Positions 1 to 11,823 of a stretch of DNA of 11,823 bases are shown here, one piece after another (positions within the stretch are counted from its first letter, which is position 1; the number at the start of each line of letters is the position of its first letter). The position numbers were made by a program, and so were the translations under genes. The DNA comes from a virus: the UHGV virus genome UHGV-1844342. One strand, 5' to 3'. The notes under the pieces were generated by a model, which worked only from the letters and a program-made list of their open reading frames with translations, ran no database searches and had not been told where the DNA came from.

Positions 1-16
1 GCCAGTGATGGGTTAA

Positions 17-490
17 GTGATAACAGGTGTCTGGAAATATAGGGGCAAATCCAGTTGGGTTTGGACTGTACCAAAAGATCACTCAAAAACTGGTGTTGAA
101 ATCGTCAGACCAGTACCTGAAATTCTACGACAGTGGGTAACGGATGTTCACGAAGAGACAAAACATACTGGTTATGTGCTGGGAAGTCTGCGAATTAGAG
201 AAAGCGTAAGCAAGATTGGGGGGAAAATCGGTAAACGTTTGGGCCATGAAAAACAATGGTCACTACACGACCTTAGAAGAACGCTATCTACTCATCTAAG
301 TGATCTCGGTGTTGAATTTTATGTAGTAGAACAACTGTTAGGCCATGCGCTACCTGGCGTGGCAGGTGTTTACAACCGGAGTAAGTTTATGGCTAAAAAA
401 CTGGATGCTCTGGAACTCTGGACTACATATCTCAATAGCATCGCAGGTGCTGATTCAAAAGTGACAATCCTCAAACAAAAGGTTGGTTAA
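17..490 (+). pseudogene. int: Tyrosine integrase (P4/CP4-57 type), C-terminal catalytic fragment only; 5'-truncated or frameshifted
   Basis: Translation has SKTG (conserved Lys region), HDLRRT (His-x-x-Arg), LLGH and GVYNRS (catalytic Tyr) motifs of tyrosine recombinases. In-frame TAA at 14-16 and stops in all three forward frames within the first 45 nt, so the N-terminal domain and box I Arg cannot be read through from upstream. Confidence 0.65.
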
Positions 491-491
491 C

Positions 492-719
492 ATGAAAAAA
501 ATGGCAATTGTTGATAAAAAGGGTCTGGAGTACATTCCTAACATTGACCGAATGATCCGTGAGAAAGAATGTCGGGAGCTAACCACTCTTGCGAACAGCA
601 CACGCTGGAAGCTGGAGAAGGAAGGAAAATTTCCTAAGCGGATCAAGATTGGTTCCACTGCTGTTGCATATCGTCTTTCAGAAGTGCAGGCATGGATTCG
701 AGGTGAGTGGGTAGTTTAA
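492..719 (+). CDS. alpA: AlpA/Vis-family prophage transcriptional regulator (winged HTH)
   Basis: 75-aa product; ...ELTTLANSTRWKLEKEGKFPKRIKIGSTAVAYRLSEVQAWI... fits the AlpA/Vis HTH pattern; sits directly after int as in Gram-negative PICIs; ATG 492 with AAGG 9 nt upstream (track start 483 is a TTG). Confidence 0.8.
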   Translation: MKKMAIVDKKGLEYIPNIDRMIREKECRELTTLANSTRWKLEKEGKFPKRIKIGSTAVAYRLSEVQAWIRGEWVV

Positions 720-744
720 ATTATCTCAGAATAAAATATTATGA

Positions 745-780
745 ATTACTGATTTGAGAATTTGTACTCAAATCAGTAAT
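745..780. terminator. Perfect 14-bp inverted repeat (ATTACTGATTTGAG / CTCAAATCAGTAAT) with 8-nt loop; candidate bidirectional intrinsic terminator between alpA and the convergent minus-strand cargo gene
   Basis: Arms 745-758 and 767-780 are exact reverse complements; AT-rich flanks on both sides; lies between convergent stop codons (719 and 789). Confidence 0.55.
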
Positions 781-788
781 AACATTCT

Positions 789-1325
789 TTATAAGAGATT
801 AAATCCAAATAAAGAGTAATCATATACCGGGGTGCATTGCATTCCACTGAATATGCTGATGTTTTTTTCTGTTTCTATCCTTTTTTCAATAAGTTGTTGT
901 ATATTTTTACAGTACAATTTGTGTGTGATGTTATTATCGTAAGCCTGATATAGCAACGTCAATGTTGACGCTAGGAAACATACAGATAAAATTAAAGTAA
1001 CATATGCGGTTTTTTTATTTTTTGTCCATGATCTATTTGTTTGTGAAATATAAAGAATTCTGATGTGGATAATGGTGAGAGACAATAGCAGGCCACTCAA
1101 TAAAATAAGTATTGGGTTTGCGTATTTTATTAATGGTTGAGAGCAAAAAACTATTATAGCTCCTGTGACTGCGTATGAGAAAAAGGAGTAATTAAACTTC
1201 TTACTCCTTCTCTCAAGTATTTTAATTTCATCTTGTGTGGGGGTTTTAGATGCCTCTAATATAAGTTTATTGAATGTTTCTGTTATCTTGTTTTTTGTGT
1301 TTGTGGCTATTTTTTTTAGATTCAT
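789..1325 (-). CDS. Hypothetical small membrane protein (about 3 predicted TM segments) in an AT-rich cargo island
   Basis: 178-aa ORF on the minus strand; GGAG about 12 nt upstream of ATG; hydrophobic stretches FFSYAVTGAIIVFCSQPLI, PILILLSGLLLSLTIIHIRILYI, AYVTLILSVCFLASTLTLLY; local GC far below the rest of the island. Confidence 0.55.
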   Translation of the reverse strand: MNLKKIATNTKNKITETFNKLILEASKTPTQDEIKILERRSKKFNYSFFSYAVTGAIIVFCSQPLIKYANPILILLSGLLLSLTIIHIRILYISQTNRSWTKNKKTAYVTLILSVCFLASTLTLLYQAYDNNITHKLYCKNIQQLIEKRIETEKNISIFSGMQCTPVYDYSLFGFNLL

Positions 1326-1639
1326 AGCATTCTAACTCCCTTAACTTATTTATTACTTTCTCTTTATGATAAGAGAGGGGAATGACTTGGTAAAGTGATT
1401 TGTCATTAATAATGATAATCCTTGCGATAAATATTTCTGCAAGTTATTTATCTGTTTGTTGCTATCTTGTTAAGCGTTGGGTGTGGTTTATGTTTGGAGC
1501 GACTTTATTTAATCGTGATTTTATGGATTTATATTTATATCCTGTAAGATAAGCGCATGTTAGTTCAGGAGTAGTGTCAGATAAAATTATTCGGAGTAGA
1601 ACTACCTTTTCTGTTTATTGCCAGTATTTACATAGCAAT

Positions 1640-1666
1640 GCGCCGTAGTTACTCACATCACGGCGC
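1640..1666 (-). terminator. Weak candidate hairpin (GCGCCGT ... ACGGCGC, 7-bp stem, 13-nt loop) just downstream of the minus-strand regulator gene
   Basis: Inverted repeat 1640-1646 / 1660-1666, 10 nt past the stop of the 1676-1978 gene; no clean U-tract. Confidence 0.25.
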
Positions 1667-1675
1667 TGATACTAA

Positions 1676-1978
1676 TTATTCAGATTCTTTGGCTTTACGC
1701 CGCTGGAGTTCTTCACGAGCGACGGCTACGAGTTGCCCGATTTCCTCCGCTGCCTTGATGCCGATTTGTTCGACCTTAGCTAAGGCATCCAGTGAAGACA
1801 CGAGGGGATTTTCTCCGCTTCCTTCTGCCTGGCGGCGGGCGATCTCACCGCGCATGGCGGTTACTATGAATCCGGCGTTGCTCTCGCCGTCCAGTTTTAC
1901 GGATTCCATGCCCTCCATAACATCGTGGGGAACCCTGATCGTTGTCATTTGCGATTTTGCATTTTTGTATACAGACAT
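1676..1978 (-). CDS. Putative ribbon-helix-helix (Arc/CopG-like) DNA-binding protein; candidate master repressor of the island, divergent from the early operon
   Basis: 100-aa ORF; N-terminal MTTIRVPHDVMEGMESV...NAGFIVTAMRGEIARRQ resembles a beta-strand/helix/helix RHH fold; divergently arranged relative to the operon starting at 2187 with an operator-repeat array in between. Confidence 0.45.
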   Translation of the reverse strand: MSVYKNAKSQMTTIRVPHDVMEGMESVKLDGESNAGFIVTAMRGEIARRQAEGSGENPLVSSLDALAKVEQIGIKAAEEIGQLVAVAREELQRRKAKESE

Positions 1979-1989
1979 AGTTAATCACC

Positions 1990-2110
1990 AATTTGTTATG
2001 TGTATATCACTATACACAAAAGTGATATATAAAAACACTTGCAATGTATATCACCACAATATAATGTATATCTCACATTATGGTCGCTATGTATCTCACA
2101 ATGATCGATT
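1990..2110. promoter_or_regulatory. Divergent promoter/operator region: four direct copies of TGTAT(A)TC(T)CAC(A) at 2001, 2045, 2065, 2090, one inverted copy (GTGATATA, 2022-2029), and a consensus -10 TATAAT (2060-2065) with TTGCAA (2039-2044) 15 bp upstream
   Basis: Repeats read directly from sequence; the -10 hexamer overlaps the repeats, consistent with a repressed early promoter. Confidence 0.6.
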
Positions 2111-2186
2111 CATAAAAACGACGAAACCCGGCAGTGCGCGAACACTAACCGGGCTTCTAACCAAACCGTTAAACGAGGTAACGATT

Positions 2187-2552
2187 ATGGCTGGAACACA
2201 GCATACCCAAACTCACCCTAAATTTATATACACCTTTCTGGCACTACACCACGACCGCATGGCAGATGGAGCAACTACGGTACATGTAGCCGCTGACACG
2301 CTGGTTGATGCCCGCAAGATGGTTAAGGAGATGGGCTATACTGCGGCTTTCTGGAAAGGGCGTGAAGAAAACACGCTGTTTATTCAGAAATGCGAAAACA
2401 ATTTCATCTGGCGTTTTATCGCCCTGAGTACGGCACAACCGCGCGTGATTCACATCGTGGCCACCAGCGAACAGGAAGCCCGCCAGCAATCCCCGGCTGG
2501 TTGCGTGAGGGTATTCGCCGCCCGTATTCGTCAGGAGGTATGCCGTGCTTAA
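2187..2552 (+). CDS. Hypothetical protein, first gene of the early operon
   Basis: ATG 2187 with GAGG 8 nt upstream; 121 aa; the track ORF 1638-2552 is the same frame, but its upstream part overlaps the operator region and the minus-strand regulator gene. Confidence 0.55.
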   Translation: MAGTQHTQTHPKFIYTFLALHHDRMADGATTVHVAADTLVDARKMVKEMGYTAAFWKGREENTLFIQKCENNFIWRFIALSTAQPRVIHIVATSEQEARQQSPAGCVRVFAARIRQEVCRA

Positions 2553-2730
2553 AACCTTCCGTGTATTTGCCCGAGCGGTTAACCCACGAGGCCACACAAT
2601 TGGTATCACTCAGAACGTGAAGGCTGTTAATGTTCAGACGGCTATTGCTGTGGTGAGAAGCGAATCATCAGAATATGGCTTATCACAAGTCATTATTTCA
2701 GCAGTGTATGAATTAAAAGAGGTGCATTAA
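2545..2730 (+). CDS. Hypothetical small protein (61 aa)
   Basis: GTG start 2545 with strong AGGAGG 6 nt upstream; overlaps the previous stop and the next start (TAATG at 2727-2732), i.e. translational coupling. Confidence 0.5.
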   Translation: MLKTFRVFARAVNPRGHTIGITQNVKAVNVQTAIAVVRSESSEYGLSQVIISAVYELKEVH

Positions 2731-2921
2731 TGCAGGAAATTACATTACACGAAGCCGCTGAACGTGCGCACCAGACAGAAATTATTTGCCGCCTTCTTGA
2801 GGTATACCCGAACAAAATTACAGATGCTGATATATCCGCACTGGCGAGCCTACTGGCGCGTCTTTCGGGAAGTGTCGCTAGTTTTTTGATTGAGGAAGAA
2901 AGTAAGCTGGTGGGGGATTAA
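2730..2921 (+). CDS. Hypothetical small protein (63 aa)
   Basis: ATG with AAGAGG upstream; stop followed immediately by the next start (TAAATG). Confidence 0.5.
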   Translation: MQEITLHEAAERAHQTEIICRLLEVYPNKITDADISALASLLARLSGSVASFLIEEESKLVGD

Positions 2922-3143
2922 ATGAATACAGAACGGGAAGTCTTTTTTAAATTGTTAGCATGTGCAGAAAGTTCATTAACTTTAAATAATTCAGCAAAAG
3001 CAATATTAAATATGTGGCTTGATTGCATAAATGACAATGAAGATGCAAATATTGCTTATGGCCTGTTGTCACTTATTGATGAAGCAGCAGAAAAACTCAA
3101 TGACGCAATAAATAGTGCCCTGTTATCAAATAAGTCGAGTTAA
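2922..3143 (+). CDS. Hypothetical small protein (73 aa), AT-rich moron-like gene inside the early operon
   Basis: ORF with GGGGGA upstream; base composition clearly lower in GC than flanking genes. Confidence 0.45.
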   Translation: MNTEREVFFKLLACAESSLTLNNSAKAILNMWLDCINDNEDANIAYGLLSLIDEAAEKLNDAINSALLSNKSS

Positions 3144-3160
3144 GTCGAGGAATAAATAAT

Positions 3161-3460
3161 ATGGAAATGAAAAATTCTGGCTTTATTGCCAGCGGCCCCG
3201 CTCGGCCTGAATTTATGAACGGCGATATTTACCGCGATAAATACGGCGGCACGGTAACGATTAAAGGCGTGGCAGAACGGCGCATCACTTACCGCCGTGA
3301 GGGGTATAGCTATGACTGCGTGATGCCTGTTTATCAGTTCCGGCGTGATTTTTCCCTGGTATATGCCGCACCTCGCAGTAAGCCCACCAGCAGGGAAAAA
3401 GCGCGGGGAAACATCCAGAAAATGAAAAGCATGATTAACGCATTCAGGGGCAAAAAATGA
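3161..3460 (+). CDS. Hypothetical protein (99 aa), translationally coupled to the replication gene
   Basis: GAGGAA upstream of ATG; stop overlaps the start of the downstream gene (ATGA at 3457-3460). Confidence 0.55.
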   Translation: MEMKNSGFIASGPARPEFMNGDIYRDKYGGTVTIKGVAERRITYRREGYSYDCVMPVYQFRRDFSLVYAAPRSKPTSREKARGNIQKMKSMINAFRGKK

Positions 3461-5208
3461 AACTGGCACCGAACTTAAAAAAACAGCCACGCGACAGACT
3501 GACAGAGGTAATCATCTTTGCAGGTAGTGATGCGTGGAGCCATGCGAAAGAGTGGCAGGAATGGGCGGGTAAACATATTGCCGCCGACGATGTGCCGCCT
3601 GTCGTGCTGGCTGATGAGCAACTGAAAAACATCATCGATTACCGGATCATTGATGAAGATCGTCAGTGTGTGCGTGTTTACCGCGCAGGACATATCACAG
3701 AGCACAGCATGACGCAGATTGTTACGTTACTGGCTGTGGCTGGAGTGAAGACCGTACACGAATACGCGGGGATTACTGACACCAGCCCCGTGGATTTATC
3801 CGACCAGTTGCCGCGACTCAAAGAGGAATGCGAGCGTGGGGAAAGTCTGGTGCTTAATCTTCCGACGAAGCAAAAGGCGCAACTTTCACAGATGGCAGAC
3901 AGTGAACGTGCACAACTACTTGCCGATCGCTTTGATGGTGTGTGTGTTCATGCAGAAAGTGAAATCGTCCACGTATGGCGCGGCGGGGTATGGTGTCCGG
4001 TCAGCACAATGGAGCTGAGCCGCGAAATGGTGGCGATCTATTCAGAGCACAGGGCCACGTTCAGCAAACGTGTAATCAATAACGCCGTGGAAGCGTTAAA
4101 AGTTATTGCCGACCCCATGGGGGAGCCGTCCGGTGATTTACTACCGTTCACTAATGGTGTGCTTAACCTGAAAACGGGGGATTTTTCTCCGCACTTACCG
4201 GAGCACTGGAGCACCACGCACAATGGCATTGAGTACACGCCACCAGTAGCAGGGGAAAACATCCGCGATAATGCGCCAAATTTCCATAAATGGCTTGAAC
4301 ATGCTGCAGGAAAAGACCCGCGCAAGATGATGCGTATATGTGCCGCGTTATACATGATTATGGCGAACCGCTACGACTGGCAGATGTTCATTGAGGCCAC
4401 CGGAGACGGGGGAAGCGGTAAGAGTACATTTACCCATATTGCCACCCTGCTTGCTGGCAAACAGAACACCGTAAGCGCAGAGATGACATCACTCGATGAT
4501 GCAGGAGGGCGCGCGCAGGTTGTCGGGAGTCGTCTTATCGTCCTTGCCGATCAGCTGAAATATACGGGGGAAGGCACGGGCATCAAGAAAATCACGGGAG
4601 GCGATCCCGTTGAAATTAACCCGAAATATGAGAAGCGATTCACGACGATAATAAGGGCGGTGGTACTGGCAACCAATAACGACCCGATGATCTTTACCGA
4701 ACGGGCCGGAGGTGTGTCACGCCGTCGGGTGATTTTCCGGTTCGACAACATTGTAAGGGAGGACGAAAAAGACAAGGAATTACCGGAAAAGATAGCGGCA
4801 GAAATCCCCGTAATTATCCGCCGCTTGCTGGCTAATTTTGCTGACCCTGAAAAGGCACGGGCTTTATTACTGGAACAGCGTGACGGTGATGAAGCTCTGG
4901 CAATAAAGCAGCAAACGGATCCGGTTGTTGAGCTTTGCGCGGCGCTGGAGTTTCTGGAGGAAGCTCGTGGGCTAATGATGGGCGGTGGTGGTGACACCGT
5001 GAAGTACACGACCAGAAACAGCCTTTACCGTGTCTATATGGCCTTCATGGCATATACAGGAAAGGGGAAATGTTTGAGCGTGAATGAGTTCGGAAAGGCT
5101 ATGAGGTCAGCGGCGAAAGTTTACGGATATGAATATATTACGCGAAAAGTTAAGGGAGTCACGCAGACCAACGCAACGACTACTGATGATTGCGATGCGT
5201 TTTTATAA
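3457..5208 (+). CDS. Replication protein: SF3 helicase with primase-associated N-terminal region (P4 alpha C-terminal / D5-like family; PICI pri-rep analogue)
   Basis: 583 aa; Walker A EATGDGGSGKST (about nt 4395-4430), Walker B-like RLIVLADQ (about 4531-4554), motif C-like VLATNND; iteron origin immediately downstream. Confidence 0.85.
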   Translation: MKLAPNLKKQPRDRLTEVIIFAGSDAWSHAKEWQEWAGKHIAADDVPPVVLADEQLKNIIDYRIIDEDRQCVRVYRAGHITEHSMTQIVTLLAVAGVKTVHEYAGITDTSPVDLSDQLPRLKEECERGESLVLNLPTKQKAQLSQMADSERAQLLADRFDGVCVHAESEIVHVWRGGVWCPVSTMELSREMVAIYSEHRATFSKRVINNAVEALKVIADPMGEPSGDLLPFTNGVLNLKTGDFSPHLPEHWSTTHNGIEYTPPVAGENIRDNAPNFHKWLEHAAGKDPRKMMRICAALYMIMANRYDWQMFIEATGDGGSGKSTFTHIATLLAGKQNTVSAEMTSLDDAGGRAQVVGSRLIVLADQLKYTGEGTGIKKITGGDPVEINPKYEKRFTTIIRAVVLATNNDPMIFTERAGGVSRRRVIFRFDNIVREDEKDKELPEKIAAEIPVIIRRLLANFADPEKARALLLEQRDGDEALAIKQQTDPVVELCAALEFLEEARGLMMGGGGDTVKYTTRNSLYRVYMAFMAYTGKGKCLSVNEFGKAMRSAAKVYGYEYITRKVKGVTQTNATTTDDCDAFL

Positions 5209-5220
5209 AAAATGGCAATG

Positions 5221-5455
5221 GTTATCTACCTTGTCTACCTGACTGAAATAAAATACTTTTATTTCAATGTATTAATGCAGGTAGATAACTATTTTTCACT
5301 GTCTACCTGTTATCTACCTTATCTACCCATTTTTGTAGACAGGTAAGGAGACGGGTAGAGATGAGGTAGACAGCTATTTGGGGCTGTCTACCTCCCTGAA
5401 ACCCGCGCCATTACTGGCCTGATAACTAATCAGGTAGACAAGGTAGACAAGGTGG
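5221..5455. repeat. Iteron-type replication origin: about 12 copies of GGTAGAC(A)/GTCTACC (with GGTAGATA variants) in both orientations flanking an AT-rich spacer (5241-5278)
   Basis: Copies at about 5223, 5233, 5280, 5301, 5312, 5321, 5335, 5353, 5365, 5385, 5433, 5442; tandem pair GGTAGACAAGGTAGACAAGG at 5433-5451; directly 3' of the helicase gene as in PICI/P4 ori. Confidence 0.8.
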
Positions 5456-5497
5456 TGGTGCACAAAAAACTTTTTAAACGAGGGGGTAAAAATAAAA

Positions 5498-5740
5498 ATG
5501 CACACATCAGGAAAACTGAACAAACATATAAAGCCACATTACCGCGCCCTTGATATGGCTGAACACTGGCTAAGGGTGGCGATTAAGGCAATAGACCGCA
5601 ACGCCGGGGAAGGATACGCGAAAGCACATCCCGAACTGATAAGCGCATTCATGACAACGGCGGCTGCAAACTTTGCCACGCTGACCGAACGGGAGATTGC
5701 CGAAGCGGAGGAAGTGACAACCATCAATATTAAGTCCTGA
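5498..5740 (+). CDS. Hypothetical protein (80 aa)
   Basis: ATG with GAGGGGG upstream; no overlapping conflict. Confidence 0.5.
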   Translation: MHTSGKLNKHIKPHYRALDMAEHWLRVAIKAIDRNAGEGYAKAHPELISAFMTTAAANFATLTEREIAEAEEVTTINIKS

Positions 5741-5751
5741 GAGCAGGCAGC

Positions 5752-6201
5752 ATGACGGCGCAAATAGCAGCTTACGGGCGGCTGGTGGACGACCCACAGG
5801 TAAAACATACCAGCAAGGGAACACCCATGACACTGGCACGGATGGCGGTATCTTTGCCATGCAGCCAGGCAGATGACGGAACGGCGACGATGTGGTTATC
5901 TGTGCTGGCGTTTGGCAGACAAGCCGACGCGCTGGCAAAGCATCACAAAGGCGAACTCCTGAGCGTGGCGGGTAATATGCAGGTGAGCCAGTGGAGCGGA
6001 CAGAACGGGGAAACGCGGCAGGGCTGGCAGGTTATCGCAGACAGCGTAATCAGTGCCAGAACGGTGCGACCGGGCGGCAAAAAAGGTCAACAGGGGCAGG
6101 CTACTGATGCACTGAACAGAGCAAAACAACAGGCAGATCAGCAAGGAAGCCATCCACCAGTGGGAGATAATGAGCAATGGGGAGATGATATTCCGTTTTA
6201 A
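5752..6201 (+). CDS. ssb: Single-stranded DNA-binding protein
   Basis: 149 aa; OB-fold-like N-terminal region, Gly/Gln-rich linker, and canonical acidic C-terminal tail ...GDDIPF. Confidence 0.8.
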   Translation: MTAQIAAYGRLVDDPQVKHTSKGTPMTLARMAVSLPCSQADDGTATMWLSVLAFGRQADALAKHHKGELLSVAGNMQVSQWSGQNGETRQGWQVIADSVISARTVRPGGKKGQQGQATDALNRAKQQADQQGSHPPVGDNEQWGDDIPF

Positions 6202-6219
6202 ATATTGCCAATAAAAAAG

Positions 6220-6243
6220 GCCGGAAAAAATATATTTTCCGGC
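6220..6243. terminator. Hairpin GCCGGAAAA / TTTTCCGGC (9-bp stem, 6-nt loop) between the replication and morphogenesis modules
   Basis: Exact inverted repeat 6220-6228 / 6235-6243; an A-run precedes it on + (so a T-run follows it on the minus strand); function as a module boundary is inferred. Confidence 0.35.
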
Positions 6244-6411
6244 ATGCTACATAAATCCCGACCAAAGGGAGTGAAGATATTAACACTAATTATCCGCGCT
6301 GAAGTTGTCATCCCAAAACTTTATACAACATTGCACTCGGTTGCATGTGTTAGCATGACAAATATCGGTGATAGCATATATCCACAATTATTTTTAATGA
6401 ATGTAAAGAGG

Positions 6412-7458
6412 ATGAGTATGGTTGATTTATATTCGCCTGCCCAGCTTGTGCAGGTGGCTAATGCAGAAGAGGTGCAAAAAAAATTAAATGCATTGTTTAC
6501 CAGTTTGTTTTTCACTCGCTCGGTAATGTTTGAATCAAGAGACATTATTCTTGATACAATCGACGATCCAAATATCCCAATTGCAGCGTTTTGTTCTCCT
6601 ATGGTGGGTAGTAAAGTTTCACGTGACGAAGGGTACGAATCAAAGACAATTCGTCCAGGCTATATGAAGCCGAAAAGCAGCATTGATCCAAATAAGTTAG
6701 CTGTGCGCCCTGCTGGTGTATCACCTGAGCAATACAATGCTTTTGGAGCGCGTAATATTAAAGTTAAACAGGCGATTGTAAATCAGGCTAAAGCTATTCG
6801 TGCACGTATTGAATGGCTTGCCGTTCAGGCAATCACAACGGGGAAAAATATCATTGAGGGCGATGGCATTGAACGCTATGAACTGGACTGGAATATAAAA
6901 CCACAAAATATTATCACGCAGTCCGGCGGTGCTGAGTGGTCAGGTAAGGATAAAGAAACTTTTGATCCAAATGATGATATTGAGAGCTACGCAGAATTTA
7001 GTGAGGGCGTCACTAATATCATCATTATGGGCGGTAATGTATGGAAGAAATACCGTTCATTCAGAGCGATAAAAGAGGCTCTGGATACCCGTCGTGGTTC
7101 TAATTCCGAACTGGAAACGGCCCTTAAAGACCTTGGTGATTCGGTGAGTTTTAAAGGGTATATGGGCGATGTTGCGATTGTTGTATACAGCGGGCGTTAT
7201 ACCGACGAGGACGGAACTGAAAAACATTTCCTTGATCCTGATTTGATGGTGCTTGGCAATACGGCTCTTCAGGGGATTGTCGCCTATGGCGGTATTCAGG
7301 ATCCGGAGCTAATCCGAATGGGGCTGACTAAAGCCGAACTTGCACCGAAAAACTATATTGTGCCTGGTGATCCGGCTATTGAATATGTGCAGACACATTC
7401 AGCACCACAGCCAATACCGGCCCGCATCAATCGTTTTGTTACCGTTCGCATTGGCTAA
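6412..7458 (+). CDS. Major capsid protein, divergent homolog of lambda gpE (HK97 fold)
   Basis: ATG 6412 preceded by AAGAGG; C-terminal about 200 aa align with the lambda E fragment present in this same window (shared blocks ITQSGG.EWS..DK.T.DP.DDIE.YA, DTRRGS.SELETA.KDLG, GDVAIVVYSG, MVLGNT), roughly 55-60 percent identity there by eye; N-terminal third far more divergent. Confidence 0.85.
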   Translation: MSMVDLYSPAQLVQVANAEEVQKKLNALFTSLFFTRSVMFESRDIILDTIDDPNIPIAAFCSPMVGSKVSRDEGYESKTIRPGYMKPKSSIDPNKLAVRPAGVSPEQYNAFGARNIKVKQAIVNQAKAIRARIEWLAVQAITTGKNIIEGDGIERYELDWNIKPQNIITQSGGAEWSGKDKETFDPNDDIESYAEFSEGVTNIIIMGGNVWKKYRSFRAIKEALDTRRGSNSELETALKDLGDSVSFKGYMGDVAIVVYSGRYTDEDGTEKHFLDPDLMVLGNTALQGIVAYGGIQDPELIRMGLTKAELAPKNYIVPGDPAIEYVQTHSAPQPIPARINRFVTVRIG

Positions 7459-7467
7459 GGGGGAGCA

Positions 7468-7809
7468 ATGGCTACTCATTACACTGAACTCATGGCTGGC
7501 ACTGAAGCACTGGTGACTACGCTGGGGATATTTTCAGCTAATAAAGGGGTAATTCCTGCATTTACGCCACTGATGCAGGAAGATGCAACAGGTGCACTGG
7601 TGGTATGGGATGGTTCGAGCGTAGGTAAAGCGGTTTATGTTTCCGCTGTACAAATCGACACCGCGAAAAAAACACAGGCTCAGGTCTATAAGACAGGTGT
7701 CTTAAATGTTGATGCTCTGAACTGGCCTGAGTCTGTAAAAGAACTGTCAGTAAAGATTGCAGCGTTTGTTGGCTCAGGTATTTCTGTTCAGCCGCTGGCT
7801 CGTGTGTAA
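7468..7809 (+). CDS. Head decoration protein, lambda gpD-like
   Basis: 113 aa; AAGGGGGAG RBS; blocks TPLMQEDATGALVVWDG, VYKTGVLNVDALNWPES and FVGSGISVQ resemble lambda gpD (TPLM..VAWDG, FYKSGTFRYEDVLWPEA, FAGTAISIV) as recalled. Confidence 0.7.
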   Translation: MATHYTELMAGTEALVTTLGIFSANKGVIPAFTPLMQEDATGALVVWDGSSVGKAVYVSAVQIDTAKKTQAQVYKTGVLNVDALNWPESVKELSVKIAAFVGSGISVQPLARV

Positions 7810-7820
7810 AGGGGGATACA

Positions 7821-8204
7821 ATGCAGAATCATTACAATGACCTTAAGCCAATTGCCGAAATGATGTATCCGGATCCAGCAGTAGAGGAATTAAAGGCTAT
7901 TGCTGACAAAATGCGTTTAAGCGAGCGTCTTGTTGATATGAATCAGGTGATGGAACTTACAACCCTGAGTCGTCGTACACTGCTAAACCTTGAAGCACGT
8001 GGAGAGTTCCCCGAACGCGTGCAGGTTACGGAAGGGCGTAAGGCCTGGTATTTAAGCGAAGTGATCGACTGGATAAACAATATTCCGCGCGCTTCTGAAT
8101 ATTGCCGCGTACCTGTCCCAAAAAAGCCAGATGCGGCGCTATGCCTCAAGATTGAGCGTGTACGCCGCAATGCGCGGGATGGTCGCTATAAGCTGATTGG
8201 TTGA
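7821..8204 (+). CDS. Second AlpA-family HTH protein with about 40-aa N-terminal extension; candidate late/packaging regulator
   Basis: 127 aa; AAGGGGGA RBS; core ELTTLSRRTLLNLEARGEFPERVQVTEGRKAWYLSEVIDWI matches the AlpA/Vis winged-HTH pattern. Confidence 0.7.
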   Translation: MQNHYNDLKPIAEMMYPDPAVEELKAIADKMRLSERLVDMNQVMELTTLSRRTLLNLEARGEFPERVQVTEGRKAWYLSEVIDWINNIPRASEYCRVPVPKKPDAALCLKIERVRRNARDGRYKLIG

Positions 8205-8219
8205 TGAAATTAGGGCCCG

Positions 8220-8300
8220 TTCTGGCTGGCGGGTCCTTTCCGGCGATCCAGAACGTTACGGGGCGGCGACCTCGCGGGTTTTCGCTATTTATGAGCATTT
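8220..8300 (+). other. cos: Lambda-type cos site: cosQ-like segment, cosN 12-nt cohesive-end sequence GGGCGGCGACCT (8261-8272), and proximal cosB segment
   Basis: 8223-8294 reads TGGCTGGCGGGTCCTTTCCGG.GATCC....GTTACG GGGCGGCGACCT CGCGGGTTTTCGCTATTTATGA, matching the joined right-end/left-end sequence of phage lambda as recalled; a Nu1-like gene follows as in lambda. Confidence 0.85.
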
Positions 8301-8405
8301 TTAGGGGACTGGTGGTGGTTTTGTTGTTCGCTATATCTGTATGAATAATAAGAGAAAAACACAATCAACACACCAACCTGAAACAGTAATTAAGTTGTGG
8401 TATCA

Positions 8406-8948
8406 ATGAAATTGCACCTGATGAACAAAAAAAACATGGCAAAAAGTTGCCGTGTAAGCGCCACTGCGTTCGATAAGTGGGGAGTGATTCCCGTCGAGCG
8501 TAAGGGCCGCGAGGCGTTTTATGATGTCGCCAGTGTAATAGATAATCGGGTTAACAATGCAATCAGCCAGATTACAAACGAAACGGGCGAGATTGATGAT
8601 GATGAACTCCTACGAGTCAGGATCAGATTGCTGACAGCACAGGCAGAGGCGCAGGAGCTTAAAAACGAGCGCGAACGCGGCGACGTTATTGATACAGCGT
8701 TTTGTATATACGTGCTTTCAAAACTGGCGAGTCAGATTTCTTCAATCATGGACAGCCTGCCGCTTGCCATGACAAGGAAGTTTCCCGACATGAAGCCGTC
8801 TATGCTGGATGGACTGAAAAAAGAAGTTATCAGAGCCTGTAACGCATGCGCAAAACTTGACGAAAACATACCGCTGATGCTGTCCGATTATCTGATGGAA
8901 ACTGCCGGAAACGTACCGGATAAGTTGCAGCTGAATAAAGATAAGTAA
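8406..8948 (+). CDS. Terminase small subunit, lambda Nu1-like (winged HTH N-terminus plus gpA-interaction C-terminus)
   Basis: C-terminal two-thirds aligns with recalled lambda Nu1 (LTAQAEAQELKNER...DTAFCIYVLSKLASQISSIMDSLPLAMTRKFPDM...KLDENIPLMLSDYL vs LTRAQADAQELKNARD...ETAFCTFVLSRIAGEIASILDGLPLSVQRRFPEL...ALDELIPGLLSEYI); N-terminus more divergent; start 8406 by analogy with lambda (8421 is an alternative; track start 8397 is GTG). Confidence 0.8.
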   Translation: MKLHLMNKKNMAKSCRVSATAFDKWGVIPVERKGREAFYDVASVIDNRVNNAISQITNETGEIDDDELLRVRIRLLTAQAEAQELKNERERGDVIDTAFCIYVLSKLASQISSIMDSLPLAMTRKFPDMKPSMLDGLKKEVIRACNACAKLDENIPLMLSDYLMETAGNVPDKLQLNKDK

Positions 8949-8959
8949 CGTAGTACGCT

Positions 8960-9241
8960 ATGACTGAATCCGAAATACTGCGATTAATCCGCCGTGCTTG
9001 TGGAATCAGCAAGCAGCATGACGAACAGGCCACGCAGCCGGACAGCGTGATCGCCGAAAATTACGCGCGTGTTGTTGCTGATGTGATGCGCCGTGATGGT
9101 ATTGAGCTTAACGGCGTGGATATGCGCGACATACGGATCAGATTCCTTGAGTTGCTGGCATACCGTCGCCGTTCTCAACAACGAAGGGAGAGCGCGAAAA
9201 ACACTTATCAGTGGAAGAAGCCGGAACGGTTGCGGCGGTAG
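8960..9241 (+). CDS. Hypothetical basic protein (93 aa) in the position occupied by the large terminase gene in lambda
   Basis: ORF directly downstream of the Nu1-like gene (12-nt gap); Arg-rich C-terminus; no obvious SD; no similarity to lambda gpA N-terminus that I can see. Confidence 0.45.
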   Translation: MTESEILRLIRRACGISKQHDEQATQPDSVIAENYARVVADVMRRDGIELNGVDMRDIRIRFLELLAYRRRSQQRRESAKNTYQWKKPERLRR

Positions 9242-9983
9242 ATTCCTGATATTCAGGAAAACCACGAATCCGGGGGTTTTACTGGCGCGGTGTACACGGT
9301 GGAACGTATAGCGTTACCTGACTTATTGCATTGTAAAAAGTTGAAAGGCACGGCCTGTAAGATGGGATGTTGTGAGTAGTTTAAAGCTACCCGCAAATTC
9401 TTTCGTTGTGCTGGCACAGGCGGTTAAACCGTCGGTAACTGGATAATCCCCACTGGGGGAAAAGCTGGCTACATCCCTCACATCTGAGGACTGATAACGC
9501 AAAATTGCGTTGGCTGGCAGAGTGCAAATTTGCACGATGGCCTAACCCATTGATTCTTTCGAAAACCCCCATTGGGGGAGAACGGGGGAATAAACCTGAC
9601 TCATTGATTTTTCCACAATCCTTAATTTGAGGAAGCTGGATAGTTGCACTACCCAAAAAGTGCAGTACCCACATAGCTGCTTAATAGCGTTTATTTTTTC
9701 CGCACACCTCAAATCTGAGAAGGCCGGAATGATGACATGGCAGGATTATGATTCCTTGATTTCAAGGAGTCCTCCAGTGTGAAAATGAAATTATCTGGGC
9801 TGGTGGGTGAGTTGCTGATCTGCAACTCGGCTATGAAACTTAATAATCGAACAGCATGTAAATTCATTTCTGTGTATTGCAGCATGTATTGCAACATAGT
9901 CATTCTGGTAGAGATTATGCTCTATTTTTCCTCTTATATCATTCACATACTTACGTCATTGACTCATGTAGCCGAAGCATGAG

Positions 9984-10760
9984 GTGAATCCGCAGATGAC
10001 CCTGCGTCGCCTGCCGGATGAAGATCCGCAGAATCTGGCGGACCCGGCTTACCGCCGCCGTCGCATCATTATGCAGAACATGCGTGACGAAGAGCTGGCC
10101 ATTGCCCAGGTCGAAGAGATGCAGGCAGTTTCTGCCGTGCTTAAGGGCAAATACACCATGACCGGTGAAGCTTTCGATCCGGTTGAGGTGGATATGGGCC
10201 GCAGTGCGGCCAACAACATCACGCAGTCCGGCGGCACGGAGTGGAGCAAGCGTGACAAGTCCACGTATGACCCGACCGACGATATCGAAGCCTACGCGCT
10301 GAACGCCAGCGGAGTGGTGAATATCATCGTGTTTGATCCGAAAGGCTGGGCGCTGTTCCGTTCCTTCAAAGCCGTCAAGGAGAAGCTGGATACTCGTCGC
10401 GGCTCTCATTCCGAGCTGGAGACAGCGGTGAAAGACCTGGGCAAAGCGGTGTCCTACAAGGGGATGTATGGCGATGTGGCCATCGTCGTGTATTCCGGAC
10501 AGTACGTGGAAAACGGCGTCAAAAAGAACTTCCTGCCGGACAACACGATGGTGCTGGGGAACACTCAGGCACGCGGTCTGCGCACCTATGGCTGCATTCA
10601 GGATGCGGACGCACAGCGCGAAGGCATTAACGCCTCTGCCCGTTACCCGAAAAACTGGGTGACCACCGGCGATCCGGCGCGTGAGTTCACCATGATTCAG
10701 TCAGCACCGCTGATGCTGCTGGCTGATCCTGATGAGTTCGTGTCTGTACAACTGGCGTAA
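9984..10760 (+). pseudogene. E: Major capsid protein gpE, 5'-truncated fragment (C-terminal about 258 codons), near-identical to lambda E
   Basis: Translation NPQMTLRRLPDEDPQNLADPAYRRRRIIMQNMRDEELAIAQ...EFVSVQLA matches lambda gpE from about residue 85 to the end as recalled; in-frame TAG at 9969-9971 and non-lambda AT-rich sequence upstream; the track start is a GTG that is internal in lambda. Confidence 0.85.
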
Positions 10761-10801
10761 TCATGGCCCTTCGGGGCCATTTTCTCTCTGTGGAGGAGTT
10801 C

Positions 10802-11200
10802 ATGACGAAAGATGAACTGATTGCCCGTCTTCAGGAGCTGGGTGAGCAACTGAACCGCGATGTCAGTTTGACGGGAACGAAAGAAGAACTGGCGCTTCGT
10901 GTGGCAGAGCTGGAAGAAGAGCTTGATGACACGGATGAAACTGCCGGTCAGGACACCCCTCTCAGCCGGGAAAATGTGCTGACCGGGCATGAAAATGAGG
11001 TGGTATCAGCGCAGCCGGATACCGTGATTCAGGATACGGCTGAACTGGTCACGGTTGTGGCACTGGTGACGCTGCATACTGATGCACTTCACGCCACGCG
11101 GGATGAACCTGTGGCATTTGTGCTGCCGGGAACGGCGTTCCGTGTCTCTGCCGGTGTGGCAGCTGAAATGACAGAGCGCGGCCTGGCCAGAATGCAATAA
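10802..11200 (+). CDS. FI: DNA-packaging protein FI, lambda-like
   Basis: MTKDELIARL...LTGTKEELALRVAELEEELDDTDETAGQDTPLSRENVLTGHENEV...AEMTERGLARMQ matches lambda gpFI as recalled; GGAGGAG RBS before ATG 10802 (the track start 10763 is an upstream extension). Confidence 0.9.
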   Translation: MTKDELIARLQELGEQLNRDVSLTGTKEELALRVAELEEELDDTDETAGQDTPLSRENVLTGHENEVVSAQPDTVIQDTAELVTVVALVTLHTDALHATRDEPVAFVLPGTAFRVSAGVAAEMTERGLARMQ

Positions 11201-11211
11201 CGGGAGGCGCT

Positions 11212-11823
11212 GTGGCTGATTTCGATAACCTGTTCGATGCTGCCATTGCCCGCGCCGATGAAACGATACGCGGGTACATGGGAACGTCAGCCACCATGAC
11301 ATCCGGTGAGCAGTCCGGTGCTGTGATACGTGGTGTTTTTGATGACCCTGAAAATATCAGCTATGCCGGACAGGGCGTGCGCGTTGAAGGCTCCAGCCCG
11401 TCCCTGTTTGTCCGGACTGATGATGTGCGGCAGCTGCGGCGCGGCGACACGCTGACTTCCATTGCCCGGCAATTCGGCACGACGGTCACGAGCATTGTCG
11501 CAATCAATGATCTAAAAAATGAATCTGATCGCAATGAGCAGGACGGCATCAGGTATATGCTTATGGGCTTCTTTCAAGGGCCTCGCAATTTGTACCAACA
11601 CAATCACATTGGCTCCGGTGTAAGCAATTCTATTTCCGTAATCATTGAAGCATCTTTCTTCCTCCATCTACTTGATGGGCACAGCATTACTCAAAACGGA
11701 CGCTGGATTCCGGCCAAAGCAGATTATCACGAGATTTATCAAAAGATGCCCAAGCATATTGATCGTTGGAAGCTTGTACGCCTACTAAAGAAGCGTGATC
11801 GTAGGTTGAAGAAAGATCAATGA
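11212..11823 (+). CDS. FII: FII-like head-tail joining protein: first about 82 codons lambda FII-like, then an unrelated lower-GC C-terminal extension (chimeric or disrupted gene)
   Basis: GTG start with GGGAGG RBS; MADFDNLFDAAIARADETIRGYMGTSAT...VRQLRRGDTLT matches lambda gpFII as recalled, then diverges at about nt 11458 (lambda continues IGEENFWV...); the frame nevertheless stays open for about 120 more codons to the TGA at the window end. Confidence 0.6.
   Translation: MADFDNLFDAAIARADETIRGYMGTSATMTSGEQSGAVIRGVFDDPENISYAGQGVRVEGSSPSLFVRTDDVRQLRRGDTLTSIARQFGTTVTSIVAINDLKNESDRNEQDGIRYMLMGFFQGPRNLYQHNHIGSGVSNSISVIIEASFFLHLLDGHSITQNGRWIPAKADYHEIYQKMPKHIDRWKLVRLLKKRDRRLKKDQ

Follow-up and report, generated by a model that had tools for sequence, protein, structure and literature searches.

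The window, that is, the whole 11,823-nt stretch analysed here, corresponds to nt 1-11823 of ERZ1311620 NODE_1641 (ENA), a 17.5-kb metagenome contig with a coverage of 3.61, as found by an exact look-up of its last ORF. It opens on the right end of an insertion sequence, IS2, and runs through codons 269-411 of a tyrosine integrase gene, alpA, the remainder of a genetic island and its right attachment site into the 3′ part of a lambdoid capsid gene E, followed by FI and FII (Table 1). We find that the island is a known helper-embedded PICI (HE-PICI) of the E:Phage_cap_E:80 group, seated in a lambdoid prophage whose major capsid gene it interrupts; its assignment to this clade rests on the att features and on an integrase sequence 100% identical to those of islands that occupy the same site. 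The type element, Eco567.11capE, and 201 further instances have been described at site E:Phage_cap_E:80 (Tommasini, Mageeney & Williams 2023, PMC10111431).

Table 1. Positions of the features discussed in the text, numbered from the first nucleotide of the window.
Feature	Position	Strand	Basis or remark
IS2 (IS3 family), right terminal 53 nt	1..53	+	last 13 transposase codons and TAG stop (1-42); ends ...GGGGCAAATCCA
Mechanical 157-aa ORF	17..490	+	GTG start; first 12 codons in IS2 sequence
5-bp target-site duplication GTTGG, right copy	54..58	+	matches left junction
Integrase gene, 3′ part	54..490	+	from within codon 267 to codon 411 and stop
Retained integrase residues K278, H338, R341, H364, Y373	codons at 86-88, 266-268, 275-277, 344-346, 371-373	+	residue mapping
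alpA (excisionase/regulator), intact	492..719	+	Pfam Phage_AlpA, E = 2.8e-15; directly after integrase stop
Doubled TGTATTGC motif, attR side, putative arm-type site	9871..9893	+	ends 81 bp before att core centre
attR identity block AGCCGAAGCA, island right end	9970..9979	+	same 10-mer at attL, L005 7573-7582
Helper major capsid gene E, 3′ part, interrupted by island	9980..10760	+	Pfam Phage_cap_E

The left side of the island lies on a second contig of the same assembly and of near-equal coverage, ERZ1311620 NODE_3948 (L005; 8602 nt, coverage 3.81). The 10-bp identity block is shared with the group, listed as agccgaagca for the E_Phage_cap_E_80 HE-PICIs in the published supplement (PMC10111431). 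In HE-PICIs the TGTATTGC motif also occurs twice in doubled form, once 81 ± 2 bp upstream of the attP centre and once 132 ± 2 bp downstream (PMC10111431), and the second motif here (L005 7708-7730) starts about 131 bp after the core centre, so that both the motifs and their spacing are those of the group. The att arrangement is likewise that of an HE-PICI, with E′, attL and int in L005 and attR and ′E in the window; the capsid gene fragment downstream of attR is annotated ‘major capsid protein, missing N-terminus’ in E. coli strain 104 (L001) and in E. coli FDAARGOS_1296 (L008), and its 5′ counterpart lies upstream of attL in L005. A tRNA search for the attachment site that the first-pass annotation had thought of in such a gene found none, the att site being in a phage capsid gene, and Rfam gave no hit at the gathering score, whether for P4-type immunity RNAs (C4/isrK) or for any other RNA.

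The island also follows the zone order of the group, integration, Bro, replication and late, with int and alpA; small ORFs including an Icd-like one; DUF4222, primase and SSB genes; and finally E-like capsid, D-like decoration, AlpA-like and Nu1-like genes. Apart from the integrase, all island ORFs in the window are full length, which bears out the first-pass claim that replication, capsid and packaging modules are kept. As in other members of the group, a cos-like segment is common to island and helper: window 8229-8301, 73 nt, shares 92-93% identity with the cos region of the helper, which immediately precedes Nu1 (L005 1173-1245, L001 5631-5702). After this stretch comes the island's own Nu1-like small terminase gene (8406-8948); this variant has captured a terS gene, reported to be missing from the type element 11capE. 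In its Bro and accessory regions it departs from the island in strain 104. The stretch of about 630 nt that separates the attR-side motif from the last ORF of the island (window 9242-9870) holds no convincing ORF, Rfam hit or tRNA, and since strain 104 carries HEPN and DUF262 genes on the opposite strand in the same place, we regard this segment as a variable accessory slot. Just after alpA, on the minus strand, lies an AT-rich 178-aa ORF (789-1325) with hydrophobic stretches and no Pfam family above threshold, which is conserved in related islands and annotated there as hypothetical.

Of the 411 codons of a tyrosine integrase, only the final 143-145 are present in window 1-490. A megablast search with window 1-720 against 5,426 complete E. 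coli genomes gave a 100% match in 176, in which the window is identical, from nt 53 on, to intact 411-aa integrase genes annotated ‘tyrosine-type recombinase/integrase’ and followed by an AlpA-type regulator; this is the comparison with intact homologues that the first-pass annotation had in mind. Its description of the gene product as a catalytic C-terminal fragment is borne out by Pfam, in which the ORF at 17-490, the sole long one in this region, matches positions 58-169 of the 172 in Phage_integrase (PF00589), the first third of the catalytic domain being absent, as compared with positions 3-169 for the intact homologue. Stops do occur in all three forward frames within the first 45 nt, as had been noted (TGA 6-8, frame 3; TAA 14-16, frame 2, which is the integrase frame; TAG 40-42, frame 1). 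They all fall inside the last 53 nt of IS2 and are therefore no chance feature, and the TAG is the stop codon of the IS2 transposase. The 157-aa ORF is most likely a gene-caller artefact that corresponds to no real protein: its leader, MITGVWKYRGKS, is IS2-derived and recurs in another allele with IS2 in int, the ORF also appears on other contigs that start inside an IS2 right end (L003, L004), no match to a + strand promoter consensus was found upstream, and no clear ribosome-binding site was seen by eye before the GTG at 17.

Homology to the intact integrase begins at nt 53/54, and nt 1-52 match IS ends only. Nucleotides 1-53 align with the right terminus of an E. coli K-12 element annotated ‘insertion sequence:IS2A’, with the last 26 nt identical and 4 differences over 53, and thousands of E. 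coli records contain IS3-family elements whose ends match the IS end at 100% identity; nt 1-56 taken alone match thousands of E. coli sites annotated ‘IS3 family transposase’. The right junction in the window reads ...AAATCCA/GTTGGGTTTGG, where the slash marks the element boundary. The pentamer GTTGG that follows corresponds, in the uninterrupted gene (L001 12203-13438), to the final two bases of codon S267 together with codon W268, and it stands at both junctions, each of them on its own contig of the same assembly. In two control IS2 copies, in which the element boundaries were checked, the 5-bp duplications are GTTCA (L002) and ATTAC (K-12). A complete IS2 is 1.33 kb long and has a frameshifted transposase made from two ORFs; only 53 nt of it are visible in the window and 35-121 nt in the contigs with the left junction, as the assemblies break inside the IS.

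We consider it very probable, on these grounds, that an IS2 insertion split the integrase gene of an HE-PICI of the E:Phage_cap_E:80 group and that the window begins at a contig break inside IS2. The element would have landed directly after codon W268, co-oriented with the integrase gene, and duplicated GTTGG; the short-read contig would then break inside IS2, so that only the IS2 right end and the 3′ third of the integrase are seen, and the 5′ two-thirds, with the arm-binding and core-binding regions and R251, would lie 1.33 kb upstream and end at the TAG with which the IS2 left end begins. Since the assembler would have broken at this repeat, the front two-thirds of the integrase should be on another contig. 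The model predicts an upstream piece ending ...GAAAGTTGG and followed by the IS2 left end, TAGACTGG, with a product of exactly 268 aa that ends at the TAG. This 268-aa sequence is present exactly in the public protein collection, and the contigs that encode it (L005, L006 and L007) all read ...CTCGAAAGTTGG/TAGACTGGCCCCCTGAATCTCC..., the left-junction contigs thus passing from the integrase into the IS2 left end as ...CTCGAAAGTTGG/TAGACTGGCCCC. A scan of the genome contig collection with the 45-nt IS2/int junction gave no exact match, the contigs being located by exact-protein look-ups, and the junction is in none of the complete E. coli genomes of the collection, the best matches in which cover only nt 53-720.

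One of these contigs, NODE_3948, comes from the same assembly as the window and ends with integrase codons 1-268, the last five bases of which are GTTGG, and the IS2 left end. Its order is lambdoid Nu1-A-W-B-C-D-E′, attL, int(1-268), IS2 left end; that of the window is IS2 right end, int(269-411), alpA and the rest of the island, attR, ′E-FI-FII. An N-terminal integrase segment upstream, which the first-pass annotation had raised as something to look for, is found on the other side of IS2. That the two contigs are linked across one IS2 copy we infer from their common assembly, their comparable coverage and the duplication that matches between them; a rearrangement between IS2 copies after the insertion is possible.

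The same evidence bears on two other readings. A true deletion, for example one adjacent to IS2 and mediated by it, could have removed the integrase N-terminus together with attL and left a permanently decayed, domesticated island; the window by itself has no integrase upstream of nt 53, and unmapped elements with transposases near int, suggestive of rearrangements, have been noted among HE-PICIs (PMC10111431). We judge this very unlikely, because the same assembly holds a contig of the form E′-attL-int(1-268)-IS2 left end with the exactly matching 5-bp duplication, and because the remaining island is essentially identical to that of a relative with an intact int. Extremely improbable is an assembly chimera, in which the assembler fused an IS2 end by mistake to an intact integrase gene: the contig has a coverage of only about 3.6x and its right end, from 11457 onward, does look chimeric, but the right junction recurs in two or more further independent assemblies (L003 and L004), among them an NCBI genome assembly, the complementary left junction is present in at least three assemblies, and a chimera would not yield a 5-bp duplication common to both junctions. 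With insertion of IS2 as the preferred reading, the gene is not ‘reduced’ to a fragment, as had been proposed, but split by a 1.33-kb element, with codons 1-268 surviving on a separate contig; the N-terminus seems lost because the window starts where a short-read assembly broke within a repeat.

The active site was mapped by aligning the intact 411-aa protein to the solved structure of XerA (4a8e). The box I arginine is R251 (GCRMSEA), 17 residues upstream of the break at W268, and its absence from the window, correctly noted before, is matched by its presence on NODE_3948; box II is H338/R341 (HDLRR), the second histidine is H364 (LLGH) and the nucleophile is Y373. The β-hairpin lysine we take, by analogy with lambda Int, to be most likely K278 (SKTG). 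Five of the six active-site residues, including the tyrosine, are thus retained in the window fragment, which lacks R251. In the intact protein Pfam places Arm-DNA-bind_3 at 7-93, Phage_int_SAM_3 at 106-148 and Phage_int_M at 113-198, and the arm-binding (7-93) and core-binding (106-198) domains sit in the 268-aa N-terminal piece, which has R251 and no nucleophile, and are absent from the ORF in the window. This architecture, completed by Phage_integrase and followed by alpA, is that of the AlpA-paired tyrosine integrases of P4 and CP4-57 type, and the N-terminus resembles the solved arm domains of CP4-like integrases; unlike those integrases, the one described here targets a prophage late gene rather than a tRNA gene, and it is disrupted in this copy.

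With the break inside the catalytic domain, the integrase as encoded in the window is predicted to be unable to work, and since neither piece has a full active site, the satellite should fail to excise from the helper capsid gene E after induction. Could the C-terminal fragment, or the two fragments together, keep recombinase activity and leave the island self-mobile? Five of the six catalytic residues, the tyrosine among them, are in one fragment and R251 in the other, and engineered split recombinases can be reconstituted. We regard such residual activity as highly improbable, given that the window fragment lacks both DNA-binding domains and a recognisable upstream promoter, that its GTG at 17 is itself inside IS2 and has no clear ribosome-binding site before it, and that nothing is present to bring together halves of a domain broken in its interior. 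The fragments may complement each other, or the cell may contain a second integrase. The split integrase would accordingly probably leave the island unable to excise without an integrase in trans, in keeping with the dependence suggested in the first-pass annotation, here traced to the lack of R251 and the DNA-binding domains in the window; excision from gene E would be regained with a matching integrase supplied in trans or on loss of IS2.

The insertion is recent, and the element is otherwise functional-looking and no long-decayed remnant, since the rest of the island is intact and one base in 11.4 kb differs from a relative with an intact integrase: window 53-11456 has a single mismatch to FDAARGOS_1296 and is 99.98-100% identical to it. 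Of the earlier proposal that the island is ‘immobilised (domesticated)’, the first word holds insofar as the integrase is predicted to be non-functional as encoded; the second is not supported, given so close a match to a relative whose integrase is intact.

A single IS hit may in this way disable two mobile elements, taking out the satellite integrase and keeping the helper capsid gene broken. Excision of the satellite normally comes after excision and replication of the whole composite (PMC10111431), and because excision would restore the helper E gene, the IS2 hit should leave the helper without a capsid gene of its own. The satellite's E homologue might substitute for it, an idea of a ‘backup copy’ that has been raised before (PMC10111431). 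Packaging of a whole 61-kb composite would exceed the lambda insert-size limit (PMC10111431), and the composite here, of about 62 kb, would by the same reasoning exceed lambda-type packaging limits. We think it unlikely that the IS knock-out locks the satellite in the helper capsid gene for good, with both elements grounded or with the satellite head genes taking over. If both were grounded, the host would benefit from the immobilisation of the two elements; if the satellite capsid, decoration and small-terminase genes took over head assembly of the fused genome, satellite genes would have a way of becoming fixed in phages.

The significance of the finding in itself is small, as simple IS2 insertion and the satellite family are both already known and an IS-split gene at a contig edge is routine. 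IS2A splitting yaiX in K-12 is a direct parallel: there too a coding sequence is interrupted by a simple insertion, the element has the same ends and 5 bp of the target are duplicated. It differs from the present case in its target, here a satellite integrase, and in 4 of the 53 visible bases. Relative to Eco567.11capE, the integrase split by IS2 is, with the small terminase gene, what sets this island apart. In practical terms, where a metagenome contig begins with an IS end, a gene fragment at its start should not be taken for an eroded gene.

Further disruptions are seen in related islands. A second, independent IS2 insertion lies in the same integrase gene and the same orientation, 36 bp upstream at codon A255 (...AAATCCA/CCCGATTATC), in L011 1-120 (contig JBGRSU010000033.1 of GCA_041727895.1), which belongs to a related HE-PICI with a TIR-domain gene after alpA. 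Two IS2 hits within 13 codons could reflect a target hot spot or selection for locking. In FDAARGOS_1296 (L008 4541-9004) an IS66-family element interrupts the primase gene of the near-identical island, the integrase of which is intact. Judged from these alleles, copies of this satellite lineage appear to be in the course of being disabled by different IS elements.

Two features outside the island concern the contigs themselves. In the helper portal gene, codon 157 is TGA (L005 4507-4509) as compared with TGG in strain 104, which gives two ORFs; this may be a real nonsense mutation, and hence a defective helper, or an error at 3.8x coverage. At the other end, homology to the E. coli FII (head-tail joining) gene stops at window 11456 (codon 82), and from 11457 to 11823 (and L009 10246 onward) the FII ORF runs in frame into LysM / Hypoth_Ymh (HEPN-like RNxxxH) sequence that matches nothing in E. 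coli. The join at 11457 is probably a chimera of the 3.6x metagenome assembly, a real insertion being possible; beyond 11456 the GC content is 0.44 as compared with 0.58, and the rest of the contig encodes RES, MobA_MobL and DUF3847 proteins.

Follow-up and report, generated by a model that had tools for sequence, protein, structure and literature searches.

The window, by which we mean the whole 11,823-nucleotide stretch of DNA analysed here, carries between two conserved genes an AT-rich cargo cassette of ~920 bp (712..1633, with no strand of its own; GC 0.30) that fills the alpA-proximal variable slot of a satellite element. The conserved left flank of this slot is alpA (483..719, plus strand; Pfam Phage_AlpA, E = 3.1e-15), and the conserved right flank is a gene for a small protein of the YlcI/YnfO family (1676..1978, minus strand; NCBIfam YlcI_YnfO_N, E = 8.5e-20), probably a regulator, which is divergent from an Icd-like operon; the divergent pair spans 1676-2552 and includes operator-like repeats at 2001-2072. 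The sole substantial ORF of the cassette, which we call ORF178 (789..1325, minus strand, ATG start), encodes a predicted inner-membrane protein of 178 aa and lies downstream of the YlcI/YnfO gene, on the same strand. We considered a 50-aa plus-strand ORF at 1400-1552 as a partner gene and rejected it: it starts with TTG, has no ribosome-binding motif, and offers no variation by which to judge it. An Rfam scan found no RNA family inside the cassette.

The cassette stands out both in composition and in its borders. By direct computation, its GC content is 0.300 against 0.485 in the remaining window, and a sliding profile gives 0.29-0.33 over 751-1650 against 0.40-0.58 in the other parts of the window. 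Alignment with sister satellites (blastn) shows that homology breaks off at 710-716, in the last bases of alpA, and restarts at 1631-1637, ~40 bp beyond the YlcI stop codon, in elements with a YlcI homologue, or at 2134-2397 in elements without a YlcI gene. These sharp breakpoints delimit a cassette of ~712-1633 that includes a hairpin and a 300-bp upstream region as well as the gene, and they nearly coincide with the ends of a low-GC island of about 900 bp that a sequence-only reading of this DNA had drawn at 720-1640, between alpA and a regulatory module and around a single minus-strand gene for a 178-aa protein. Segment 712-1633 was acquired horizontally and is complete in itself, comprising one gene, the upstream region of that gene, and a terminator hairpin. 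One genome's copy of the cassette is interrupted by IS5. A segment of 30% GC in E. coli could be silenced by H-NS.

The hairpin is a perfect 14-bp inverted repeat (745..780, both strands), already noticed in the first reading as bracketing one side of the island, that lies inside the cassette with its arms (745-758 and 767-780) 100% complementary around an 8-nt loop. It folds at -21.2 kcal/mol as minus-strand RNA (z = -5.4, with 0/200 shuffles as stable) and at -19.2 kcal/mol as plus-strand RNA (z = -4.6), is flagged by a terminator scan, and is probably a bidirectional terminator for the convergent alpA (plus) and ORF178 (minus) genes; the surrounding segment 720-788 is 98.6-100% identical across the five RefSeq loci compared. 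On the other side, the upstream non-coding part of the cassette (1326..1633, minus strand) has a GGGAG ribosome-binding motif 10 nt before the ORF178 ATG (read as CTCCC on the plus strand at 1336-1340) and a promoter-like match, TTTACC-17-TATCAT, on the minus strand at 1394-1366. This match agrees with the earlier description of the AT-rich side as promoter-like, but the number of promoter-like sites in the region does not bear that description out (10 versus 5.9 +/- 2.5 in shuffles), and the pattern alone is not significant. At the right border of the cassette, just 3' of the YlcI/YnfO stop codon, is a GC-rich hairpin (1640..1666, minus strand; segment 1615-1680 folds at dG -20.4, z -2.5) that is not a canonical terminator because it has no U-tract. 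A 37-bp stretch at this border (1634-1670) occurs twice in locus L005.

The satellite and its exchangeable cargo slot

Positions 53-11456 of the window are 100% identical to E. coli FDAARGOS_1296, save for an IS66 insertion in that strain. From the left, the genes run from the 3' end of an integrase gene through alpA, ORF178, and the YlcI/YnfO gene divergent from the Icd-like gene, and then on to DUF4222, a D5/P4-type primase, SSB, the element's own major capsid and decoration genes, an HTH gene, and a small terminase gene, and ORF178 is oriented opposite to all of the replication and late genes. In each complete locus that we fetched, the element interrupts the lambda-like major capsid gene (gene E) of a lambdoid prophage. 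The element is a helper-embedded PICI (HE-PICI) of type 11capE at site E:Phage_cap_E_80, a kind that has already been published (Tommasini, Mageeney & Williams 2023, PMC10111431), and the window has the order common to HE-PICIs: int-alpA, a dynamic zone, DUF4222, a D5/P4-type primase, SSB, and the element's own capsid and decoration genes. In the sections of PMC10111431 that were searched, the zone after alpA is named a dynamic 'Bro zone' of DNA-interactive proteins and immunity RNAs, the term 'defense' occurs once and 'membrane' never, and ORF178 is not mentioned. The zone described here differs from that portrayal in those sections by holding a membrane-protein cassette, and one that alternates with TIR, putAbiC, and DUF2971 cargo.

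The alternation is visible both in counts and in individual elements. This int-alpA module is present in 176-179 of 5,426 complete E. coli genomes, the ORF178 cassette in 67-68, a cassette with a CAP12/Pycsar-type TIR protein in 37, a DUF2971+SWIM cassette in 33, and a putAbiC cassette in 11, with cassettes counted at >= 80% coverage and genome-wide, so that a given cargo is not necessarily beside this integrase. Among sister elements that are likewise embedded in capsid gene E and have int-alpA 95-100% identical to that of the window, the slot is occupied by unrelated cargo: in L020 the interval from alpA to the Icd-like gene holds a CAP12/Pycsar-type TIR protein (PADLOC PDC-S35, E = 7e-67), in L021 a putAbiC protein takes the position and strand of ORF178 downstream of the YlcI/YnfO gene, and L018 and L019 carry DUF2971+SWIM. 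More distant PICIs with a related YlcI/Icd module have an AntA/B antirepressor and a small ORF (E148, JNU), two small ORFs (RM9131), or almost nothing (Nissle 1917) in the same slot. The E. coli-type ORF178 gene, for its part, adjoins the same int-alpA in 26/26 loci (5 RefSeq and 21 IMG/VR).

The alpA-proximal slot is an exchangeable cargo slot with defence-type cargo, and since TIR, putAbiC, and DUF2971+SWIM proteins all turn up at this one place, it behaves as a defence hotspot. The sequence-only reading had proposed a variable cargo slot and had named a conserved, syntenic slot with a housekeeping function as the observation that would speak against it; no such conservation was seen, and the slot content exchanges among sister satellites. 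Its further proposal that this is a slot for anti-phage cargo is borne out in its structural half, the exchangeable slot, and stays conjectural in its functional half. Immunity encoded by PICIs has reportedly been described by Fillol-Salom and colleagues in 2022. The slot resembles the hotspot of P4 in having conserved flanks around fast-exchanged cargo with recognised defence domains (Rousset et al. 2022, PMC9122126), but it belongs to another type of satellite and is another slot, between alpA and the YlcI/Icd pair, and ORF178 matches no catalogued system.

The ORF178 family and its predicted topology

ORF178 belongs to a very rare, uncharacterised gammaproteobacterial family. A word-indexed search of 5.8 billion proteins returned relatives from E. 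coli only, 1.84 billion cluster representatives, searched exhaustively with phmmer, gave eight matches, six of them with 29-38% identity, and a profile search raised the family total to about 20 clusters, with members in E. coli, Phytobacter/Kosakonia, Citrobacter, Ewingella, Pantoea, Pseudomonas, and metagenomes. A scan of 185,579 species genomes with a narrower alignment yielded three loci; the pattern used in that scan mismatches the E. coli allele (EKNISIFSGM), so E. coli-type genes were unrecoverable in it. Searches with ORF178 by tblastn gave one marginal match among plasmids (Pantoea, E = 0.01) and none among 50,697 phage records. Neither ORF178 nor the 13 family members matched a model in Pfam, NCBIfam, PADLOC, or PHROGs beyond sub-threshold hydrophobic noise, with no PADLOC match to ORF178 at E <= 10. 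A profile search of PDB sequences found no match to the family, and fold searches returned generic helical hairpins only, nothing informative.

Across genera and at 17-36% identity, the relatives have their architecture and a tail motif in common. The N-terminal half consists of a polar N-terminus, a first transmembrane segment (TM1) ending in QP, a loop LK[FY]ANP, and a TM2 ending in YR, and the C-terminal half of a short basic loop, a poorly conserved TM3, and the tail HDxYCxxxQ...EKNSxIFNNMxCR. Five residues are invariant (P71, C139, Q143, F159, and C164), and C139 and C164 are the only invariant cysteines in the family. Mean pairwise identity peaks in loop 1, at 0.52, followed by 0.41 in the tail core, and is lowest in TM3 (0.14) and loop 2 (0.19).

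Hydropathy places the hydrophobic segments of ORF178 at ~46-64, 71-93, and 107-127, followed by a 51-aa polar tail, and an AlphaFold model built from the 13 family members (pLDDT 85.8) has helices at 3-26, 31-68, 71-94, 100-147, and 152-161 that agree in place with these segments, as expected from the sequence-only reading, which had counted about three TM segments and a soluble C-terminal tail. Loop 2 carries a net positive charge and no acidic residues in all members, and the tail is either acidic or neutral, a charge pattern that under the positive-inside rule predicts a topology with the N-terminus in, three TM segments, and the C-terminus out. The predicted layout is then a cytoplasmic N-terminus (1-45), TM1 (46-64), a periplasmic loop (65-70), TM2 (71-94), a basic cytoplasmic loop (95-106), TM3 (107-127), and a periplasmic tail (128-178). 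Such a topology would put the first loop and the C-terminal tail in the periplasm, and the cysteine pair in an oxidising compartment. The conserved face of the protein, made up of the loop QPLxK[FY]ANP and a C-terminal helix-turn-helix, is thus predicted to look into the periplasm, and a predicted C139-C164 disulfide, which the geometry of the AlphaFold model permits, would staple the helix-turn-helix. The tail that the first reading called soluble is indeed polar, and can be described more specifically as a predicted periplasmic, disulfide-stapled domain.

Variation among E. coli alleles is concentrated in the centre of the gene. Between the window allele and the CT282 allele, which are 91% identical, codons 1-82 and 119-178 have 8 synonymous and 0 non-synonymous changes, and codons 83-118 have 20 changed residues, a distribution that shows purifying selection on ORF178 outside its centre, in codons 1-82 and 119-178. 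The allele-variable centre (987..1094, minus strand; codons 78-113) contains an A-rich tract, seen as a run of T on the plus strand at ~1010-1023, and the two allele classes look as if they differ at this tract by a compensated frameshift over codons about 102-113. Truncated variants arise at the gene centre: P0006 ends in ...WTKNKKPHMLL*, a reading of the window allele in its +1 frame, where the CT282 allele has SHVLVHF. Alleles that differ by 9-10% in the coding centre are 99.4-100% identical over the upstream segment 1326-1633, and with the non-coding parts of the cassette this alike, the divergence is confined to the TM2-loop-TM3 centre, which is under little constraint. About 59 of about 349 database sequences (about 17%) are truncated or frameshifted, so that the gene is dispensable and perhaps costly.

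Genomic contexts of distant homologues

The ORF178 family recurs in PICI-like satellites and in defence or conflict islands. Homologues with ~35% identity, from Kosakonia/Phytobacter and from a metagenomic viral contig, are found in elements of the form int-alpA-X-[homologue, reversed]-...-RepA helicase, an arrangement in which unrelated PICI-like satellites match the window in both the zone and the reversed orientation of the gene. In Pseudomonas mandelii, 49 bp separate the homologue from the RT-protease gene of a type XI retron upstream of it (PADLOC E = 1e-174), an RT fused to a trypsin-like protease, and a C4 immunity RNA (81.7 bits) lies just upstream in that locus; on a metagenomic contig, a homologue is one gene away from a Hachiman-type helicase. 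Other neighbourhoods are of a different kind: the Pantoea homologue follows tssF-tssG-tssJ of a type VI secretion system (T6SS) and precedes an HNH gene, the Pseudomonas sp. R3-56 homologue has a pyocin S gene at a distance of about 3.5 kb, a homologue on a metagenomic contig is about 1 kb from Imm42 with an integrase fragment nearby, and the Ewingella homologue stands alone among housekeeping genes. The GC content of the homologue gene is 4 to 23 points below that of its locus in 10/10 loci measured, and there is no constant partner.

In the P. mandelii locus, the RT-protease gene and the homologue both have a GC content of 0.387, with a strong terminator behind the homologue and none between the two genes; the homologue is the last gene of an operon whose retron type PADLOC treats as a single-gene system. 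However, four other type XI RT-protease loci (89, 81, 69, and 46% identity) have no ORF178-family member downstream, and the window has no reverse transcriptase. With a family member in only 1/5 of the RT-protease loci examined, we rejected ORF178 as a retron type XI accessory gene, and the neighbourhood in P. mandelii most plausibly reflects two genes sharing a defence island or, at most, a rare add-on. A role of the family as a protease-activatable membrane effector, at which this operon hints, is less likely.

Candidate functions of ORF178

It is reasonable to regard ORF178, which is carried by an element of known type and belongs to an uncharacterised gene family, as a candidate for a new membrane defence that consists of a single gene. 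The function that we tentatively favour, while giving it somewhat less than an even chance, is superinfection exclusion at the inner membrane, at the step of genome entry. The satellite-borne protein would sit in the inner membrane of the lysogen, expressed in the resident state from the regulator's strand, where its periplasmic face would block the entry of an incoming phage genome and so protect the lysogen and, with it, both the satellite and the embedded helper prophage. Such a mode of action would be comparable to that of P22 SieA or HK97 gp15, to which ORF178 is unrelated in sequence. Several observations suggest this function: the slot is a defence hotspot (TIR/PDC-S35, putAbiC, and DUF2971+SWIM); homologues recur in PICI-like satellites, with others beside a retron XI, a C4 RNA, and a Hachiman helicase; the conserved loop 1 and tail core and the cysteines fit a functional face in the periplasm; and the local layout mirrors that of P22 sieA-mnt-arc-ant. 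A partner-less, periplasm-facing membrane protein on the regulator strand of a resident element would conform to the pattern of superinfection exclusion, and a periplasmic, disulfide-stapled tail, if the prediction holds, speaks more for exclusion at the membrane surface than for a trigger in the cytoplasm.

The comparison with P22 is one of form. SieA, a protein of the inner membrane that is 162-164 aa long and for which three TM segments are predicted, blocks the delivery of DNA (Leavitt et al. 2024, PMC10883804), and ORF178 is likewise encoded by a single gene, is of similar size (178 aa), and has three TM segments and an inner-membrane location by prediction. The sieA gene lies downstream of the small repressor gene mnt (3' of it) and divergent from arc-ant, on the strand opposite to the structural genes and with its own promoter. 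The two proteins differ in the spacing of their TM segments and in where their conserved motifs are predicted to lie, in the cytoplasm for SieA and in the periplasm for ORF178; the SieA motif FxRYPxEAxxFNK is absent from the ORF178 family alignment, and the hhalign probability of SieA against the family profile is 0.7%. There is likewise no homology to the other known exclusion and Abi proteins: with P22 SieA, lambda SieB, lambda RexB, HK97 gp15, and the L021 putAbiC protein, the family profile reaches hhalign probabilities of 0.1-1.0%. The putAbiC protein (PF16872), which has the same position and strand as ORF178 and a YlcI/YnfO gene upstream, is at 0.1%, and none of the 13 family members has a putAbiC Pfam match.

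This lack of similarity to known Sie and Abi proteins, in sequence or fold, weakens the case for superinfection exclusion, as do further points: the location in a hotspot is guilt by association; some homologues adjoin T6SS, pyocin S, Imm42, or housekeeping genes; and frameshifted alleles are frequent and H-NS silencing is possible. A more specific form of the proposal, which we regard as doubtful, is that ORF178 is the founder of a new family of inner-membrane exclusion proteins that work alone and whose disulfide-stapled periplasmic domain would intercept the DNA entry of siphophages, for example via the tape-measure protein or an inner-membrane receptor. With the satellite inside the helper's capsid gene, one gene would then shield host, helper, and satellite.

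Alternatively, ORF178 could be a membrane effector of abortive infection, inert until infection and then depolarising or permeabilising the cell, alone or with a partner. The putAbiC membrane protein in the same slot and strand of L021 points this way, as does the P. mandelii homologue placed 49 bp behind a retron RT-protease at matching GC without an intervening terminator, and frequent frameshifted alleles could reflect toxicity. Against this, the pairing with the RT-protease is not general, the E. coli cassette has no partner gene, and the predicted position of the conserved face is in the periplasm, with TM3 conserved least of all segments, the opposite of what would be expected of a pore-lining or cytoplasm-sensing protein. 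Assignment to the SLATT/DUF4231 effectors was considered and rejected, as the matches are far below cut-offs (DUF4231 E = 0.069, SLATT_5 E = 0.17) and come from only 1/13 members. We consider abortive infection unlikely.

A second alternative is an orphan immunity protein that would shield the inner membrane or periplasm from toxins, whether of a bacteriocin, a T6SS, or a CDI system, and not from phages. Colicin/ColM-type immunity proteins are a class to which small multi-pass inner-membrane proteins with a conserved face in the periplasm conform, as ORF178 does by prediction; the gene is always a lone gene, and homologues do occur near tssF-tssG-tssJ in Pantoea, pyocin S in Pseudomonas sp. 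R3-56, and Imm42 on a metagenomic contig. Nevertheless, none of about 12 contexts has a cognate toxin gene next to the homologue, the 13 members match no Pfam family of colicin or bacteriocin immunity at E <= 1, and in E. coli the gene is confined to a satellite slot whose other cargoes are proteins of anti-phage type. We hold an immunity role to be quite improbable.

ORF178 could also serve the life cycle of the satellite or helper, or an envelope function in lysogenic conversion, such as lysis timing, envelope stress, or surface properties. That each of the 26 E. coli-type loci examined has the gene linked to the int-alpA module of the capE site would suit such a role, and so would a place on the regulator's strand that may allow expression in the resident state. 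But the gene is absent from sister elements that share the integrase and attachment site and carry unrelated cargo instead, homologues also occur outside satellites, and the orientation is opposite to that of all replication and late genes. We hold this role to be very unlikely. The least credible explanation, that ORF178 is a decaying or non-functional ORF in junk AT-rich DNA, could appeal to the frameshifted and truncated variants, the IS5 insertion in one copy, and the lack of a database family match, but is largely refuted by conservation to 17-36% identity across genera with invariant residues, by the 0 non-synonymous against 8 synonymous changes in the N- and C-terminal parts, and by the confident AlphaFold model (pLDDT 85.8) obtained once homologues were supplied.

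If ORF178 does act in superinfection exclusion, an uncatalogued single-gene membrane defence would join the few that act at genome entry, with a conserved periplasmic domain small enough for easy dissection. The post-alpA zone of Gram-negative PICIs, regulatory ('Bro') in the searched sections of the HE-PICI paper, would then be a defence hotspot, and satellites embedded in their own helper would carry protection that also benefits the helper. If the phenotype is absent, ORF178 would be one more orphan membrane gene in a mobile element. The slot between alpA and the YlcI/Icd pair could be mined for more candidates, and these satellites have a second hotspot at their att-proximal right end, which holds DUF262 with or without HEPN (PD-T4-2/NsnA-like), TIR, and DUF2971 genes.

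The embedded satellite and the ends of the window

The satellite, a helper-embedded PICI occupying positions 53-9958 of the window (1-11823), interrupts a lambdoid prophage within its lambda-like major capsid gene, E, and embedded satellites are likewise found at the comparison loci L001, L006, L007, L016, and L017. The C-terminal part of gene E picks up again at 9984-10760 and is followed by FI and FII. A PICI embedded in the capsid gene E of its helper is a configuration already in print (PMC10111431). Further to the right, the match to all five of the compared prophages ends at 11456, within an FII-like head-tail joining gene, and the FII-like reading frame extends past this point through unrelated, lower-GC sequence to the window end, with a LysM-like stretch, GDTLTSIARQFGTTVTSIVAINDL, lying within that unrelated part; positions 11457-11823 are a second junction or insertion. 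The left edge of the window (1-52) consists of the terminal bases of a multicopy IS3-family element, probably IS2, and the sequence of this stretch is present in 3,097 of 5,426 E. coli genomes at up to 39 copies per genome. The same element leaves the integrase of the satellite truncated at nucleotide 799 of 1,236, and because of this truncation the copy of the satellite in the window is probably unable to excise by itself.

A second variable slot and a possible packaging signal

The right end of the satellite holds a second variable slot (8302-9957 in the window; L006 19549-21522, L007 19739-20881, L016 20045-20803, and L017 19569-21285 in sister elements). Its cargo in the sister elements is a DUF262 protein (NsnA/PD-T4-2_A-like), sometimes together with a HEPN protein, or else a TIR protein or DUF2971 (PDC-S31). 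In the window the slot is filled by the small terminase gene and a 93-aa ORF, together with some 700 bp in which no ORF is convincing. Directly 5' of this satellite small terminase gene is a 73-bp stretch (8229-8301; counterpart at L001 6630-6702) that has 93% identity to the region preceding nohD, the small terminase gene that the helper prophage itself encodes; the 73-bp stretch may be a copied cos or packaging signal.

The ORF178 A-rich tract and the neighboring regulatory region

ORF178, the predicted inner-membrane protein gene, has an A-rich tract region at 987-1022 (codons 102-113), with the T-run on the plus strand at about 1010-1023. The tract divides two allele classes, the apparent difference between them being a compensated frameshift. 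Several truncated ORF178 variants in the databases originate at the same tract as well, so the tract may be a hotspot for on/off mutations.

The stretch separating the divergently oriented YlcI/YnfO and Icd-like genes contains short direct repeats at 2001-2072 (TGTATATCAC and AATGTATATC, each present twice) and a small palindrome at 1996-2021, which resemble operators for the small regulator. A match to the SymR antitoxin RNA on the minus strand (2120-2192) falls below the Rfam threshold (35.3 bits, where the gathering score is 61; E = 0.0011). Its position is upstream of the YlcI/YnfO gene, with which it shares a strand, and it runs antisense to the Icd-like gene across that gene's ribosome-binding site and start. 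Neither a C4 nor an isrK immunity RNA turned up in the window.

Neighborhoods in Pseudomonas mandelii and phage P22

In Pseudomonas mandelii (L011), an ORF178 homologue is the last gene of a retron type XI operon, and directly upstream of and divergent from this operon is a strong match to C4 antisense RNA (7728-7922, minus strand; 81.7 bits), accompanied by its a1b1 target and an isrK-like match. The retron therefore adjoins a P4-type immunity region. In phage P22 (L058 2337-3771), sieA lies on the downstream side of both orf59a and the repressor gene mnt and diverges from arc-ant. ORF178 has the same local arrangement, with YlcI/YnfO on its upstream side and the Icd-like operon running divergently. 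In related PICIs, the slot of ORF178 is occupied by an AntA/B antirepressor.

Follow-up and report, generated by a model that had tools for sequence, protein, structure and literature searches.

Five copies of a short sequence word, placed between two divergent genes of a phage satellite, probably form the operator array of the 100-aa protein encoded on the opposite strand next to them, a YlcI/YnfO-family RHH (Arc/Mnt-like) protein that would act as a repressor. The word covers or flanks the predicted promoters in both directions and changes from locus to locus together with the putative DNA-reading strand of this protein. A predicted SymR-like antisense RNA lies next to the array, over the start of the first early gene. 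As judged from sequence comparison, the repeats and the antisense RNA are very probably the two halves of a two-layer control region.

The window, the whole 11,823-bp stretch of DNA analysed here, is by its gene content and order a Gram-negative PICI, an E. coli chromosomal satellite that belongs to the HE-PICIs and is of the 11capE kind. It has the int–alpA–primase–ori order, the size of about 10–11 kb and the same-orientation insertion in a late gene of the helper that define this group. An identical copy of the island is present in strain FDAARGOS_1296, where a lambdoid prophage carries it inside its major capsid gene, in the orientation of the late genes. The described helper-embedded PICI configuration, 11capE, is likewise located inside the capsid gene of a lambdoid prophage (PMC10111431).

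Pfam matches and gene calls place the C-terminus of the integrase at 17–490 and AlpA at 483–719, both on the plus strand, and a terminator-like hairpin is found 3′ of alpA at 745–780. Two genes on the minus strand follow, a low-GC membrane ORF (789–1325) and the gene of the 100-aa putative repressor (1676–1978). The plus strand then carries the Icd-like gene (2187–2552), small ORFs, DUF4222 (3161–3460), the D5_N primase (3457–5208) and, downstream of the primase, SSB, capsid, decoration and TerS-like genes. The Icd-like gene is the first of the early operon, which extends to DUF4222 and the primase. Its 121-aa product contains the Icd-like domain in residues 73–116 (NCBIfam NF033153, 72.4 bits), and its Shine-Dalgarno sequence GAGG and start codon are located at 2175–2178 and 2187–2189, respectively. 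Just past the primase, at 5221–5449, many copies of GGTAGACA/TGTCTACC surround an AT-rich core and define a PICI-type origin; the ori of EcCICFT073 was also mapped just after the primase gene (PMC6092414). The order int, alpA, reverse-strand genes, early genes, DUF4222, primase, ori, SSB, capsid and decoration is shared by 11capE, EcCICFT073 and the window. In the description of 11capE, the non-hypothetical genes were taken as unidirectional and the two reverse-strand genes were not discussed (PMC10111431).

Four direct copies and one inverted copy of the word are observed between the putative repressor gene and the early operon. O1 (GTGTATATCAC, plus strand, 2000–2010) lies over the last bases of the repressor −10 and the predicted repressor start, and the inverted copy O1′ (TTATATATCAC, minus strand, 2022–2032) follows at 22 bp from O1, centre to centre. 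The other three copies are on the plus strand: O2 (ATGTATATCAC, 2044–2054) fills the start of the spacer between the −35 and −10 of the early promoter, O3 (ATGTATATCTCAC, 2064–2076) covers the early −10 and the predicted start site, and O4 (ATGTATCTCAC, 2089–2099) corresponds to about +15 to +25 of the early transcript. The centres of consecutive sites are approximately 22, 22, 21 and 24 bp apart, or roughly two helical turns. The core of the word, TAT(A/C)TCAC (TATMTCAC), occurs five times in the window, with a chance expectation of 0.60, and none of 200 whole-window shuffles reached this count. All five cores fall within 97 bp (2003–2099), and the search across the rest of the island that had been proposed with the sequence-only reading returned none. 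A motif-blind count gave the same result: the best 8-mer with one two-fold position occurs five times in the 29% GC stretch 1979–2113, a value reached by 2 of 1000 dinucleotide-preserving shuffles of that stretch. The exact cores, their clustering and the shuffle tests confirm the four direct and one inverted copies of the sequence-only reading.

AT-rich, low-complexity promoter DNA could in principle produce such repeats as a chance by-product. The GC content of 29% is in line with this, as are the looser searches: an 11-mer search allowing two mismatches finds 7 matches against 3.4 expected, which alone is not significant, and one-mismatch counts at single loci barely exceed the shuffles and lie near the shuffled maxima. 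For this reason, the case for the sites rests on the exact cores and on the cross-locus evidence. The five exact cores against 0.6 expected and the local shuffles speak against chance, and the repeats recur at the same positions in the 40 loci compared below, with words that agree within a locus and differ between types, and with conserved sites separated by diverged spacers. An origin by chance is rejected computationally and we regard it as extremely improbable.

Both nested inverted repeats reported from the sequence are present, 1996–2006/2011–2021 at 91% and 2003–2011/2021–2029 at 100%. The right arm TATACAC of GTGTATA-TCAC-TATACAC does not behave as a half-site: it is constant across all specificity types and reads as the −10 of the repressor promoter. 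The ATCAC at 1984–1988 is part of the Shine-Dalgarno sequence of the repressor gene (GGTGAT, minus strand, 1984–1989; GGAG at the same place in other loci) and represents no operator copy. The TGTATAT words and the kinship with symE also brought up a LexA/SOS box as a candidate, which was discarded: CTG-N10-CAG is absent and the words vary by type. The best LexA-box candidate in the region is ATGT-N8-ACAA.

A scan for consensus promoters with spacers of 16–18 nt returned nothing at threshold between 1400 and 2700, and the promoters were placed by cross-locus conservation. The −35 of the early promoter is TTGCAA (plus strand, 2039–2044). TTGnnn is found 63–65 nt from the repressor start codon in nearly all 40 loci, the exceptions being three outliers at 52–67 nt and locus L004, which has TTAACG. 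The predicted −10, TAATGT (plus strand, 2062–2067), is separated from TTGCAA by a 17-nt spacer, and TAnnnT is present in this register in about 35 of the 40 loci. The repeats had been described as overlapping a consensus TATAAT. This hexamer is indeed present, at 2060–2065, but its spacer is only 15 nt and the conserved −10 is TAATGT; the TAATGT register is kept in the Yersinia and Enterobacter relatives, whereas the TATAAT register is not kept in Enterobacter.

The predicted −10 of the leftward repressor promoter, TATAGT (minus strand, 2009–2014), is bracketed by O1 and O1′. TATAnT occurs at this position in all specificity types, and no convincing −35 was recognised for this promoter. The repeats hence overlap or flank core promoter elements on both sides, namely the spacer (O2), the −10 and start (O3) and the leftward −10 (O1 and O1′), and the predicted overlap with the early promoter and with the repressor's own promoter is in agreement with the proposal that the array controls both directions. 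A GC-rich hairpin without a U-run directly 3′ of the repressor stop (minus strand, 1640–1666), which is also found after the EcCICFT073 homologue, is possibly the 3′ end of the repressor transcript.

The register of the sites also bears on whether they are the iterons of a replication origin. Four direct repeats with a spacing of 22–23 bp in DNA of 29% GC do resemble plasmid iterons, but the sites are aligned exactly with the −35 and −10, the operator is also found together with another replication protein, and a typical PICI origin with iterons of its own lies elsewhere, at 5221–5449. We consider it most unlikely that the array is an origin.

The 100-aa protein matches YlcI_YnfO_N (NCBIfam NF041551) with 70.5 bits, against a cut-off of 30, over residues 8–49, in agreement with its RefSeq name. 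It has 249 detectable relatives across Enterobacterales and is about 16% identical to the 64-aa YlcI of the helper prophage itself. An AlphaFold2 model of the monomer (31 homologues, pLDDT 80) comprises an extended N-terminus, helices at 18–27 and 34–54, and a long helix at 58–99. In this model, the N-terminal strand and the two helices, about 45 residues (residues ~8–54), adopt the RHH layout. The segment TTIRVPHDV aligns in register with FNLRWPREV of Arc and FNFRMPMEV of Mnt, whose sequences were checked against the PDB, and R-x-P-x-(D/E)-V is common to the three. Profile scores are weak, with hhalign E-values of 0.007 for Arc and 0.12 for Mnt, and within the RHH clan of Pfam, PSK_trans_fac gives sub-threshold matches in 22 of the 31 homologues (16 bits, cut-off 28). 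Some homologues are labelled ‘Arc-like DNA binding domain’ in UniRef. A PDB profile search with the 100-aa protein returned no usable match, and a Foldseek search against the PDB was uninformative (E > 5). The model makes an RHH fold likely, and homology to Arc or Mnt specifically is unproven.

The best structural matches of the protein are the RHH antitoxins Rv0298, TacA1, MazE7 and ParD2, and a type I antitoxin, SymR, is a relative of the antisense RNA next to the array. The protein might accordingly be the autoregulating antitoxin of a toxin–antitoxin or addiction module, with repeats that serve its own control only. The surroundings of the gene make this quite improbable. No conserved partner (toxin) gene is found downstream of the RHH gene across the loci: a hairpin and a 350-nt gap follow in the window, a 57-aa basic protein in EcCICFT073, and nothing in other loci. 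Furthermore, it is the promoter of the replication operon, and not that of the RHH gene, that three of the five sites cover.

Support for a repressor/operator pair comes from a comparison of 40 distinct loci from about 15 genera, among them Escherichia, Yersinia, Enterobacter, Xenorhabdus, Photorhabdus, Serratia, Klebsiella and Pectobacterium. A common layout is observed in all of them, with sites at approximately 26, 48, 71, 93 and 115 bp from the repressor start codon. Site 1 is followed by a constant xTATAC(A/G)C, which is a TATAnT −10 on the opposite strand, by an A-rich tract with or without the inverted site, and by TTGnnn at +63 to +65. Site 2 then opens the 17-nt spacer, and TAnnnT, site 3, a conserved leader and the ribosome-binding site and start of the Icd-like gene complete the region.

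On this fixed scaffold the word varies with the β-strand of the RHH protein. The strand MTTIRV is associated with TGTATATCAC, MTTVRI, found in short forms, with GTGTATTTCAC, LTTVRV or LFTVRV with GTGTGTTTCA, QLNARF with GCGATTCA or GGTATTCA, QINARF with G(G/A)GATTCA, SLTARI with GTGTAAGAC, and ALKARV, the strand of EcCICFT073, with TGGGCCACACC. The recurrence of the site-2 core is 3.1 in its own region, 2.6 in loci with the same β-strand and 0.86 where the strand differs. Because repressor and operator lie side by side, part of the co-variation of word and β-strand reflects shared descent. Within each locus, all copies of the word change together; linkage alone does not explain this concerted change, which argues for function. 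In E. coli HNSQ2209, Yersinia enterocolitica and Enterobacter ludwigii, which carry the window's own type, the sites show no change; the bases between them diverge, and the layout of four direct sites plus one inverted site is kept. Homologous islands thus carry the repeats in type-specific form; their absence from such islands had been named beforehand as counter-evidence.

These comparisons also allow us to ask whether the repeats are genuine regulatory sites for another protein, such as AlpA, the Icd-like product or a regulator of the helper phage. Among regulators of Gram-negative PICIs, AlpA alone has been demonstrated by experiment (PMC6092414, PMC11773190), and the Icd-like protein matches phrog_1743 and phrog_6196, both labelled ‘transcriptional repressor’. 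The word nevertheless follows the β-strand of the RHH protein and not AlpA, the first early gene or the replication protein. AlpA is 29–36% identical among loci with the same word, compared with 47–50% in loci with different words, and the corresponding values for the first early gene are 29–39% and 58%. HNSQ2209 has a 95% identical operator region but encodes a RepA-type helicase and no D5_N primase. The locus L034 has the leader and early-gene start of the window, yet carries a different RHH type and a different word. Binding by one of these other proteins is consequently unlikely, and the dependence of the word on the repressor β-strand supports the assignment of the repeats as operators of the divergent RHH-like protein, as first proposed from the sequence.

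A pair of close relatives narrows the assignment to the N-terminus. P0027 shares 90% identity with the window protein, the differences clustering in residues 1–22, and has different operators, suggesting that the N-terminal reading head and its operators form a cassette that is exchanged as a unit. The two halves of the intergenic region differ in their distribution: about 47 E. coli genomes contain the operator half, compared with about 860 for the leader half. The length of the protein also shows an association with the array: an inverted site at the O1′ position (at most one mismatch) is present in 15 of 20 loci with long forms (98–108 aa) and in 1 of 21 with short forms (59–63 aa), which fits a role of the C-terminal helix in linking dimers.

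The second layer, a SymR-like antisense RNA, does not appear in the earlier reading of this region. An Rfam scan of the window returned a single match, symR (RF01809), on the minus strand at 2120–2192, over the full model and with 35.3 bits (E 0.0011). This score and those of three other loci (36–39 bits) lie below the Rfam gathering score of 61, whereas native symR reaches 95.3 bits, and by Rfam's own criterion the antisense RNA is not a member of RF01809. No match to P4-type CI/C4/isrK immunity RNAs was obtained from Rfam in the window. The predicted RNA is about 80 nt long (minus strand, ~2113–2192) and forms hairpin 1 (2159–2192), which has an anti-Shine-Dalgarno loop, and hairpin 2, GC-rich and terminator-like with a U-rich tail (2123–2157). 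Its predicted −10, TATGCT (minus strand, 2200–2205), lies inside the first early gene and is spaced from the predicted 5′ end exactly as TAGAAT is in native symR. TAnnnT is kept at this position in nearly all loci despite codon changes.

The two hairpins are recovered by RNAalifold from 32 sequences, with compensatory changes in 11 of 15 pairs. The direction of transcription is indicated by the paired cells, which contain 62 G-U against 2 A-C and are 97% paired as a minus-strand RNA compared with 85% as a plus-strand RNA. In the window, the minimum free energy is −33.8 kcal/mol (z −5.4) for the minus strand and −19.3 kcal/mol (z −1.7) for the plus strand. A covariance model built from the satellites assigns 54 bits to EcCICFT073, which was outside the training set, and 30.7 bits (E 7e-6) to native symR. 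As in symR/symE, the RNA is predicted to begin 3 nt within the coding sequence of its target, here the first early gene, and it would cover the Shine-Dalgarno sequence and start codon of this gene. On these grounds, a SymR-like antisense transcript over the start of the first early gene is likely.

We propose the following mechanism, in which binding, repression rather than activation, the transcription start sites and oligomerisation through the C-terminal helix are inferred. RHH dimers would recognise the 11-bp word (A/G)TGTAT(A/C)TCAC through the N-terminal arm and the β-strand (residues ~1–22), and the spacing of about 22 bp would place the five words on one face of the helix. Occupancy of O2, O3 and O4 would shut off the rightward early promoter, TTGCAA-17 nt-TAATGT, and with it the operon from the Icd-like gene to the primase, while O1 and O1′, which bracket TATAGT, would let the repressor limit its own synthesis as well. 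The long C-terminal helix, present only in the forms of about 100 aa, probably links dimers bound to neighbouring sites. Leaky transcripts would be silenced by the antisense RNA, which is predicted to start from a promoter inside the first early gene and to pair with the Shine-Dalgarno sequence and start codon of this gene.

The array had also been called the likely master switch of the island, with a helper-encoded antirepressor acting on it. Nothing was found in support of such an antirepressor. Published work on EcCICFT073, a satellite with this module, showed that transfer requires AlpA and that cloned alpA is by itself sufficient to induce excision and replication (PMC6092414); the RHH protein therefore cannot be an absolute block, and its rank as master switch is unproven. 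The region upstream of the helper prophage's own ylcI (L001, 2916–3303) contains cos and no repeat array, and so lends no support to cross-talk between the YlcI proteins of helper and satellite.

As an override, we favour the Q-antiterminated late transcription of the helper, which would enter the island through int and alpA. Q-modified transcription could pass the hairpin at 745–780, run antisense over the repressor gene and continue through the operators into the early operon, at once expressing that operon and depressing repressor synthesis. Simple AlpA-driven read-through was considered as another route and is doubtful here, weakened by the same terminator-like hairpin. Genes for AntA, Bro-N or ORF6N are often located between alpA and the RHH gene in related islands, where their products could be island-encoded antagonists; the window contains none of them.

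EcCICFT073 contains alpA, a small reverse ORF, a reverse-strand 59-aa YlcI/YnfO gene, the repeats, the leader and the Icd-like gene, together with a match to the antisense RNA. It thus has the RHH/operator/antisense/Icd-like module of the window, from which it differs in the operator word and in the length of the RHH protein (59 aa vs 100 aa). Its YlcI/YnfO gene, C_RS30120 at 1380473–1380652 of NC_004431.1, was missed by the original annotation and bears only a new RefSeq locus tag, and neither the reverse-strand RHH gene nor the repeats are mentioned in the papers on 11capE and EcCICFT073. A global repressor of Gram-negative PICIs has been called ‘unclear’, with AlpA as the sole known activator (PMC6092414), and later work keeps AlpA as the master regulator (PMC11773190). 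In a 2026 survey, YlcI/YnfO is listed merely as an accessory ‘prophage-associated protein’ (PMC13612085). Full-text searches of the non-subscription literature gave no description of what YlcI/YnfO does, and none of an RHH repressor in PICIs.

The window island, EcCICFT073 and related satellites with this module are present in about 16% of complete E. coli genomes. A wider interpretation, which we offer tentatively, is that the RHH protein, the phased operators and the SymR-like RNA might constitute the missing immunity or maintenance system of Gram-negative PICIs, EcCICFT073 included. The N-terminal arm, the β-strand and the operators would then be exchanged together, as a cassette that sets the ‘immunity type’ of a satellite, and AlpA or helper late transcription would override the repressor and not act by simple activation. 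Gram-positive PICIs are silenced by a master repressor that the helper inactivates, and the satellites related to the window island, including EcCICFT073, were thought to be repressor-less. Gram-negative PICIs now gain a candidate repressor that is directly testable in the existing model, EcCICFT073. If functional, the module would give these satellites a repressor layer and immunity types, would explain the silence of their early genes in the lysogen, and would offer orthogonal repressor/operator pairs.

The use of short repeated words has precedents among RHH proteins. Dimers of Omega (pSM19035) and of the CopG/ParG type read short words in direct or inverted repetition, and promoters differ in how many of these they have and in which orientation. 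The heptads of Omega are contiguous, with steps of 7 bp, whereas the words described here are about 22 bp apart and interleaved with promoter elements. Tetramers of Arc and Mnt use a spacing of about 11 bp, and the wider spacing of 22 bp counts against the proposed operator reading.

The antisense layer resembles SymR/SymE of E. coli K-12. The predicted RNA matches SymR in its geometry, with a 5′ end 3 nt inside the coding sequence, two hairpins and a length of ~77–80 nt, and symE and the satellite gene are similar in nucleotide sequence across the leader and the first codons. A kinship between the symR/symE leader of the chromosome and a module of mobile elements is suggested. The target in the satellite is Icd-like and no SymE, and where the native symE promoter has a LexA box, the satellite promoter has the RHH-type repeats.

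By analogy, the closest system in position is Stl/Rpr of the Gram-positive PICIs and the closest in logic is immI of P22, in the latter case with no claim of membership. In Gram-positive PICIs, including the SaPIs with Stl/Rpr, the gene of the master repressor is likewise divergent from the satellite's excision and replication operon, with the control region between them (PMC6092414). Stl and Rpr are helix-turn-helix proteins of larger size that show no sequence relationship to the RHH protein, and they are inactivated by helper proteins, whereas here AlpA is located upstream as the known activator.

The arrangement predicted for the satellite is also that of P22 immI (Mnt/Arc, Pant/Pmnt, sar): a small RHH repressor is divergent from the operon under its control, the operators overlap both promoters, and a ribosome-binding site of that operon is covered by a small antisense RNA. 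In Mnt the RHH fold is followed by a C-terminal helical domain for oligomerisation, as proposed for the 100-aa protein. The two systems differ in their components: immI uses one operator of 17–21 bp where five sites phased at ~22 bp are found here, its operon leads to an antirepressor and not from an Icd-like gene to a primase, and its antisense RNA is sar in place of a SymR-like RNA. There is no significant sequence homology between them, which leaves the satellite module outside the P22 family and the likeness to immI as one of arrangement.

The window repressor (1676-1978, minus strand) and its homologue P0027, from locus L042, are 90% identical overall. The differences are unevenly placed, with 7-9 in residues 1-22 (the exact number varies with the treatment of the N-terminal indel) and only 3 in the other ~78 residues. 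Furthermore, each of the two proteins is paired with a separate operator word. This clustering, together with the distinct words, suggests that the reading head and its operators have been exchanged as a cassette, through recombination breakpoints within the repressor gene. Directly 3' of the repressor stop codon lies a GC-rich hairpin (GCGCCGT...ACGGCGC, 1640-1666), which is kept in the model PICI EcCICFT073. Since it has no U-run, it is uncertain whether it acts as a terminator.

On the other side of the operators, a conserved SymR-like antisense RNA is predicted at 2113-2192 on the minus strand, with its promoter -10 at 2200-2205. Its span includes both the Shine-Dalgarno sequence and the start codon of the first early gene, which is Icd-like. 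The RNA scores below the Rfam threshold, while its structure covariation and strand asymmetry are strong. The satellite antisense module looks related to the native symR/symE leader. The antisense covariance model also gives a second, weak match, of 23.6 bits, within the operator region (2001-2090, minus strand), where CCAUAA, UUGUGGU and AGUGUU...CACU are shared with the antisense RNA. This match is limited to the operator type of the window, and may reflect chance or the leftover of a leader duplication. In addition, GTGTATATAAA at 2223-2233 (minus strand) agrees with the operator word over the initial 8 bases of that word, and shares positions with TATAAA, the candidate -35 of the predicted antisense promoter. 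It is not kept in the Yersinia relative, so the likeness is probably due to chance.

In many related loci (L002-L007, L012-L016, L031, L032, L040 and L047), a palindrome, CCTTGA-N5-6-TCAAGG, is observed just 3' of site 3, the operator position over the early promoter, at the beginning of the early transcript. It could form a 5' stem-loop or be the site of another factor. The palindrome is absent from the window.

Directly 3' of the primase gene, an iteron-type array (5221-5449) contains many copies of GGTAGACA/TGTCTACC, in both orientations, flanking an AT-rich core, and is probably the replication origin of the island. In the FDAARGOS_1296 prophage (L001), which carries an identical island, the primase of the island is itself split by an IS66 element. 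Immediately 3' of alpA, a hairpin with a 14-bp stem (745-780) bounds a segment with a 178-aa reverse-strand ORF (within 745-1325), which is low in GC (30-32%), is predicted to contain membrane segments and matches no known family. The segment looks like an accessory 'moron' cassette; the corresponding slot in related islands holds AntA, Bro-N or ORF6N genes.

The island is inserted into a lambdoid prophage, whose major capsid gene it interrupts (window ~9984-11823; L001 9248-9493 and 23085-23873), and it encodes its own capsid and decoration homologues. It is a helper-embedded PICI like 11capE. The helper prophage has its own YlcI (64 aa, L001 2721-2915), beside cos and nu1, with ~16% identity to the satellite protein; no repeat array was found upstream of this gene.

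EcCICFT073 (L047, NC_004431.1 1380242-1381052) also has a reverse-strand YlcI/YnfO gene, of 59 aa, whose sole label is a new RefSeq locus tag. Published work on EcCICFT073 mentions neither this gene nor the elements that accompany it, namely repeats of its own type (TGGGCCACACC, two copies), and, as in the window, an antisense element and an Icd-like gene.

Follow-up and report, generated by a model that had tools for sequence, protein, structure and literature searches.

A GGTAGAYA iteron field as the probable replication origin of a helper-embedded Gram-negative PICI of Escherichia coli

Introduction

EcCICFT073 is the model Gram-negative PICI. Its ori was placed immediately 3' of pri-rep by Fillol-Salom et al. 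(2018, ISME J; PMC6092414), who found that pri-ori plasmids were maintained at the restrictive temperature and that pri-delta-ori and delta-pri-ori plasmids were lost. The Rep proteins of SaPIs are self-loading SF3 helicases in which a winged helix at the C-terminus binds the cognate iterons lying just downstream of rep; in the SaPI origins the iterons are oppositely directed around an AT-rich region, with at least two per side (PMC9371898). In the annotation of the P4 record, ori consists of six type-1 repeats (TGTTCACC; GGTGAACA) and crr of two 120-bp repeats directly after alpha.

The founding example of the helper-embedded PICIs is 11capE (Barcia-Cruz et al., 2023, NAR Genom Bioinform; PMC10111431). 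After induction of 11capE, two of three replicates gave an attP:attB ratio near 1 (PMC10111431), replication after excision being weak or absent in these, for which reason an origin in this setting may fire weakly.

The sequence analysed here (the window, 11,823 nt) belongs to a chromosomal element of E. coli. It was compared with these systems, and positions 5223-5449, with flanks of about 5209-5480, are very probably the replication origin of a Gram-negative PICI, as predicted from the alignments and motif layouts described below.

Materials and Methods

Related loci (about 90, given L numbers) were collected by an alignment scan of viral contigs and by distant blastn of E. coli genomes; a helicase scan of genome contigs contributed only four of them. 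L001, 18.4 kb long, contains a copy of the element plus its flanks and covers the first ~750 nt of int, which the window is without. Repeat layouts of P4 and of the window were all read in the direction of the initiator gene. The C-terminal binding domain of the helicase was modelled alone with single-sequence AlphaFold2, and the full-length protein was modelled from 31 homologues.

Results

Gene context and host element

The 411 nt around the repeat field were present in 78 of 5,426 complete E. coli genomes, with at least 99% identity in 76. The tabulated island genes all lie on the plus strand:

17-490, plus strand: integrase, C-terminus
483-719, plus strand: AlpA
between 719 and 3161, plus strand: small ORFs
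3161-3460, plus strand: DUF4222 protein
3457-5208, plus strand: P4 alpha-like SF3 helicase/replication initiator (583 aa)
5498-5740, plus strand: conserved 80-aa ORF, first gene past the predicted origin (phrog_1231, E 8.5e-46)
5752-6201, plus strand: SSB, satellite-encoded, replication module (Pfam SSB, E 1.2e-14; phrog_44)
to 7458, plus strand: lambda E-like capsid protein
7468-7809, plus strand: D-like decoration protein
7821-8204, plus strand: second AlpA-like protein
8397-8948, plus strand: Nu1-like small terminase (TerS)

The organisation is that of a PICI, with int, AlpA, helicase, SSB, homologues of capsid E and D, a Nu1-like TerS and a helper-type cos site. In EcCICFT073 and Nissle a small hypothetical ORF occupies the position of the 80-aa ORF.

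From about 9984 the window encodes a lambda-type capsid E, of which the C-terminal two-thirds are present; FI and a head-tail protein come next. In NZ_CP019903 the island has the N-terminal part of the capsid gene on its other side, and the two fragments flank it. This helper-embedded configuration covers about 9969-10760 of the window and 2881-3126 and 14048-14836 of L001. The element is assigned, on the evidence of these junctions, to the helper-embedded PICIs of the 11capE type, inserted in the capsid gene of a lambda-like prophage. Like 11capE it is an island of ~11 kb inside a lambda-like major capsid gene E, whose orientation it shares, and it brings an E-like capsid gene of its own along with a primase-family gene and an origin. 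EcCICFT073, in contrast, sits at a chromosomal site.

Several further features of the element were recorded. The capsid reading frame ...PKHEVNPQMTLRRL resumes at about 9969. The right end of the island (9700-9857) was found in full in five E. coli genomes, as against 78 for the origin, so the accessory zone by attR is variable among islands at the same site; in many further genomes the match begins only at 9857 or 9938. A very AT-rich accessory segment (700-1550), in which 40-mers fall to 15% GC, separates alpA from the Icd-like/YlcI region; for its minus-strand ORF at 789-1325 (178 aa) the only Pfam hits were below threshold and to domains of unknown function.

Layout of the iteron field

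The helicase ORF is followed by 289 nt of noncoding sequence, which ends at the ATG at 5498, and the first iteron begins 15 nt after the stop codon. Exact GGTAGAC occurs six times in the 11,823-nt window, always between 5233 and 5448 (expected 0.61; six was reached in 0 of 200 shuffles). When one mismatch was allowed, GGTAGAYA had 23 sites in the window, 12 of them inside 5223-5449 (ten exact and two singly mismatched; six per strand). The remaining 11 all carry one mismatch and are dispersed across the rest of the window, the chance expectation for the whole window being 11.2. In L001 all ten exact sites fall in the field. The sites start at 5223(-), 5232(-), 5280(+), 5300(-), 5311(-) and 5320(-) in the left half and at 5334(+, TGTAGACA), 5354(+, GGTAGAGA), 5365(+), 5385(-), 5433(+) and 5442(+) in the right half, with start-to-start gaps of 9, 48, 20, 11, 9, 14, 20, 11, 20, 48 and 9 nt. 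The features are as follows:

5223-5239, minus strand: left outer iteron pair (GGTAGATA, GGTAGACA), 9-bp spacing, kept in EcCICFT073, Nissle and Shigella
5240-5279, no strand: AT-rich spacer, candidate DNA-unwinding element, 20% GC
5280-5287, plus strand: single iteron in opposite orientation to the left pair, position and orientation as in P4 ori
5300-5327, minus strand: iteron triplet (5300, 5311, 5320), completing a P4-ori-like module (- - AT + - - -)
5334-5341, plus strand: degenerate repeat TGTAGACA, one mismatch, lineage-specific
5354-5372, plus strand: iteron pair GGTAGAGA and GGTAGACA, 11-bp spacing, conserved in the alignment of relatives
5385-5392, minus strand: single iteron of the right-hand module, conserved in the alignment of relatives
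5393-5432, no strand: GC-richer 40-bp spacer of the right (crr-like) module, containing the conserved block CTGAAA...GCGCCATTACTGGC
5433-5449, plus strand: right outer iteron pair, 9-bp spacing, mirroring the left outer pair
5464-5475, no strand: A-tract/T-tract motif AAAAAACTTTTT after the last iteron pair, conserved in EcCICFT073, Nissle and Shigella

The region of the left outer pair (5223-5239) and 5430-5450 form an inverted repeat of 21 nt with 95% complementarity. The original prediction had described about twelve iterons in both orientations directly after the helicase gene, and both points were borne out. All twelve are present in the window, but the EcCICFT073, Nissle and Shigella relatives do not share the repeat at 5334-5341, which is possibly not a functional iteron; this leaves 11 conserved positions and not 12. 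The unwinding-like AT-rich spacer that it had placed at the centre is real and lies off-centre, between repeats 2 and 3.

The 40-mer at 5248 within this spacer had a dG of -41.9, where the mean for the window is -54.1 (sd 5.0); it is thus ~2.5 sd less stable, and has the lowest stability of all 40-mers downstream of ~3000. Greater AT-richness than in the spacer is found in the accessory region at 700-1550. The equivalent first spacer had 13-24% GC in all eight relatives measured, irrespective of their iteron. A perfect 10-bp inverted repeat, TGAAATAAAA-TAC-TTTTATTTCA, was also seen in the spacer (5244-5253/5257-5266) and is only weakly conserved in EcCICFT073.

Outside the iterons, the block CTGAAA..GCGCCATTACTGGC (5396-5420) is invariant across two lineages with divergent surroundings; CTGAAA is common to the right module and both P4 crr repeats, and the block could be a host-factor site. 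The AAAAAACTTTTT motif recurs in loci from Morganella and ETEC and follows each of the two P4 crr repeats, and a similar A/T-tract, AAAAGTTTT, stands at the corresponding place in Serratia. A AAAACTTTTT motif is conserved between the field and EcCICFT073. The block AAAACTTTTTAAACGAGGGGGTAAAAATAAA (5466-5496), which includes the RBS of the 80-aa ORF, is invariant between lineages with differing spacers. No match at gathering thresholds was obtained from Rfam for the whole window.

Plasmid iteron origins have 17-22 bp direct repeats in one orientation, a Rep_3-type initiator and usually DnaA boxes. A RepA/Rep_3-type plasmid iteron origin was rejected for the window, where the repeats are 8 bp long and on both strands and the initiator is an SF3 helicase. 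A candidate DnaA box, TTATCTACC at 5222-5230, has two mismatches to TTATNCACA and is replaced by CTGTCTACC in relatives; being mismatched and unconserved, it was rejected as well.

The initiator protein

Pfam assigned D5_N, DUF5906 (the SF3 helicase core) and, marginally, Pox_D5 to the protein encoded at 3457-5208. Over aa 137-579 it shares 41% identity with P4 alpha (tblastn), and it matches PDB 7OLA (SaPI5 PriRep5) over aa 219-441 (E 4e-14) and PDB 1KA8, the P4 origin-binding domain, over aa 487-578 (E 2e-7). The last match supports a predicted origin-binding domain of winged-helix type at the C-terminus (aa 487-578). Its fold is assigned from sequence homology with 1KA8, the structure models having low confidence: pLDDT was 39 for the binding domain alone and 45.6 for the full-length protein, the latter low because all usable homologues are at least 79% identical. 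Only aa 1-128 (3457-3850) were modelled confidently (pLDDT 70-92), as alternating strand and helix. A Foldseek search of the full-length model against the PDB returned nothing below E 0.2.

In the alignment of the helicases, the window protein is without the zinc-ribbon/TOPRIM primase domain that is found in P4 alpha and in a Morganella relative. The primase part of P4 alpha is replaced by a domain of ~140 aa without a family match, and Pfam likewise gave no family for aa 1-150. Since the primase domain is missing, helicase is the right label and the RefSeq name, DNA primase family protein, is nominal.

The N-terminal domain of the helicase is mosaic among relatives, being 34-49% identical where the core is 84-94% identical. 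The DUF4222 gene (3161-3460) overlaps the helicase start codon. Its slot is that of P4 ORF106, which we take to be cnr, a copy-number regulator binding alpha, upstream of alpha; between the DUF4222 protein and P4 ORF106 no homology was detectable, and the likeness is one of position.

Comparison with EcCICFT073, P4 and the SaPIs

The intergenic region 3' of pri-rep in EcCICFT073 (289 nt) aligns with the field, with the 11 iteron positions and the AT-rich spacer conserved. The two elements share the GGTAGAYA iteron and the gene order, with a small ORF and ssb next, and their initiators are 80% identical. The other spacers and 5328-5353 have diverged, and the degenerate repeat at 5334 is extra in the window. 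Features of a Gram-negative PICI ori found in the field are the pair at 5223/5232, the spacer of 20% GC at 5240-5279 and nine or ten more sites.

Compared with the P4 type-1 iteron, GGTAGAYA differs at two of eight bases, and the two elements agree in layout half by half:

P4 ori: - - (AT-rich) + - - -, gaps 10, 43, 22, 11, 10
window, left half: - - (AT-rich) + - - -, gaps 9, 48, 20, 11, 9
one P4 crr repeat: + - - (43) + +, then an A/T-tract
window, right half: (+) + + - (48) + +, then AAAAAACTTTTT

The pair at 5433-5449 is the counterpart of the + + pair that closes each P4 crr repeat, and the relative orientation of the ori-like and crr-like modules is the same in P4 and the window. Because the halves match in this way, the field is read as a head-to-head union of an ori-like with a crr-like module. 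In P4, ori and crr are 4.5 kb apart, whereas both modules are contiguous in about 230 bp of the window; the crr of P4 is a duplication (2 x 120 bp), while the crr-like part of the window is single; and P4 alpha has a primase domain, which the window initiator is without.

The likeness to the SaPIs lies in an SF3 helicase with a C-terminal winged helix, 6-12 short iterons after rep and cognate specificity. The elements of a SaPI-type origin, iterons on both sides of an AT-rich stretch and an SF3 Rep with a winged helix, were all recognised in the window, the fold through homology. SaPI iterons, however, are 5-6 nt long and their AT-rich region is roughly central, whereas the repeats here are 8 nt long and the spacer is off-centre, and sequence similarity is distant only, the ATPase domain matching 7OLA.

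Iteron classes among related loci

In every related locus with enough downstream sequence, the ~300 nt past the helicase gene hold 6-12 copies (9-12 in most loci) of one short motif. The motifs and the loci in which they were found are:

GGTAGAYA: this window, EcCICFT073, Nissle, Shigella
GGTAGAGG: L026, L029, L037 and others
GGTGAACA (the P4 type-1 iteron): L003, L007, L011
ATGAACAC: L004, L080 and others
GGTATACA: L081, L082 and others

The orientation string '--+---++-++' and its gaps recur in the GGTAGAGG, GGTGAACA, ATGAACAC and GGTATACA relatives. Among distinct loci with the GGTAGA core, which are phylogenetically non-independent, 53 of 54 show covariation between bases 7-8 of the iteron and residues 543/546 of the binding domain: N543/G546 goes with YA in 28 of 28, and A/S or G/G is paired with NG in 25 of 26. 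Residue 543 is placed at the start of the third (recognition) helix from predicted secondary structure only, the models there being of low confidence (pLDDT <50).

The switch between N/G and A/S or G/G was seen in two separate clades, with helicase cores at least 91% and 84% identical, respectively. L030 and L037 differ at four positions in their last 125 aa, three of them in the motif (VNDFGK vs VAEFSK), and their iterons differ. In L026 the N-terminal domain is 99% identical to that of the window protein, and the binding domain and origin are both GG-type; the binding domain and the origin thus travel together. In the clade at 53-54%, a change in the predicted wing (KTRGVV vs [AN]RGMV) goes with ATGAACAC vs GGTATACA. 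The sole exception to the covariation, L044 (an IMG/VR contig), pairs a VAEFSK (A/S) binding domain with YA-type iterons. Recombination within the last ~40 codons of the helicase gene apparently gave rise to it, and it represents either a mismatched replicon or a tolerant code.

In the clade with 84% identical helicase cores (L009 7255-7570, ETEC1734; L071-L074) the modules are reversed, the crr-like one coming first and the ori-like one second. This reversal suggests that the two modules are separable. In ETEC1734 the reversed modules are followed by a fragment of a RepA-family helicase gene.

Alternative explanations

The repeats might instead be mainly operator sites, for AlpA, the second AlpA-like protein or the initiator acting as repressor, that control the 80-aa ORF, ssb, capsid, decoration and terS genes. 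An operator array would suit the position of the field just upstream of the co-oriented gene block starting at 5498, the single direction of the island genes, and the unusual conservation of the 30 nt before the ATG. A scan of 5000-5800, however, found neither a sigma-70-like promoter nor a terminator. Covariation links the repeats to the binding domain of the helicase, their architecture equals that of the annotated P4 ori/crr, and the field persists where the downstream genes are wholly different (ProQ/PerC). Deletion of ori, moreover, abolishes replication in EcCICFT073 (PMC6092414). A mainly regulatory function is accordingly improbable; a secondary regulatory role for the repeats is possible.

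Fainter still is the prospect that the field is a crr-like enhancer only, with the true initiation site elsewhere in the island. The repeats directly after P4 alpha are crr, with P4 ori 4.5 kb away, and the right half of the field does resemble a crr repeat. The left half, however, shows the P4 ori layout with its AT-rich spacer. What makes this reading unlikely is that no second GGTAGAYA cluster was found in the window or in L001.

It is scarcely credible that the Nu1-like TerS of the island (8397-8948) recognises the repeats for packaging, as a cos/pac site. Terminase recognition sites are often repeated, but an exact lambda cosN, GGGCGGCGACCT, with its flank lies at 8261-8272, between the second AlpA-like gene and the adjoining terS. 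About 38 nt here (about 8255-8300) appear to match the lambda left end. The island carries a helper-type cos site apart from the iteron field. Relatives without capsid and terS genes retain the field, and the repeats track the helicase domain and not TerS.

A chance or low-complexity artefact, for which the shortness of the motif might speak, is refuted by the shuffles, none of which reached the observed counts, and by conservation of the sites across diverged lineages.

Discussion

Replication-origin function of the field had been proposed in the original prediction, and the alignment with EcCICFT073, the 1KA8-like domain and the P4 ori/crr layout uphold it at the level of sequence analysis. 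The further proposal that the iteron sequence defines a specificity group agrees with relatives that keep the architecture and in which iteron change tracks substitutions in the binding domain. The naming of the gene as a helicase was apt for an SF3 protein with no primase domain, and the suggested comparison of the iteron with known PICI and P4 origins, when run, gave identity with the EcCICFT073 iteron and two of eight bases off P4.

For an origin of this kind, a mechanism may be proposed by homology. The island helicase/initiator (3457-5208) would bind the 8-bp GGTAGAYA iterons through its C-terminal winged-helix domain. At the left module (two iterons, the 40-bp AT-rich spacer, one inverted iteron and three iterons), duplex opening and self-loading of the SF3 helicase would take place, as homologous systems suggest. 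The right module, an inverted and GC-richer copy, would correspond to the crr that P4 requires in cis, and by the same homology may supply extra initiator-binding sites that cooperate with the left module. The island SSB (5752-6201) would presumably coat the unwound strands. Because the initiator is without a primase domain, priming from the host or the helper phage would be required. The iteron sequence, bases 7-8 included, would be matched to N543/G546 at the start of the third helix, and being so matched to residues of the binding domain it would set which initiator fires the origin.

A wider reading joins two proposals: a recognition code in which residues 543/546 read bases 7-8, and a PICI origin that represents a fused P4 ori/crr. 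We advance the two together tentatively, and lean slightly against their both being right. In the first, N..G as against A..S or G..G would read YA as against NG. If true, the code would split initiators that are >90% identical in the helicase core into non-cross-reacting replicon groups, and could let several PICIs share one cell. In the second, the split arrangement of P4 would be a rearranged form of the compact unit, or the reverse.

The origin class was known and tested in 2018 and the element type was described in 2023, so both are already known. The fused ori-crr architecture and the residue-to-base covariation are not stated in the papers cited here and are modest extensions. The current picture is unchanged, and the sequence is placed firmly in a described class. 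The origin and its specificity class show which initiator would replicate the island, and the specificity class bears on cross-activation or exclusion between co-resident satellites. The origin also bears on the question raised in 2023 of whether the satellite has a part in replicating the prophage-satellite composite.

Follow-up and report, generated by a model that had tools for sequence, protein, structure and literature searches.

The 11capE satellites, whose embedding inside the capsid gene of a helper prophage was published in 2023 (Tommasini, Mageeney & Williams, NAR Genom Bioinform, PMC10111431), belong to the Gram-negative PICIs (GN-PICIs), 21 of whose 29 reference members have a capsid gene (Tommasini et al., 2023, PMC10111431). 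Excision and replication of 11capE have been shown, and no virions were detectable in the 11capE/50icd system (PMC10111431). The prototype GN-PICI, EcCICFT073, has been shown to undergo induction, replication and high-frequency transfer by helper phage, and carries a capsid gene (c1499, crystal structure PDB 3BQW) followed by a decoration gene, c1500 (Fillol-Salom et al., 2018, PMC6092414). Deleting c1499 or c1500 altered neither transfer of this island by its resident helper nor its interference with lambda, the DNA packaged when lambda was combined with EcCICFT073 was all phage-sized, and with phage 80 a derivative bearing cat in place of c1499 reached transfer titres of up to 1e6 per ml (PMC6092414). 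As these deletions and the cat replacement leave transfer intact, the pair is dispensable in laboratory conditions. A search of the later literature for a function of the PICI capsid and decoration genes found none.

The window analysed here is the whole stretch of 11,823 nucleotides of UHGV virus genome UHGV-1844342, of which 11.4 kb align to E. coli GN06489 with 99.97% identity. The following features were recognized in it:

17–490, + strand: satellite tyrosine integrase, C-terminal part, the window starting inside the gene (Pfam Phage_integrase, 1.6e-11)
492–719, + strand: alpA, excisionase/regulator (Pfam Phage_AlpA, 3.1e-15)
3457–5208, + strand: primase/helicase (Pfam D5_N, DUF5906, Pox_D5; PHROG 864, 3e-158)
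5217–5453, no strand assigned: putative replication origin just 3' of pri, with multiple iterons (GGTAGACA / TGTCTACC) lying in either orientation
5752–6201, + strand: single-strand DNA-binding protein, SSB (Pfam SSB, 1.2e-14; PHROG 44)
6418–7458, + strand: satellite major capsid protein homologue of the gpE family, 346 aa (Pfam, PHROG and PDB matches)
7468–7809, + strand: satellite head decoration protein homologue of the gpD/SHP family, 113 aa (Pfam, PHROG and PDB matches)
7821–8204, + strand: late-zone HTH regulator, the second AlpA-like protein (Pfam Phage_AlpA, 1.4e-08; PHROG 2790, 1.8e-48)
8230–8301, + strand: lambda-type cos core, cosQ/cosN region (65 of 72 bases identical to lambda cos)
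8406–8948, + strand: Nu1-family small terminase subunit, TerS (Pfam Phage_Nu1, 1.4e-24; PHROG 57, 8e-52)
8960–9241, + strand: conserved 93-aa protein, last in the late zone (PHROG 1561)
9970–9979, + strand: attR core AGCCGAAGCA, a 10-bp identity block and the sole copy in the window
9972–10760, + strand: lambda-type E of the helper prophage, C-terminal ~260 codons, split by the satellite (Pfam Phage_cap_E, profile 94–328)
10802–11456, + strand: FI and an N-terminal fragment of FII, both of the helper prophage (Pfam Packaging_FI, 2.6e-56, and Phage_attach; annotation of an identical locus)

On sequence grounds the island is identified as a helper-embedded Gram-negative PICI of 10.9 kb, of the published 11capE type. 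Its integrase gene (17–490) stands at one end with alpA adjacent and co-oriented, its own primase gene is followed at once by the putative origin, and the 10,888 bp between the att cores are mostly unidirectional and free of lysis and tail genes, all of which agrees with a GN-PICI. The iteron cluster at 5217–5453 was located by repeat search, and its designation as a putative origin follows from a position matching that of the GN-PICI ori (PMC6092414). Insertion at codon ~80 of E in the co-orientation, a 10-bp att block and an integrase of the 11capE clade place the island among the helper-embedded PICIs (HE-PICIs) designated E:Phage_cap_E:80. The P4/PICI-type satellite proposed in a sequence-only reading of this DNA is thus borne out by the int-alpA-primase-SSB series. 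The reported absence of a portal, protease or scaffold gene also holds, since no island ORF matches these or a large terminase in Pfam, PHROG or the PGAP annotation of an identical island. The same reading took the layout to be undescribed, which is refuted: it is the standard GN-PICI 'late zone' (PMC6092414, PMC10111431). An Rfam scan of the whole window, in which C4/isrK-type immunity RNAs known from some PICIs were sought, returned no family at gathering score, and sigma-70 promoters and terminators scanned for between 5200 and 10000 were no more numerous than in shuffled sequence, which yields no expression signal for the pair.

The likeness to HE-PICI Eco567.11capE of E. coli NRG857c is close in most parts. 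The integrase is 99.3% identical (residues 13–157 in the window, and at full length over 411 residues in the identical locus L005), AlpA 100% (WP_000737991.1), the capsid protein 98.6%, the decoration protein 100% (WP_000190772.1) and the late-zone HTH regulator (7821–8204) 96%; the insertion at E codon ~80, the orientation and the ~11-kb size are also shared. The primase, however, is just 48% identical to that of 11capE and nearer that of EcCICFT073 (80%), indicating that the element is a mosaic. At its right end the island has cos, the Nu1-like TerS and the 93-aa ORF, whereas the 11capE founder has HEPN and DUF262 genes, and the att core is AGCCGAAGCA compared with AACCCAAGCA in the founder (PMC10111431). 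The differences from 11capE are mosaic variants of the kind catalogued, as 220 genotypes, in that survey, which lists 491 HE-PICIs (PMC10111431).

EcCICFT073 shares with the window the order of int, alpA, YlcI/YnfO (on the opposite strand), Icd-like, DUF4222, primase and SSB, followed by capsid, decoration, cos, a packaging-specificity gene and the 93-aa ORF. Its c1499 and c1500, likewise in the E-then-D order (PMC6092414), are 56% and 54% identical to the E and D of the window, its last ORF is 73% identical to the 93-aa protein (8960–9241), and there too an exact lambda cosN precedes the packaging gene. It differs in its integrase (45% identity), in its location beside phoQ and outside any prophage, in a second cosN, and in having a PerC-like gene and a further ORF ahead of the capsid gene. 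RppA (144 aa) occupies the position of the full Nu1-like TerS of the window.

Other satellites resemble the island less. SaPIbov5 Ccm is, like the capsid protein described here, a satellite-borne homologue of a helper-type HK97-fold capsid protein (PMC6092414, PMC6893505). Ccm alters capsid size and blocks the helper, whereas the E homologue of EcCICFT073 does neither. SaPIbov5 is not known to have a decoration partner. The capsid-forming PICIs (cf-PICIs) have genes for portal, protease, TerL and head-tail connectors (PMC10085698), whereas Pfam and PHROG searches of all ORFs and the PGAP annotation revealed no portal, protease, TerL or connector in the window island. In P4, the helper capsid protein is combined with an external scaffold, Sid, and a decoration protein, Psu; the window island has members of the gpE and gpD families instead, and Sid, Psu and delta/epsilon were unmatched in Pfam and PHROG. 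Both cf-PICIs and P4 have int, alpA and primase in common with the island and are likewise helper-dependent for virion parts.

The capsid ORF (6412/6418–7458) matched Pfam Phage_cap_E (PF03864) over profile positions 3–327 of 329 (E = 1.7e-41; 142.8 bits, above the curated cut-off of 22.9) and PHROG 29 'major head protein' (1.2e-89), and a PDB sequence search matched it to the solved lambda gpE structure 7VI9 (1e-77) and to 3BQW (3e-121). Position 6418 is a likelier start than the 6412 assumed in the sequence-only reading, because the 6412 ATG directly adjoins the AAGAGG Shine-Dalgarno and PGAP also picks 6418. Identity to lambda gpE is 42.5% over the full length and 29%, 47% and 50% by thirds, with a peak of 57–65% in alignment columns 161–280. 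The same reading had called the protein a gpE-like capsid, which these matches sustain, and had described a divergent N-terminal third with the rest better conserved, which is roughly right. Among 50,697 records, lambda is the phage with the closest E, none exceeding 42.4% identity.

The decoration ORF matched Pfam HDPD (PF02924; 4.4e-15, 56.3 bits compared with a curated cut-off of 29.1), PHROG 49 'head decoration' (1.2e-25) and the solved structures 1TD0 (6e-16) and 1C5E, gpD (1e-11), in agreement with the gpD-like decoration protein proposed earlier. Its best solved match, 1TD0/1TD3, we take to be phage 21 SHP. Identity to gpD is 38% over the core domain, with the first ~30 residues unaligned; these, together with the N-terminal third of E, are the least conserved stretches of the pair, a pattern taken to favour a cognate pair. 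The solved close homologues 3BQW, 7VI9 and 1TD0 fix the folds of the two proteins. The pair is accordingly established as the gpE-family capsid and gpD/SHP-family decoration genes of a GN-PICI late zone. These are the families to which the lambda head proteins E and D and the SHP of phage 21 belong, and the E-then-D order noted earlier is indeed reversed relative to lambda, where D (5747–6079) precedes E (6135–7160). The lambda neighbours W, B, C/Nu3, FI and FII are lacking from the satellite element. Integrase-mediated capture has been proposed for another island (PMC10111431). As a source of the E-then-D order here, such capture at E:80 was rejected, the satellite E being intact, collinear and 42% identical to the helper E.

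Both ORFs are full length and intact in all relatives examined, and some 260 E. coli genomes carry the module. Purifying selection on the pair is strong: dN/dS, at dS ~0.1, is 0.03–0.09 for the capsid gene and 0.11–0.13 for the decoration gene. The E/D lineage in satellites appears to be old, given that phage E is distant and that PICI subfamilies are 56% and 54% identical to each other in E and D. The 11capE family, its capsid gene and its insertion in the helper E have already been published, and the decoration gene is known from EcCICFT073. New in this study are the purifying selection, the finding of no phage E above the 42% of lambda, the occurrence of the module at other integration sites, and the combination of cosN with a Nu1-like TerS.

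For packaging, the island carries a cos site and a Nu1-like TerS, as expected of a GN-PICI. The exact 12-nt lambda cosN GGGCGGCGACCT lies at 8261–8272, just downstream of the E/D pair and upstream of the Nu1 homologue, and the likeness to lambda cos ends where lambda cosB begins. Compared with lambda Nu1 (38% identity), the TerS has diverged in its N-terminal DNA-binding part and is better conserved in its C-terminal half. When this protein was searched against PDB sequences, neither RppC nor the Nu1 N-terminal domain was matched. Its identification as an Rpp protein was rejected, as BLASTP against RppA gave no match and RppC was unmatched, leaving it a Nu1 homologue.

The island lies at codon ~80 of the E gene of a lambda-like prophage. 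The decamer AGCCGAAGCA, given as the core of E_Phage_cap_E_80 HE-PICIs in the supplement of PMC10111431, is present at both island ends in loci L001 and L005. When the two E fragments of L001 were joined, a 341-aa protein with 99.1% identity to lambda gpE was obtained, so that precise excision would restore the helper E. In complete genomes, TerL, W, portal, C, D and the first part of E are found to the left of the island, and the rest of E, FI, FII and tail genes to the right. The sequence-only reading, which overlooked the split E, FI and FII of the helper at 9972–11456, held that its proposal would fall if the region were part of a complete lambdoid head module in the same element. Such a module does surround the island; it is, however, a separate element, belonging to the helper prophage and delimited from the island by the 10-bp att cores.

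Taken together, the reading of the pair as the shell and cement genes in the late zone of an 11capE-type PICI has high confidence (about 0.85), its identity being shown by sequence and its part in building heads being an inference. The satellite brings an integrase, AlpA, a primase, a putative ori and SSB, together with a lambda-type cosQ/cosN, its own cosB region and the Nu1-like TerS. The latter has a diverged DNA-binding head but retains the C-terminal half, the part of lambda Nu1 to which the large terminase docks, and the helper must provide portal, protease/scaffold, TerL, head completion proteins and tail. E and D are most likely a co-evolved shell-plus-cement pair that can build, or contribute to, DNA-filled heads of full size on the helper portal and scaffold. 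The satellite would thereby gain a capsid supply independent of the helper E and D, for instance while the helper E is still interrupted, and the pair would be redundant wherever helper E and D are available. The puzzle is that E and D are kept under strong purifying selection although the EcCICFT073 deletions show no laboratory phenotype, and its answer would tell how much of the virion a 'minimal' satellite provides for itself. It is conceivable, though unlikely, that in its natural setting, where the satellite lies within a lambda-like prophage or shares the cell with one and E of that prophage is silent until the satellite excises, the pair builds satellite-specific shells of another size or excluding helper subunits; if true, this would explain the purifying selection that the laboratory results leave unexplained.

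Other explanations of the pair were weighed against the same evidence. That it replaces the helper E interrupted by the satellite is suggested by the very position of an E homologue within an interrupted E, which is how Tommasini et al. found 11capE (PMC10111431), and by the co-orientation of the satellite genes with helper late transcription. This is nevertheless quite unlikely, as the E/D/HTH/TerS module (98–99% protein identity) is also found in a PICI that has another integrase and lies between rcnR and thiM, outside any prophage (L006), and in an HE-PICI inserted in a portal gene with helper D and E intact (L007); EcCICFT073, beside phoQ, carries the pair too, and precise excision restores the helper E. 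The sequence-only reading saw in the pair an undescribed strategy in which E and D, with helper portal and scaffold, form a smaller capsid for one ~10-kb genome, an idea already in the literature for the PICI pair. An island of 10,888 bp without portal, protease or scaffold and with the pair under purifying selection fits this proposal, and a related Pasteurella PICI with a capsid homologue makes small heads (PMC6092414, PMC6893505). It is very doubtful, however, given that the layout was already described, that the phage-sized DNA and the lack of a deletion phenotype in EcCICFT073 argue against it (PMC6092414), that EcCICFT073 uses normal-size capsids according to reviews (PMC6893505), and that four copies of 10.9 kb make 43.6 kb, near the ~45-kb phage-length concatemers of the model island (PMC10111431).

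Since satellites often interfere at capsid assembly, and the capsid homologue Ccm of SaPIbov5 redirects it (cited in PMC6092414), the proteins might also be poison subunits spoiling helper capsids. This is improbable: c1499 and c1500 deletion mutants of EcCICFT073 still block lambda (PMC6092414), interference by that island is explained by RppA acting on TerS (Fillol-Salom et al., 2019, PMC6739421), and a conserved cognate decoration protein would be needless. Equally improbable is that the genes are unused cargo, remnants of captured helper late genes, as might be supposed from the proposed origin of PICI late zones by such capture (PMC10111431) and the absence of a phenotype in EcCICFT073 (PMC6092414). 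The ORFs are intact in every relative examined, with dN/dS of 0.03–0.13, and the order of the pair is kept across PICI subfamilies only ~55% identical; as the satellite E is far from any sequenced phage E, any capture must lie far back in time, and the genes have been kept ever since. Finally, complete genomes have TerL, portal, C protease, D, E fragments, FI and FII on either side of the region, and the second E fragment, FI and FII fall within the window, so that the pair might be taken for part of the head module of an entire lambdoid prophage, with no satellite at all. This can hardly be right: a separate D and a split E (99.1% identical to lambda gpE when rejoined) belong to the prophage, the integrase, AlpA, primase, ori and cos of the island lie between att cores, and the island also occurs outside prophages, an att-bounded structure that refutes a prophage-only reading.

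At the right end of the window, the part that is not E. coli matches two Firmicutes MAG contigs and was treated as a chimeric end; the junction pattern found there was absent from the genome contigs searched. Of 5426 complete E. coli genomes, 173 contain the attL junction. The helper portal gene is interrupted by an internal stop in both GN06489 and FDAARGOS_1296, and this particular composite may therefore be defective.

The element is inserted in a lambda-like prophage, inside its E gene, as seen in two complete E. coli genomes with an identical island, FDAARGOS_1296 and GN06489 (the latter locus 99.97% identical to window positions 53-11456). The locus order is TerL-W-portal-C-D-E' / int ... 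island ... / 'E-FI-FII-Z-U-V-G-T-H..., and both island junctions carry the decamer AGCCGAAGCA, a core present as a single copy in the window. In silico removal of the 10,888-bp island rejoins an E gene of 341 aa that is 99.1% identical to lambda gpE; the satellite E differs at the equivalent position (ATGAAGCCGAAAAGCAGC). Exactly this arrangement has been published as the HE-PICI 'Eco567.11capE' of E. coli NRG857c (Tommasini, Mageeney & Williams, 2023, PMC10111431), with 201 elements mapped to site E:Phage_cap_E:80 and the core agccgaagca listed in the supplement. The same authors noted that 11capE disrupts a phage capsid gene yet has its own, and a capsid gene occurs in 21 of the 29 reference GN-PICIs (PMC10111431). 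The element is almost certainly a helper-embedded GN-PICI of the 11capE type, and its satellite nature, proposed in the sequence-only reading, was borne out. The helper E remnant, FI and FII (9970-11456), which that reading did not mention, correspond to the published HE-PICI configuration. The genes of the window are as follows.

17-490, plus strand, C-terminus of a tyrosine integrase
492-719, plus strand, AlpA
Between AlpA and the primase, two ORFs on the minus strand and an Icd-like gene, followed by small ORFs and a DUF4222 gene
3457-5208, plus strand, D5-type primase/helicase
An 80-aa ORF, then SSB at 5752-6201, plus strand
6418-7458, plus strand, E-like capsid gene (Pfam, PHROG and PDB matches)
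7468-7809, plus strand, D-like decoration gene (Pfam, PHROG and PDB matches)
7821-8204, plus strand, second AlpA-like HTH gene
8406-8948, plus strand, Nu1-family small terminase (TerS)
8960-9241, plus strand, 93-aa ORF
9972-10760, downstream of the island, C-terminal ~260 codons of a helper-type lambda E gene
3' of this E fragment and up to 11456, FI, then the start of FII

Compared with the proteins of the founding 11capE locus of NRG857c, the integrase fragment is 99.3% identical, AlpA 100%, the capsid protein 98.6%, the decoration protein 100% (WP_000190772.1) and the late HTH protein 96%. The window primase, in contrast, is 80% identical to that of the prototype GN-PICI EcCICFT073 and only 48% to the founder's, and at the right end the window has cos, TerS and the 93-aa ORF whereas the founder, described as lacking terS, has HEPN and DUF262 genes. 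By these comparisons the window element is a mosaic variant of the 11capE type. EcCICFT073 also carries an E-then-D pair in the same gene order (c1499/c1500; E 56% and D 54% identical to the window pair), and c1499 has been solved by crystallography (PDB 3BQW). The layout was therefore not novel as claimed, having been published for 11capE (PMC10111431) with the same pair in EcCICFT073. The capsid/decoration pair is already known in this satellite family; what is added here is the purifying selection, the age of the lineage, the module at other sites, the cognate-pair reading, the cos/TerS packaging unit and the iteron cluster.

The observation of gpE-like and gpD-like genes was confirmed, and the interpretation placed on it partly supported. 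The capsid gene matches Pfam Phage_cap_E end to end (1.7e-41), PHROG 29 (1.2e-89), the solved lambda gpE structure 7VI9 (1e-77) and 3BQW (3e-121), while the decoration gene matches Pfam HDPD (4.4e-15), PHROG 49 (1.2e-25) and the solved decoration proteins 1TD0 and 1C5E. The capsid gene had been placed at 6412-7458; the gene stands, but a start at 6418 is likelier because an AAGAGG Shine-Dalgarno sequence lies directly against the 6412 ATG, and it is also the start chosen by PGAP. The E-then-D order, reversed relative to lambda, holds. No island ORF resembles a portal, protease or scaffold, as had been noticed, nor a large terminase. A lambda-like helper has to supply the portal, protease/scaffold, TerL, head completion and tail; the satellite itself provides for integration, replication and cos/TerS specificity. 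Satellite E is 42.5% identical to lambda E over its full length (29%, 47% and 50% by thirds) and satellite D 38% identical to lambda D over the core, with the first ~30 residues unaligned. The least conserved parts are the N-terminal third of E and the N-terminus of D. In lambda capsids the corresponding regions meet at the three-fold sites, and their divergence here would be in keeping with co-evolution of a cognate pair.

An exact lambda cosN (GGGCGGCGACCT) is located at 8261-8272, within a 72-bp stretch (8230-8301) that is 90% identical to lambda cosQ/cosN and lies directly upstream of the Nu1-like gene; the similarity stops at the start of cosB, where the sequence is unrelated. The cosN of EcCICFT073 has the same position upstream of rppA, and the window TerS fills the slot held there by RppA. 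This TerS is a full-length Nu1 family member (38% identical to lambda Nu1) whose C-terminal half is better conserved than its diverged N-terminal DNA-binding part. The satellite TerS likely recognises its own cosB and recruits the helper large terminase, which cuts the lambda-type cosN. Just downstream of the primase, a dense cluster of iterons (GGTAGACA/TGTCTACC) in both orientations occupies 5217-5453, a position at which PICI origins have been reported (PMC6092414), and is probably the satellite replication origin.

Among close relatives (dS 0.08-0.16), E has a dN/dS of 0.03-0.09 and D one of 0.11-0.13, values that show strong purifying selection on the pair; the genes are not decaying cargo, which counts against the rival reading of inert cargo. 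Another rival, plain prophage genes, is refuted by the att-bounded structure of the island. The pair is an old satellite lineage: the best E match among 50,697 phage records is lambda (42.4% identity), whereas between the window and EcCICFT073 subfamilies both proteins share ~55% identity. The late module (E/D/HTH/TerS/93-aa) also occurs in a PICI of NZ_CP148427.1, with E/D 97-99% identical, between chromosomal rcnR and thiM and outside any prophage, and in NZ_CP028192.1 as an HE-PICI in the helper portal gene, with helper D and E intact. The pair is not tied to helper E disruption, and these two cases count against its being a replacement in cis for the interrupted helper E. In both the module is joined to unrelated integrases (43% and 54% identical), indicating that the module moves between PICI backbones.

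A small-capsid role, as in the sequence-only reading, had already been proposed in the literature: by analogy with SaPIbov5 Ccm, c1499/c1500 were tested for capsid-size redirection and helper interference (Fillol-Salom et al., 2018, PMC6092414). This mechanism is contradicted in EcCICFT073, where DNA packaged with lambda was all phage-sized, deletion of c1499 or c1500 neither relieved lambda interference nor reduced transfer by a resident helper, and transfer was efficient with c1499 replaced by cat (PMC6092414). The use of normal-size capsids was repeated in a 2019 review (PMC6893505). Poison subunits are a further, unlikely rival; interference and packaging specificity of EcCICFT073 have been attributed to the action of RppA on helper TerS (PMC6739421). 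Virions of 11capE were not detectable (PMC10111431), and literature searches found no later work assigning a function to the PICI capsid/decoration pair. A conserved decoration protein would be useful only on the expanded, DNA-filled shell of its cognate capsid protein; therefore the pair would most likely form, or add to, real heads on helper portal and scaffold, a tentative reading with a probability of about 0.4. Such a pair would lessen dependence on the helper E/D supply and be redundant where helper E/D are present.

Of 5426 complete E. coli genomes, 173 have the attL junction. The 3.1-kb late module reaches >=80% coverage in 262 genomes. The attR arm is variable, as its junction is covered to >=80% in only 46 genomes, compared with the 173 of attL. 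The ~730 bp that separate the last satellite gene from attR (9242-9969) hold no substantial ORF, and an Rfam search of this stretch found nothing. An IS66 element interrupts the satellite primase of FDAARGOS_1296 (9581-12169 of that locus), and an internal stop is present in the helper portal gene both there (632-2233) and in GN06489 (1344-2945 of its locus); these helper/satellite composites may be defective. Window positions 1-52 and 11457-11823 depart from the GN06489 locus. In the last ~365 bp, FII is broken at about codon 82 and runs on into a LysM/Ymh-like ORF; this segment has no match in the 5426 complete E. coli genomes but shares ~91% identity with MAG contigs of Oscillospiraceae and Blautia. 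Both window ends resemble a chimeric assembly or an artificial join. A 178-aa predicted membrane protein without a family match is encoded on the minus strand at 789-1325, in a low-GC patch (31-36%) between alpA and the YlcI/YnfO gene, and may be accessory cargo of a variable zone.

What the first reader, a model, noticed from the sequence alone, without database searches (positions are those of the whole stretch)
7821..8204. Second AlpA-family paralog placed at the end of the capsid operon, immediately before cos
The island carries two AlpA-type HTH proteins: the canonical one after int (492-719) and a longer one with a 40-aa N-terminal extension between the decoration gene and cos. A second copy in the late/packaging module suggests split control, for example one activating excision or early genes and the other acting on the packaging operon, or acting as a recombination directionality factor.
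Basis: partly seen in the sequence, partly recalled or inferred. Interest (0 to 1): 0.5.

Follow-up and report, generated by a model that had tools for sequence, protein, structure and literature searches.

The report
Capsid-cassette AlpA-like regulator in phage satellite
The gene is a real, conserved AlpA-type DNA-binding protein that always travels with a phage satellite's capsid genes. It most likely controls those genes through a row of short repeats at their promoter, rather than acting in excision or DNA packaging.

Summary
ORF 7821-8204 (127 aa) passes the Pfam Phage_AlpA threshold, is 38% identical to the int-adjacent AlpA (492-719), and ends 26 nt before cosQ and 56 nt before a lambda-identical cosN. 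The extra length is about 14-17 aa N-terminal and about 36 aa C-terminal, not 40 aa N-terminal.

The window is a helper-embedded PICI inserted in gene E of a lambdoid prophage. The ORF is not an in-island duplicate. In 141 of 141 loci with enough sequence it follows capE and the decoration gene. This holds whatever the integrase, the int-adjacent regulator (AlpA, HTH_17 or other), the cosB type or the packaging gene (Nu1-like TerS, Rpp or none).

Every cassette also has one array of 3-4 direct repeats (ATTGCAC-like, 10-11 bp period) upstream of capE, ahead of an extended -10 with no usable -35. The repeat sequence changes with the ORF's recognition helix, not with the int-adjacent regulator. 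The geometry matches the PrtN/P-box system.

Best reading (confidence about 0.5): a cassette-specific, probably activating, autoregulator of the capsid operon. An excision-factor role and a cos-packaging role are poorly supported. No binding or expression has been tested.

The parts
492..719 (+). Canonical int-adjacent alpA of the satellite. It is listed for comparison and is not part of the cassette.
   Evidence: Pfam Phage_AlpA E 3e-15. RefSeq annotates this start in the identical locus L001. It is 90% identical to the alpA of L003, whose capsid cassette is of a different type.
6220..6243 (.). GC-rich palindromic hairpin after ssb. It is terminator-like and separates the replication genes from the capsid operon.
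   Evidence: A hairpin flanked by A and T runs sits at the same place in all related loci. In this window the T-run follows the hairpin only on the minus strand, so termination of plus-strand transcripts is inferred, not shown.
6320..6356 (+). Array of direct repeats with a 10-bp period: TTTATAC / ATTGCAC / (G)TTGCAT / TAGCAT. This is the candidate operator of the ORF 7821-8204 product.
   Evidence: It is the only cluster of 3 or more such repeats in the window, and there is one per related locus, always upstream of capE. Shuffles give 0.045 per 11.8 kb. The array appears in every cassette variant inspected. It is absent from the helper prophage and from the 49-kb CFT073 stretch (L009) that holds the right-hand part of EcCICFT073.
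6369..6377 (+). Extended -10 element TGaTAGCAT of the inferred capsid-operon promoter. There is no usable -35.
   Evidence: A TGnTAnnAT element lies 16-22 nt after the last repeat and 28-52 nt before the capE ATG in 9 of 10 distinct loci. The transcription start near 6384 is inferred.
6418..7458 (+). Satellite major capsid protein, lambda gpE family.
   Evidence: Pfam Phage_cap_E E 3e-41. Start as in RefSeq.
7468..7809 (+). Head decoration protein, lambda gpD family.
   Evidence: Pfam HDPD E 4e-15.
7821..8204 (+). The finding: an extended AlpA-family winged helix-turn-helix protein of 127 aa. Residues 1-35 form two N-terminal helices, 36-86 the winged HTH, 87-104 a linker and 105-120 a C-terminal basic helix.
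   Evidence: AlphaFold2 model with mean pLDDT 81, and above 95 in the core. Fold matches to excisionases, BldC and PrtN.
8231..8272 (+). cosQ (8231-8243) and the cosN cohesive end (8261-8272).
   Evidence: Alignment with lambda and with related satellites. cosQ and cosN are identical in the resident helper's cos.
8311..8328 (+). Satellite-type cosB-like element GGTGGTGGTTTTGTTGTT, at the position of lambda R3.
   Evidence: It is present only in the cassettes that carry the Nu1-like terS, so it is not tied to the AlpA-like gene.
8406..8948 (+). Satellite-encoded Nu1-family small terminase.
   Evidence: Pfam Phage_Nu1 E 1e-24. PHROG terminase small subunit E 2e-51. It is 38% identical over its full length to the helper's Nu1.

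Best explanation
ORF 7821-8204 encodes the dedicated transcription regulator of the satellite's capsid cassette. The proposed mechanism has five parts.

1. Several copies bind head-to-tail, through the winged helix-turn-helix, to the 3-4 direct repeats (ATTGCAC-like, 10-11 bp period) at 6320-6356.
2. Those repeats span about -63 to -28 of a promoter that has an extended -10 (6369-6377) but no -35.
3. The protein most likely activates this promoter, in the manner of PrtN on the pyocin P-box.
4. Because the gene is the third gene of the operon it controls (capE, D, this gene), the result would be a positive-feedback late switch. That switch would be insulated from the int/alpA/primase module by the hairpin after ssb.
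5. The conserved N-terminal helices and the basic C-terminal helix are proposed to mediate oligomerisation or RNA polymerase contact.

Shown by sequence analysis: the fold and family, the cassette linkage, the array, and the co-variation.

Inferred only: binding to the array, the sign of regulation, the transcription start, and the role of the extensions.
For: 1. Family and fold. It meets the Pfam Phage_AlpA threshold. In the model the winged HTH has pLDDT above 95. The nearest folds are proteins of the Xis/excisionase class, among them BldC bound to promoter DNA, and AlpA and PrtN activators. That Xis-class proteins and BldC bind arrays of direct repeats is from general knowledge.

2. Invariant linkage to capE-D. 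This holds in 141 of 141 loci with enough upstream sequence. It also holds across genera and integrase types.

3. A unique array. There is exactly one 10-11-bp-period repeat array per locus, always upstream of capE, against 0.045 expected by chance. The architecture of repeats, extended -10 and ATG is conserved.

4. Concerted change of all repeats in an array, together with changes in the recognition helix:
- ATTGCAC with the helix LSRRTLLNLEA
- ATTATAC with ...LLDMEE (L002, L003)
- ATTGTAC with LSRG (L013)
- ATTAGAC with LSRQTILDME (L014)

5. No tracking with the int-adjacent regulator. The window and L003 share a 90% identical alpA but have different arrays. L002 and L003 share an array but have unrelated int-adjacent ORFs. 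The HTH_17 elements have the window-type array.

6. Other candidate binders are excluded. The array occurs in cassettes without the Nu1-like TerS (L011, L013, L014). The ori iterons have a different sequence and location. The helper prophage has no such array.

7. The related EcCICFT073 cassette is a natural control. It has an unrelated gene in this slot, no array, and a near-consensus TTGCTC-N16-TATAAT promoter.

8. Co-occurrence in E. coli. The promoter/array region and the full-length gene each occur in 366 genomes, at the same 1.56-kb spacing in the genomes that could be compared.

9. Precedent. [quoted passage not shown] It is bound by the small activator PrtN to switch on phage-derived structural genes (PMC4905994).
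Against: - No binding, expression or genetic data exist for this protein.
- The array and the gene lie 1.5 kb apart in one cassette, so co-inheritance and co-variation could reflect shared ancestry rather than recognition.
- Only about five specificity types are available, so the co-variation is qualitative.
- The sign of regulation is open. Repeats overlapping the -35 position would equally suit an autorepressor, as with Apl or Cox (from general knowledge).
- The transcription start is not mapped.
- A positive-feedback activator needs an unidentified first trigger.
- The model does not by itself explain why the gene always ends 26-53 nt from cosQ.
Confidence: 0.5

Rival explanations
1. It is an autorepressor. 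It binds the same repeat array but occludes the promoter and keeps capE-D low until something relieves it, possibly a helper protein acting as an anti-repressor in the manner of SaPI Stl.
For: The repeats reach the -35 position. Xis-like regulators such as Apl and Cox repress promoters through direct-repeat arrays (general knowledge). The conserved N- and C-terminal extensions could be a sensor surface.
Against: The promoter lacks a -35 and so looks activator-dependent. EcCICFT073 lacks both the gene and the array and has a near-consensus promoter instead. The nearest functional analogues by geometry and fold, PrtN/P-box and PICI AlpA, are activators (PMC6092414).
Confidence: 0.15
2. It is a recombination directionality factor (excisionase) for the satellite, or a second one alongside the int-adjacent alpA.
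For: The closest solved folds are excisionases: GIsul2 Xis 8c3t (45% identity, rmsd 0.8 Å) and RdfS. PHROG 2790 is labelled 'excisionase and transcriptional regulator'. In this window the HE-PICI att motif TGTATTGCA x2 (9873-9893) shares the ATTGCA core with the array.
Against: The gene travels with capE-D across at least three integrase and attachment systems: HE-PICI, fis-type, and the rpoD/mug site with HTH_17. The att motif is invariant in HE-PICIs whose cassette types and arrays differ (L002 and L003 versus the window). It is absent from the other elements that still carry the gene. Most elements examined already carry an int-adjacent AlpA or HTH_17 gene.
Confidence: 0.07
3. It is a DNA-packaging accessory acting at cos. 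It might bind near cosQ/cosN, or bind the helper or satellite TerS (in the manner of Rpp or Ppi), to favour satellite packaging.
For: It is always the last gene before cos, with 26 nt from stop to cosQ in 72 loci. The fold is the same class as the Nu1 and Rpp DNA-binding domains, although the matches are weak (ranks 8, 25, 45). There is a precedent for a packaging factor encoded next to cos, the HK97 HNH protein (general knowledge).
Against: No conserved DNA element at cos is specific to elements carrying this gene. cosQ and cosN are shared with phages that lack it. It co-occurs with four cosB types, and with Nu1-like TerS, Rpp homologues or neither. It has no sequence similarity to RppA and only a 19-residue chance-level alignment (E 0.09) to the Nu1-like TerS. 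No homologue was found in 50,697 phage genomes.
Confidence: 0.12
4. It acts in trans on helper or host targets, for example by interfering with helper late genes or by a TorI-like protein-protein action. On this view the array upstream of capE is bound by something else.
For: Satellites commonly encode anti-helper factors in the late zone (PMC6739421). Single binding sites cannot be excluded by the repeat scan.
Against: The resident helper prophage (about 28 kb on the left side plus about 8.5 kb of tail genes on the right) contains no array. The array changes in concert with this protein and not with the other element-encoded wHTH proteins.
Confidence: 0.12

Closest known systems
PICI master regulator AlpA (EcCICFT073 alpA; Fillol-Salom et al. 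2018, PMC6092414)
   Same: Same Pfam family (Phage_AlpA) and the same winged HTH. It is 38% identical to this island's own alpA. Both are satellite-encoded and probably positive regulators.
   Different: It is not int-adjacent. It is 127 aa, with a conserved C-terminal tail and a longer N-terminus. It is inherited with the capE-D cassette rather than with the integration module, and it occurs in satellites that have no int-adjacent alpA. Its candidate operator is at the capsid promoter.
[quoted passage not shown]
   Same: A small winged-HTH protein of the same fold class (BFVD PrtN hits). [quoted passage not shown]
   Different: There is no sequence-level membership, as no PyocinActivator Pfam hit was found. 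The repeat consensus differs after ATTG. Here the regulator is encoded inside the operon it would control, not under a LexA-like repressor.
Xis-type excisionases and BldC (8c3t GIsul2 Xis, RdfS, Pukovnik Xis, BldC)
   Same: Best structural matches. From general knowledge, they bind direct repeats cooperatively, head to tail, at helical periodicity.
   Different: There is no linkage to an integrase or to att sites. The N- and C-terminal helices have no counterpart in those structures.
Rpp, the redirecting-phage-packaging protein of EcCICFT073 (PMC6739421, PMC9026076)
   Same: A satellite-encoded winged-HTH protein encoded next to cos.
   Different: Rpp lies downstream of cos and this gene lies upstream. 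There is no sequence similarity. The two can co-occur in one cassette. In EcCICFT073 the slot of this gene holds an unrelated 137-aa protein.

Membership tests
Pfam Phage_AlpA (PF05930) family | Profile score at or above the curated gathering threshold | tested here: met
   34.9 bits against a cut-off of 21, residues 36-85. All 20 aligned family members match.
PICI master regulator AlpA | Encoded immediately downstream of, and co-oriented with, the integrase gene in the integration zone | tested here: not met
   The gene lies 7.3 kb from int, after capE-D. ORF 492-719 occupies the canonical position.
PICI master regulator AlpA | Required for helper-dependent induction, excision and replication of the island | not testable with these tools
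   This needs deletion and complementation in a helper lysogen.
Recombination directionality factor (Xis/AlpA-type) | Xis-like winged-helix fold | tested here: met
   Foldseek match to 8c3t (rmsd 0.8 Å over 51 residues, 45% identity), then RdfS and Pukovnik Xis.
Recombination directionality factor (Xis/AlpA-type) | Co-inheritance with a cognate integrase, and binding sites in the att arms | tested here: not met
   It is found with HE-PICI, fis-type and HTH_17-type integration modules. The att doubled motif stays constant while the protein type and the array change, and it is absent from other carriers of the gene.
Rpp (redirecting phage packaging) | Encoded directly downstream of the satellite cos, in the terS position, and homologous to RppA-C | tested here: not met
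   It lies upstream of cos. BLASTP against RppA gives no alignment. Rpp homologues co-occur with it in L051, L052, L058 and L064.
PrtN/P-box type late activator | Target made of about four 10-11-nt direct repeats upstream of the structural-gene promoter | tested here: met
   The array is at 6320-6356, and equivalents are present in all cassette variants inspected. The P-box definition is from PMC4905994.
PrtN/P-box type late activator | Sequence membership in the PrtN family (Pfam PyocinActivator) | tested here: not met
   No such Pfam hit even at E up to 10. The similarity is at fold level only.
PrtN/P-box type late activator | The protein binds the repeats and activates transcription | not testable with these tools
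   This needs EMSA or footprinting and reporter assays.

The most novel reading that the evidence does not exclude
The gene's invariable position as the last gene before cosQ may be functional. On this reading the protein is a new kind of satellite packaging factor: a wHTH protein that marks the cosQ-side end, or captures helper terminase. The capE-upstream array would then be only a second, autoregulatory target. A variant of this reading is that the conserved extensions sense a helper late protein, making this a helper-timed late switch in Gram-negative PICIs.
Probability: 0.1. Interest if true: 0.7.

Novelty: new variant of a known kind. Interest (0 to 1): 0.4.

Why it matters
Current models of Gram-negative PICIs have a single regulator, the int-adjacent AlpA, driving the whole island. 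How their capsid and packaging genes are timed is not described in the papers read here. A cassette-borne second regulator with its own operator would add a late regulatory tier. It would also explain how the capE-D module can be swapped between satellites with different integration and control modules and still be correctly expressed. The capsid genes themselves have no known role in EcCICFT073, and a promoter, operator and regulator set would give a handle for studying them. The claim is directly testable with simple binding and reporter assays.

Tried and rejected
1. Pseudomonas aeruginosa AlpA antiterminator as a model. That protein is a Q-like eight-helix protein with an N-terminal ring and a C-terminal HTH (PMC9371919). 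It shares only the name, so I rejected it.

2. The target as an Rpp homologue or TerS-like protein. The position is wrong and there is no meaningful similarity: none to RppA, and a 19-residue chance-level match (E 0.09) to the Nu1-like TerS.

3. The EcCICFT073 gene in the same slot (probably c1501, by gene order) as an orthologue. The c1501::tetA insertion still allows transfer. However, the slot gene is unrelated: it matches phrog_1999, with a weak match to the C-terminus of head maturation protease, which may be scaffold-like. Those genetics therefore say nothing about this protein.

4. The array as the replication origin. The ori iterons (TGTCTACCT, 5215-5455) differ in sequence and place.

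5. The array, or ATTGCAC sites, near terS or cos, or in the helper. Only a single non-conserved ATTGCAC lies inside terS. The helper has no array.

6. GGTGGTGGT as a shared site. It has three exact copies in the window but shows no consistent pattern in other loci apart from cosB.

7. A literature search for the PDB code 8C3T returned only noise.

8. The first AlphaFold run, on a shallow 20-sequence alignment, gave pLDDT 55 and was unusable. I repeated it with 120 sequences.

9. The afdb50 fold library was unavailable.

10. Rfam gave no hit in the window. NCBIfam gave no hit for the target.

Full report
**What the window is.** The window is a phage satellite of the helper-embedded PICI type, as described by Mageeney et al. 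(PMC10111431). It is inserted in the major-capsid gene E of a lambdoid prophage.
- The 3' part of E (9984-10760) follows the island, then FI and FII.
- The 5' part of E and the helper head genes lie upstream of int in the related genome NZ_CP070066, which is 100% identical to the window over the 3.6-kb stretch searched (5700-9300).
- The island reads: int, alpA (492-719), small ORFs, primase (3457-5208), ori iterons (5215-5455), ssb (5752-6201), capE (6418-7458), decoration gene D (7468-7809), the ORF in question (7821-8204), cos, a Nu1-family terS (8406-8948), a 93-aa ORF, and the att region with the published HE-PICI motif TGTATTGCA x2 (9873-9893).

**Observation check.** The ORF is intact and has a strong ribosome-binding site.
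- It passes the Pfam Phage_AlpA threshold (34.9 bits against 21, residues 36-85).
- It aligns with the island's canonical AlpA at 38% identity over 65 residues (E 4e-11).
- Its best solved-structure relative is the AlpA-family excisionase 8c3t (E 1.6e-10).
- It ends 26 nt before cosQ and 56 nt before a cohesive-end sequence identical to lambda's.

The description is therefore correct, with one exception. The extra length is mainly a conserved 42-residue C-terminal tail. The N-terminal excess over the canonical AlpA is only about 14-17 residues.

**The protein family.** A word-indexed search found 99 clusters, almost all exactly 127 aa and at least 57% identical. They come from Escherichia, Enterobacter, Citrobacter, Klebsiella, Salmonella, Pluralibacter, Trabulsiella, Scandinavium, Buttiauxella and others.
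- The HTH core (residues 35-90) is nearly invariant.
- The tail motif C.VPVP.KPDA.LCLK.ERVRRQAR.GK is conserved, and the first 30 residues vary.
- An exhaustive profile search of 1.84 billion representatives found only five clusters at E 1e-30 or better. Scores then drop sharply to generic AlpA proteins. This is a narrow subfamily.
- No homologue was found in 50,697 deposited phage genomes.
- With a 120-sequence alignment, AlphaFold2 gives mean pLDDT 81: two N-terminal helices, a winged HTH with pLDDT above 95, a disordered linker and a C-terminal helix at 105-120.
- Fold searches return Xis-type excisionases, BldC, MerR-class domains and weak TerS and Rpp DNA-binding domains from the PDB. Viral models return AlpA and PrtN activators. 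Nothing matches the extensions.

**Genomic context.** The gene is part of a mobile cassette, not a duplicate of the island's alpA. In 141 of 141 loci with enough upstream sequence, from genomes, metagenomes and IMG/VR, capE and D homologues lie directly upstream. The cassette occurs in several kinds of element:
- helper-embedded PICIs in capE or in Nu1;
- a fis-site PICI;
- Salmonella-type elements next to rpoD/mug.

Their int-adjacent regulators are AlpA, HTH_17 or an unrelated 72-aa ORF.

**Downstream of cos the context varies.**
- A GGTGGTGG-type cosB with a Nu1-like terS, as in the window, occurs in 77 loci.
- About 58 loci have lambda-like R3/R2 sites. That count assumes that the 50 loci that missed the cosN anchor are all of the type seen in the four commonest examples printed. 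Those four carry a variant cosN, and the window-type terS is either absent or distant.
- A CCCACTTCC type occurs in three loci.
- A CACCACCAC type with Rpp homologues occurs in two loci.
- In EcCICFT073 the same slot holds an unrelated 137-aa protein (probably c1501, by gene order), followed by cos1 and rppA.

The protein is therefore tied to capE-D and cosQ/cosN, not to any packaging-specificity device.

**The candidate operator.** Upstream of capE, every cassette has the same layout: a hairpin, then 3-4 direct repeats with a 10-11 bp period, then 16-22 nt, then an extended -10 (TGnTAnnAT), then 28-52 nt to the ATG.
- In the window the repeats are TTTATAC, ATTGCAC, TTGCAT and TAGCAT at 6320-6356. 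The -10 element is TGaTAGCAT at 6369-6377. No acceptable -35 is present.
- A scan for three or more such repeats at this spacing finds exactly one cluster in each of eight loci, always at this place. L002 and L003 have two clear copies and a third imperfect one, so the scan missed them, but inspection shows their array at the same place. Shuffles give 0.045 per 11.8 kb. The scan finds none in 49 kb around EcCICFT073 and none in the resident helper prophage.
- The array is distinct from the ori iterons.
- In E. coli complete genomes the promoter/array segment and the full-length gene each occur in 366 genomes, at the same 1.56-kb spacing in the genomes that could be compared.

**Co-variation.** All repeats within an array change together, and they change with the protein's recognition helix:

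| Repeat unit | Recognition helix | Loci |
|---|---|---|
| ATTGCAC | LSRRTLLNLEA | window type |
| ATTATAC | ...LLDMEE | L002, L003 |
| ATTGTAC | LSRG... | L013 |
| ATTAGAC | LSRQTILDME | L014 |

- They do not follow the int-adjacent regulator. The window and L003 share a 90% identical alpA but have different arrays.
- L002 and L003 share an array but have unrelated int-adjacent ORFs.
- HTH_17 elements carry the window-type array.
- TerS cannot be the binder, because the array persists where the Nu1-like TerS is absent.
- The caveat is that the array and the gene are physically linked, so shared ancestry alone could produce this pattern.

[quoted passage not shown] The P-box is bound by the small activator PrtN to switch on phage-derived structural genes (PMC4905994). 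PrtN models are among the fold matches. I therefore propose that the protein oligomerises head-to-tail on the repeats, centred near -40, -50 and -60, and activates an otherwise weak promoter. Because the gene is the third of the operon, this would give positive feedback. EcCICFT073 lacks both the gene and the array and has a near-consensus TTGCTC-N16-TATAAT promoter instead. Binding, the sign of regulation and the transcription start are all inferences.

**Rivals.**
- An excision-factor role is disfavoured. The gene is inherited independently of integrase clade, and the HE-PICI att motif stays constant while the protein type and array vary. The motif is also absent from other carriers of the gene.
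- A role at cos is disfavoured. No cos element is specific to carriers of the gene, and the gene is indifferent to the cosB, TerS or Rpp type. Its constant position next to cosQ keeps this reading alive at low probability.
- An autorepressor acting on the same array, and a trans-acting role on the helper or host, remain possible.

**Comparison with what is known.** The protein is a member of the AlpA family by the Pfam criterion. It is not the PICI master regulator by position and linkage, not an Rpp, and not a sequence member of the PrtN family. None of the satellite papers read here describes a late-zone AlpA. Mageeney et al. file all Phage_AlpA hits under 'Integration'. De Sousa et al. note only that some satellites have two regulatory genes.

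**Verdict.** The 'paralogue' and excision-factor readings should be replaced. The better reading is a cassette-specific regulator with a P-box-like operator at the capsid promoter. That is plausible and easily testable, but unproven. Interest is moderate.

Noticed in passing
window 8261-8328; L018 (helper cos, reverse strand near 7613); L009 7520-7640: The satellite cos has cosQ and cosN identical to the resident helper's. Lambda R3 is replaced by GGTGGTGGTTTTGTTGTT, and the satellite encodes its own full-length Nu1 homologue, 38% identical to the helper Nu1. EcCICFT073 cos1 carries the reverse-complement-like CACCACCACCAC at the same position, next to rppA.
   Followed up: partly
L019 3960-4460 (NZ_CP054665, lambdoid prophage): An apparently complete lambdoid prophage carries a frameshifted 3' half of this AlpA-like gene immediately left of its own cos, followed by its own cosB, terS and terL. 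This looks like a satellite-phage chimera joined at the shared cos.
   Followed up: partly
L009 7084-7497 (EcCICFT073, probably c1501): The gene in the equivalent slot of EcCICFT073 is an unrelated acidic 137-aa protein. It matches phrog_1999 and, weakly, the C-terminal part of head maturation protease, which may be a Nu3-like scaffold region.
   Followed up: partly
window 5215-5455: A dense set of TGTCTACCT / AGGTAGACA iterons in both orientations lies just after the primase gene. This is the probable replication origin. Related satellites have different iterons at the same place (AGTGTTCACC in L003, GGTGGGAC in L014).
   Followed up: partly
window 9873-9893: The published HE-PICI att-arm motif (TGTATTGCA twice, 12-bp spacing) lies about 80-100 bp before the junction with the helper E gene. 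It is present in all HE-PICI loci examined and absent from the non-HE carriers of the cassette.
   Followed up: yes
window 11212-11823: The helper FII (head-tail attachment) reading frame is fused from about 11457 to sequence encoding LysM-like and Hypoth_Ymh-like segments. That 3' part has no match in 5,426 complete E. coli genomes.
   Followed up: partly
window 7459-7490 and 7812-7843: The translation-initiation regions of the decoration gene and of the AlpA-like gene are 72% identical over 32 nt (RBS, ATG, ..CATTACA.TGA.CT). Both proteins start M..HY..L. This may be chance or a small duplication.
   Followed up: no
window 9242-9870: About 600 bp lie between the 93-aa ORF and the att arm with no convincing gene and no Rfam hit. 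The function is unknown.
   Followed up: no
L001 5086-7674: In the related genome (100% identical over the 3.6-kb stretch compared) the satellite primase is split by an IS66 element. The helper portal gene also has an internal stop (L018). That copy of the pair is probably immobile, whereas the window's primase is intact.
   Followed up: no

Follow-up and report, generated by a model that had tools for sequence, protein, structure and literature searches.

We report that the satellite DNA analysed here, a stretch of 11,823 nucleotides called the window below, carries a packaging module at 8231-8948 in which a nicking site of helper type is followed by a cosB site and a small terminase gene (terS) that are not of helper type. 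Our reading, to which we give a probability of roughly 0.6, is that the module joins a helper-type cosQ-cosN-I2 half to a satellite-specific cosB/TerS cassette that would steer the large terminase (TerL) of the helper. The core of this reading, a nicking site in common with the helper and a private cosB and TerS DNA-binding domain (DBD), had been proposed in a first-pass annotation, and the comparison of satellites with their helpers supports it: the nicking site appears common to both, and cosB and the DBD differ from the helper's.

The satellite and its surroundings

The following features define the element around the module.

6418-7458, plus strand: E-like major capsid protein (Pfam Phage_cap_E; 43% identity to lambda E)
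7468-7809, plus strand: D-like decoration protein (Pfam HDPD)
7821-8204, plus strand: AlpA-type HTH protein (Pfam Phage_AlpA)
8960-9241, plus strand: 93-aa ORF of unknown function (phrog_1561, E 1e-53)
9970-9979, plus strand: attR identity block AGCCGAAGCA, after which come the 3' portion of helper gene E (9984-10760), FI and FII

These features mark the element as a PICI of the helper-embedded kind (type 11capE / E:Phage_cap_E:80) that interrupts gene E of a lambda-like prophage; the first reading was right to place the module on a satellite. The genes run int-alpA-DUF4222-primase-SSB-E-D-HTH-cos-terS, all co-oriented, and are followed by the attR block and the lambda-like 3' part of E, FI and FII. 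The attR block matches the att block listed for E:Phage_cap_E:80 elements (PMC10111431 supplement); the attL side lies outside the window, at whose start int is cut. In strain FDAARGOS_1296 (L001) window positions 53-11456 are present with 100% identity, and the composite can be seen there as a whole, a complete lambda-like prophage whose gene E holds the element. A PDB search with the upstream HTH protein returned only an AlpA structure, and an Rfam search of the window found no RNA family.

The order E-D-x-cos-terS is kept in every relative examined, and all 17 related contexts examined are satellites with no TerL adjoining. By megablast the terS module is intact in 181 of 5426 complete E. 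coli genomes (rppA, discussed below, is found in 97), and it occurs in PICIs of several genera at four or more integration sites. The prototype of these helper-embedded PICIs (HE-PICIs), 11capE of E. coli NRG857c (Tommasini et al. 2023, PMC10111431), is the same kind of element, with its integrase acting at about codon 80 of gene E, the same order of genes and the late genes E, D and HTH, and has been described as devoid of terS (PMC10111431). It possesses a lambda-type cosB (R3, R2, R1) and a truncated lambda Nu1 with about 13 native residues only, whereas the element studied here has a complete N15-like terS.

A nicking site of helper type

The first half of the module comprises the following parts, in a numbering in which lambda bp 1 corresponds to window position 8261.

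8231-8237, plus strand: cosQ (GGGTCCT), bp -30 to -24 relative to the left cohesive end
8256-8277, unstranded: cosN
8261-8272: 12-nt cohesive end GGGCGGCGACCT, with flanking CG as in lambda-like cosN
8283-8295, plus strand: I2-like box CGCTATTTATGAG, cos bp 23-35, between cosN and R3'

Both the sequence and the position of cosQ are the same in lambda, phage 21, N15 and cos1 of EcCICFT073, and cosQ is invariant in 17 of 17 related satellite loci; on this side 26 of 32 positions match lambda. Around cosN, of which the window has one copy, the identity to lambda is complete (40/40 at window 8255-8294, lambda bp -6 to +34), and by homology with lambda the nicks would fall before 8261 on the top strand and after 8272 on the bottom strand. 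The I2-like box is common to lambda, phage 21, N15 and EcCICFT073, and 12 of its 13 columns are invariant among 16 distinct satellite sequences. In a blastn search of 50,697 phage records, 91 lambda-like phages matched over a cos segment of 73-80 bp (E down to 5e-22), and no match extended past that segment. The likeness to lambda stops after about bp 41, the identity past bp 34 being 7/16 over bp 35-50 and 29/77 over bp 69-145, which bears out the early observation that cosQ, cosN and the first bases of cosB match lambda before the sequence diverges.

A cosB that differs from the helper's

Downstream of the common segment we recognise three elements.

8310-8329, plus strand: R3' CTGGTGGTGGTTTTGTTGTT, candidate site for the satellite TerS, with its core at 8311-8328 (cos bp 51-68)
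8330-8361, unstranded: A+T-rich spacer between R3' and R2', at the position of lambda I1 (7 of 32 columns invariant)
8362-8381, minus strand: R2' block CAATCAACACACCAACCTG, occupying the place of lambda R2 (cos bp about 102-121)

The core motif of R3' is GGTGGTGGTkTTGTTGTT, i.e. (GGT)3-kTT-GTT-GTT. Fifteen of its 18 columns are invariant in 16 distinct sequences from five genera (Escherichia, Enterobacter, Citrobacter-type, Kosakonia and Superficieibacter); the flanks vary in the same 16 sequences, with 3 of 15 and 7 of 32 columns invariant. This conserved 18-bp element at bp 51-68 is unrelated in sequence to lambda R3, but it occupies the register of lambda R3 (bp 50-65) and of N15 R3 (bp 48-59). 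Its near-invariance across genera and its register support the first-pass proposal of a G/T-rich private R-site at 8311-8330. R3' goes with the terS gene and not with the gene upstream, which encodes either a 127-aa HTH protein or an unrelated 137-aa protein; the AlpA-like protein was considered as the binder of the G/T element and rejected, since relatives that have the unrelated 137-aa protein in its place retain R3'. In one relative, L069, a 6-bp deletion brings R3' 6 bp nearer to cosN; in lambda, a shift of this kind should interfere with nicking. Of 17 relatives, 9-10 read GCTGGTGG at the left edge of R3', which is a perfect Chi site; several relatives, like the window, lack Chi.

No match to the IHF consensus WATCAANNNNTTR with one mismatch or fewer was found in the spacer at 8330-8361, and a role of IHF is thus unsupported. 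The R2' consensus CAAyACACCmACyTG is kept in all relatives, and the block may tentatively be regarded as a second, inverted TerS site. The inverted G/T-rich copy that had been expected at about 8360-8378 holds as a conserved block; its likeness to the reverse complement of the element at 8311-8330 does not, as 9-11 of 14 positions match, which in most sequences is not above shuffles (14-mer inverted-match test), and a repeat search of the window did not report the proposed inverted repeat. R1 has no match in cosB, nor is there room for it, as the gene starts at bp 146 (bp 191 in lambda), which leaves the satellite cosB about 45 bp shorter. The lambda-type layout, with the IHF site I1 between R3 and an inverted R2, plus R1, is therefore not present. 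What the satellite has in common with lambda Nu1 and cosB-lambda (R3-I1-R2-R1) is the protein family, the domain order, identical cosQ, cosN and I2, and the placing of R3' and R2' at the positions of lambda R3 and R2 (bp 105-120 for the latter); it differs in the R sequences, which are unrelated, and in having neither R1 nor a recognisable IHF site.

Four helper/satellite pairs (L001, L073, L076 and L042) allow both partners to be compared directly. In each, the helper has a lambda-type Nu1 and lambda R3 CGTTTCCGTTCTTCTT, and the satellite has R3' and an N15-like TerS. The surrounding prophages possess lambda-type R3/R2/R1, and the embedded satellites a G/T-rich cosB and a divergent TerS, so a cosB and TerS identical to those of the resident helper, which would have spoken against private specificity, are not what these pairs contain. 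In Kosakonia, satellite and helper have the same variant cohesive end GGGCGGCAGACT and different cosB.

A full-length small terminase without a large one

The gene that follows cosB is divided as listed.

8406-8948, plus strand: terS, 180-aa Nu1-family small terminase, N15 gp1-like, full length
about 8406-8579, plus strand: DBD, aa 1-58
about 8580-8780, plus strand: middle or self-association region
8781-8948, plus strand: C-terminal tail, motif IPlMLsdYLmE

Judged against homologues, the start is likely the ATG at 8406, giving 180 aa, rather than the GTG at 8397. A promoter/terminator scan gave no sigma-70-like promoter for terS and nothing else of use. Pfam Phage_Nu1 (PF07471) is matched with 87 bits against a cutoff of 30, at profile positions 33-162 only, and phrog_57, 'terminase small subunit', is matched over the full length (residues 2-174). 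BLASTP aligns the protein with lambda Nu1 over its full length at 38% identity with 19 gaps (E 2e-37), with four deletions in the DBD and linker and a different recognition helix. Compared with lambda part by part, the DBD shows 36% identity with 15 gapped positions; the middle region reaches 45-51%, the upper value belonging to lambda residues 100-140, and the tail 39-45%. The adjacent Nu1-like protein with a divergent DNA-binding N-terminus, as the first reading had it, is accordingly a full-length small terminase of the Nu1 family.

We found 201 TerS relatives, those named in their source being annotated 'terminase small subunit', and within the satellite family the identity is at least 57%. 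A scan of genome contigs brought up lambda-type Nu1 genes for the most part, many of which lay on very small contigs of unrelated genomes; just two hits, from Kosakonia and Superficieibacter, belonged to the family. In the Superficieibacter TerS the family DBD is joined to a C-terminal half that is lambda-like (64-67% identity), a composition that indicates recombination with a helper-type TerS.

With synonymous divergence of up to 0.5-1.0, dN/dS of terS is 0.09-0.21 overall; the DBD is the most constrained part (mostly 0.00-0.10, one pair 0.19), and its residues S14, C15, V17, T20, A21, F22, D23, K24, W25 and G26 are invariant across the family. In the wHTH alignment to Nu1/gp1, W25 and the wing residues K33-G34 are conserved (AlphaFold pLDDT 56). 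The AlphaFold2 model from a 12-sequence family alignment (mean pLDDT 55.7, pTM 0.27) is too poor to confirm the fold, and a PDB sequence search with TerS gave nothing relevant, neither Nu1 1J9I nor the RppC chains.

Within the family the tail, with dN/dS of 0.12-0.32, is conserved less than any other part (mean majority 0.58). The motif IPxhLxxY[IL]xE is found in all satellite TerS proteins, in lambda and in N15, and is absent in phage 21 gp1. Of the Nu1-like C-terminus that the protein had been said to retain, this short motif stands and strong conservation does not: the identity to lambda or N15 is only 40-45%. The tails of lambda and phage 21, which differ in TerL specificity, are 32% identical. 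With a tail so variable and only 40-45% lambda-like, direct binding to the helper TerL is not assured. No TerL gene follows terS in the window or in the 17 related loci, where the 93-aa ORF or accessory genes are found instead; the arrangement usual in the Nu1 family, in which the gene overlaps and lies directly upstream of the large terminase gene, does not occur here.

The DNA-binding domain belongs with N15

Lambda Nu1 had been taken as the reference relative at the outset, which missed a closer one: the nearest phage protein is N15 gp1, with 48% identity in a near-gapless alignment (5 gaps, E 6e-57) versus 38% for lambda. For the DBD the values are 55% to N15 and 36% to lambda, and the indel pattern and the recognition helix AFDKWGV are those of N15. 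The equivalents of positions 20 and 24 of lambda TerS, which determine specificity (PMC4669245), are D and V in N15 and in the satellite family alike; two N-terminal helix residues differ (VQ versus AT) when the recognition helices are compared. On this alignment the DBD is of the N15 gp1 class, and its specificity would be private with respect to the helper but not unique.

N15 R3 is GAGGTTGTTGTT (bp 48-59), and in register with it R3' reads ACTGGTGGTGGT. Six of 12 positions match, comprising every G at bp 51/54/57 and every T at bp 53/56/59, and the middle bases of the triplets differ; (GGT)3 in place of (GTT)3 puts three differences inside the critical block, of which bp 54-59 count most in N15. 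Given these mid-triplet differences, the pairing of the DBD with R3' is drawn from their co-conservation only.

It has been shown that the chimera TerS lambda N15hy4, an N15 DBD with a lambda C-terminus, works with lambda TerL on cosN-lambda as well as cosN-N15, and that N15-cosB DNA is not packaged by lambda or phage 21 (PMC4669245). Monarch-type prophages join the N15 helix to an R3-I1-R2-R1 cosB. With this group (N15, Monarch and N15hy4; PMC4669245) the satellite module shares indels, helix, specificity residues, the distance of R3 (here the candidate R3') from cosN and the G-x-T triplets; N15 gp1 works with a lambda-type TerL and lambda-like cosN/cosQ, and the R3-I1-R2 part of Monarch's cosB resembles the present layout of R3, spacer and inverted block. 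The differences are that the satellite terS has no TerL beside it, that R1 is missing, that R3' has (GGT)3 followed by kTTGTTGTT, and that its C-terminal half resembles lambda much less than N15 gp1 does (tail 40-45% versus 81%). In N15 a simple cosB goes with a remote rR2 copy in gene 1; an inverted R3-like (rR2) copy was not found within the gene at 8406-8948; the conserved block at the R2 position is present instead.

The slot of the Rpp system

The Rpp / cos1 system of EcCICFT073 and enterobacterial cos-PICIs (Fillol-Salom et al. 2019, PMC6739421; Murialdo & Feiss 2022, PMC9026076) occupies the same place. EcCICFT073 and L069 are 94% identical up to L007 position 19600, just past TATTTATGA; beyond this breakpoint, directly 3' of the common cosN/I2 sequence, they are unrelated across cosB+rppA and cosB'+terS, and further downstream similar again. 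Thus terS is syntenic with rppA, and the swap breakpoints flank cosB and the gene. The 93-aa ORF stands after terS here and after rppA in EcCICFT073 (79% nucleotide identity to L007 20374-20667). By this synteny the cassette is the apparent full-length-TerS counterpart of the cosB+rpp cassette of EcCICFT073.

The two systems have in common the slot (capsid-decoration-x-cosQ/cosN/I2-[private cosB + specificity protein]-93-aa ORF), lambda-like cosQ/cosN with a differing cosB, a TerS-type DBD, in the satellite protein a putative winged helix, and the presumed purpose, a redirection of lambda-type helper packaging to the island. As in Rpp islands, the gene lies just downstream of the island cos with a cosB unlike the helper's. 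The protein itself was considered as an Rpp and rejected on sequence and length. Rpp proteins have 144-153 aa, with a TerS-like DBD and a dimerisation helix of their own; they have no tail for TerL and depend on a TerS borrowed from the phage, whereas the satellite TerS has 180 aa with middle domain and tail and is collinear with Nu1/gp1 to the C-terminus; no BLASTP alignment between TerS and RppA was obtained, and hhalign gave a probability of 0.1%. The core of the EcCICFT073 cosB, ACCACCACC (bp 55-63), lies in the opposite orientation to the (GGT)3kTTGTTGTT found here and is the exact reverse complement of GGTGGTGGT of this cassette.

Proposed mechanism and competing explanations

We propose that the cosQ-cosN-I2 segment, being the same as in lambda-like phages, can be nicked, and packaging terminated on it, by a helper TerL of gpA type. 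After induction the satellite TerS would use its recognition helix (SATAFDKWGV) to bind R3' on concatemers of the satellite, recruit the helper TerL by the tail motif and position it on the common cosN, and the satellite DNA would be cut and packaged into helper-derived heads. A helper TerS of lambda type, which needs lambda R3/R2, should not use the satellite cosB. The comparisons given above show sequence identities, genomic context, conservation, purifying selection and the boundaries of the cassette; from them we infer the binding at R3', the direct recruitment of TerL, that the helper TerS is kept out, and any interference with helper growth or packaging.

It may be suggested instead that the satellite TerS is an adaptor in the manner of Rpp, giving R3' specificity and reaching TerL only through mixed oligomers with helper Nu1 formed by the middle region, so that the helper TerS would still be needed and helper packaging simultaneously poisoned. 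Rpp acts via heterocomplexes with phage TerS, which is essential for EcCICFT073 transfer, and terS sits exactly in the rppA slot; the middle region is moreover the most Nu1-like part of the protein and the tail its most variable one. We regard this as unlikely, however, for a full-length protein whose tail motif is under purifying selection and which has no sequence similarity to RppA. In addition, the lambda DBD dimer-interface residues I11, F12 and G13 are S, C and R here, and for this reason heterodimers of the Rpp kind at the level of the DBD are not expected.

The resemblance to N15 raises the question whether there is any private specificity, since cosB and TerS could be those of an N15- or Monarch-type helper, the lambda-type prophage serving only as integration target. 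The helix and specificity residues that match N15, the register of R3', the N15 cohesive end GGGCGGCGTCCG of the satellite relative L067 and the Monarch combination of N15 helix with a R3-I1-R2-R1 cosB are all compatible with such a helper. It is nevertheless very improbable in our opinion: the nearest TerS with an adjoining TerL has at most 48% identity, below the internal identity of the satellite family; R3' departs from N15 R3 inside the critical block; 4 of 4 examined embedded helpers with a TerS-type satellite are lambda-type; the Kosakonia satellite copies the unusual cosN of its lambda-type helper; and a user of the helper TerS would not need a full-length terS under purifying selection. 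We give hardly any credence to the proposal that terS is a drifting captured late gene like the E and D homologues, with the G/T element an operator or promoter element or a Chi-like signal. It is true that helper late genes are picked up by the late zones of HE-PICIs, EcCICFT073 can be transferred without its PICI capsid genes, the prototype 11capE has only a truncated lambda Nu1, and a Chi site marks the left edge of R3' in part of the relatives. Drift is at odds with the low dN/dS, strongest in the DBD, and with the number of genomes bearing an intact copy, and the alternative roles of R3' with its fixed distance from cosN in R3 register, its independence of the upstream regulator gene and the lack of Chi in the window and several relatives.

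Implications

Two routes of piracy are known in this field, an own small terminase in pac-type SaPIs and the conversion of the helper small terminase by Rpp in cos-type E. coli PICIs. TerS-S of SaPIs (with Ppi) is alike in principle, a satellite small terminase working with the helper large terminase and recognising only satellite DNA; SaPIs are different in being headful (pac) and not cos, in their Gram-positive hosts, in another TerS family and in a separate interference protein. If our reading is right, the present module adds a third route, in which a complete small terminase and a cosB that both belong to the cos satellite are combined with the nicking site of the helper. It is a variant of known phage-piracy mechanisms, widespread and so far unanalysed in the searchable literature.

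More speculatively, and with doubts that outweigh our confidence, the cos satellites of enterobacteria might carry interchangeable specificity cassettes, each a private cosB with the protein that reads it, on a universal cosQ-cosN-I2 stub; the N15-class TerS cassette, with (GGT)3 for its R3, would then add a fourth packaging specificity to the lambda family and be ancestral to Rpp, which would have arisen by truncation. If this were true, the reverse-complement relation between ACCACCACC and GGTGGTGGT would be a relic of the origin of Rpp from a TerS cassette, and TerS would package satellite DNA with the helper TerL alone and no helper TerS, unlike any characterised cos satellite.

Should the module work as we suggest, the origin of Rpp, a question asked by the authors who described it, could be addressed by direct comparison of two cassettes from the same slot, and natural pairs of DBD and R-site would be at hand for the study of how lambda-family small terminases read DNA. 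It would also bear on the range of helpers that can mobilise the islands; defence and virulence genes are found on some of these.

Organisation of the element

By ORF calls and Pfam, the satellite genes of the window are all co-oriented. Their arrangement matches the layout of helper-embedded PICIs (HE-PICIs) with the site E:Phage_cap_E:80 described by Tommasini, Mageeney and Williams (PMC10111431), whose supplement also contains the att block AGCCGAAGCA. E. coli FDAARGOS_1296 is 100% identical over window positions 53-11456, and there a complete lambda-like prophage harbours the element in its gene E.

Features of the window, with satellite genes all in one orientation
17-490, tyrosine integrase, partial
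483-719, AlpA
3161-3460, DUF4222
3457-5208, D5-type primase
5752-6201, SSB
6418-7458, lambda E-like major capsid protein (43% identity to lambda E)
7468-7809, D-like decoration protein
7821-8204, AlpA-type HTH protein
8231-8237, cosQ, GGGTCCT
8261-8272, cohesive-end sequence GGGCGGCGACCT
8406-8948, small terminase gene terS
8960-9241, 93-aa ORF
9970-9979, att block AGCCGAAGCA
9984-10760, lambda-type E gene (3' two-thirds), directly after the att block, with FI and FII next

The satellite brings its own E-like capsid and D-like decoration genes (6418-7809) and disrupts gene E of its helper; the capsid ORF, when listed as 6205-7458, includes a spurious 71-codon N-terminal extension. An IS66 copy splits the satellite primase gene in FDAARGOS_1296 (L001 16086-18674), and the primase of the window is intact (3457-5208). 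In the window, an apparently non-coding stretch of about 700 bp (9242-9969) separates the packaging module from attR. Relatives (L061-L068, L073, L077) carry variable accessory genes between terS and attR (FRG with DUF3892, an abortive-infection family protein, HEPN with DUF262, DUF2971), many of which look like anti-phage defence genes; a TIR-domain protein lies near alpA, outside this segment.

Positions 1-52 and the last 367 bases (11457-11823) match no complete E. coli genome, the final 384 bases giving no megablast match at all, and at both ends the window diverges abruptly from all such genomes with a 100% match elsewhere. Base 53 cuts the reading frame of the integrase, and the FII ORF continues into a LysM-like and then a Hypoth_Ymh-like stretch (Pfam). 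Either the source strain may carry a composite that is rearranged or truncated, or the assembly may be chimeric.

A lambda cosN next to an N15-class small terminase

The first-pass annotation had described a lambda-identical cosN joined to a divergent cosB and an adjacent Nu1-like small terminase, and it was correct in this. Positions 8255-8294 equal lambda bp -6 to +34 (40/40, lambda bp 1 at 8261), identity beyond bp 34 drops to 7/16 and then 29/77, and the adjoining ORF belongs to the Nu1 family (Pfam PF07471, 87 bits against a cutoff of 30, over profile positions 33-162 only; phrog_57 along its full length). On the cosQ side 26/32 positions match lambda. There is one cosN in the window, and when 50,697 phage records were searched by blastn a core of 73-80 bp alone matched, in 91 lambda-like phages.

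Homologues and the RefSeq annotation place the start of this protein, TerS, at ATG 8406, giving 180 aa. Retention of a Nu1-like C-terminus had also been claimed, which is overstated, since this region shows no special conservation: compared with lambda, identity is 36% in the DNA-binding domain (DBD), where 15 positions are gapped, 45-51% in the middle region and 39-45% in the tail. Among phage proteins, N15 gp1 matches best (48%, E 6e-57, 5 gap positions), with lambda Nu1 at 38% (19 gaps) and phage 21 gp1 at 35%; DBD identity is 36% to lambda but 55% to N15. Features common to N15 and the satellite family are deletions in the turn, in the wing and after helix 3, the recognition-helix core AFDKWGV, and D and V in place of lambda Q20 and E24, specificity determinants according to Feiss and colleagues (PMC4669245). 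Judged by these alignments, the satellite TerS is, like that of N15, a Nu1-family protein of the N15 class, and differs from helper Nu1. It is not a member of the Rpp proteins, an assignment that we rejected because neither BLASTP nor profile comparison detected similarity to RppA of EcCICFT073; RppA matches TerS profiles over its DBD only.

Relatives and candidate recognition sites

A protein search returned 201 relatives of 169-186 aa, the source-named ones being annotated as terminase small subunit. All 17 genomic contexts recovered are satellites in which terS has no adjoining large terminase gene: gene-E HE-PICIs (Escherichia, Enterobacter-type metagenome contigs, Enterobacter soli, Kosakonia), an HE-PICI in portal gene B, chromosomal PICIs at roxA-phoQ (the EcCICFT073 site) and at cspD-clpS, and a Superficieibacter element, of which the cos-terS block was covered. 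The cos-terS block is constant across them, and the replication genes and the gene immediately upstream of cos vary.

Sixteen distinct cos sequences were aligned in register, with a 6-bp deletion variant (L069, a PICI at the EcCICFT073 site) set aside. Invariant columns make up 12/13 of an I2-like box CGCTATTTATGAG, 15/18 of GGTGGTGGTkTTGTTGTT (8311-8328, cos bp 51-68; R3' hereafter), 3/15 of the linker preceding R3', 7/32 of the spacer following it and 11/22 of cosN. Among the E. coli elements of this set, terS has a synonymous divergence of 0.3-0.7 over the whole gene and of at most ~1.0 in the DBD, with dN/dS of 0.09-0.21 overall and mostly 0.00-0.10 in the DBD (0.19 in one pair). Conservation of the 18-mer amid such divergence argues that this non-coding element is under constraint. 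It lies where lambda has R3 (bp 50-65) and where N15 has its own R3 (bp 48-59, GAGGTTGTTGTT); in register with the latter, the G bases at bp 51/54/57 and the T bases at bp 53/56/59 are common and the middle base of each triplet differs. The proposal of a G/T-rich private R-site at 8311-8330 thus gains from both the invariant columns and the R3 register, and R3' is a candidate site for TerS. For the second proposed element, about 8360-8378, a conserved block does exist at the lambda R2 position (CAAyACACCmACyTG, 8362-8381; R2'), but its description as an inverted repeat of the first is not significant. No IHF consensus was found in the spacer between R3' and R2', and no R1 in the cosB of the window.

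R3' accompanies terS both where the gene upstream encodes the AlpA-like protein of 127 aa and where it encodes an unrelated one of 137 aa, so a role as operator for the upstream regulator is unlikely.

A perfect top-strand Chi site, GCTGGTGG, stands at the left edge of R3' in 9-10/17 related satellites (L064-L068, L008, L009, L074, L076); window 8309-8316 reads ACTGGTGG, one mismatch from Chi. The GGT copy number varies, with five copies from bp 45 in L070-L072. L069 lacks 6 bp in the region of cos bp 45-68, which brings the whole R3' and downstream cosB 6 bp nearer to cosN; in lambda, impaired nicking would be expected from a displacement of this kind.

Helper and satellite compared

The helpers of three E. 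coli loci (L001, L073, L076) and of Kosakonia (L042) encode a lambda-type Nu1, with a C-terminus identical to lambda or one residue from it, and have a lambda-type R3, CGTTTCCGTTCTTCTT; the satellites embedded in them have R3' and an N15-like TerS. Sameness of cosB and Nu1-like protein with the resident helper, named beforehand as speaking against private specificity, is therefore absent from all four pairs. Satellite and helper of Kosakonia have in common an unusual cohesive end, GGGCGGCAGACT, and differ in cosB, which is what a common nicking enzyme with separate recognition subunits predicts. The sharing of cosN is not universal, since the L073 satellite has a variant, GGGCGTCAGGCG, absent from its helper. 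The same GGGCGTCAGGCG is found in 11capE of NRG857c, where it differs from the helper's cohesive end at 5/12 positions, and one Enterobacter soli relative (L067) has the N15 cohesive end GGGCGGCGTCCG.

Exchange of cassettes in the packaging slot

EcCICFT073 (L007) and the L069 PICI occupy the same chromosomal site, and their identity is 94% over the stretch that runs from the capsid gene across cosQ and cosN to TATTTATGA, ending at L007 19600. Beyond this point cosB with rppA in the former and cosB' with terS in the latter are unrelated, and likeness returns at an inverted second cos and the 93-aa ORF. A third allele of the slot is seen in the prototype HE-PICI, 11capE, as a lambda-type cosB (R3, R2, R1) followed by a Nu1 remnant, which explains its published description as lacking terS (PMC10111431); the remnant is fused to unrelated sequence (L077 16034-16480). 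By megablast, among 5426 complete E. coli genomes, terS of the window type occurs in 181 and rppA in 97.

EcCICFT073 (L007 20265-20340) and some TerS-type relatives (L069 10686-10759) have this second cos, cos2, with the specificity gene on one side of it and the 93-aa ORF on the other; the window has 11 bp only at this place (8948-8960) and a single cosN. The gene upstream of cos is either the 127-aa AlpA-type HTH gene (window 7821-8204; phrog_2790, close to PDB 8c3t) or one for the unrelated 137-aa protein (L007 19084-19497; phrog_1999), which weakly resembles the scaffold-like C-terminal part of a head maturation protease (phrog_53); either form is found with either rppA or terS.

According to Murialdo and Feiss (PMC9026076), four PICIs have an identical Rpp-type cosB core, ACCACCACC. 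This core (EcCICFT073 cos1 bp 55-63) is the exact reverse complement of GGTGGTGGT (window 8311-8319, bp 51-59), with a 4-bp shift. Between the two reader proteins no sequence similarity was detected. The match may be a relic of a common cassette origin, or chance in a low-complexity repeat.

A proposed packaging mechanism

We suggest, with a probability of roughly 0.6, that the satellite TerS would attach to R3', and perhaps also R2', on satellite concatemers and deliver the helper large terminase, TerL, to the common cosN, with the common cosQ serving termination. Such a mechanism is physically plausible from the genetics of lambda N15hy4, whose chimeric TerS (N15 DBD, lambda C-terminus) works with lambda TerL on either cosN; N15-cosB DNA is not packaged by lambda or phage 21 (PMC4669245). 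A contact between TerS and TerL is suggested by the tail motif IPxhLxxY[IL]xE, which all satellite TerS proteins have in common with lambda and N15 and which phage 21 lacks, and by the Superficieibacter TerS, whose C-terminal half is 64-67% lambda-like and is joined to a DBD of the family, suggestive of recombination with genes of helper type. A weak point is that the tail is the most variable region of TerS in the family, with 40-45% identity to lambda. An N15-class DBD may also fail to exclude helper DNA.

The main rival reading, which we hold much less likely, is that TerS acts in the manner of Rpp, through mixed oligomers with helper Nu1 and with the helper TerS still required: the well-conserved middle domain would mediate such oligomers, but a heterodimer at the level of the DBD is disfavoured, lambda interface residues I11, F12 and G13 being S, C and R in TerS. 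Two minor rivals, a helper of N15/Monarch type with the same specificity and a captured terS gene devoid of function, seem unlikely from the observations given.

Small terminases have been counted among the generic core components of PICIs, terS homologues were noted in 'some' Gram-negative PICIs, and RefSeq already annotates this terS gene as terminase small subunit, so the presence of a TerS-like gene is not new. In our literature search, whose incomplete coverage gives absence of evidence only, we found no analysis of a Nu1/N15-type TerS with its own cosB in cos-type PICIs and no mention of such a TerS as allelic with rpp. We propose that the satellite TerS module works in a manner like that of SaPI TerS and of Rpp.

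Follow-up and report, generated by a model that had tools for sequence, protein, structure and literature searches.

Breakpoint in the capsid gene

The locus raises the question of why a lambda-type phage's gene E, for the major capsid protein, begins abruptly within the gene, behind unrelated DNA and downstream of a second, divergent E gene that belongs to a satellite. The DNA analyzed, hereafter the window, is a stretch of 11,823 nucleotides that forms positions 1–11823 of a metagenome contig (17.5 kb, covered 3.6x; ENA ERZ1311620 NODE_1641). A preliminary description made from the letters alone had suggested that satellite and helper might have recombined, that an insertion might have taken place between them, or that a resident prophage might have been inactivated by a satellite. 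The analyses presented here leave little doubt that positions 53–9979 are a phage-inducible chromosomal island (PICI) of the kind embedded in its helper (HE-PICI), of the 11capE type, integrated at site E:Phage_cap_E:80 in a lambdoid gene E, and that the break at 9969/9970 is its attR. Window 9970–11456 is the part of the lambdoid helper prophage situated just to the right of the satellite ('E, FI and FII).

In the megablast comparison of window 9600–11823 with phage genomes, the lambda-type DNA covered positions 9970–11456, where FI is complete while E is represented by its 3' part and FII by its 5' part. The stretch was 96.9% identical to lambda 6370–7856 and 99.0% identical to phage PhiR49_1; the E sequence, earlier called lambda-identical, is thus of the lambda type, the identity being only approximate. 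Its abrupt onset was confirmed, with the start at 9970 instead of about 9965: the intact E alleles of approximately 3,200 E. coli genomes match the window from 9970 on only, and this comparison fixes the junction at 9969/9970.

The 3' part of the helper E was located by megablast and tblastn at 9972–10760 on the plus strand (codons 80–341 and the stop codon), residues 80–341 being encoded by 9972–10757 and 100% identical to the E protein of PhiR49_1. Residues 1–79 were absent from the window except as the divergent paralogue at 6421–7455, and tblastn did not match them to the DNA upstream of 9970 even at E = 10. Lambda E starts at about position 6135, so that roughly the first 79 codons are missing from the window, in agreement with the tblastn result.

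The DNA upstream of the break (40–44% G+C) is unrelated to E. It forms the non-coding right end of the satellite, that is the left arm of attP (9242–9969, plus strand), and has no E-coding capacity. The G+C content is 0.40 for 9700–9969 versus 0.58 for 9970–11456. As described earlier, a TAG stands in the E frame at 9969–9971, preceded by a further seven in-frame stops in the 190 nt upstream. Of this TAG, the T still belongs to the satellite arm as its final base, and the AG already opens the att core AGCCGAAGCA. The loss of one or two nucleotides proposed for the junction was not found. No base is missing; the apparent indel arose because the satellite's own att arm, ...GACTCATGT (CATGT), had been aligned against the E sequence ...GGATATGTCA (TATGTCA).

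The 3' fragment of E keeps an in-frame ATG at 9996, nine bases after GAGGTG (window 9981–9998), and in the annotation of the source contig the gene begins at this ATG and encodes 254 aa. Read-through transcripts could thus, in principle, yield an E protein shortened at the N-terminus.

The satellite in complete E. coli genomes

The whole window was searched against 5,426 complete E. coli genomes, and full-length matches to window 53–11456 reached 99.97–100% identity, with 100% in four genomes. In genome GN06489 the same segment differed at three positions. There the satellite is preceded on the left by nu1, A, W, B, C, D, and a 246-nt E' annotated as 'missing C-terminus', and followed on the right by 'E ('missing N-terminus'), FI, FII, Z, U, V, G, T, H, and other tail genes. 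Between these lie, in order, int, alpA, the accessory genes, the primase gene, SSB, the capsid homologue, the decoration homologue, an HTH gene, the small terminase gene, and orf93. The complete genomes therefore show the satellite inside gene E of a lambdoid prophage, and of the readings first considered it was insertion of the satellite into the helper that proved right. They also contain the rest of the prophage; the source contig itself runs into unrelated genes.

The description of the helper E as truncated holds for the window, where only the 3' part is present, but the gene as such is split: in the matching complete genomes E codons 1–81 are found directly upstream of the satellite integrase gene, about 10.9 kb to the left. 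For the window's own molecule, which includes attR and only a part of int, we infer the nested arrangement from these matching genomes.

The junction between E' and int was detected in 173 of the 5,426 complete genomes. The attR junction with the arm of the window was present in 45 finished genomes, with at least 90 nt on each side, and further genomes had diverged arms at the same attR point. In NRG857c the element is inserted at the same codon of a different E allele, with the core AACCCAAGCA, and the E–FI–FII region is 95.4% identical. The helper of GN06489 resides at the tRNA-Arg/folD (DLP12) site and that of NRG857c at icd. Since the same site is used in different helpers, the integration is site-specific and not one inherited accident.

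These genomes also bear on the explanation of prophage decay, in which a deletion would have removed the 5' end of E and the satellite would merely adjoin the remnant. The window alone shows only the 3' part of E and a cut FII, and many helpers of such elements look truncated (PMC10111431), both of which would suit decay. Nevertheless, this explanation is very improbable and was excluded because the missing half of E abuts the other end of the satellite. In the complete genomes the missing 81 codons stand on that side, a direct repeat of 10 bp is present, and an intact E results when the halves are joined. Moreover, the junction recurs in the 173 genomes, a second helper prophage is split at the same codon, and the cut in FII is unique to the contig of the window.

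Some local changes were seen among the complete genomes. The portal gene of the GN06489 helper (locus 3496–5097) is annotated as a pseudogene with an internal stop, and the composite may therefore no longer be inducible. FDAARGOS_1296 has an IS66 insertion in the matched region, which covers the satellite and the adjoining helper late genes, and in other genomes DUF2971 genes are listed within the element.

Attachment site and reconstitution of E

In GN06489, attL reads ...GGATATGTCA AGCCGAAGCA CTTAGCATGG..., and in the window attR (9960–9989) reads TGACTCATGT AGCCGAAGCA TGAGGTGAAT. Intact E across the site is GGATATGTCA AGCCGAAGCA TGAGGTG, the restored E at attB being GGATATGTCAAGCCGAAGCATGAGGTG. 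The attR copy of the core occupies 9970–9979 on the plus strand, and the same 10-mer is found at both attL and attR of GN06489. It has exactly two copies in the 27-kb GN06489 locus, 10,888 bp apart, and a single full occurrence in the window.

When one such unit was deleted in silico, a 1,026-nt open reading frame encoding a complete 341-aa E was obtained. The rejoined protein differs from the E of PhiR49_1 in one aligned residue, the annotated starts being two codons apart. A 10-bp identity block is thus present at both junctions and the E joined in silico is intact. The lone 10-mer is not significant by itself, with 0.79 matches expected when one mismatch is allowed; the case rests on the paired junctions and not on the core.

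The junction was also found in the published catalogue. The supplement of PMC10111431 includes the entry Eco2673.11.E_Phage_cap_E_80, whose attR arm is identical to the 52 nt adjoining the core, and the whole attR of the window (the 52-nt arm, the core, and 85 nt of E) agrees with this entry letter for letter. The sequence 'agccgaagca' is the identity block listed for site E:Phage_cap_E:80 in the supplement of PMC10111431, where 201 elements are catalogued for the site.

A doubled motif, TGTGTATTGCAGCATGTATTGCA, was located at 9871–9893 on the plus strand; it is the single match in the window, with 0.03 expected by chance, and represents putative arm-type binding sites. In the window the doubled TGTATTGC motif ends about 82 bp before the core centre (9974.5), and the downstream copy, read directly from the GN06489 locus (7167–7187), begins 132.5 bp after the centre. 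The doubled motif of the site group is thus present in both arms. Relative to the attP centre, the published motif tgTGTATTGCantgTGTATTGCa is placed 81 ± 2 bp upstream and, in its second copy, 132 ± 2 bp downstream (PMC10111431), and the agreement in spacing presumes how the authors of that paper measured distance.

The tRNA and Rfam scans of the window gave no matches, and the element is therefore not tRNA-associated. The promoter and terminator scan of 9200–10100 produced chance-level results only.

The satellite E paralogue was found as reported earlier, upstream of the helper fragment and in the same orientation. It encodes a major capsid protein of 346 aa (6418–7458, plus strand; Pfam Phage_cap_E 2.9e-41) that is 42% identical to the helper E over the full length, and the blocks DTRRGS.SELETA.KDLG and GDVAIVVYSG occur in both translations. 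Its best solved relatives in the PDB search were 3BQW (3e-121), which we take to be from E. coli CFT073, and the lambda gpE 7VI9 (1e-77).

The conserved protein blocks, the co-orientation, and the AGCCGAA common to both genes at equivalent codons could suggest that the rearrangement was made by homologous recombination between the satellite E and the helper E. The chance of this is very slight, and it was excluded because the junction lies outside the satellite E and the genes are without detectable nucleotide homology. The junction is about 2.5 kb downstream of the satellite gene, in non-coding DNA, and the protein identity is only 42%. Also, blastn of the satellite against the helper flanks of GN06489 found no E homology, the sole match being a cos segment of 73 nt. 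At the equivalent position, seven of ten bases of the satellite gene agree with the core in the ungapped register, and the full core appears only once in the window. The event, first read as possible recombination, was accordingly no homologous exchange but an integrase-mediated one, site-specific at the 10-bp core, in which nothing was deleted.

At the codons equivalent to the att site (window 6655–6693) the satellite E reads AAGCCGAAAAGCA, differing from the core by two additional A's. The satellite thus has in its own E gene a sequence close to, but not identical with, the target of its integrase.

Chimeric assembly was considered as well, in which case the break at 9970 would be an artefact of the same kind as the contig ends. 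The coverage is 3.6x, and unrelated DNA is joined at 52/53 and at 11456/11457. The first 52 nt, outside the element, are unrelated to int as found in the E. coli genomes whose match begins at position 53, and the last part, 11457–11823, also outside the element, contains a LysM-like fragment followed by a Hypoth_Ymh/HEPN-like one (Pfam fragments), both fused in frame to FII. Neither end matched E. coli, the right end having been compared with the 5,426 genomes, nor did the foreign right end match a plasmid. Beyond the window the contig continues with RES, DUF3847, and MobA_MobL genes at lower G+C (contig 10613–16315 extract), and in E. coli genomes the remainder of FII and then Z, U, and V follow where the contig passes into foreign DNA.

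Both contig ends are probably assembly chimeras, and the cut in FII and the odd 5' end of int most likely reflect chimeric assembly and not biology. For the junction at 9969/9970, however, an artefact is hardly credible and was excluded because the junction is present in finished chromosomes, the identical sequence being found in 45 finished E. coli chromosomes and in the published catalogue.

The remaining explanation, that there is no breakpoint and the upstream DNA encodes the E N-terminus of a divergent lambdoid allele, has practically no chance and was excluded because of the eight in-frame stops within 190 nt upstream and the lack of a tblastn match to residues 1–79, only some short agreements within the att arm (ATGT, TTACG) speaking for it.

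Gene content of the satellite

The satellite begins in the window with the 3' part (146 codons) of a tyrosine integrase gene (53–490, plus strand; Pfam Phage_integrase 1.6e-11), followed by the co-oriented excisionase or regulator gene alpA (492–719, plus strand; Pfam Phage_AlpA 3.1e-15). The alpA product is the HTH regulator WP_000737991.1 in the annotations of both GN06489 and NRG857c.

A variable accessory zone without significant Pfam assignment occupies 789–1978 on the minus strand and includes a YlcI/YnfO family gene (1676–1978, minus strand) and a membrane-like ORF of 178 aa (789–1325, minus strand), the latter AT-rich (about 30% G+C) and with no significant family match. This ORF is kept in the elements of GN06489 and NRG857c, between alpA and the YlcI/YnfO gene.

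The plus-strand region 2187–5208 contains an Icd-like gene, three small ORFs, a DUF4222 gene, and a replication gene of the primase/D5_N–DUF5906 type (3457–5208, plus strand). A listed ORF of 304 aa (1638–2552, plus strand) is probably spurious: it runs opposite the YlcI/YnfO gene, and the annotation recognizes no more than the final 121 codons, which form the Icd-like gene at 2187–2552. An 80-aa ORF and an SSB gene follow at 5498–6201 (plus strand; Pfam SSB 1.2e-14).

Behind the capsid gene lies a gene for a head decoration protein (7468–7809, plus strand; Pfam HDPD 4.4e-15), a paralogue of D that is 38% identical to the helper D. The next gene encodes a second AlpA-family HTH protein of 127 aa (7821–8204, plus strand; Pfam Phage_AlpA 1.4e-8; PDB 8C3T 1.6e-10). 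This protein had been considered as a relative of Rpp and was assigned to the AlpA family instead; the sequence search returned no PDB entry named Rpp for either it or the Nu1-like protein.

The satellite cos was identified at 8229–8301 (plus strand) as a cosQ–cosN segment shared with the helper, 73 nt long and 92% identical to the segment upstream of the helper nu1. Its cosN, GGGCGGCGACCT at 8261–8272, is the exact lambda cosN. The sequence downstream of cosN, at the position of cosB, has diverged from that of the helper. A full-length homologue of the Nu1-type small terminase is encoded at 8406–8948 (plus strand; Pfam Phage_Nu1 1.4e-24), 38% identical to the helper Nu1 through to the C-terminus. 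Because Rpp-dependent PICIs have a conserved cosQ–cosN and a different cosB, we infer by analogy that the satellite Nu1 homologue may bring the helper large terminase to the satellite cos. The last gene is a 93-aa ORF (orf93; 8960–9241, plus strand).

To the right of the attachment site the helper genes FI (10802–11200, plus strand; Pfam Packaging_FI 2.6e-56) and FII (11212–11456, plus strand; Pfam Phage_attach) follow the E fragment, FII with its 5' part only and cut in the contig of the window only.

Proposed integration and excision

In all likelihood the satellite tyrosine integrase recombined attP (...GACTCATGT-AGCCGAAGCA-CTTAGCATGG...) with attB in gene E (...GGATATGTCA-AGCCGAAGCA-TGAGGTG...), and integration split E at codons 78–81 (K-P-K-H), with the satellite oriented like the late operon. 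With the satellite in place the helper would presumably be without its own capsid protein. The satellite would be replicated passively with the helper, and late read-through probably transcribes it. The helper would supply SOS sensing and most of the virion parts, as proposed for such elements in PMC10111431, while the satellite E and D homologues may provide the capsid shell and the Nu1-type small terminase probably steers the helper large terminase to the satellite DNA.

Precise excision would then restore E. The earlier suggestion that a satellite had inactivated a resident prophage thus holds in that E is interrupted, but the inactivation would not be permanent since precise excision rebuilds the gene; the split is, judging from the joined sequences, reversible.

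A further possibility, which we regard as rather doubtful, is that the embedded satellite is 'half capsid-forming', late read-through expressing only the satellite shell proteins and a satellite-specific terminase adaptor while E is split. It is suggested by the E and D homologues, the helper-type cosN with its diverged cosB, and the Nu1 homologue that aligns with the helper Nu1 up to the C-terminal region. The first heads built on the helper portal and scaffold would then be satellite shells loaded with satellite DNA, possibly of a different size for the 10.9-kb genome, and helper shells would be formed only after satellite excision.

Placed in the capsid gene of its own helper, the satellite would tie the head-building of the helper to its own excision, and the embedding would give it free replication and late transcription. 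The 'pseudogene' capsid fragments that flank PICIs in E. coli annotations are halves of a reversibly split gene.

Comparison with known elements

The HE-PICI class was reported in 2023 by Tommasini, Mageeney and Williams (NAR Genom Bioinform 5:lqad036; PMC10111431), with 11capE as the prototype and the only element for which excision was followed by experiment. After mitomycin C induction of 11capE, the helper–satellite composite excises and replicates, and the satellite then excises precisely, restoring E, as followed by qPCR and deep sequencing; no virions were recovered, and 11capE was described as being without terS (PMC10111431). The arrangement, the insertion site, and the exact junction sequence seen in the window were thus already published in 2023, and the window does not represent a new kind of system. 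Its practical value is that of a correctly recognized instance of a published class, the terS/cos module of this variant being the only mildly new angle.

The features of the class were found as follows. Gene E is split at about codon 80 without replacement sequence, with attR in the window and attL in GN06489 and NRG857c, and int, alpA, and the primase gene are on the plus strand like E, FI, and FII. The integrase of the GN06489 element is 99.3% identical over 411 aa to that of the prototype Eco567.11capE in NRG857c (pairwise identity), the window holding the last 146 codons. The size of 10,888 bp, int and alpA at one end, the primase module, and cos agree with the Gram-negative PICIs of about 10–15 kb (Fillol-Salom et al. 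2018), and like them the element would be induced by a helper phage and depend on it for packaging. With int, alpA, primase, SSB, E, D, and Nu1 its modules follow the four-zone layout published for PICIs. Genes for tail, lysis, portal, or TerL were absent from the satellite ORFs.

The prototype and the present element have in common the insertion codon, the orientation, the 10-bp type of identity block, the doubled motif and its spacing, as well as the layout of int–alpA, accessory, primase–SSB, and E–D genes. The alpA and D-homologue products of the prototype are identical to those of the GN06489 element, and the nucleotide identity is 96–99% over the regions from int to Icd and from SSB to cos. 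The primase gene is a divergent allele, with 75–79% identity in patches. The cores also differ (AACCCAAGCA in the prototype, AGCCGAAGCA in the window), each matching the E allele of its host, and the helper of the prototype is at icd while that of the matching GN06489 is at tRNA-Arg.

The EcCICFT073-like, Gram-negative cos-type PICIs (Fillol-Salom et al. 2018, ISME J, PMC6092414; 2019, Mol Cell, PMC6739421) share with the window the int–alpA–primase organization, the lambdoid helpers, and a cos with helper-like cosQ–cosN and a different cosB. A capsid E homologue, represented by 3BQW, is probably shared as well. Those islands, however, reside in chromosomal genes apart from the helper, with which they interact only in trans, and their packaging is redirected by the shorter Rpp, which needs the helper TerS, whereas the window encodes a full-length Nu1 homologue.

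The cf-PICIs (bioRxiv 10.1101/2022.09.08.507074) likewise have capsid-shell and small-terminase homologues of their own, but their own genes cover all head and packaging proteins, with MCP, portal, protease, TerL, TerS, and connectors, so that nothing but the tails comes from the helper. Of that set the present element contains only the E, D, and Nu1 homologues, and it is without portal, protease, and large terminase genes.

Elements of regulated gene integrity, or active lysogeny, such as phi10403S in comK of Listeria and skin in sigK of B. subtilis, resemble the satellite in that a gene is interrupted without replacement sequence and rebuilt by precise excision. In the window, however, the gene that is split is part of a second mobile element, namely the helper phage, and the switch presumably serves the satellite and not the cell.

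The last module of the satellite also differs from the prototype. After cos the window has the Nu1-type TerS gene and the 93-aa ORF, while DUF262 and HEPN genes, encoded on the opposite strand, follow in the prototype. The module before attR is interchangeable (NRG857c locus 10779–12753 versus window 8302–9949): where the prototype has the defence-like DUF262/HEPN genes, the window has the Nu1-like gene and orf93, together with non-coding DNA of 0.7 kb.

Follow-up and report, generated by a model that had tools for sequence, protein, structure and literature searches.

The gene-free tail of a helper-embedded PICI joins an attachment-site arm to a mosaic of short dyad-bearing cassettes that may act as DNA

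Introduction

Helper-embedded PICIs (HE-PICIs), with the site E:Phage_cap_E:80, were described as a class by Tommasini et al. 2023 (PMC10111431), and the required gene order was given as int, AlpA-type excisionase, Bro, replication and late zones. In the published attP, a doubled motif is positioned 81 +/- 2 bp upstream and 132 +/- 2 bp downstream of the centre in the same orientation, and the 10-mer agccgaagca is listed in the supplement as the identity block of many E_Phage_cap_E_80 HE-PICIs (PMC10111431). The satellite analysed here shares with that attP the insertion site, the orientation, the agccgaagca block, tgTGTATTGCantgTGTATTGCa at -81/+132 bp and the integrase/AlpA/primase layout, and its att part shows no difference of any kind. 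It carries its own Nu1-type terS, whereas the prototype 11capE has no terS; the ~600 bp between its last late gene and the P arm are not described in that report (PMC10111431).

Compared to the attP intasome of lambda, the present site is similar in its short core, the recurrence of arm motifs at set distances on either arm, the tyrosine integrase and the IHF consensus in the int-side arm. The arm motif and the geometry are different, however, the directionality factor is of the AlpA type, and binding of Int to the motif is only putative. In addition, the target here is a phage late gene and the element carries no replacement sequence, so that integration splits the gene.

Roi and IHF reportedly bind adjacent intragenic sites in HK022 roi, and the Roi site mapped there need not be the dyad considered in this work. 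Like that region, the tail of the present satellite has an IHF consensus ~10-12 bp from a short dyad, with 87-88% identity to roi alleles; unlike it, the module lies outside any gene, is repeated 2-4 times in tandem with copies that resemble different alleles, and has no roi gene beside it in the satellite or in the surrounding prophage. P4-like satellites are said to possess accessory/defence hotspots. The tail is comparable in being a variable slot at the element's end, beside the att site, and a sister HE-PICI has an abortive-infection gene exactly there, but the slot of the present satellite holds no gene, only cassettes and filler. Bacterial interspersed mosaic and RIP-type elements consist of an IHF site flanked by REP palindromes. 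They resemble the tail in that short palindromes and an IHF consensus are repeated in non-coding DNA; they differ from it in that the tail has no REP consensus, is not distributed over chromosomal intergenic regions, and shows variable dyads with a conserved linker.

Results and Discussion

The satellite and its insertion site

The window, the whole stretch of DNA analysed, is 11,823 nucleotides long, and positions refer to it unless another locus is named. The satellite in it encodes an integrase, an AlpA-type HTH protein, a D5-type primase, an SSB, a lambda-E-type capsid protein, a D-type decoration protein, a second AlpA-like HTH protein and a Nu1-type TerS. The order is that of an HE-PICI, with Phage_integrase (17-490) followed by the AlpA-family HTH (483-719), the D5-type primase, SSB, capsid, decoration protein and TerS. 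The late operon ends with orf93 (8960-9241, plus strand), which belongs to phrog_1561 of unknown function (PHROG E = 1e-53) and is labelled 'hypothetical protein' in all related islands; it forms the left boundary of the non-coding tail. Pfam and PDB searches with orf93 gave no match, and its assignment as an RppA-like packaging redirector was rejected for want of a PDB sequence match.

Both halves of a capsid gene flank the satellite on the same strand as int and the primase gene. The N-terminal part of E is located at 2036-2281 of locus L001, and the C-terminal part at ~9972-10760 of the window (plus strand). The latter is 98-100% identical to lambda-like E genes and is annotated 'major capsid protein, missing N-terminus'; homology to lambda E begins at 9970 and resumes at lambda 6370, corresponding to codon ~79 of E. 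Based on these data, the interval is the gene-free right-hand tail of an HE-PICI inserted, in co-orientation, into a lambdoid prophage, where it interrupts the lambda-E-type capsid gene at codon ~80. An earlier note on this DNA had placed a non-coding stretch between a satellite and a prophage fragment, which proved correct; the note had not recognised the fragment as the other half of the capsid gene split by the satellite. The surrounding prophage is defective and DLP12-like. It has no roi gene, the satellite has neither roi nor Rha, and no further match to the interval was found in the same chromosome. Overall, the interval is best explained as an HE-PICI tail in which an att P arm is combined with a cassette mosaic acting as DNA, a reading to which we assign a probability of roughly 55%.

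The attachment site

The segment 9840-9969 (plus strand) is the only part of the tail in common with a second capsid-E HE-PICI (L011, 89% identity). This delimits the P arm of the satellite attP as it stands in attR, an arm specific to HE-PICIs at the capsid-E site. Within the arm there is a doubled motif, tgTGTATTGCagcaTGTATTGCa (9871-9893, plus strand), in which TGTATTGCA is repeated; it matches the published tgTGTATTGCantgTGTATTGCa and is a candidate arm-type site for the integrase (or AlpA). The doubled TGTATTGC motif ends 81.5 bp from the core centre, and its partner on the int side, on the same strand (L001 2407-2429), starts 132 bp after the centre. An IHF consensus, TAATCTTTTGATA, is present in the int-side arm (L001 2329-2341).

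By direct comparison of attL and attR, we identified the crossover identity block as AGCCGAAGCA, the same 10-mer as in the published elements. Its attR copy occupies 9970-9979 (10 bp, plus strand), and its attL copy lies at L001 2271-2280, in the N-terminal capsid-gene fragment upstream of int. Joining of the attL-left and attR-right flanks at the core in silico gave GGATATGTCAAGCCGAAGCATGAGGTG / GGATATGTCAAGCCGAAGCATGAGGTGAATCCG and an in-frame capsid gene. As the family suggests, a tyrosine integrase, probably together with AlpA, would assemble on the arm sites and excise the satellite; the flanks would then be rejoined at the core, with the capsid gene restored in frame. The earlier note had proposed that the interval could hold the attachment core. 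The satellite P arm with TGTATTGCA, the published HE-PICI arm motif, is indeed inside it, but the attR core begins five bases outside. A direct-repeat partner, sought upstream of int beyond the window start, was found there as the attL copy of AGCCGAAGCA. The att part is already known, being another instance of the published HE-PICI attP; it adds nothing new and confirms the published architecture, in which an HE-PICI splits the helper capsid gene and restores it on excision.

Palindromes in excess and the absence of a gene

Perfect hairpin-type inverted repeats (stem of at least 5, loop of 3-6) were counted in 9242-9969 and in 1000 dinucleotide-preserving shuffles of the same DNA. The tail gave 12 matches, corresponding to 9 distinct sites, and the shuffles 3.2 +/- 2.0, with none reaching 12; short palindromes are about four times commoner in the tail than in shuffled sequence. 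Per tile, the number of inverted repeats was 9-12 over the interval, 0-5 over the coding part of the satellite (1-9100) and 4-8 over the downstream lambda E fragment. The clustering of palindromes remarked on before is therefore beyond chance. All four motifs listed at that time are present, one of them displaced by a single base: AACGCAAAATTGCGTT is found at 9496-9511 rather than at 9497-9512. The palindrome GTGCAAATTTGCAC is at 9522-9535 as claimed, TCCCCACTGGGGGA (9447-9460) and CCCCCATTGGGGG(AG) (9566-9580) were recovered 119 nt apart by the repeat search, and the TGTATTGCAGCA/TGTATTGCAACA repeat was found at 9873-9896.

The former judgement that the stretch has no convincing ORF is upheld. 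In five RefSeq genomes nothing is annotated between orf93 and the capsid-gene fragment. The longest ORF, of 95 aa on the minus strand (9387-9674), gave no match in PHROG, and its frame is interrupted in related islands. Were this ORF the gene for a small protein made of tandem copies of the Roi hypervariable peptide, its frame should be open across the cassettes, as it is in the window, L002 and L005, and its translated repeats should resemble Roi, as they do for aa 38-58. An open frame is to be expected in any case, however, of cassettes that derive from coding sequence and whose length is divisible by three. Towards the C-terminus the frame is shifted in both L003 (2-nt insertion) and L005 (1-nt deletion), and the ORF is unannotated in every RefSeq genome inspected. 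Related islands differ from each other by indels of 1, 2, 14 and 41 nt, and no gene is conserved in frame. A small protein is very improbable as the explanation of the tail.

Layout of the tail

Judged by sequence comparison, the first ~600 bp of the tail is a mosaic of short dyad-bearing cassettes common to E. coli PICIs with different integrases. Several of these cassettes have homologues in short stretches within phage genes of the Bro network (KilA-N, ant and roi), a relationship of the palindromes that had gone unrecognised in the earlier note. Directly after the stop codon of orf93, there is a hairpin with a 7-bp stem, TTCCTGA-TAT-TCAGGAA (9243-9259), which is without a T-tract and is not called by the terminator scan. 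It is followed by a KilA-N patch (9255-9313, plus strand), which is in the sense orientation, is frameshifted here and includes the dyad AAAACC..GGTTTT. The patch is 88% identical to L007 2001-2060 (blastn, 53/60), a region that falls within a prophage KilA-N CDS (1844-2341), and it is deleted in L005-type islands. The ant patch (9367-9403), whose coding sense is on the minus strand, holds a GTAG..CTAC hairpin and is 95% identical to a piece of the ant gene of VT2-Sakai. Blastn aligned it with L006 2255-2290 (35/37) and with L006 2225-2257 (27/33), the piece being tandemly duplicated within VT2-Sakai ant.

Two dyads come next, TCCCCACTGGGGGA (9447-9460), with TCCCCCTATTGGGGGA in the equivalent position of L003, and CCTCACATCTGAGG (9476-9489), the flank of which is invariant across the aligned related islands. 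The two-palindrome module at 9496-9535 consists of AACGCAAAATTGCGTT (9496-9511) and GTGCAAATTTGCAC (9522-9535) joined by the linker GGCTGGCAG. It is 94-96% identical to sequences in unrelated small integrative elements adjoining PerC genes and has no phage match; the second palindrome shows a compensatory change from G-C to T-A in L004. Neither palindrome has another copy in the window, and operator copies elsewhere in the satellite are absent. Downstream of the roi-like cassettes (9541-9594 and 9595-9648), the tandem 16-mers TGCACTACCCAAAAAG and TGCAGTACCCACATAG (9645-9676) mark the start of a lineage-specific filler (9640-9800) that is present in only 5 of 5426 E. coli genomes. By searching for direct and inverted repeats and counting hairpins, we found a degenerate second copy of the two-palindrome module at 9783-9840, with the hairpin GAGTTGCTGATCTGCAACTC at 9809-9828. 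This degenerate module is common to PICIs at fis and tRNA-Ile.

PICIs that differ in their integrases and late modules retain the block 9330-9590 with 85-97% conservation, and in the second capsid-E HE-PICI (L011) an Abi gene replaces most of the tail. Homologies of the tail are confined to PICIs, small integrative elements and phage roi genes, and do not extend to chromosomal intergenic regions. When a 20-nt anchor from the tail was searched in a set with a single genome for each species, the sole match was a chance one, in an unrelated MAG. Scans of viral and metagenome sequences yielded ~25 further loci with ~12 distinct tail variants, and the conservation statistics are weak because of this small number of distinct variants.

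The roi-like IHF-plus-dyad cassettes

The two tandem 54-bp cassettes (9541-9648) are in a 54-nt register, and each is composed of an IHF site and a 13-bp dyad. In cassette 1, the IHF consensus AATCAATGGGTTA (9543-9555, minus strand) is separated by a 10-bp linker from the dyad CCCCCATTGGGGG (9566-9578), and it is the only exact match to WATCAANNNNTTR in the 11.8-kb window. In cassette 2, an IHF-like site with one mismatch (9597-9609) is combined with the dyad CCTTAATTTGAGG (9620-9632). Cassette 1 is identical to VT2-Sakai roi at 34 of 39 positions (L006 1501-1539), and cassette 2 to the KilAC/roi gene of L008 at 46 of 52 (2001-2052); 9541-9579 and 9591-9642 show 87-88% identity to roi/KilAC genes. 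At the equivalent codons, HK022 roi has an equal layout, CTGCATTGCAG then AATCAATGATTTAGG.

The matched segment, in the 5' part of roi, is a hypervariable stretch (aa ~38-65) with conserved flanks on either side, and its dyad remains a palindrome in each of three allele classes, which encode PQIE, PPMV and PALQ. Retention of a palindrome at equal codons across allele classes points to a probable cis-acting site inside the coding sequence. From IMG/VR, 80 roi loci were kept, all of them at least 95% identical to the query and, as such, sub-variants of one allele class.

For the alignment of cassettes, at least 4 of the 5 paired positions had to pair, and only modules of another type were dropped by this filter. 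All 14 aligned cassettes have the IHF core, the 10-bp linker and then CCnnnAWTnnnGG. Changes on both sides are seen in three of the five dyad pairs, pairing holds for 91% of cells (71% in shuffles), and the covariation score is 0.475, compared to 0.143 in shuffles and reached by 0 of 500. Satellites carry 2-4 cassettes in tandem, whereas a phage roi gene has one. Each of the eight satellite cassettes is closer to a roi allele of a phage or another element than to any neighbour in its own array; cassette 1 of the window, for example, agrees with VT2-Sakai roi at 36 of 44 positions and with cassette 2 at 28 of 44. Most satellite dyads are perfect or have one G-T pair though their flanks no longer code, and each cassette of L003 has one mismatched position. 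In roi/Rha modules the site lies inside the gene of the binding protein; here no gene covers the cassettes, which, by their homology, resemble the roi intragenic module and are not strict members of it. The cassette array appears to be undescribed so far.

Binding sites for a dimeric regulator are the favoured reading of the palindromes, suggested by the homology to the roi intragenic module and by the covariation of the dyads. The more specific proposal, that the cassettes work as DNA by providing sites for IHF plus a Roi/Rha-type dimer, has in our estimate somewhat less than an even chance of being right. In each 54-bp cassette, IHF would bend the DNA 10 bp from the 13-bp dyad (CCnnnAWTnnnGG), and the dyad would be bound by the dimer.

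A structured RNA

A transcript could account for the hairpins if the late operon of the satellite, or a helper late transcript, had the tail as its 3' untranslated end; the hairpins would then serve as stabilisers or processing sites, or as antisense segments to the roi and ant mRNAs of lambdoid phages. Both the late genes of the satellite and helper late transcription read the plus strand, which is antisense to the roi and ant patches. Antirepressor genes are classically under the control of antisense RNA, as with P22 sar and P1 c4. RNA folding of 9242-9660 was more stable than that of shuffles (z = -3.44 for the plus strand, -2.04 for the minus strand), and the dyads show compensatory changes. 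Palindromes, however, raise fold stability on both strands whatever their function. G-U-type substitutions occur without strand preference (in AACGCRAMATTGCGYT, the plus strand alone tolerates one change and the minus strand alone another), and the KilA-N patch is in the sense orientation.

Rfam, whose families include the C4/IsrK immunity RNAs of satellites, gave no match in the whole window at the gathering score; with the permissive setting (E <= 10) on 9150-10050, no family was matched apart from eukaryotic or viral chance matches with E of at least 0.18. No tRNA or tmRNA was found, the scan for sigma-70 promoters and intrinsic terminators gave no signal above shuffles, and the C-rich bias of the Rho type is absent, GC skew being at least 0 across the tail. 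Literature searches on non-coding RNA or IHF in EcCIMP1 returned nothing. In the element of L010, the cassette block is inverted relative to the direction of the genes, which favours a role at the DNA level over a strand-specific role as RNA. A small RNA, suggested as one content of this stretch before, is not borne out by these results, and we regard the RNA explanation as unlikely.

Inert relics or a binding array

The main rival to the binding-site reading is that the tail, apart from the att arm, is junk in an accessory slot: decaying fragments of Bro-network genes (KilA-N, ant and roi), left by recombination with lambdoid phages and multiplied by local slippage, with their palindromes inherited. 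Bro-network genes are known from the literature for segment swapping, and PICIs for exchanging DNA with prophages. The patches correspond to coding portions of phage genes, in sense for KilA-N and in antisense for ant and roi, and on the minus strand an open frame still runs through the cassettes. In L010, the roi homology extends ~20 nt further, as would be left by a trimmed gene fragment. The Abi gene occupies most of the tail position in the sister HE-PICI, and 9640-9800 occurs in only 5 genomes. The palindromic covariation, too, could have been inherited by recombination from functional phage alleles, with no function in the satellite.

Decay, on the other hand, leaves single copies of a segment, whereas here one 18-codon segment occurs 2-4 times in tandem, each copy like a different allele. 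The former coding sequence next to the dyads has diverged, whereas the satellite dyads themselves are mostly perfect, and the IHF core and the 10-bp spacing are retained in every cassette. The block 9330-9590, too, is 85-97% conserved in PICIs that differ in integrase and late modules. We consider inert relics, whether by decay or with slippage, possible but doubtful.

If the cassettes are binding sites, the copying of different roi alleles by neighbouring cassettes would make the tail a multi-specificity array, able to bind the Roi-family proteins of lambdoid phages whether these are resident or incoming. Such an array may serve as a sensor or as a sink for these proteins, and in the circular, excised satellite it would be located ~500-600 bp upstream of int-alpA. 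In its most general form, the proposal is that PICI tails carry a tandem 'library' of operator cassettes, each an IHF site with an allele-specific dyad, copied from the hypervariable control region within different lambdoid roi alleles, which would detect or titrate the Roi/Rha-family (Bro-network) proteins of an active lambdoid phage; on the allele comparisons we hold this to be speculative and rather unlikely. Some observations count against an array. A dyad of 13 bp is short for a helix-turn-helix dimer, which speaks against binding by Roi. The prophage is without roi and the chromosome without any other match, so there is no cognate binder in cis. Finally, the tail is dispensable for the life cycle of the satellite, since an Abi gene stands in place of most of it in a related HE-PICI.

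The inducing signal of Gram-negative PICIs was still described as unidentified in 2018. Satellites with different integrases and packaging modules keep the dyad block, including the tandem IHF-plus-dyad cassettes, which otherwise occur only within the hypervariable portion of phage roi genes; if these are binding sites, they would give a handle on the means by which Gram-negative PICIs detect lambdoid phages or interfere with them. If the array reading is true, the tail would be a DNA-level device for sensing the helper or an anti-phage decoy, and it could bear on the activator of Gram-negative PICIs.

Location of cos and ori

A packaging site or a replication origin, with the palindromes as terminase (cosB) or initiator sites, would fit the position of the tail after the terS gene, and cosB typically has an IHF site. 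There is also a likeness between the TCCnnn...nnnGGA dyads and the iterons of lambda ori. This explanation is already largely refuted, and we consider it the least probable of all: both functions lie elsewhere in the satellite, and in the sister element an Abi gene replaces the tail. The earlier note had recognised neither of the two loci. An ori within the interval was rejected, as GGTAGACA/TGTCTACC iterons flank an AT-rich stretch at 5221-5449, immediately 3' of the primase gene, which is the position of experimentally mapped PICI origins. A cos within the interval was likewise rejected, as an exact lambda cosN, GGGCGGCGACCT (8261-8272), lies within the cos at 8229-8308 upstream of terS. The flanks of this cosN match lambdoid cos regions, including that of phage 21.

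The interval forms the right-hand end of a phage satellite and lacks genes

The window (11.8 kb) comes from E. coli, and its positions 9100-10100 are 99-100% identical to five complete genomes. In the annotation of one of these genomes, NZ_CP070066 (locus L001), the late operon of a lambda-type prophage comprises the portal, S49 protease and decoration protein genes and a major capsid gene 'missing C-terminus'. This fragment is followed by satellite genes for a tyrosine integrase, an HTH protein, an Icd-like protein, a D5-type primase and SSB, and then by those for the satellite's own major capsid and decoration proteins, a second HTH protein, the small terminase and a 93-aa hypothetical protein. 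To the right lie ~730 bp without features, a major capsid gene 'missing N-terminus', and the FI, head-tail and tail genes. Scanning the window ORFs with Pfam and PHROG gave results that matched this layout, and homology to lambda E restarts at window position 9970 (lambda 6370). Based on the layout and the restart of E homology, the interval 9242-9965 (hereafter the tail) forms the right-hand end of a phage satellite inserted within a prophage capsid gene, and it contains no genes.

The earlier note had described this interval as lacking a convincing ORF, and we came to the same result. The longest ORF (minus strand, 9387-9674) had no match in a PHROG search and is broken in related islands by indels of 1, 2, 14 and 41 nt; a small protein from the tail is effectively excluded. 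All four palindromic or repeated motifs named in that note were recovered by our repeat search, three at the positions given there and AACGCAAAATTGCGTT one base to the left, at 9496-9511. The clustering of palindromes is above chance: with a stem of at least 5 and a loop of 3-6, there are 12 hits of perfect inverted repeats (9 distinct sites) compared to 3.2 +/- 2.0 in dinucleotide shuffles, and none of 1000 shuffles reached 12. Tiles over the interval exceed every other tile of the window in such sites.

Parts of the tail are shared with satellites and resemble phage genes

The portion from ~9242 to 9610 is common, at 85-97% identity, to satellites at thiM, yejO, clpS and inside a lambda-type portal gene, and parts of it are also found in PICIs at fis and tRNA-Ile, one of them with a full HK97-type head module. 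Because of this distribution, the block is independent of integrase type and late-gene content. The portion 9640-9800 is limited to the five near-identical genomes. Searching one representative genome per species with a single exact 20-nt anchor revealed no tail in another species; the sole genome with the anchor, a MAG labelled Verrucomicrobia (L012, 3968-3987), was rejected as a homologue, because the flanks on this unrelated contig show no similarity and the match is due to chance.

Unexpectedly, several patches of the tail match short segments from within Bro-network phage genes at 87-95% identity: 9255-9313 matches a KilA-N gene in the sense orientation, 9367-9403 matches ant of phage VT2-Sakai in antisense, and 9541-9579 and 9591-9642 match roi/KilAC genes in antisense. 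No phage match was found for 9400-9545, which holds both perfect palindromes; this portion recurs at 94-96% identity beside PerC genes in small integrative elements. One element with the palindrome module and a single roi-like cassette, NZ_CP148430 (L010), comes from the strain that carries the thiM-site satellite. This small circular record of 12,152 bp, labelled 'plasmid', encodes PerC, a truncated phage ejection protein, a tyrosine integrase and a TOPRIM/DUF927 primase, and it has the appearance of an integrative element after excision, not of a plasmid.

The piece of VT2-Sakai ant that matches the tail belongs to a tandem duplication (L006, 2225-2290) of a ~30-nt hairpin-bearing segment that encodes LRVALNYSQN / LRVTLSNSQN. 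The stems of the duplicates differ in a compensatory manner (GTTAC..GTAAC vs GTAG..CTAC), and the segment is a second example of a palindrome retained within Bro-network coding sequence.

Tandem cassettes correspond to different roi alleles

The two roi patches correspond to units of 54 bp in tandem, at 9541-9594 and 9595-9648. Both units consist of a minus-strand IHF consensus, a 10-bp linker and a 13-bp dyad. The IHF site of unit 1, AATCAATGGGTTA at 9543-9555, is the only exact match to WATCAANNNNTTR in the whole window, and that of unit 2 has one mismatch; the dyads are CCCCCATTGGGGG and CCTTAATTTGAGG, respectively. Arrays of three or four units are found in related satellites. Close relatives inserted in a lambda-type portal gene instead of the capsid gene (NZ_CP053234, L005 4143-4948, and hits H17-H25) have tails with three tandem cassettes.

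The counterpart in phage roi codes for residues ~38-65; this portion is hypervariable and has conserved flanks. The dyad is palindromic in three allele classes, CCTCAAATTGAGG (encoding PQIE), CCCCAATGGTGG (PPMV) and CTGCATTGCAG (PALQ, in HK022), and is followed by the IHF consensus in all three. We aligned 14 cassettes without gaps, 8 from satellites and 6 from phages or elements, collected with a filter of at least 4 of 5 dyad pairs; dropping the filter added only modules of the other type. The outer two pairs are near-constant C-G with no double-sided change, and the inner three show changes on both sides. Pairing is found in 91% of cells compared to 71% after shuffling and 27-57% in slid registers, and the covariation score of 0.475 (0.143 in shuffled data) was reached in 0 of 500 shuffles. 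For every satellite cassette, the neighbours in the array are less similar than a roi allele from a phage or element; unit 1 of the window has a score of 36/44 with VT2-Sakai roi and of 28/44 with unit 2, and unit 2 has one of 39/44 with the PQIE-type roi.

At the level of sequence, these comparisons directly show that the dyad and IHF consensus of roi genes hold their place at the same codons in the different allele classes, that satellites carry the same element outside any gene, in tandem, and that the satellite copies correspond to different roi alleles. The constant position in roi points to a cis-acting element embedded in the coding sequence. No description of the cassette array, or of its tie to roi, was found in the literature searched.

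Possible functions of the cassette array

Clerget & Boccard (1996) reportedly found that Roi of HK022 binds a site within its own gene near an IHF site and that IHF stabilises the binding. We propose, with a probability of about 40%, that the array acts at the DNA level, its cassettes being sites that are bent by IHF and bound by Roi/Rha-type dimers of lambdoid phages, and would serve as a sensor or a sink. In the excised satellite, it would lie ~500-600 bp upstream of int-alpA. The earlier note had also suggested sites for a dimeric regulator. That the array is a multi-allele library of Roi/IHF operators is a doubtful extension; if true, it would be a satellite device for sensing or decoying helpers.

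The main rival, somewhat less probable, sees the tail as an accessory slot in which fragments of Bro-network genes persist as functionless relics. Mixed orientations of the patches, the further extension of roi homology in L010, the sister satellite NZ_CP143092 (L011), which does without the tail, and the lack of a roi gene in both the satellite and the defective, DLP12-like surrounding prophage all support the relic view. However, multiple alleles are arranged in tandem, the dyads are mostly perfect, and the spacing from IHF site to dyad is constant.

A role as RNA, either as a 3' UTR structure or as antisense to roi/ant, appears improbable. Folded as single-stranded RNA, 9242-9660 beats its own shuffles on both strands (z = -3.44 for plus, -2.04 for minus). 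The small RNA considered in the earlier note gained no support from an Rfam scan, which returned no family at gathering or permissive thresholds. Because the block is inverted relative to gene direction in L010, a DNA-level role for the array is preferred over a strand-specific RNA.

Attachment site and accessory slot

The earlier note had also suggested that the tail could hold the attachment core. By direct sequence comparison, a 10-bp block, AGCCGAAGCA, was found at L001 2271-2280, upstream of int, and at window 9970-9979; the arm motif described below (9871-9893) lies inside the interval and the block beyond its end at 9965. Joining the outer flanks at AGCCGAAGCA in silico restored the capsid sequence in frame. 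The repeat TGTATTGCA occurs at window 9873-9880 and 9885-9892, and again beside int at L001 2409-2416 and 2421-2428. 'Helper-embedded PICIs' (HE-PICIs) have been reported with 201 instances at site E:Phage_cap_E:80, and two copies of their attP motif, tgTGTATTGCantgTGTATTGCa, flank the attP centre, at a distance of 81 +/- 2 bp on the upstream side and 132 +/- 2 bp on the downstream side (Tommasini, Mageeney & Williams 2023, PMC10111431); 'agccgaagca' is the identity block of many E_Phage_cap_E_80 elements in the supplement. The window motif ends 81.5 bp from the core centre, and its partner in L001 begins 132 bp past it. The element class, integration site, core and TGTATTGC arm motif are already published, and the present case is another member. 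On the int-side arm, an exact IHF consensus, TAATCTTTTGATA (other strand), lies between the core and the doubled motif (L001 2329-2341); the only remark on IHF in the published account is that the doubled motif itself is unlike an IHF site (PMC10111431).

L011, a second capsid-E HE-PICI, has only 9840-9969 in common with the window (89% identity), which delimits the P arm. The remainder of the tail is replaced by an abortive-infection family gene (L011 5210-5971, minus strand), indicating that 9242-9840 occupies an accessory slot. With this gene in one satellite and non-coding DNA in the other, the slot behaves as a defence or accessory hotspot.

cos, ori and other features of the satellite

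A role of the tail as cos or ori is effectively excluded. The lambda cohesive-end sequence GGGCGGCGACCT occurs once, as an exact copy, at 8261-8272. The cos site (8229-8308) has lambdoid cosQ/cosN flanks, resembling lambdoid cos regions including the annotated terminase/IHF sites of phage 21, and is positioned directly upstream of a Nu1-type terS (8397-8948). On the terS side of cos the sequence is divergent, which suggests that the small terminase of the satellite reads a cosB specific to this element. The region 5221-5449, immediately 3' of the primase gene, is filled with multiple GGTAGACA/TGTCTACC iterons that surround an AT-rich stretch in both orientations. Experimentally mapped PICI origins lie at this same position, and 5221-5449 is the expected replication origin. 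In the tail, a tRNA search found none, a promoter/terminator scan gave no signal above shuffles, and C-rich bias is absent.

Genes for a lambda-E-type major capsid (Pfam Phage_cap_E) and a D-type decoration protein (HDPD) are present in the satellite itself (6205-7809), which at the same time interrupts the E gene of the surrounding prophage; with its own proteins, the satellite could provide the capsid shell or substitute for it before excision. In addition to the usual AlpA-family HTH gene after int (483-719), a second one (7821-8204, 127 aa) belongs to the late zone and directly precedes cos.

In strain FDAARGOS_1296 (L001 7686-10274, and L041), an IS66 element splits the satellite primase, the portal gene of the DLP12-like surrounding prophage has an internal stop, and its tape-measure gene is frameshifted. 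Because of these lesions, the helper/satellite pair in this strain is probably defunct.

Follow-up and report, generated by a model that had tools for sequence, protein, structure and literature searches.

The open reading frame (ORF) that closes the 11,823-nt stretch of DNA analysed here (the window) joins pieces of three sources at exact breakpoints, the left one within a 22-nt overlap, and is very probably a chimeric metagenome misassembly produced in silico, not a gene or a real feature. It runs from codons 1-82 of the phage gene FII through a LysM fragment into the C-terminal half of a Ymh/HEPN protein, and the hybrid is a singleton, as the exact 203-aa protein occurs in 1 contig only among ~15 billion proteins. 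The preliminary description had read the same ORF as a join at GDTL followed by LysM-derived sequence, which stands, and had suggested a real chimera in which the head-tail joining protein gains a new C-terminal domain, which is not supported: the product consists of three truncated parts and comes from a low-coverage SPAdes contig, its source genes continue differently in nature, and the overlaps that join them are close in length to the smallest default k assumed for the assembler. The features concerned are the following.

11212..11823, + strand: composite ORF, 203 aa, GTG start, TGA stop at 11821-11823
11212..11456, + strand: first 245 nt (codons 1-82 of 117) of FII, the lambda-type head-tail joining gene; source, an E. 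coli lambda-like prophage
11435..11456, + strand: left junction, TGCGGCGCGGCGACACGCTGAC (RRGDTLT), 22-nt exact block common to E. coli FII and the LysM gene
11435..11520, + strand: LysM fragment of a multi-LysM cell-wall-hydrolase gene, 86 nt, of which 11457-11499 (43 nt) are unique to the LysM gene
11500..11520, + strand: right junction, GCAATCAATGATCTAAAAAAT (AINDLKN), up to 21 nt common to the LysM and Ymh genes
11500..11823, + strand: 3' half of a stand-alone TIGR02391/Hypoth_Ymh (HEPN-family) gene, 108 codons and the stop, from gut Firmicutes mobile elements

Composition and coding frame of the ORF

The GC content falls across the junction between FII and the downstream sequence from 0.58-0.63 to 0.42-0.45, in agreement with the drop reported earlier, and the contig as a whole has a GC content of 0.48 to the left of the junction and 0.43 to its right. 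Past the junction the + frame runs for 121 codons without an internal stop, while each of the five other frames carries 4-9 stops in the same stretch. Base shuffling of 11458-11820 gave a stop-free frame in only 21 of 20,000 shuffles, so the openness of the + frame is not due to chance, as had been supposed; the absence of stops from 11500 onwards follows from this being the actual coding frame of the Ymh gene. The frame had also been thought to stay open to the last base of the window; instead, the ORF is complete, and its TGA occupies the final three bases.

Three Pfam domains are found in the composite ORF, namely Phage_attach (residues 8-88), LysM (76-103) and Hypoth_Ymh (90-149), and all three are incomplete, since the matches cover profile positions 4-81 of 99 for FII, 4-31 of 43 for LysM and 55-114 of 119 for Ymh. 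With every domain truncated, no folded new C-terminal domain is to be expected.

Origin of the three segments

The left arm is E. coli prophage DNA. Window 53-11456 differs from the chromosome of E. coli GN06489 (NZ_CP147608.1) at 3 positions and is 97-100% identical to 20 or more further complete E. coli genomes. The identity to lambda-like phage DNA, 98.9%, stops at 11456 after FII codon 82 (GDTLT), the very point at which the match had been said to end, and from 11457 the window is wholly unrelated to the E. coli prophage genomes. In GN06489-type genomes FII is an intact gene of 354 nt (117 aa) that continues past the junction as ...CTGACCATCGGTGAGG and is followed by Z, U, V, G, T and H. 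The protein alignment with gpFII (PDB 1k0h) is confined to residues ~1-82 of the composite ORF. These residues are ~97% identical to lambda gpFII and the gene follows FI, as in lambda, but the last 35 of the 117 residues are missing and unrelated sequence stands in their place; the full-length FII domain (~117 aa including the C-terminal third; PF05354/NF049848) is thus not present.

The middle piece belongs to a gene from a separate metagenome. Specifically, 11435-11520 is 100% identical to the gene of protein P0119 on L004 (ENA ERZ28579135 scaffold_19814), and 71 nt of the fragment are likewise 100% identical to L006 (protein P0118); both LysM proteins were found by a protein search with the 121 aa that follow the junction. 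The LysM-like character ascribed earlier to these residues is borne out by the Pfam LysM match, which reaches 31.8 bits against a cut-off of 20.9 and covers ORF residues 76-103, corresponding to profile positions 4-31 of 43 only. In both L004 and L006 the gene goes on ...KNPNLIYVGEKLRV, and its natural continuation past the fragment reads ...AAAAATCCAAACCTG. P0119 shares with the composite ORF 28 identical residues, RRGDTLTSIARQFGTTVTSIVAINDLKN, and then proceeds with PNLIYVGEKLRV, giving a canonical LysM repeat. The likeness to the LysM repeats of Gram-positive cell-wall hydrolases (PF01476) therefore lies in these 28 residues and the 86 nt shared with P0119, and the difference in the domain end NPNLIYVGEKLRV, which is present in P0119 and missing here. 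On L004 a GH25-muramidase-like ORF lies just upstream of the LysM gene, which follows and overlaps it; this neighbour suggests that the LysM gene codes for a Gram-positive lysin.

The right arm is the 3' half of a Ymh gene. The loci compared comprise those of Gemmiger formicilis (L012/L013), a Butyricicoccus metagenome-assembled genome (MAG; L014), MT839995.1 (L001) and the metagenome contigs L007-L011, and the nucleotide identity of the Ymh part to natural genes is 79-93%, or 88-93% when the most distant one, L008, is left aside. Nine natural Ymh loci align with the window from 11500 only and are unrelated to 11458-11499; upstream of this point the natural sequence reads ...KRAPLIAINDL. The protein sequence that follows the junction has 120 homologues, with E-values down to 5e-63. 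Full-length natural Ymh proteins are stand-alone, have 184-195 aa and are encoded beside RepA_N, ParA/ParB and integrase genes. The TIGR02391/Hypoth_Ymh family has been assigned to the HEPN superfamily and occurs in restriction-modification and abortive-infection contexts (PMC3710099). The C-terminal 108 residues of the composite ORF are 85-99% identical to this family and carry the HEPN Rx4-6H catalytic motif as RNLYQH (ORF residues 124-129), an Rx4H-type motif; the N-terminal half of the domain is absent here, in contrast to the stand-alone natural members. Pfam Hypoth_Ymh (PF09509) gives 28.9 bits against a cut-off of 25 over profile positions 55-114 of 119 only, and NCBIfam TIGR02391 gives 25.3 bits for the composite ORF, below its cut-off of 39.45, which the full-length protein P0003 passes with 40.2. 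The ORF thus does not contain a complete TIGR02391/Hypoth_Ymh domain (~120 residues) above the curated cut-off.

Several further observations concern the Ymh gene and its surroundings. An independent assembly by MEGAHIT, L005 (ENA ERZ27303017 k141_953977), is 99.6% identical to the contig of the window from 11510 to ~11996, and its Ymh variant (1040-1607) is 5'-truncated near window position 11510, with a TnpV gene upstream. Hybrid proteins with parts of the Ymh gene are also found in the database, including P0022, which combines a LacI-type HTH with the Ymh C-terminal half, P0109 and P0110; this abundant gene of gut mobile elements either is often caught up in assembly chimeras or is naturally a hot spot of recombination. 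In MT839995.1, a faecal scaffold labelled 'Bacteriophage sp.', 61 nt corresponding to window 11572-11632 and present in other homologues are absent at ~1486-1490, and this absence leaves the Ymh gene frameshifted, as two ORFs (167 aa and 74 aa). Lastly, ~55 nt past the Ymh stop (L003 10612-10700; contig 11823-11878) are conserved in the Gemmiger pair and in L007 and include an inverted repeat, CTGCCGTT...AACGGCTG. Beyond ~11878 the natural Ymh loci diverge from the contig, and L007 diverges from the Gemmiger pair, so that a natural boundary between modules, marked by a terminator-like hairpin, seems to lie here.

Junction overlaps and the source contig

The left junction is the 22-nt block 11435-11456, which is the longest exact match between the E. 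coli genome (L002) and L004 and the sole similarity between the two; it substantiates the microhomology at GDTL that had been proposed for this join. L004 has nothing in common with the rest of the contig beyond the 86 nt of the LysM fragment. The right overlap is set at 21 nt or less because identity to the LysM gene extends as far as 11520 and homology to the Ymh genes begins at 11500. L005, the closest Ymh variant, matches exactly from 11510, so that 11 nt of this overlap (11510-11520) are demonstrated; other natural Ymh variants agree over 11500-11513 but not at 11514 and 11520, and the remainder, up to 21 nt, is deduced from two different natural variants. No natural Ymh gene with the full 21-mer was found, the GTDB genomes giving 0 matches, and the right overlap is therefore only partly demonstrated. 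A search for such a gene in the JGI metagenomes with a 31-mer also gave 0 matches. An un-joined Ymh partner that carries the whole 21-mer would read ...ATTGCAATCAATGATCTAAAAAATGAATC. Since the Ymh variant of L005 is also cut near the right junction, the true template in the sample might lack the 21-mer.

The search of the JGI metagenomes with the 23-mer ATCAATGATCTAAAAAATGAATC returned 1 match, in an unrelated recF-like gene (L105 5342-5364; JGI Ga0172379_10005421), which carries the exact 23-mer and encodes SINDLKNES. It is an example of chance sharing of a k-mer between unrelated genes.

The window corresponds to bases 1-11823 of the metagenome-assembly contig ENA ERZ1311620 NODE_1641_length_17526_cov_3.611013, whose k-mer coverage is 3.6 and which, judging from the SPAdes format of its name, was presumably built by SPAdes. 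To the 3' side of the window the contig encodes a 110-aa ORF, a RES-domain protein, DUF3847 and a MobA/MobL relaxase, which is typical content of a Firmicutes mobilisable element. Each arm of the ORF thus matches an independent natural sequence that continues differently past the breakpoint. The junction is not reproduced in independent data, with the caveat that the index entry for NODE_1641 lists 2 samples, the protein count giving one contig; the 2 samples, if independent and not duplicate depositions, would favour a real molecule. Specifically, an exact search did not find the junction in IMG/VR, megablast of 11440-11823 gave no match in 5,426 complete E. coli genomes, and the part of the contig that follows the junction had no megablast match among the PLSDB plasmids.

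A proposed misassembly model

In the proposed course of events, the assembler would have followed the E. coli prophage DNA into FII and crossed into the Gram-positive LysM lysin gene through the 22-nt stretch shared by coincidence; after 86 nt, it would have crossed again, through an identity of 21 nt or less, from the LysM gene into the middle of a Ymh (HEPN) gene of a Firmicutes mobile element. In each shared block both parents encode one and the same heptapeptide (RRGDTLT at the left junction and AINDLKN at the right), which by itself maintains the frame. Two joins that are both on the same strand and in frame would be expected in ~1 in 36 cases for random joins, which counts against an artefact; shared heptapeptides as the source of the shared words would account for these odds.

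By default, SPAdes uses k values of 21, 33 and 55. The k list used for NODE_1641 is assumed from its SPAdes-style name, and on this assumption the overlaps of 22 nt and of 21 nt or less (11 nt demonstrated) compare with a smallest default k of 21. We infer that the join was made in silico, and at k = 21. Chimeric contigs are known to arise from k-mers shared between genomes, and contigs built at low k are passed on by SPAdes to its graphs of higher k (PMC7299287). The composite ORF resembles the inter-genomic chimeric contigs of de Bruijn-graph assembly in its joins at what are probably k-mers shared between organisms, its low coverage, its presumed multi-k SPAdes-type assembly and the different continuation of its arms in nature (PMC7299287). 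It differs from them in having two joins only 86 nt apart that pass through a third genome, and in the maintenance of the frame, owing to which gene callers report a plausible multi-domain protein of 203 aa.

Alternative origins of the hybrid

A join made in the test tube, in which template switching, jumping PCR or multiple displacement amplification (MDA) in library preparation linked fragments of three genomes and the assembler reproduced the product faithfully, is highly improbable. Identity blocks of 11-22 nt at the junctions also fit polymerase template switching, and at a coverage of 3.6 a few chimeric reads could set the assembly path; however, two switches within 86 nt would be needed on one molecule that then dominates a 17.5-kb path, a 3.6x contig is normally made from several independent fragments, and the block lengths coincide with the assembler's k instead of spreading over a range. 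Recombination in vivo between an E. coli lambda-like prophage and Firmicutes mobile DNA at short homologies, with expression of an FII(1-82)-LysM'-Ymh' fusion, is very unlikely as well. It requires three sequences to be joined, the third gene contributing a unique piece of 43 nt, it would remove the C-terminus of FII and all the downstream tail genes of the prophage, and it would bring together different phyla and different GC contents into a product with three truncated domains, whose protein is a singleton and whose junction is missing from the IMG/VR and E. coli searches described above. In its favour are an ORF that is intact, in frame and properly terminated, joins that fall on microhomologies, downstream DNA that has a relaxase and is hence mobile, and the 2 samples listed for the contig. 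The fuller version of such an event, namely that a satellite-carrying E. coli lambda-like prophage captured the Firmicutes mobile DNA through two short-homology recombinations and expresses a head-tail-joining/LysM/HEPN hybrid, is a very faint prospect; if true, the junction would document a recent inter-phylum transfer in the gut.

The preliminary description had also allowed for a minus-strand gene entering from beyond the window, or an IS end, that fills 11458-11823 and leaves FII simply truncated, and this reading can practically be dismissed. Short minus-strand ORFs do exist at 11512-11667 and 11361-11549, but neither matches an NCBIfam family, and the three minus frames are interrupted by 4, 7 and 8 stops over 11458-11823. 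Conversely, the + frame has the homologues described above, and 24-26 of the 35-38 nucleotide differences fall at its codon position 3, a bias that identifies the + frame as the real coding frame and thereby rejects the minus-strand alternative. As to an IS end, there is none at the FII junction, and the sole one in the window is that of IS2 at the opposite end (bases 1-53).

Two further candidates were considered and rejected. A chimeric origin of both contig ends is set aside as the 5' end (1-53) is an IS2 terminus, an unremarkable place for a contig to stop. A machine-generated or synthetic sequence was considered since the switches follow protein motifs, and it was rejected because the segments are 99.97-100% identical to independent natural deposits and the contig is a deposited ENA assembly.

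The prophage satellite and the IS2 terminus

The remainder of the window is made up of a satellite embedded in the prophage (53-9979), followed by E', FI and FII' (9970-11456), and is delimited by two further features.

1..53, strand not assigned: right terminal ~53 nt of IS2 (IS3 family), abutting a truncated satellite integrase gene at the contig start
9970..9979, + strand: att identity block of 10 bp at the right satellite end, where prophage gene E resumes

Bases 1-53 match thousands of IS2/IS3-family transposase loci in E. coli genomes and 90 viral contigs and are unrelated to the integrase sequence of GN06489 at the same position; only the C-terminal ~157 codons of the satellite integrase gene lie within the window. 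The IS2 sequence reflects either an insertion in int of this strain or a contig that ends in a repeat. The satellite is ~10.9 kb long and sits at ~codon 80 of gene E in the lambda-like prophage, and at least 20 complete E. coli genomes have it at this site. Its genes code for int, AlpA, an Icd-like protein, DUF4222, a D5-type primase, SSB, an E-like capsid protein, a D-like decoration protein, a second AlpA and a Nu1-like protein. Bases 6900-6909 of L106 are found on both sides of the island in L002, a 10-nt overlap of the lambda arms. The element is of a known type, the helper-embedded PICI (HE-PICI) of the 11capE type, for which a 10-bp block and the site E:Phage_cap_E:80 have been described (PMC10111431), and the att block and site of the window agree with both. 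A 72-nt stretch at 8230-8301, 90% identical to the lambda cos region, lies just upstream of Nu1, and the 183-aa ORF at 8397-8948 matches Phage_Nu1 with 87 bits and is annotated by PGAP as terminase small subunit. The 11capE type is stated to be without terS (PMC10111431). The Nu1-like protein of the satellite may be worth a look, for example as a packaging-redirection factor.

Implications

Were the junction real, recombination between E. coli phage DNA and a Firmicutes mobile element would be documented here, which is rare; the evidence points the other way. The value of the case is cautionary, as a gene caller and Pfam together show a tidy three-domain protein (Phage_attach, LysM and Hypoth_Ymh), and a large protein collection already lists the composite ORF in this form. 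Hybrids with the Ymh gene are also present in that collection, and novel architectures from low-coverage metagenome contigs therefore need junction checks.
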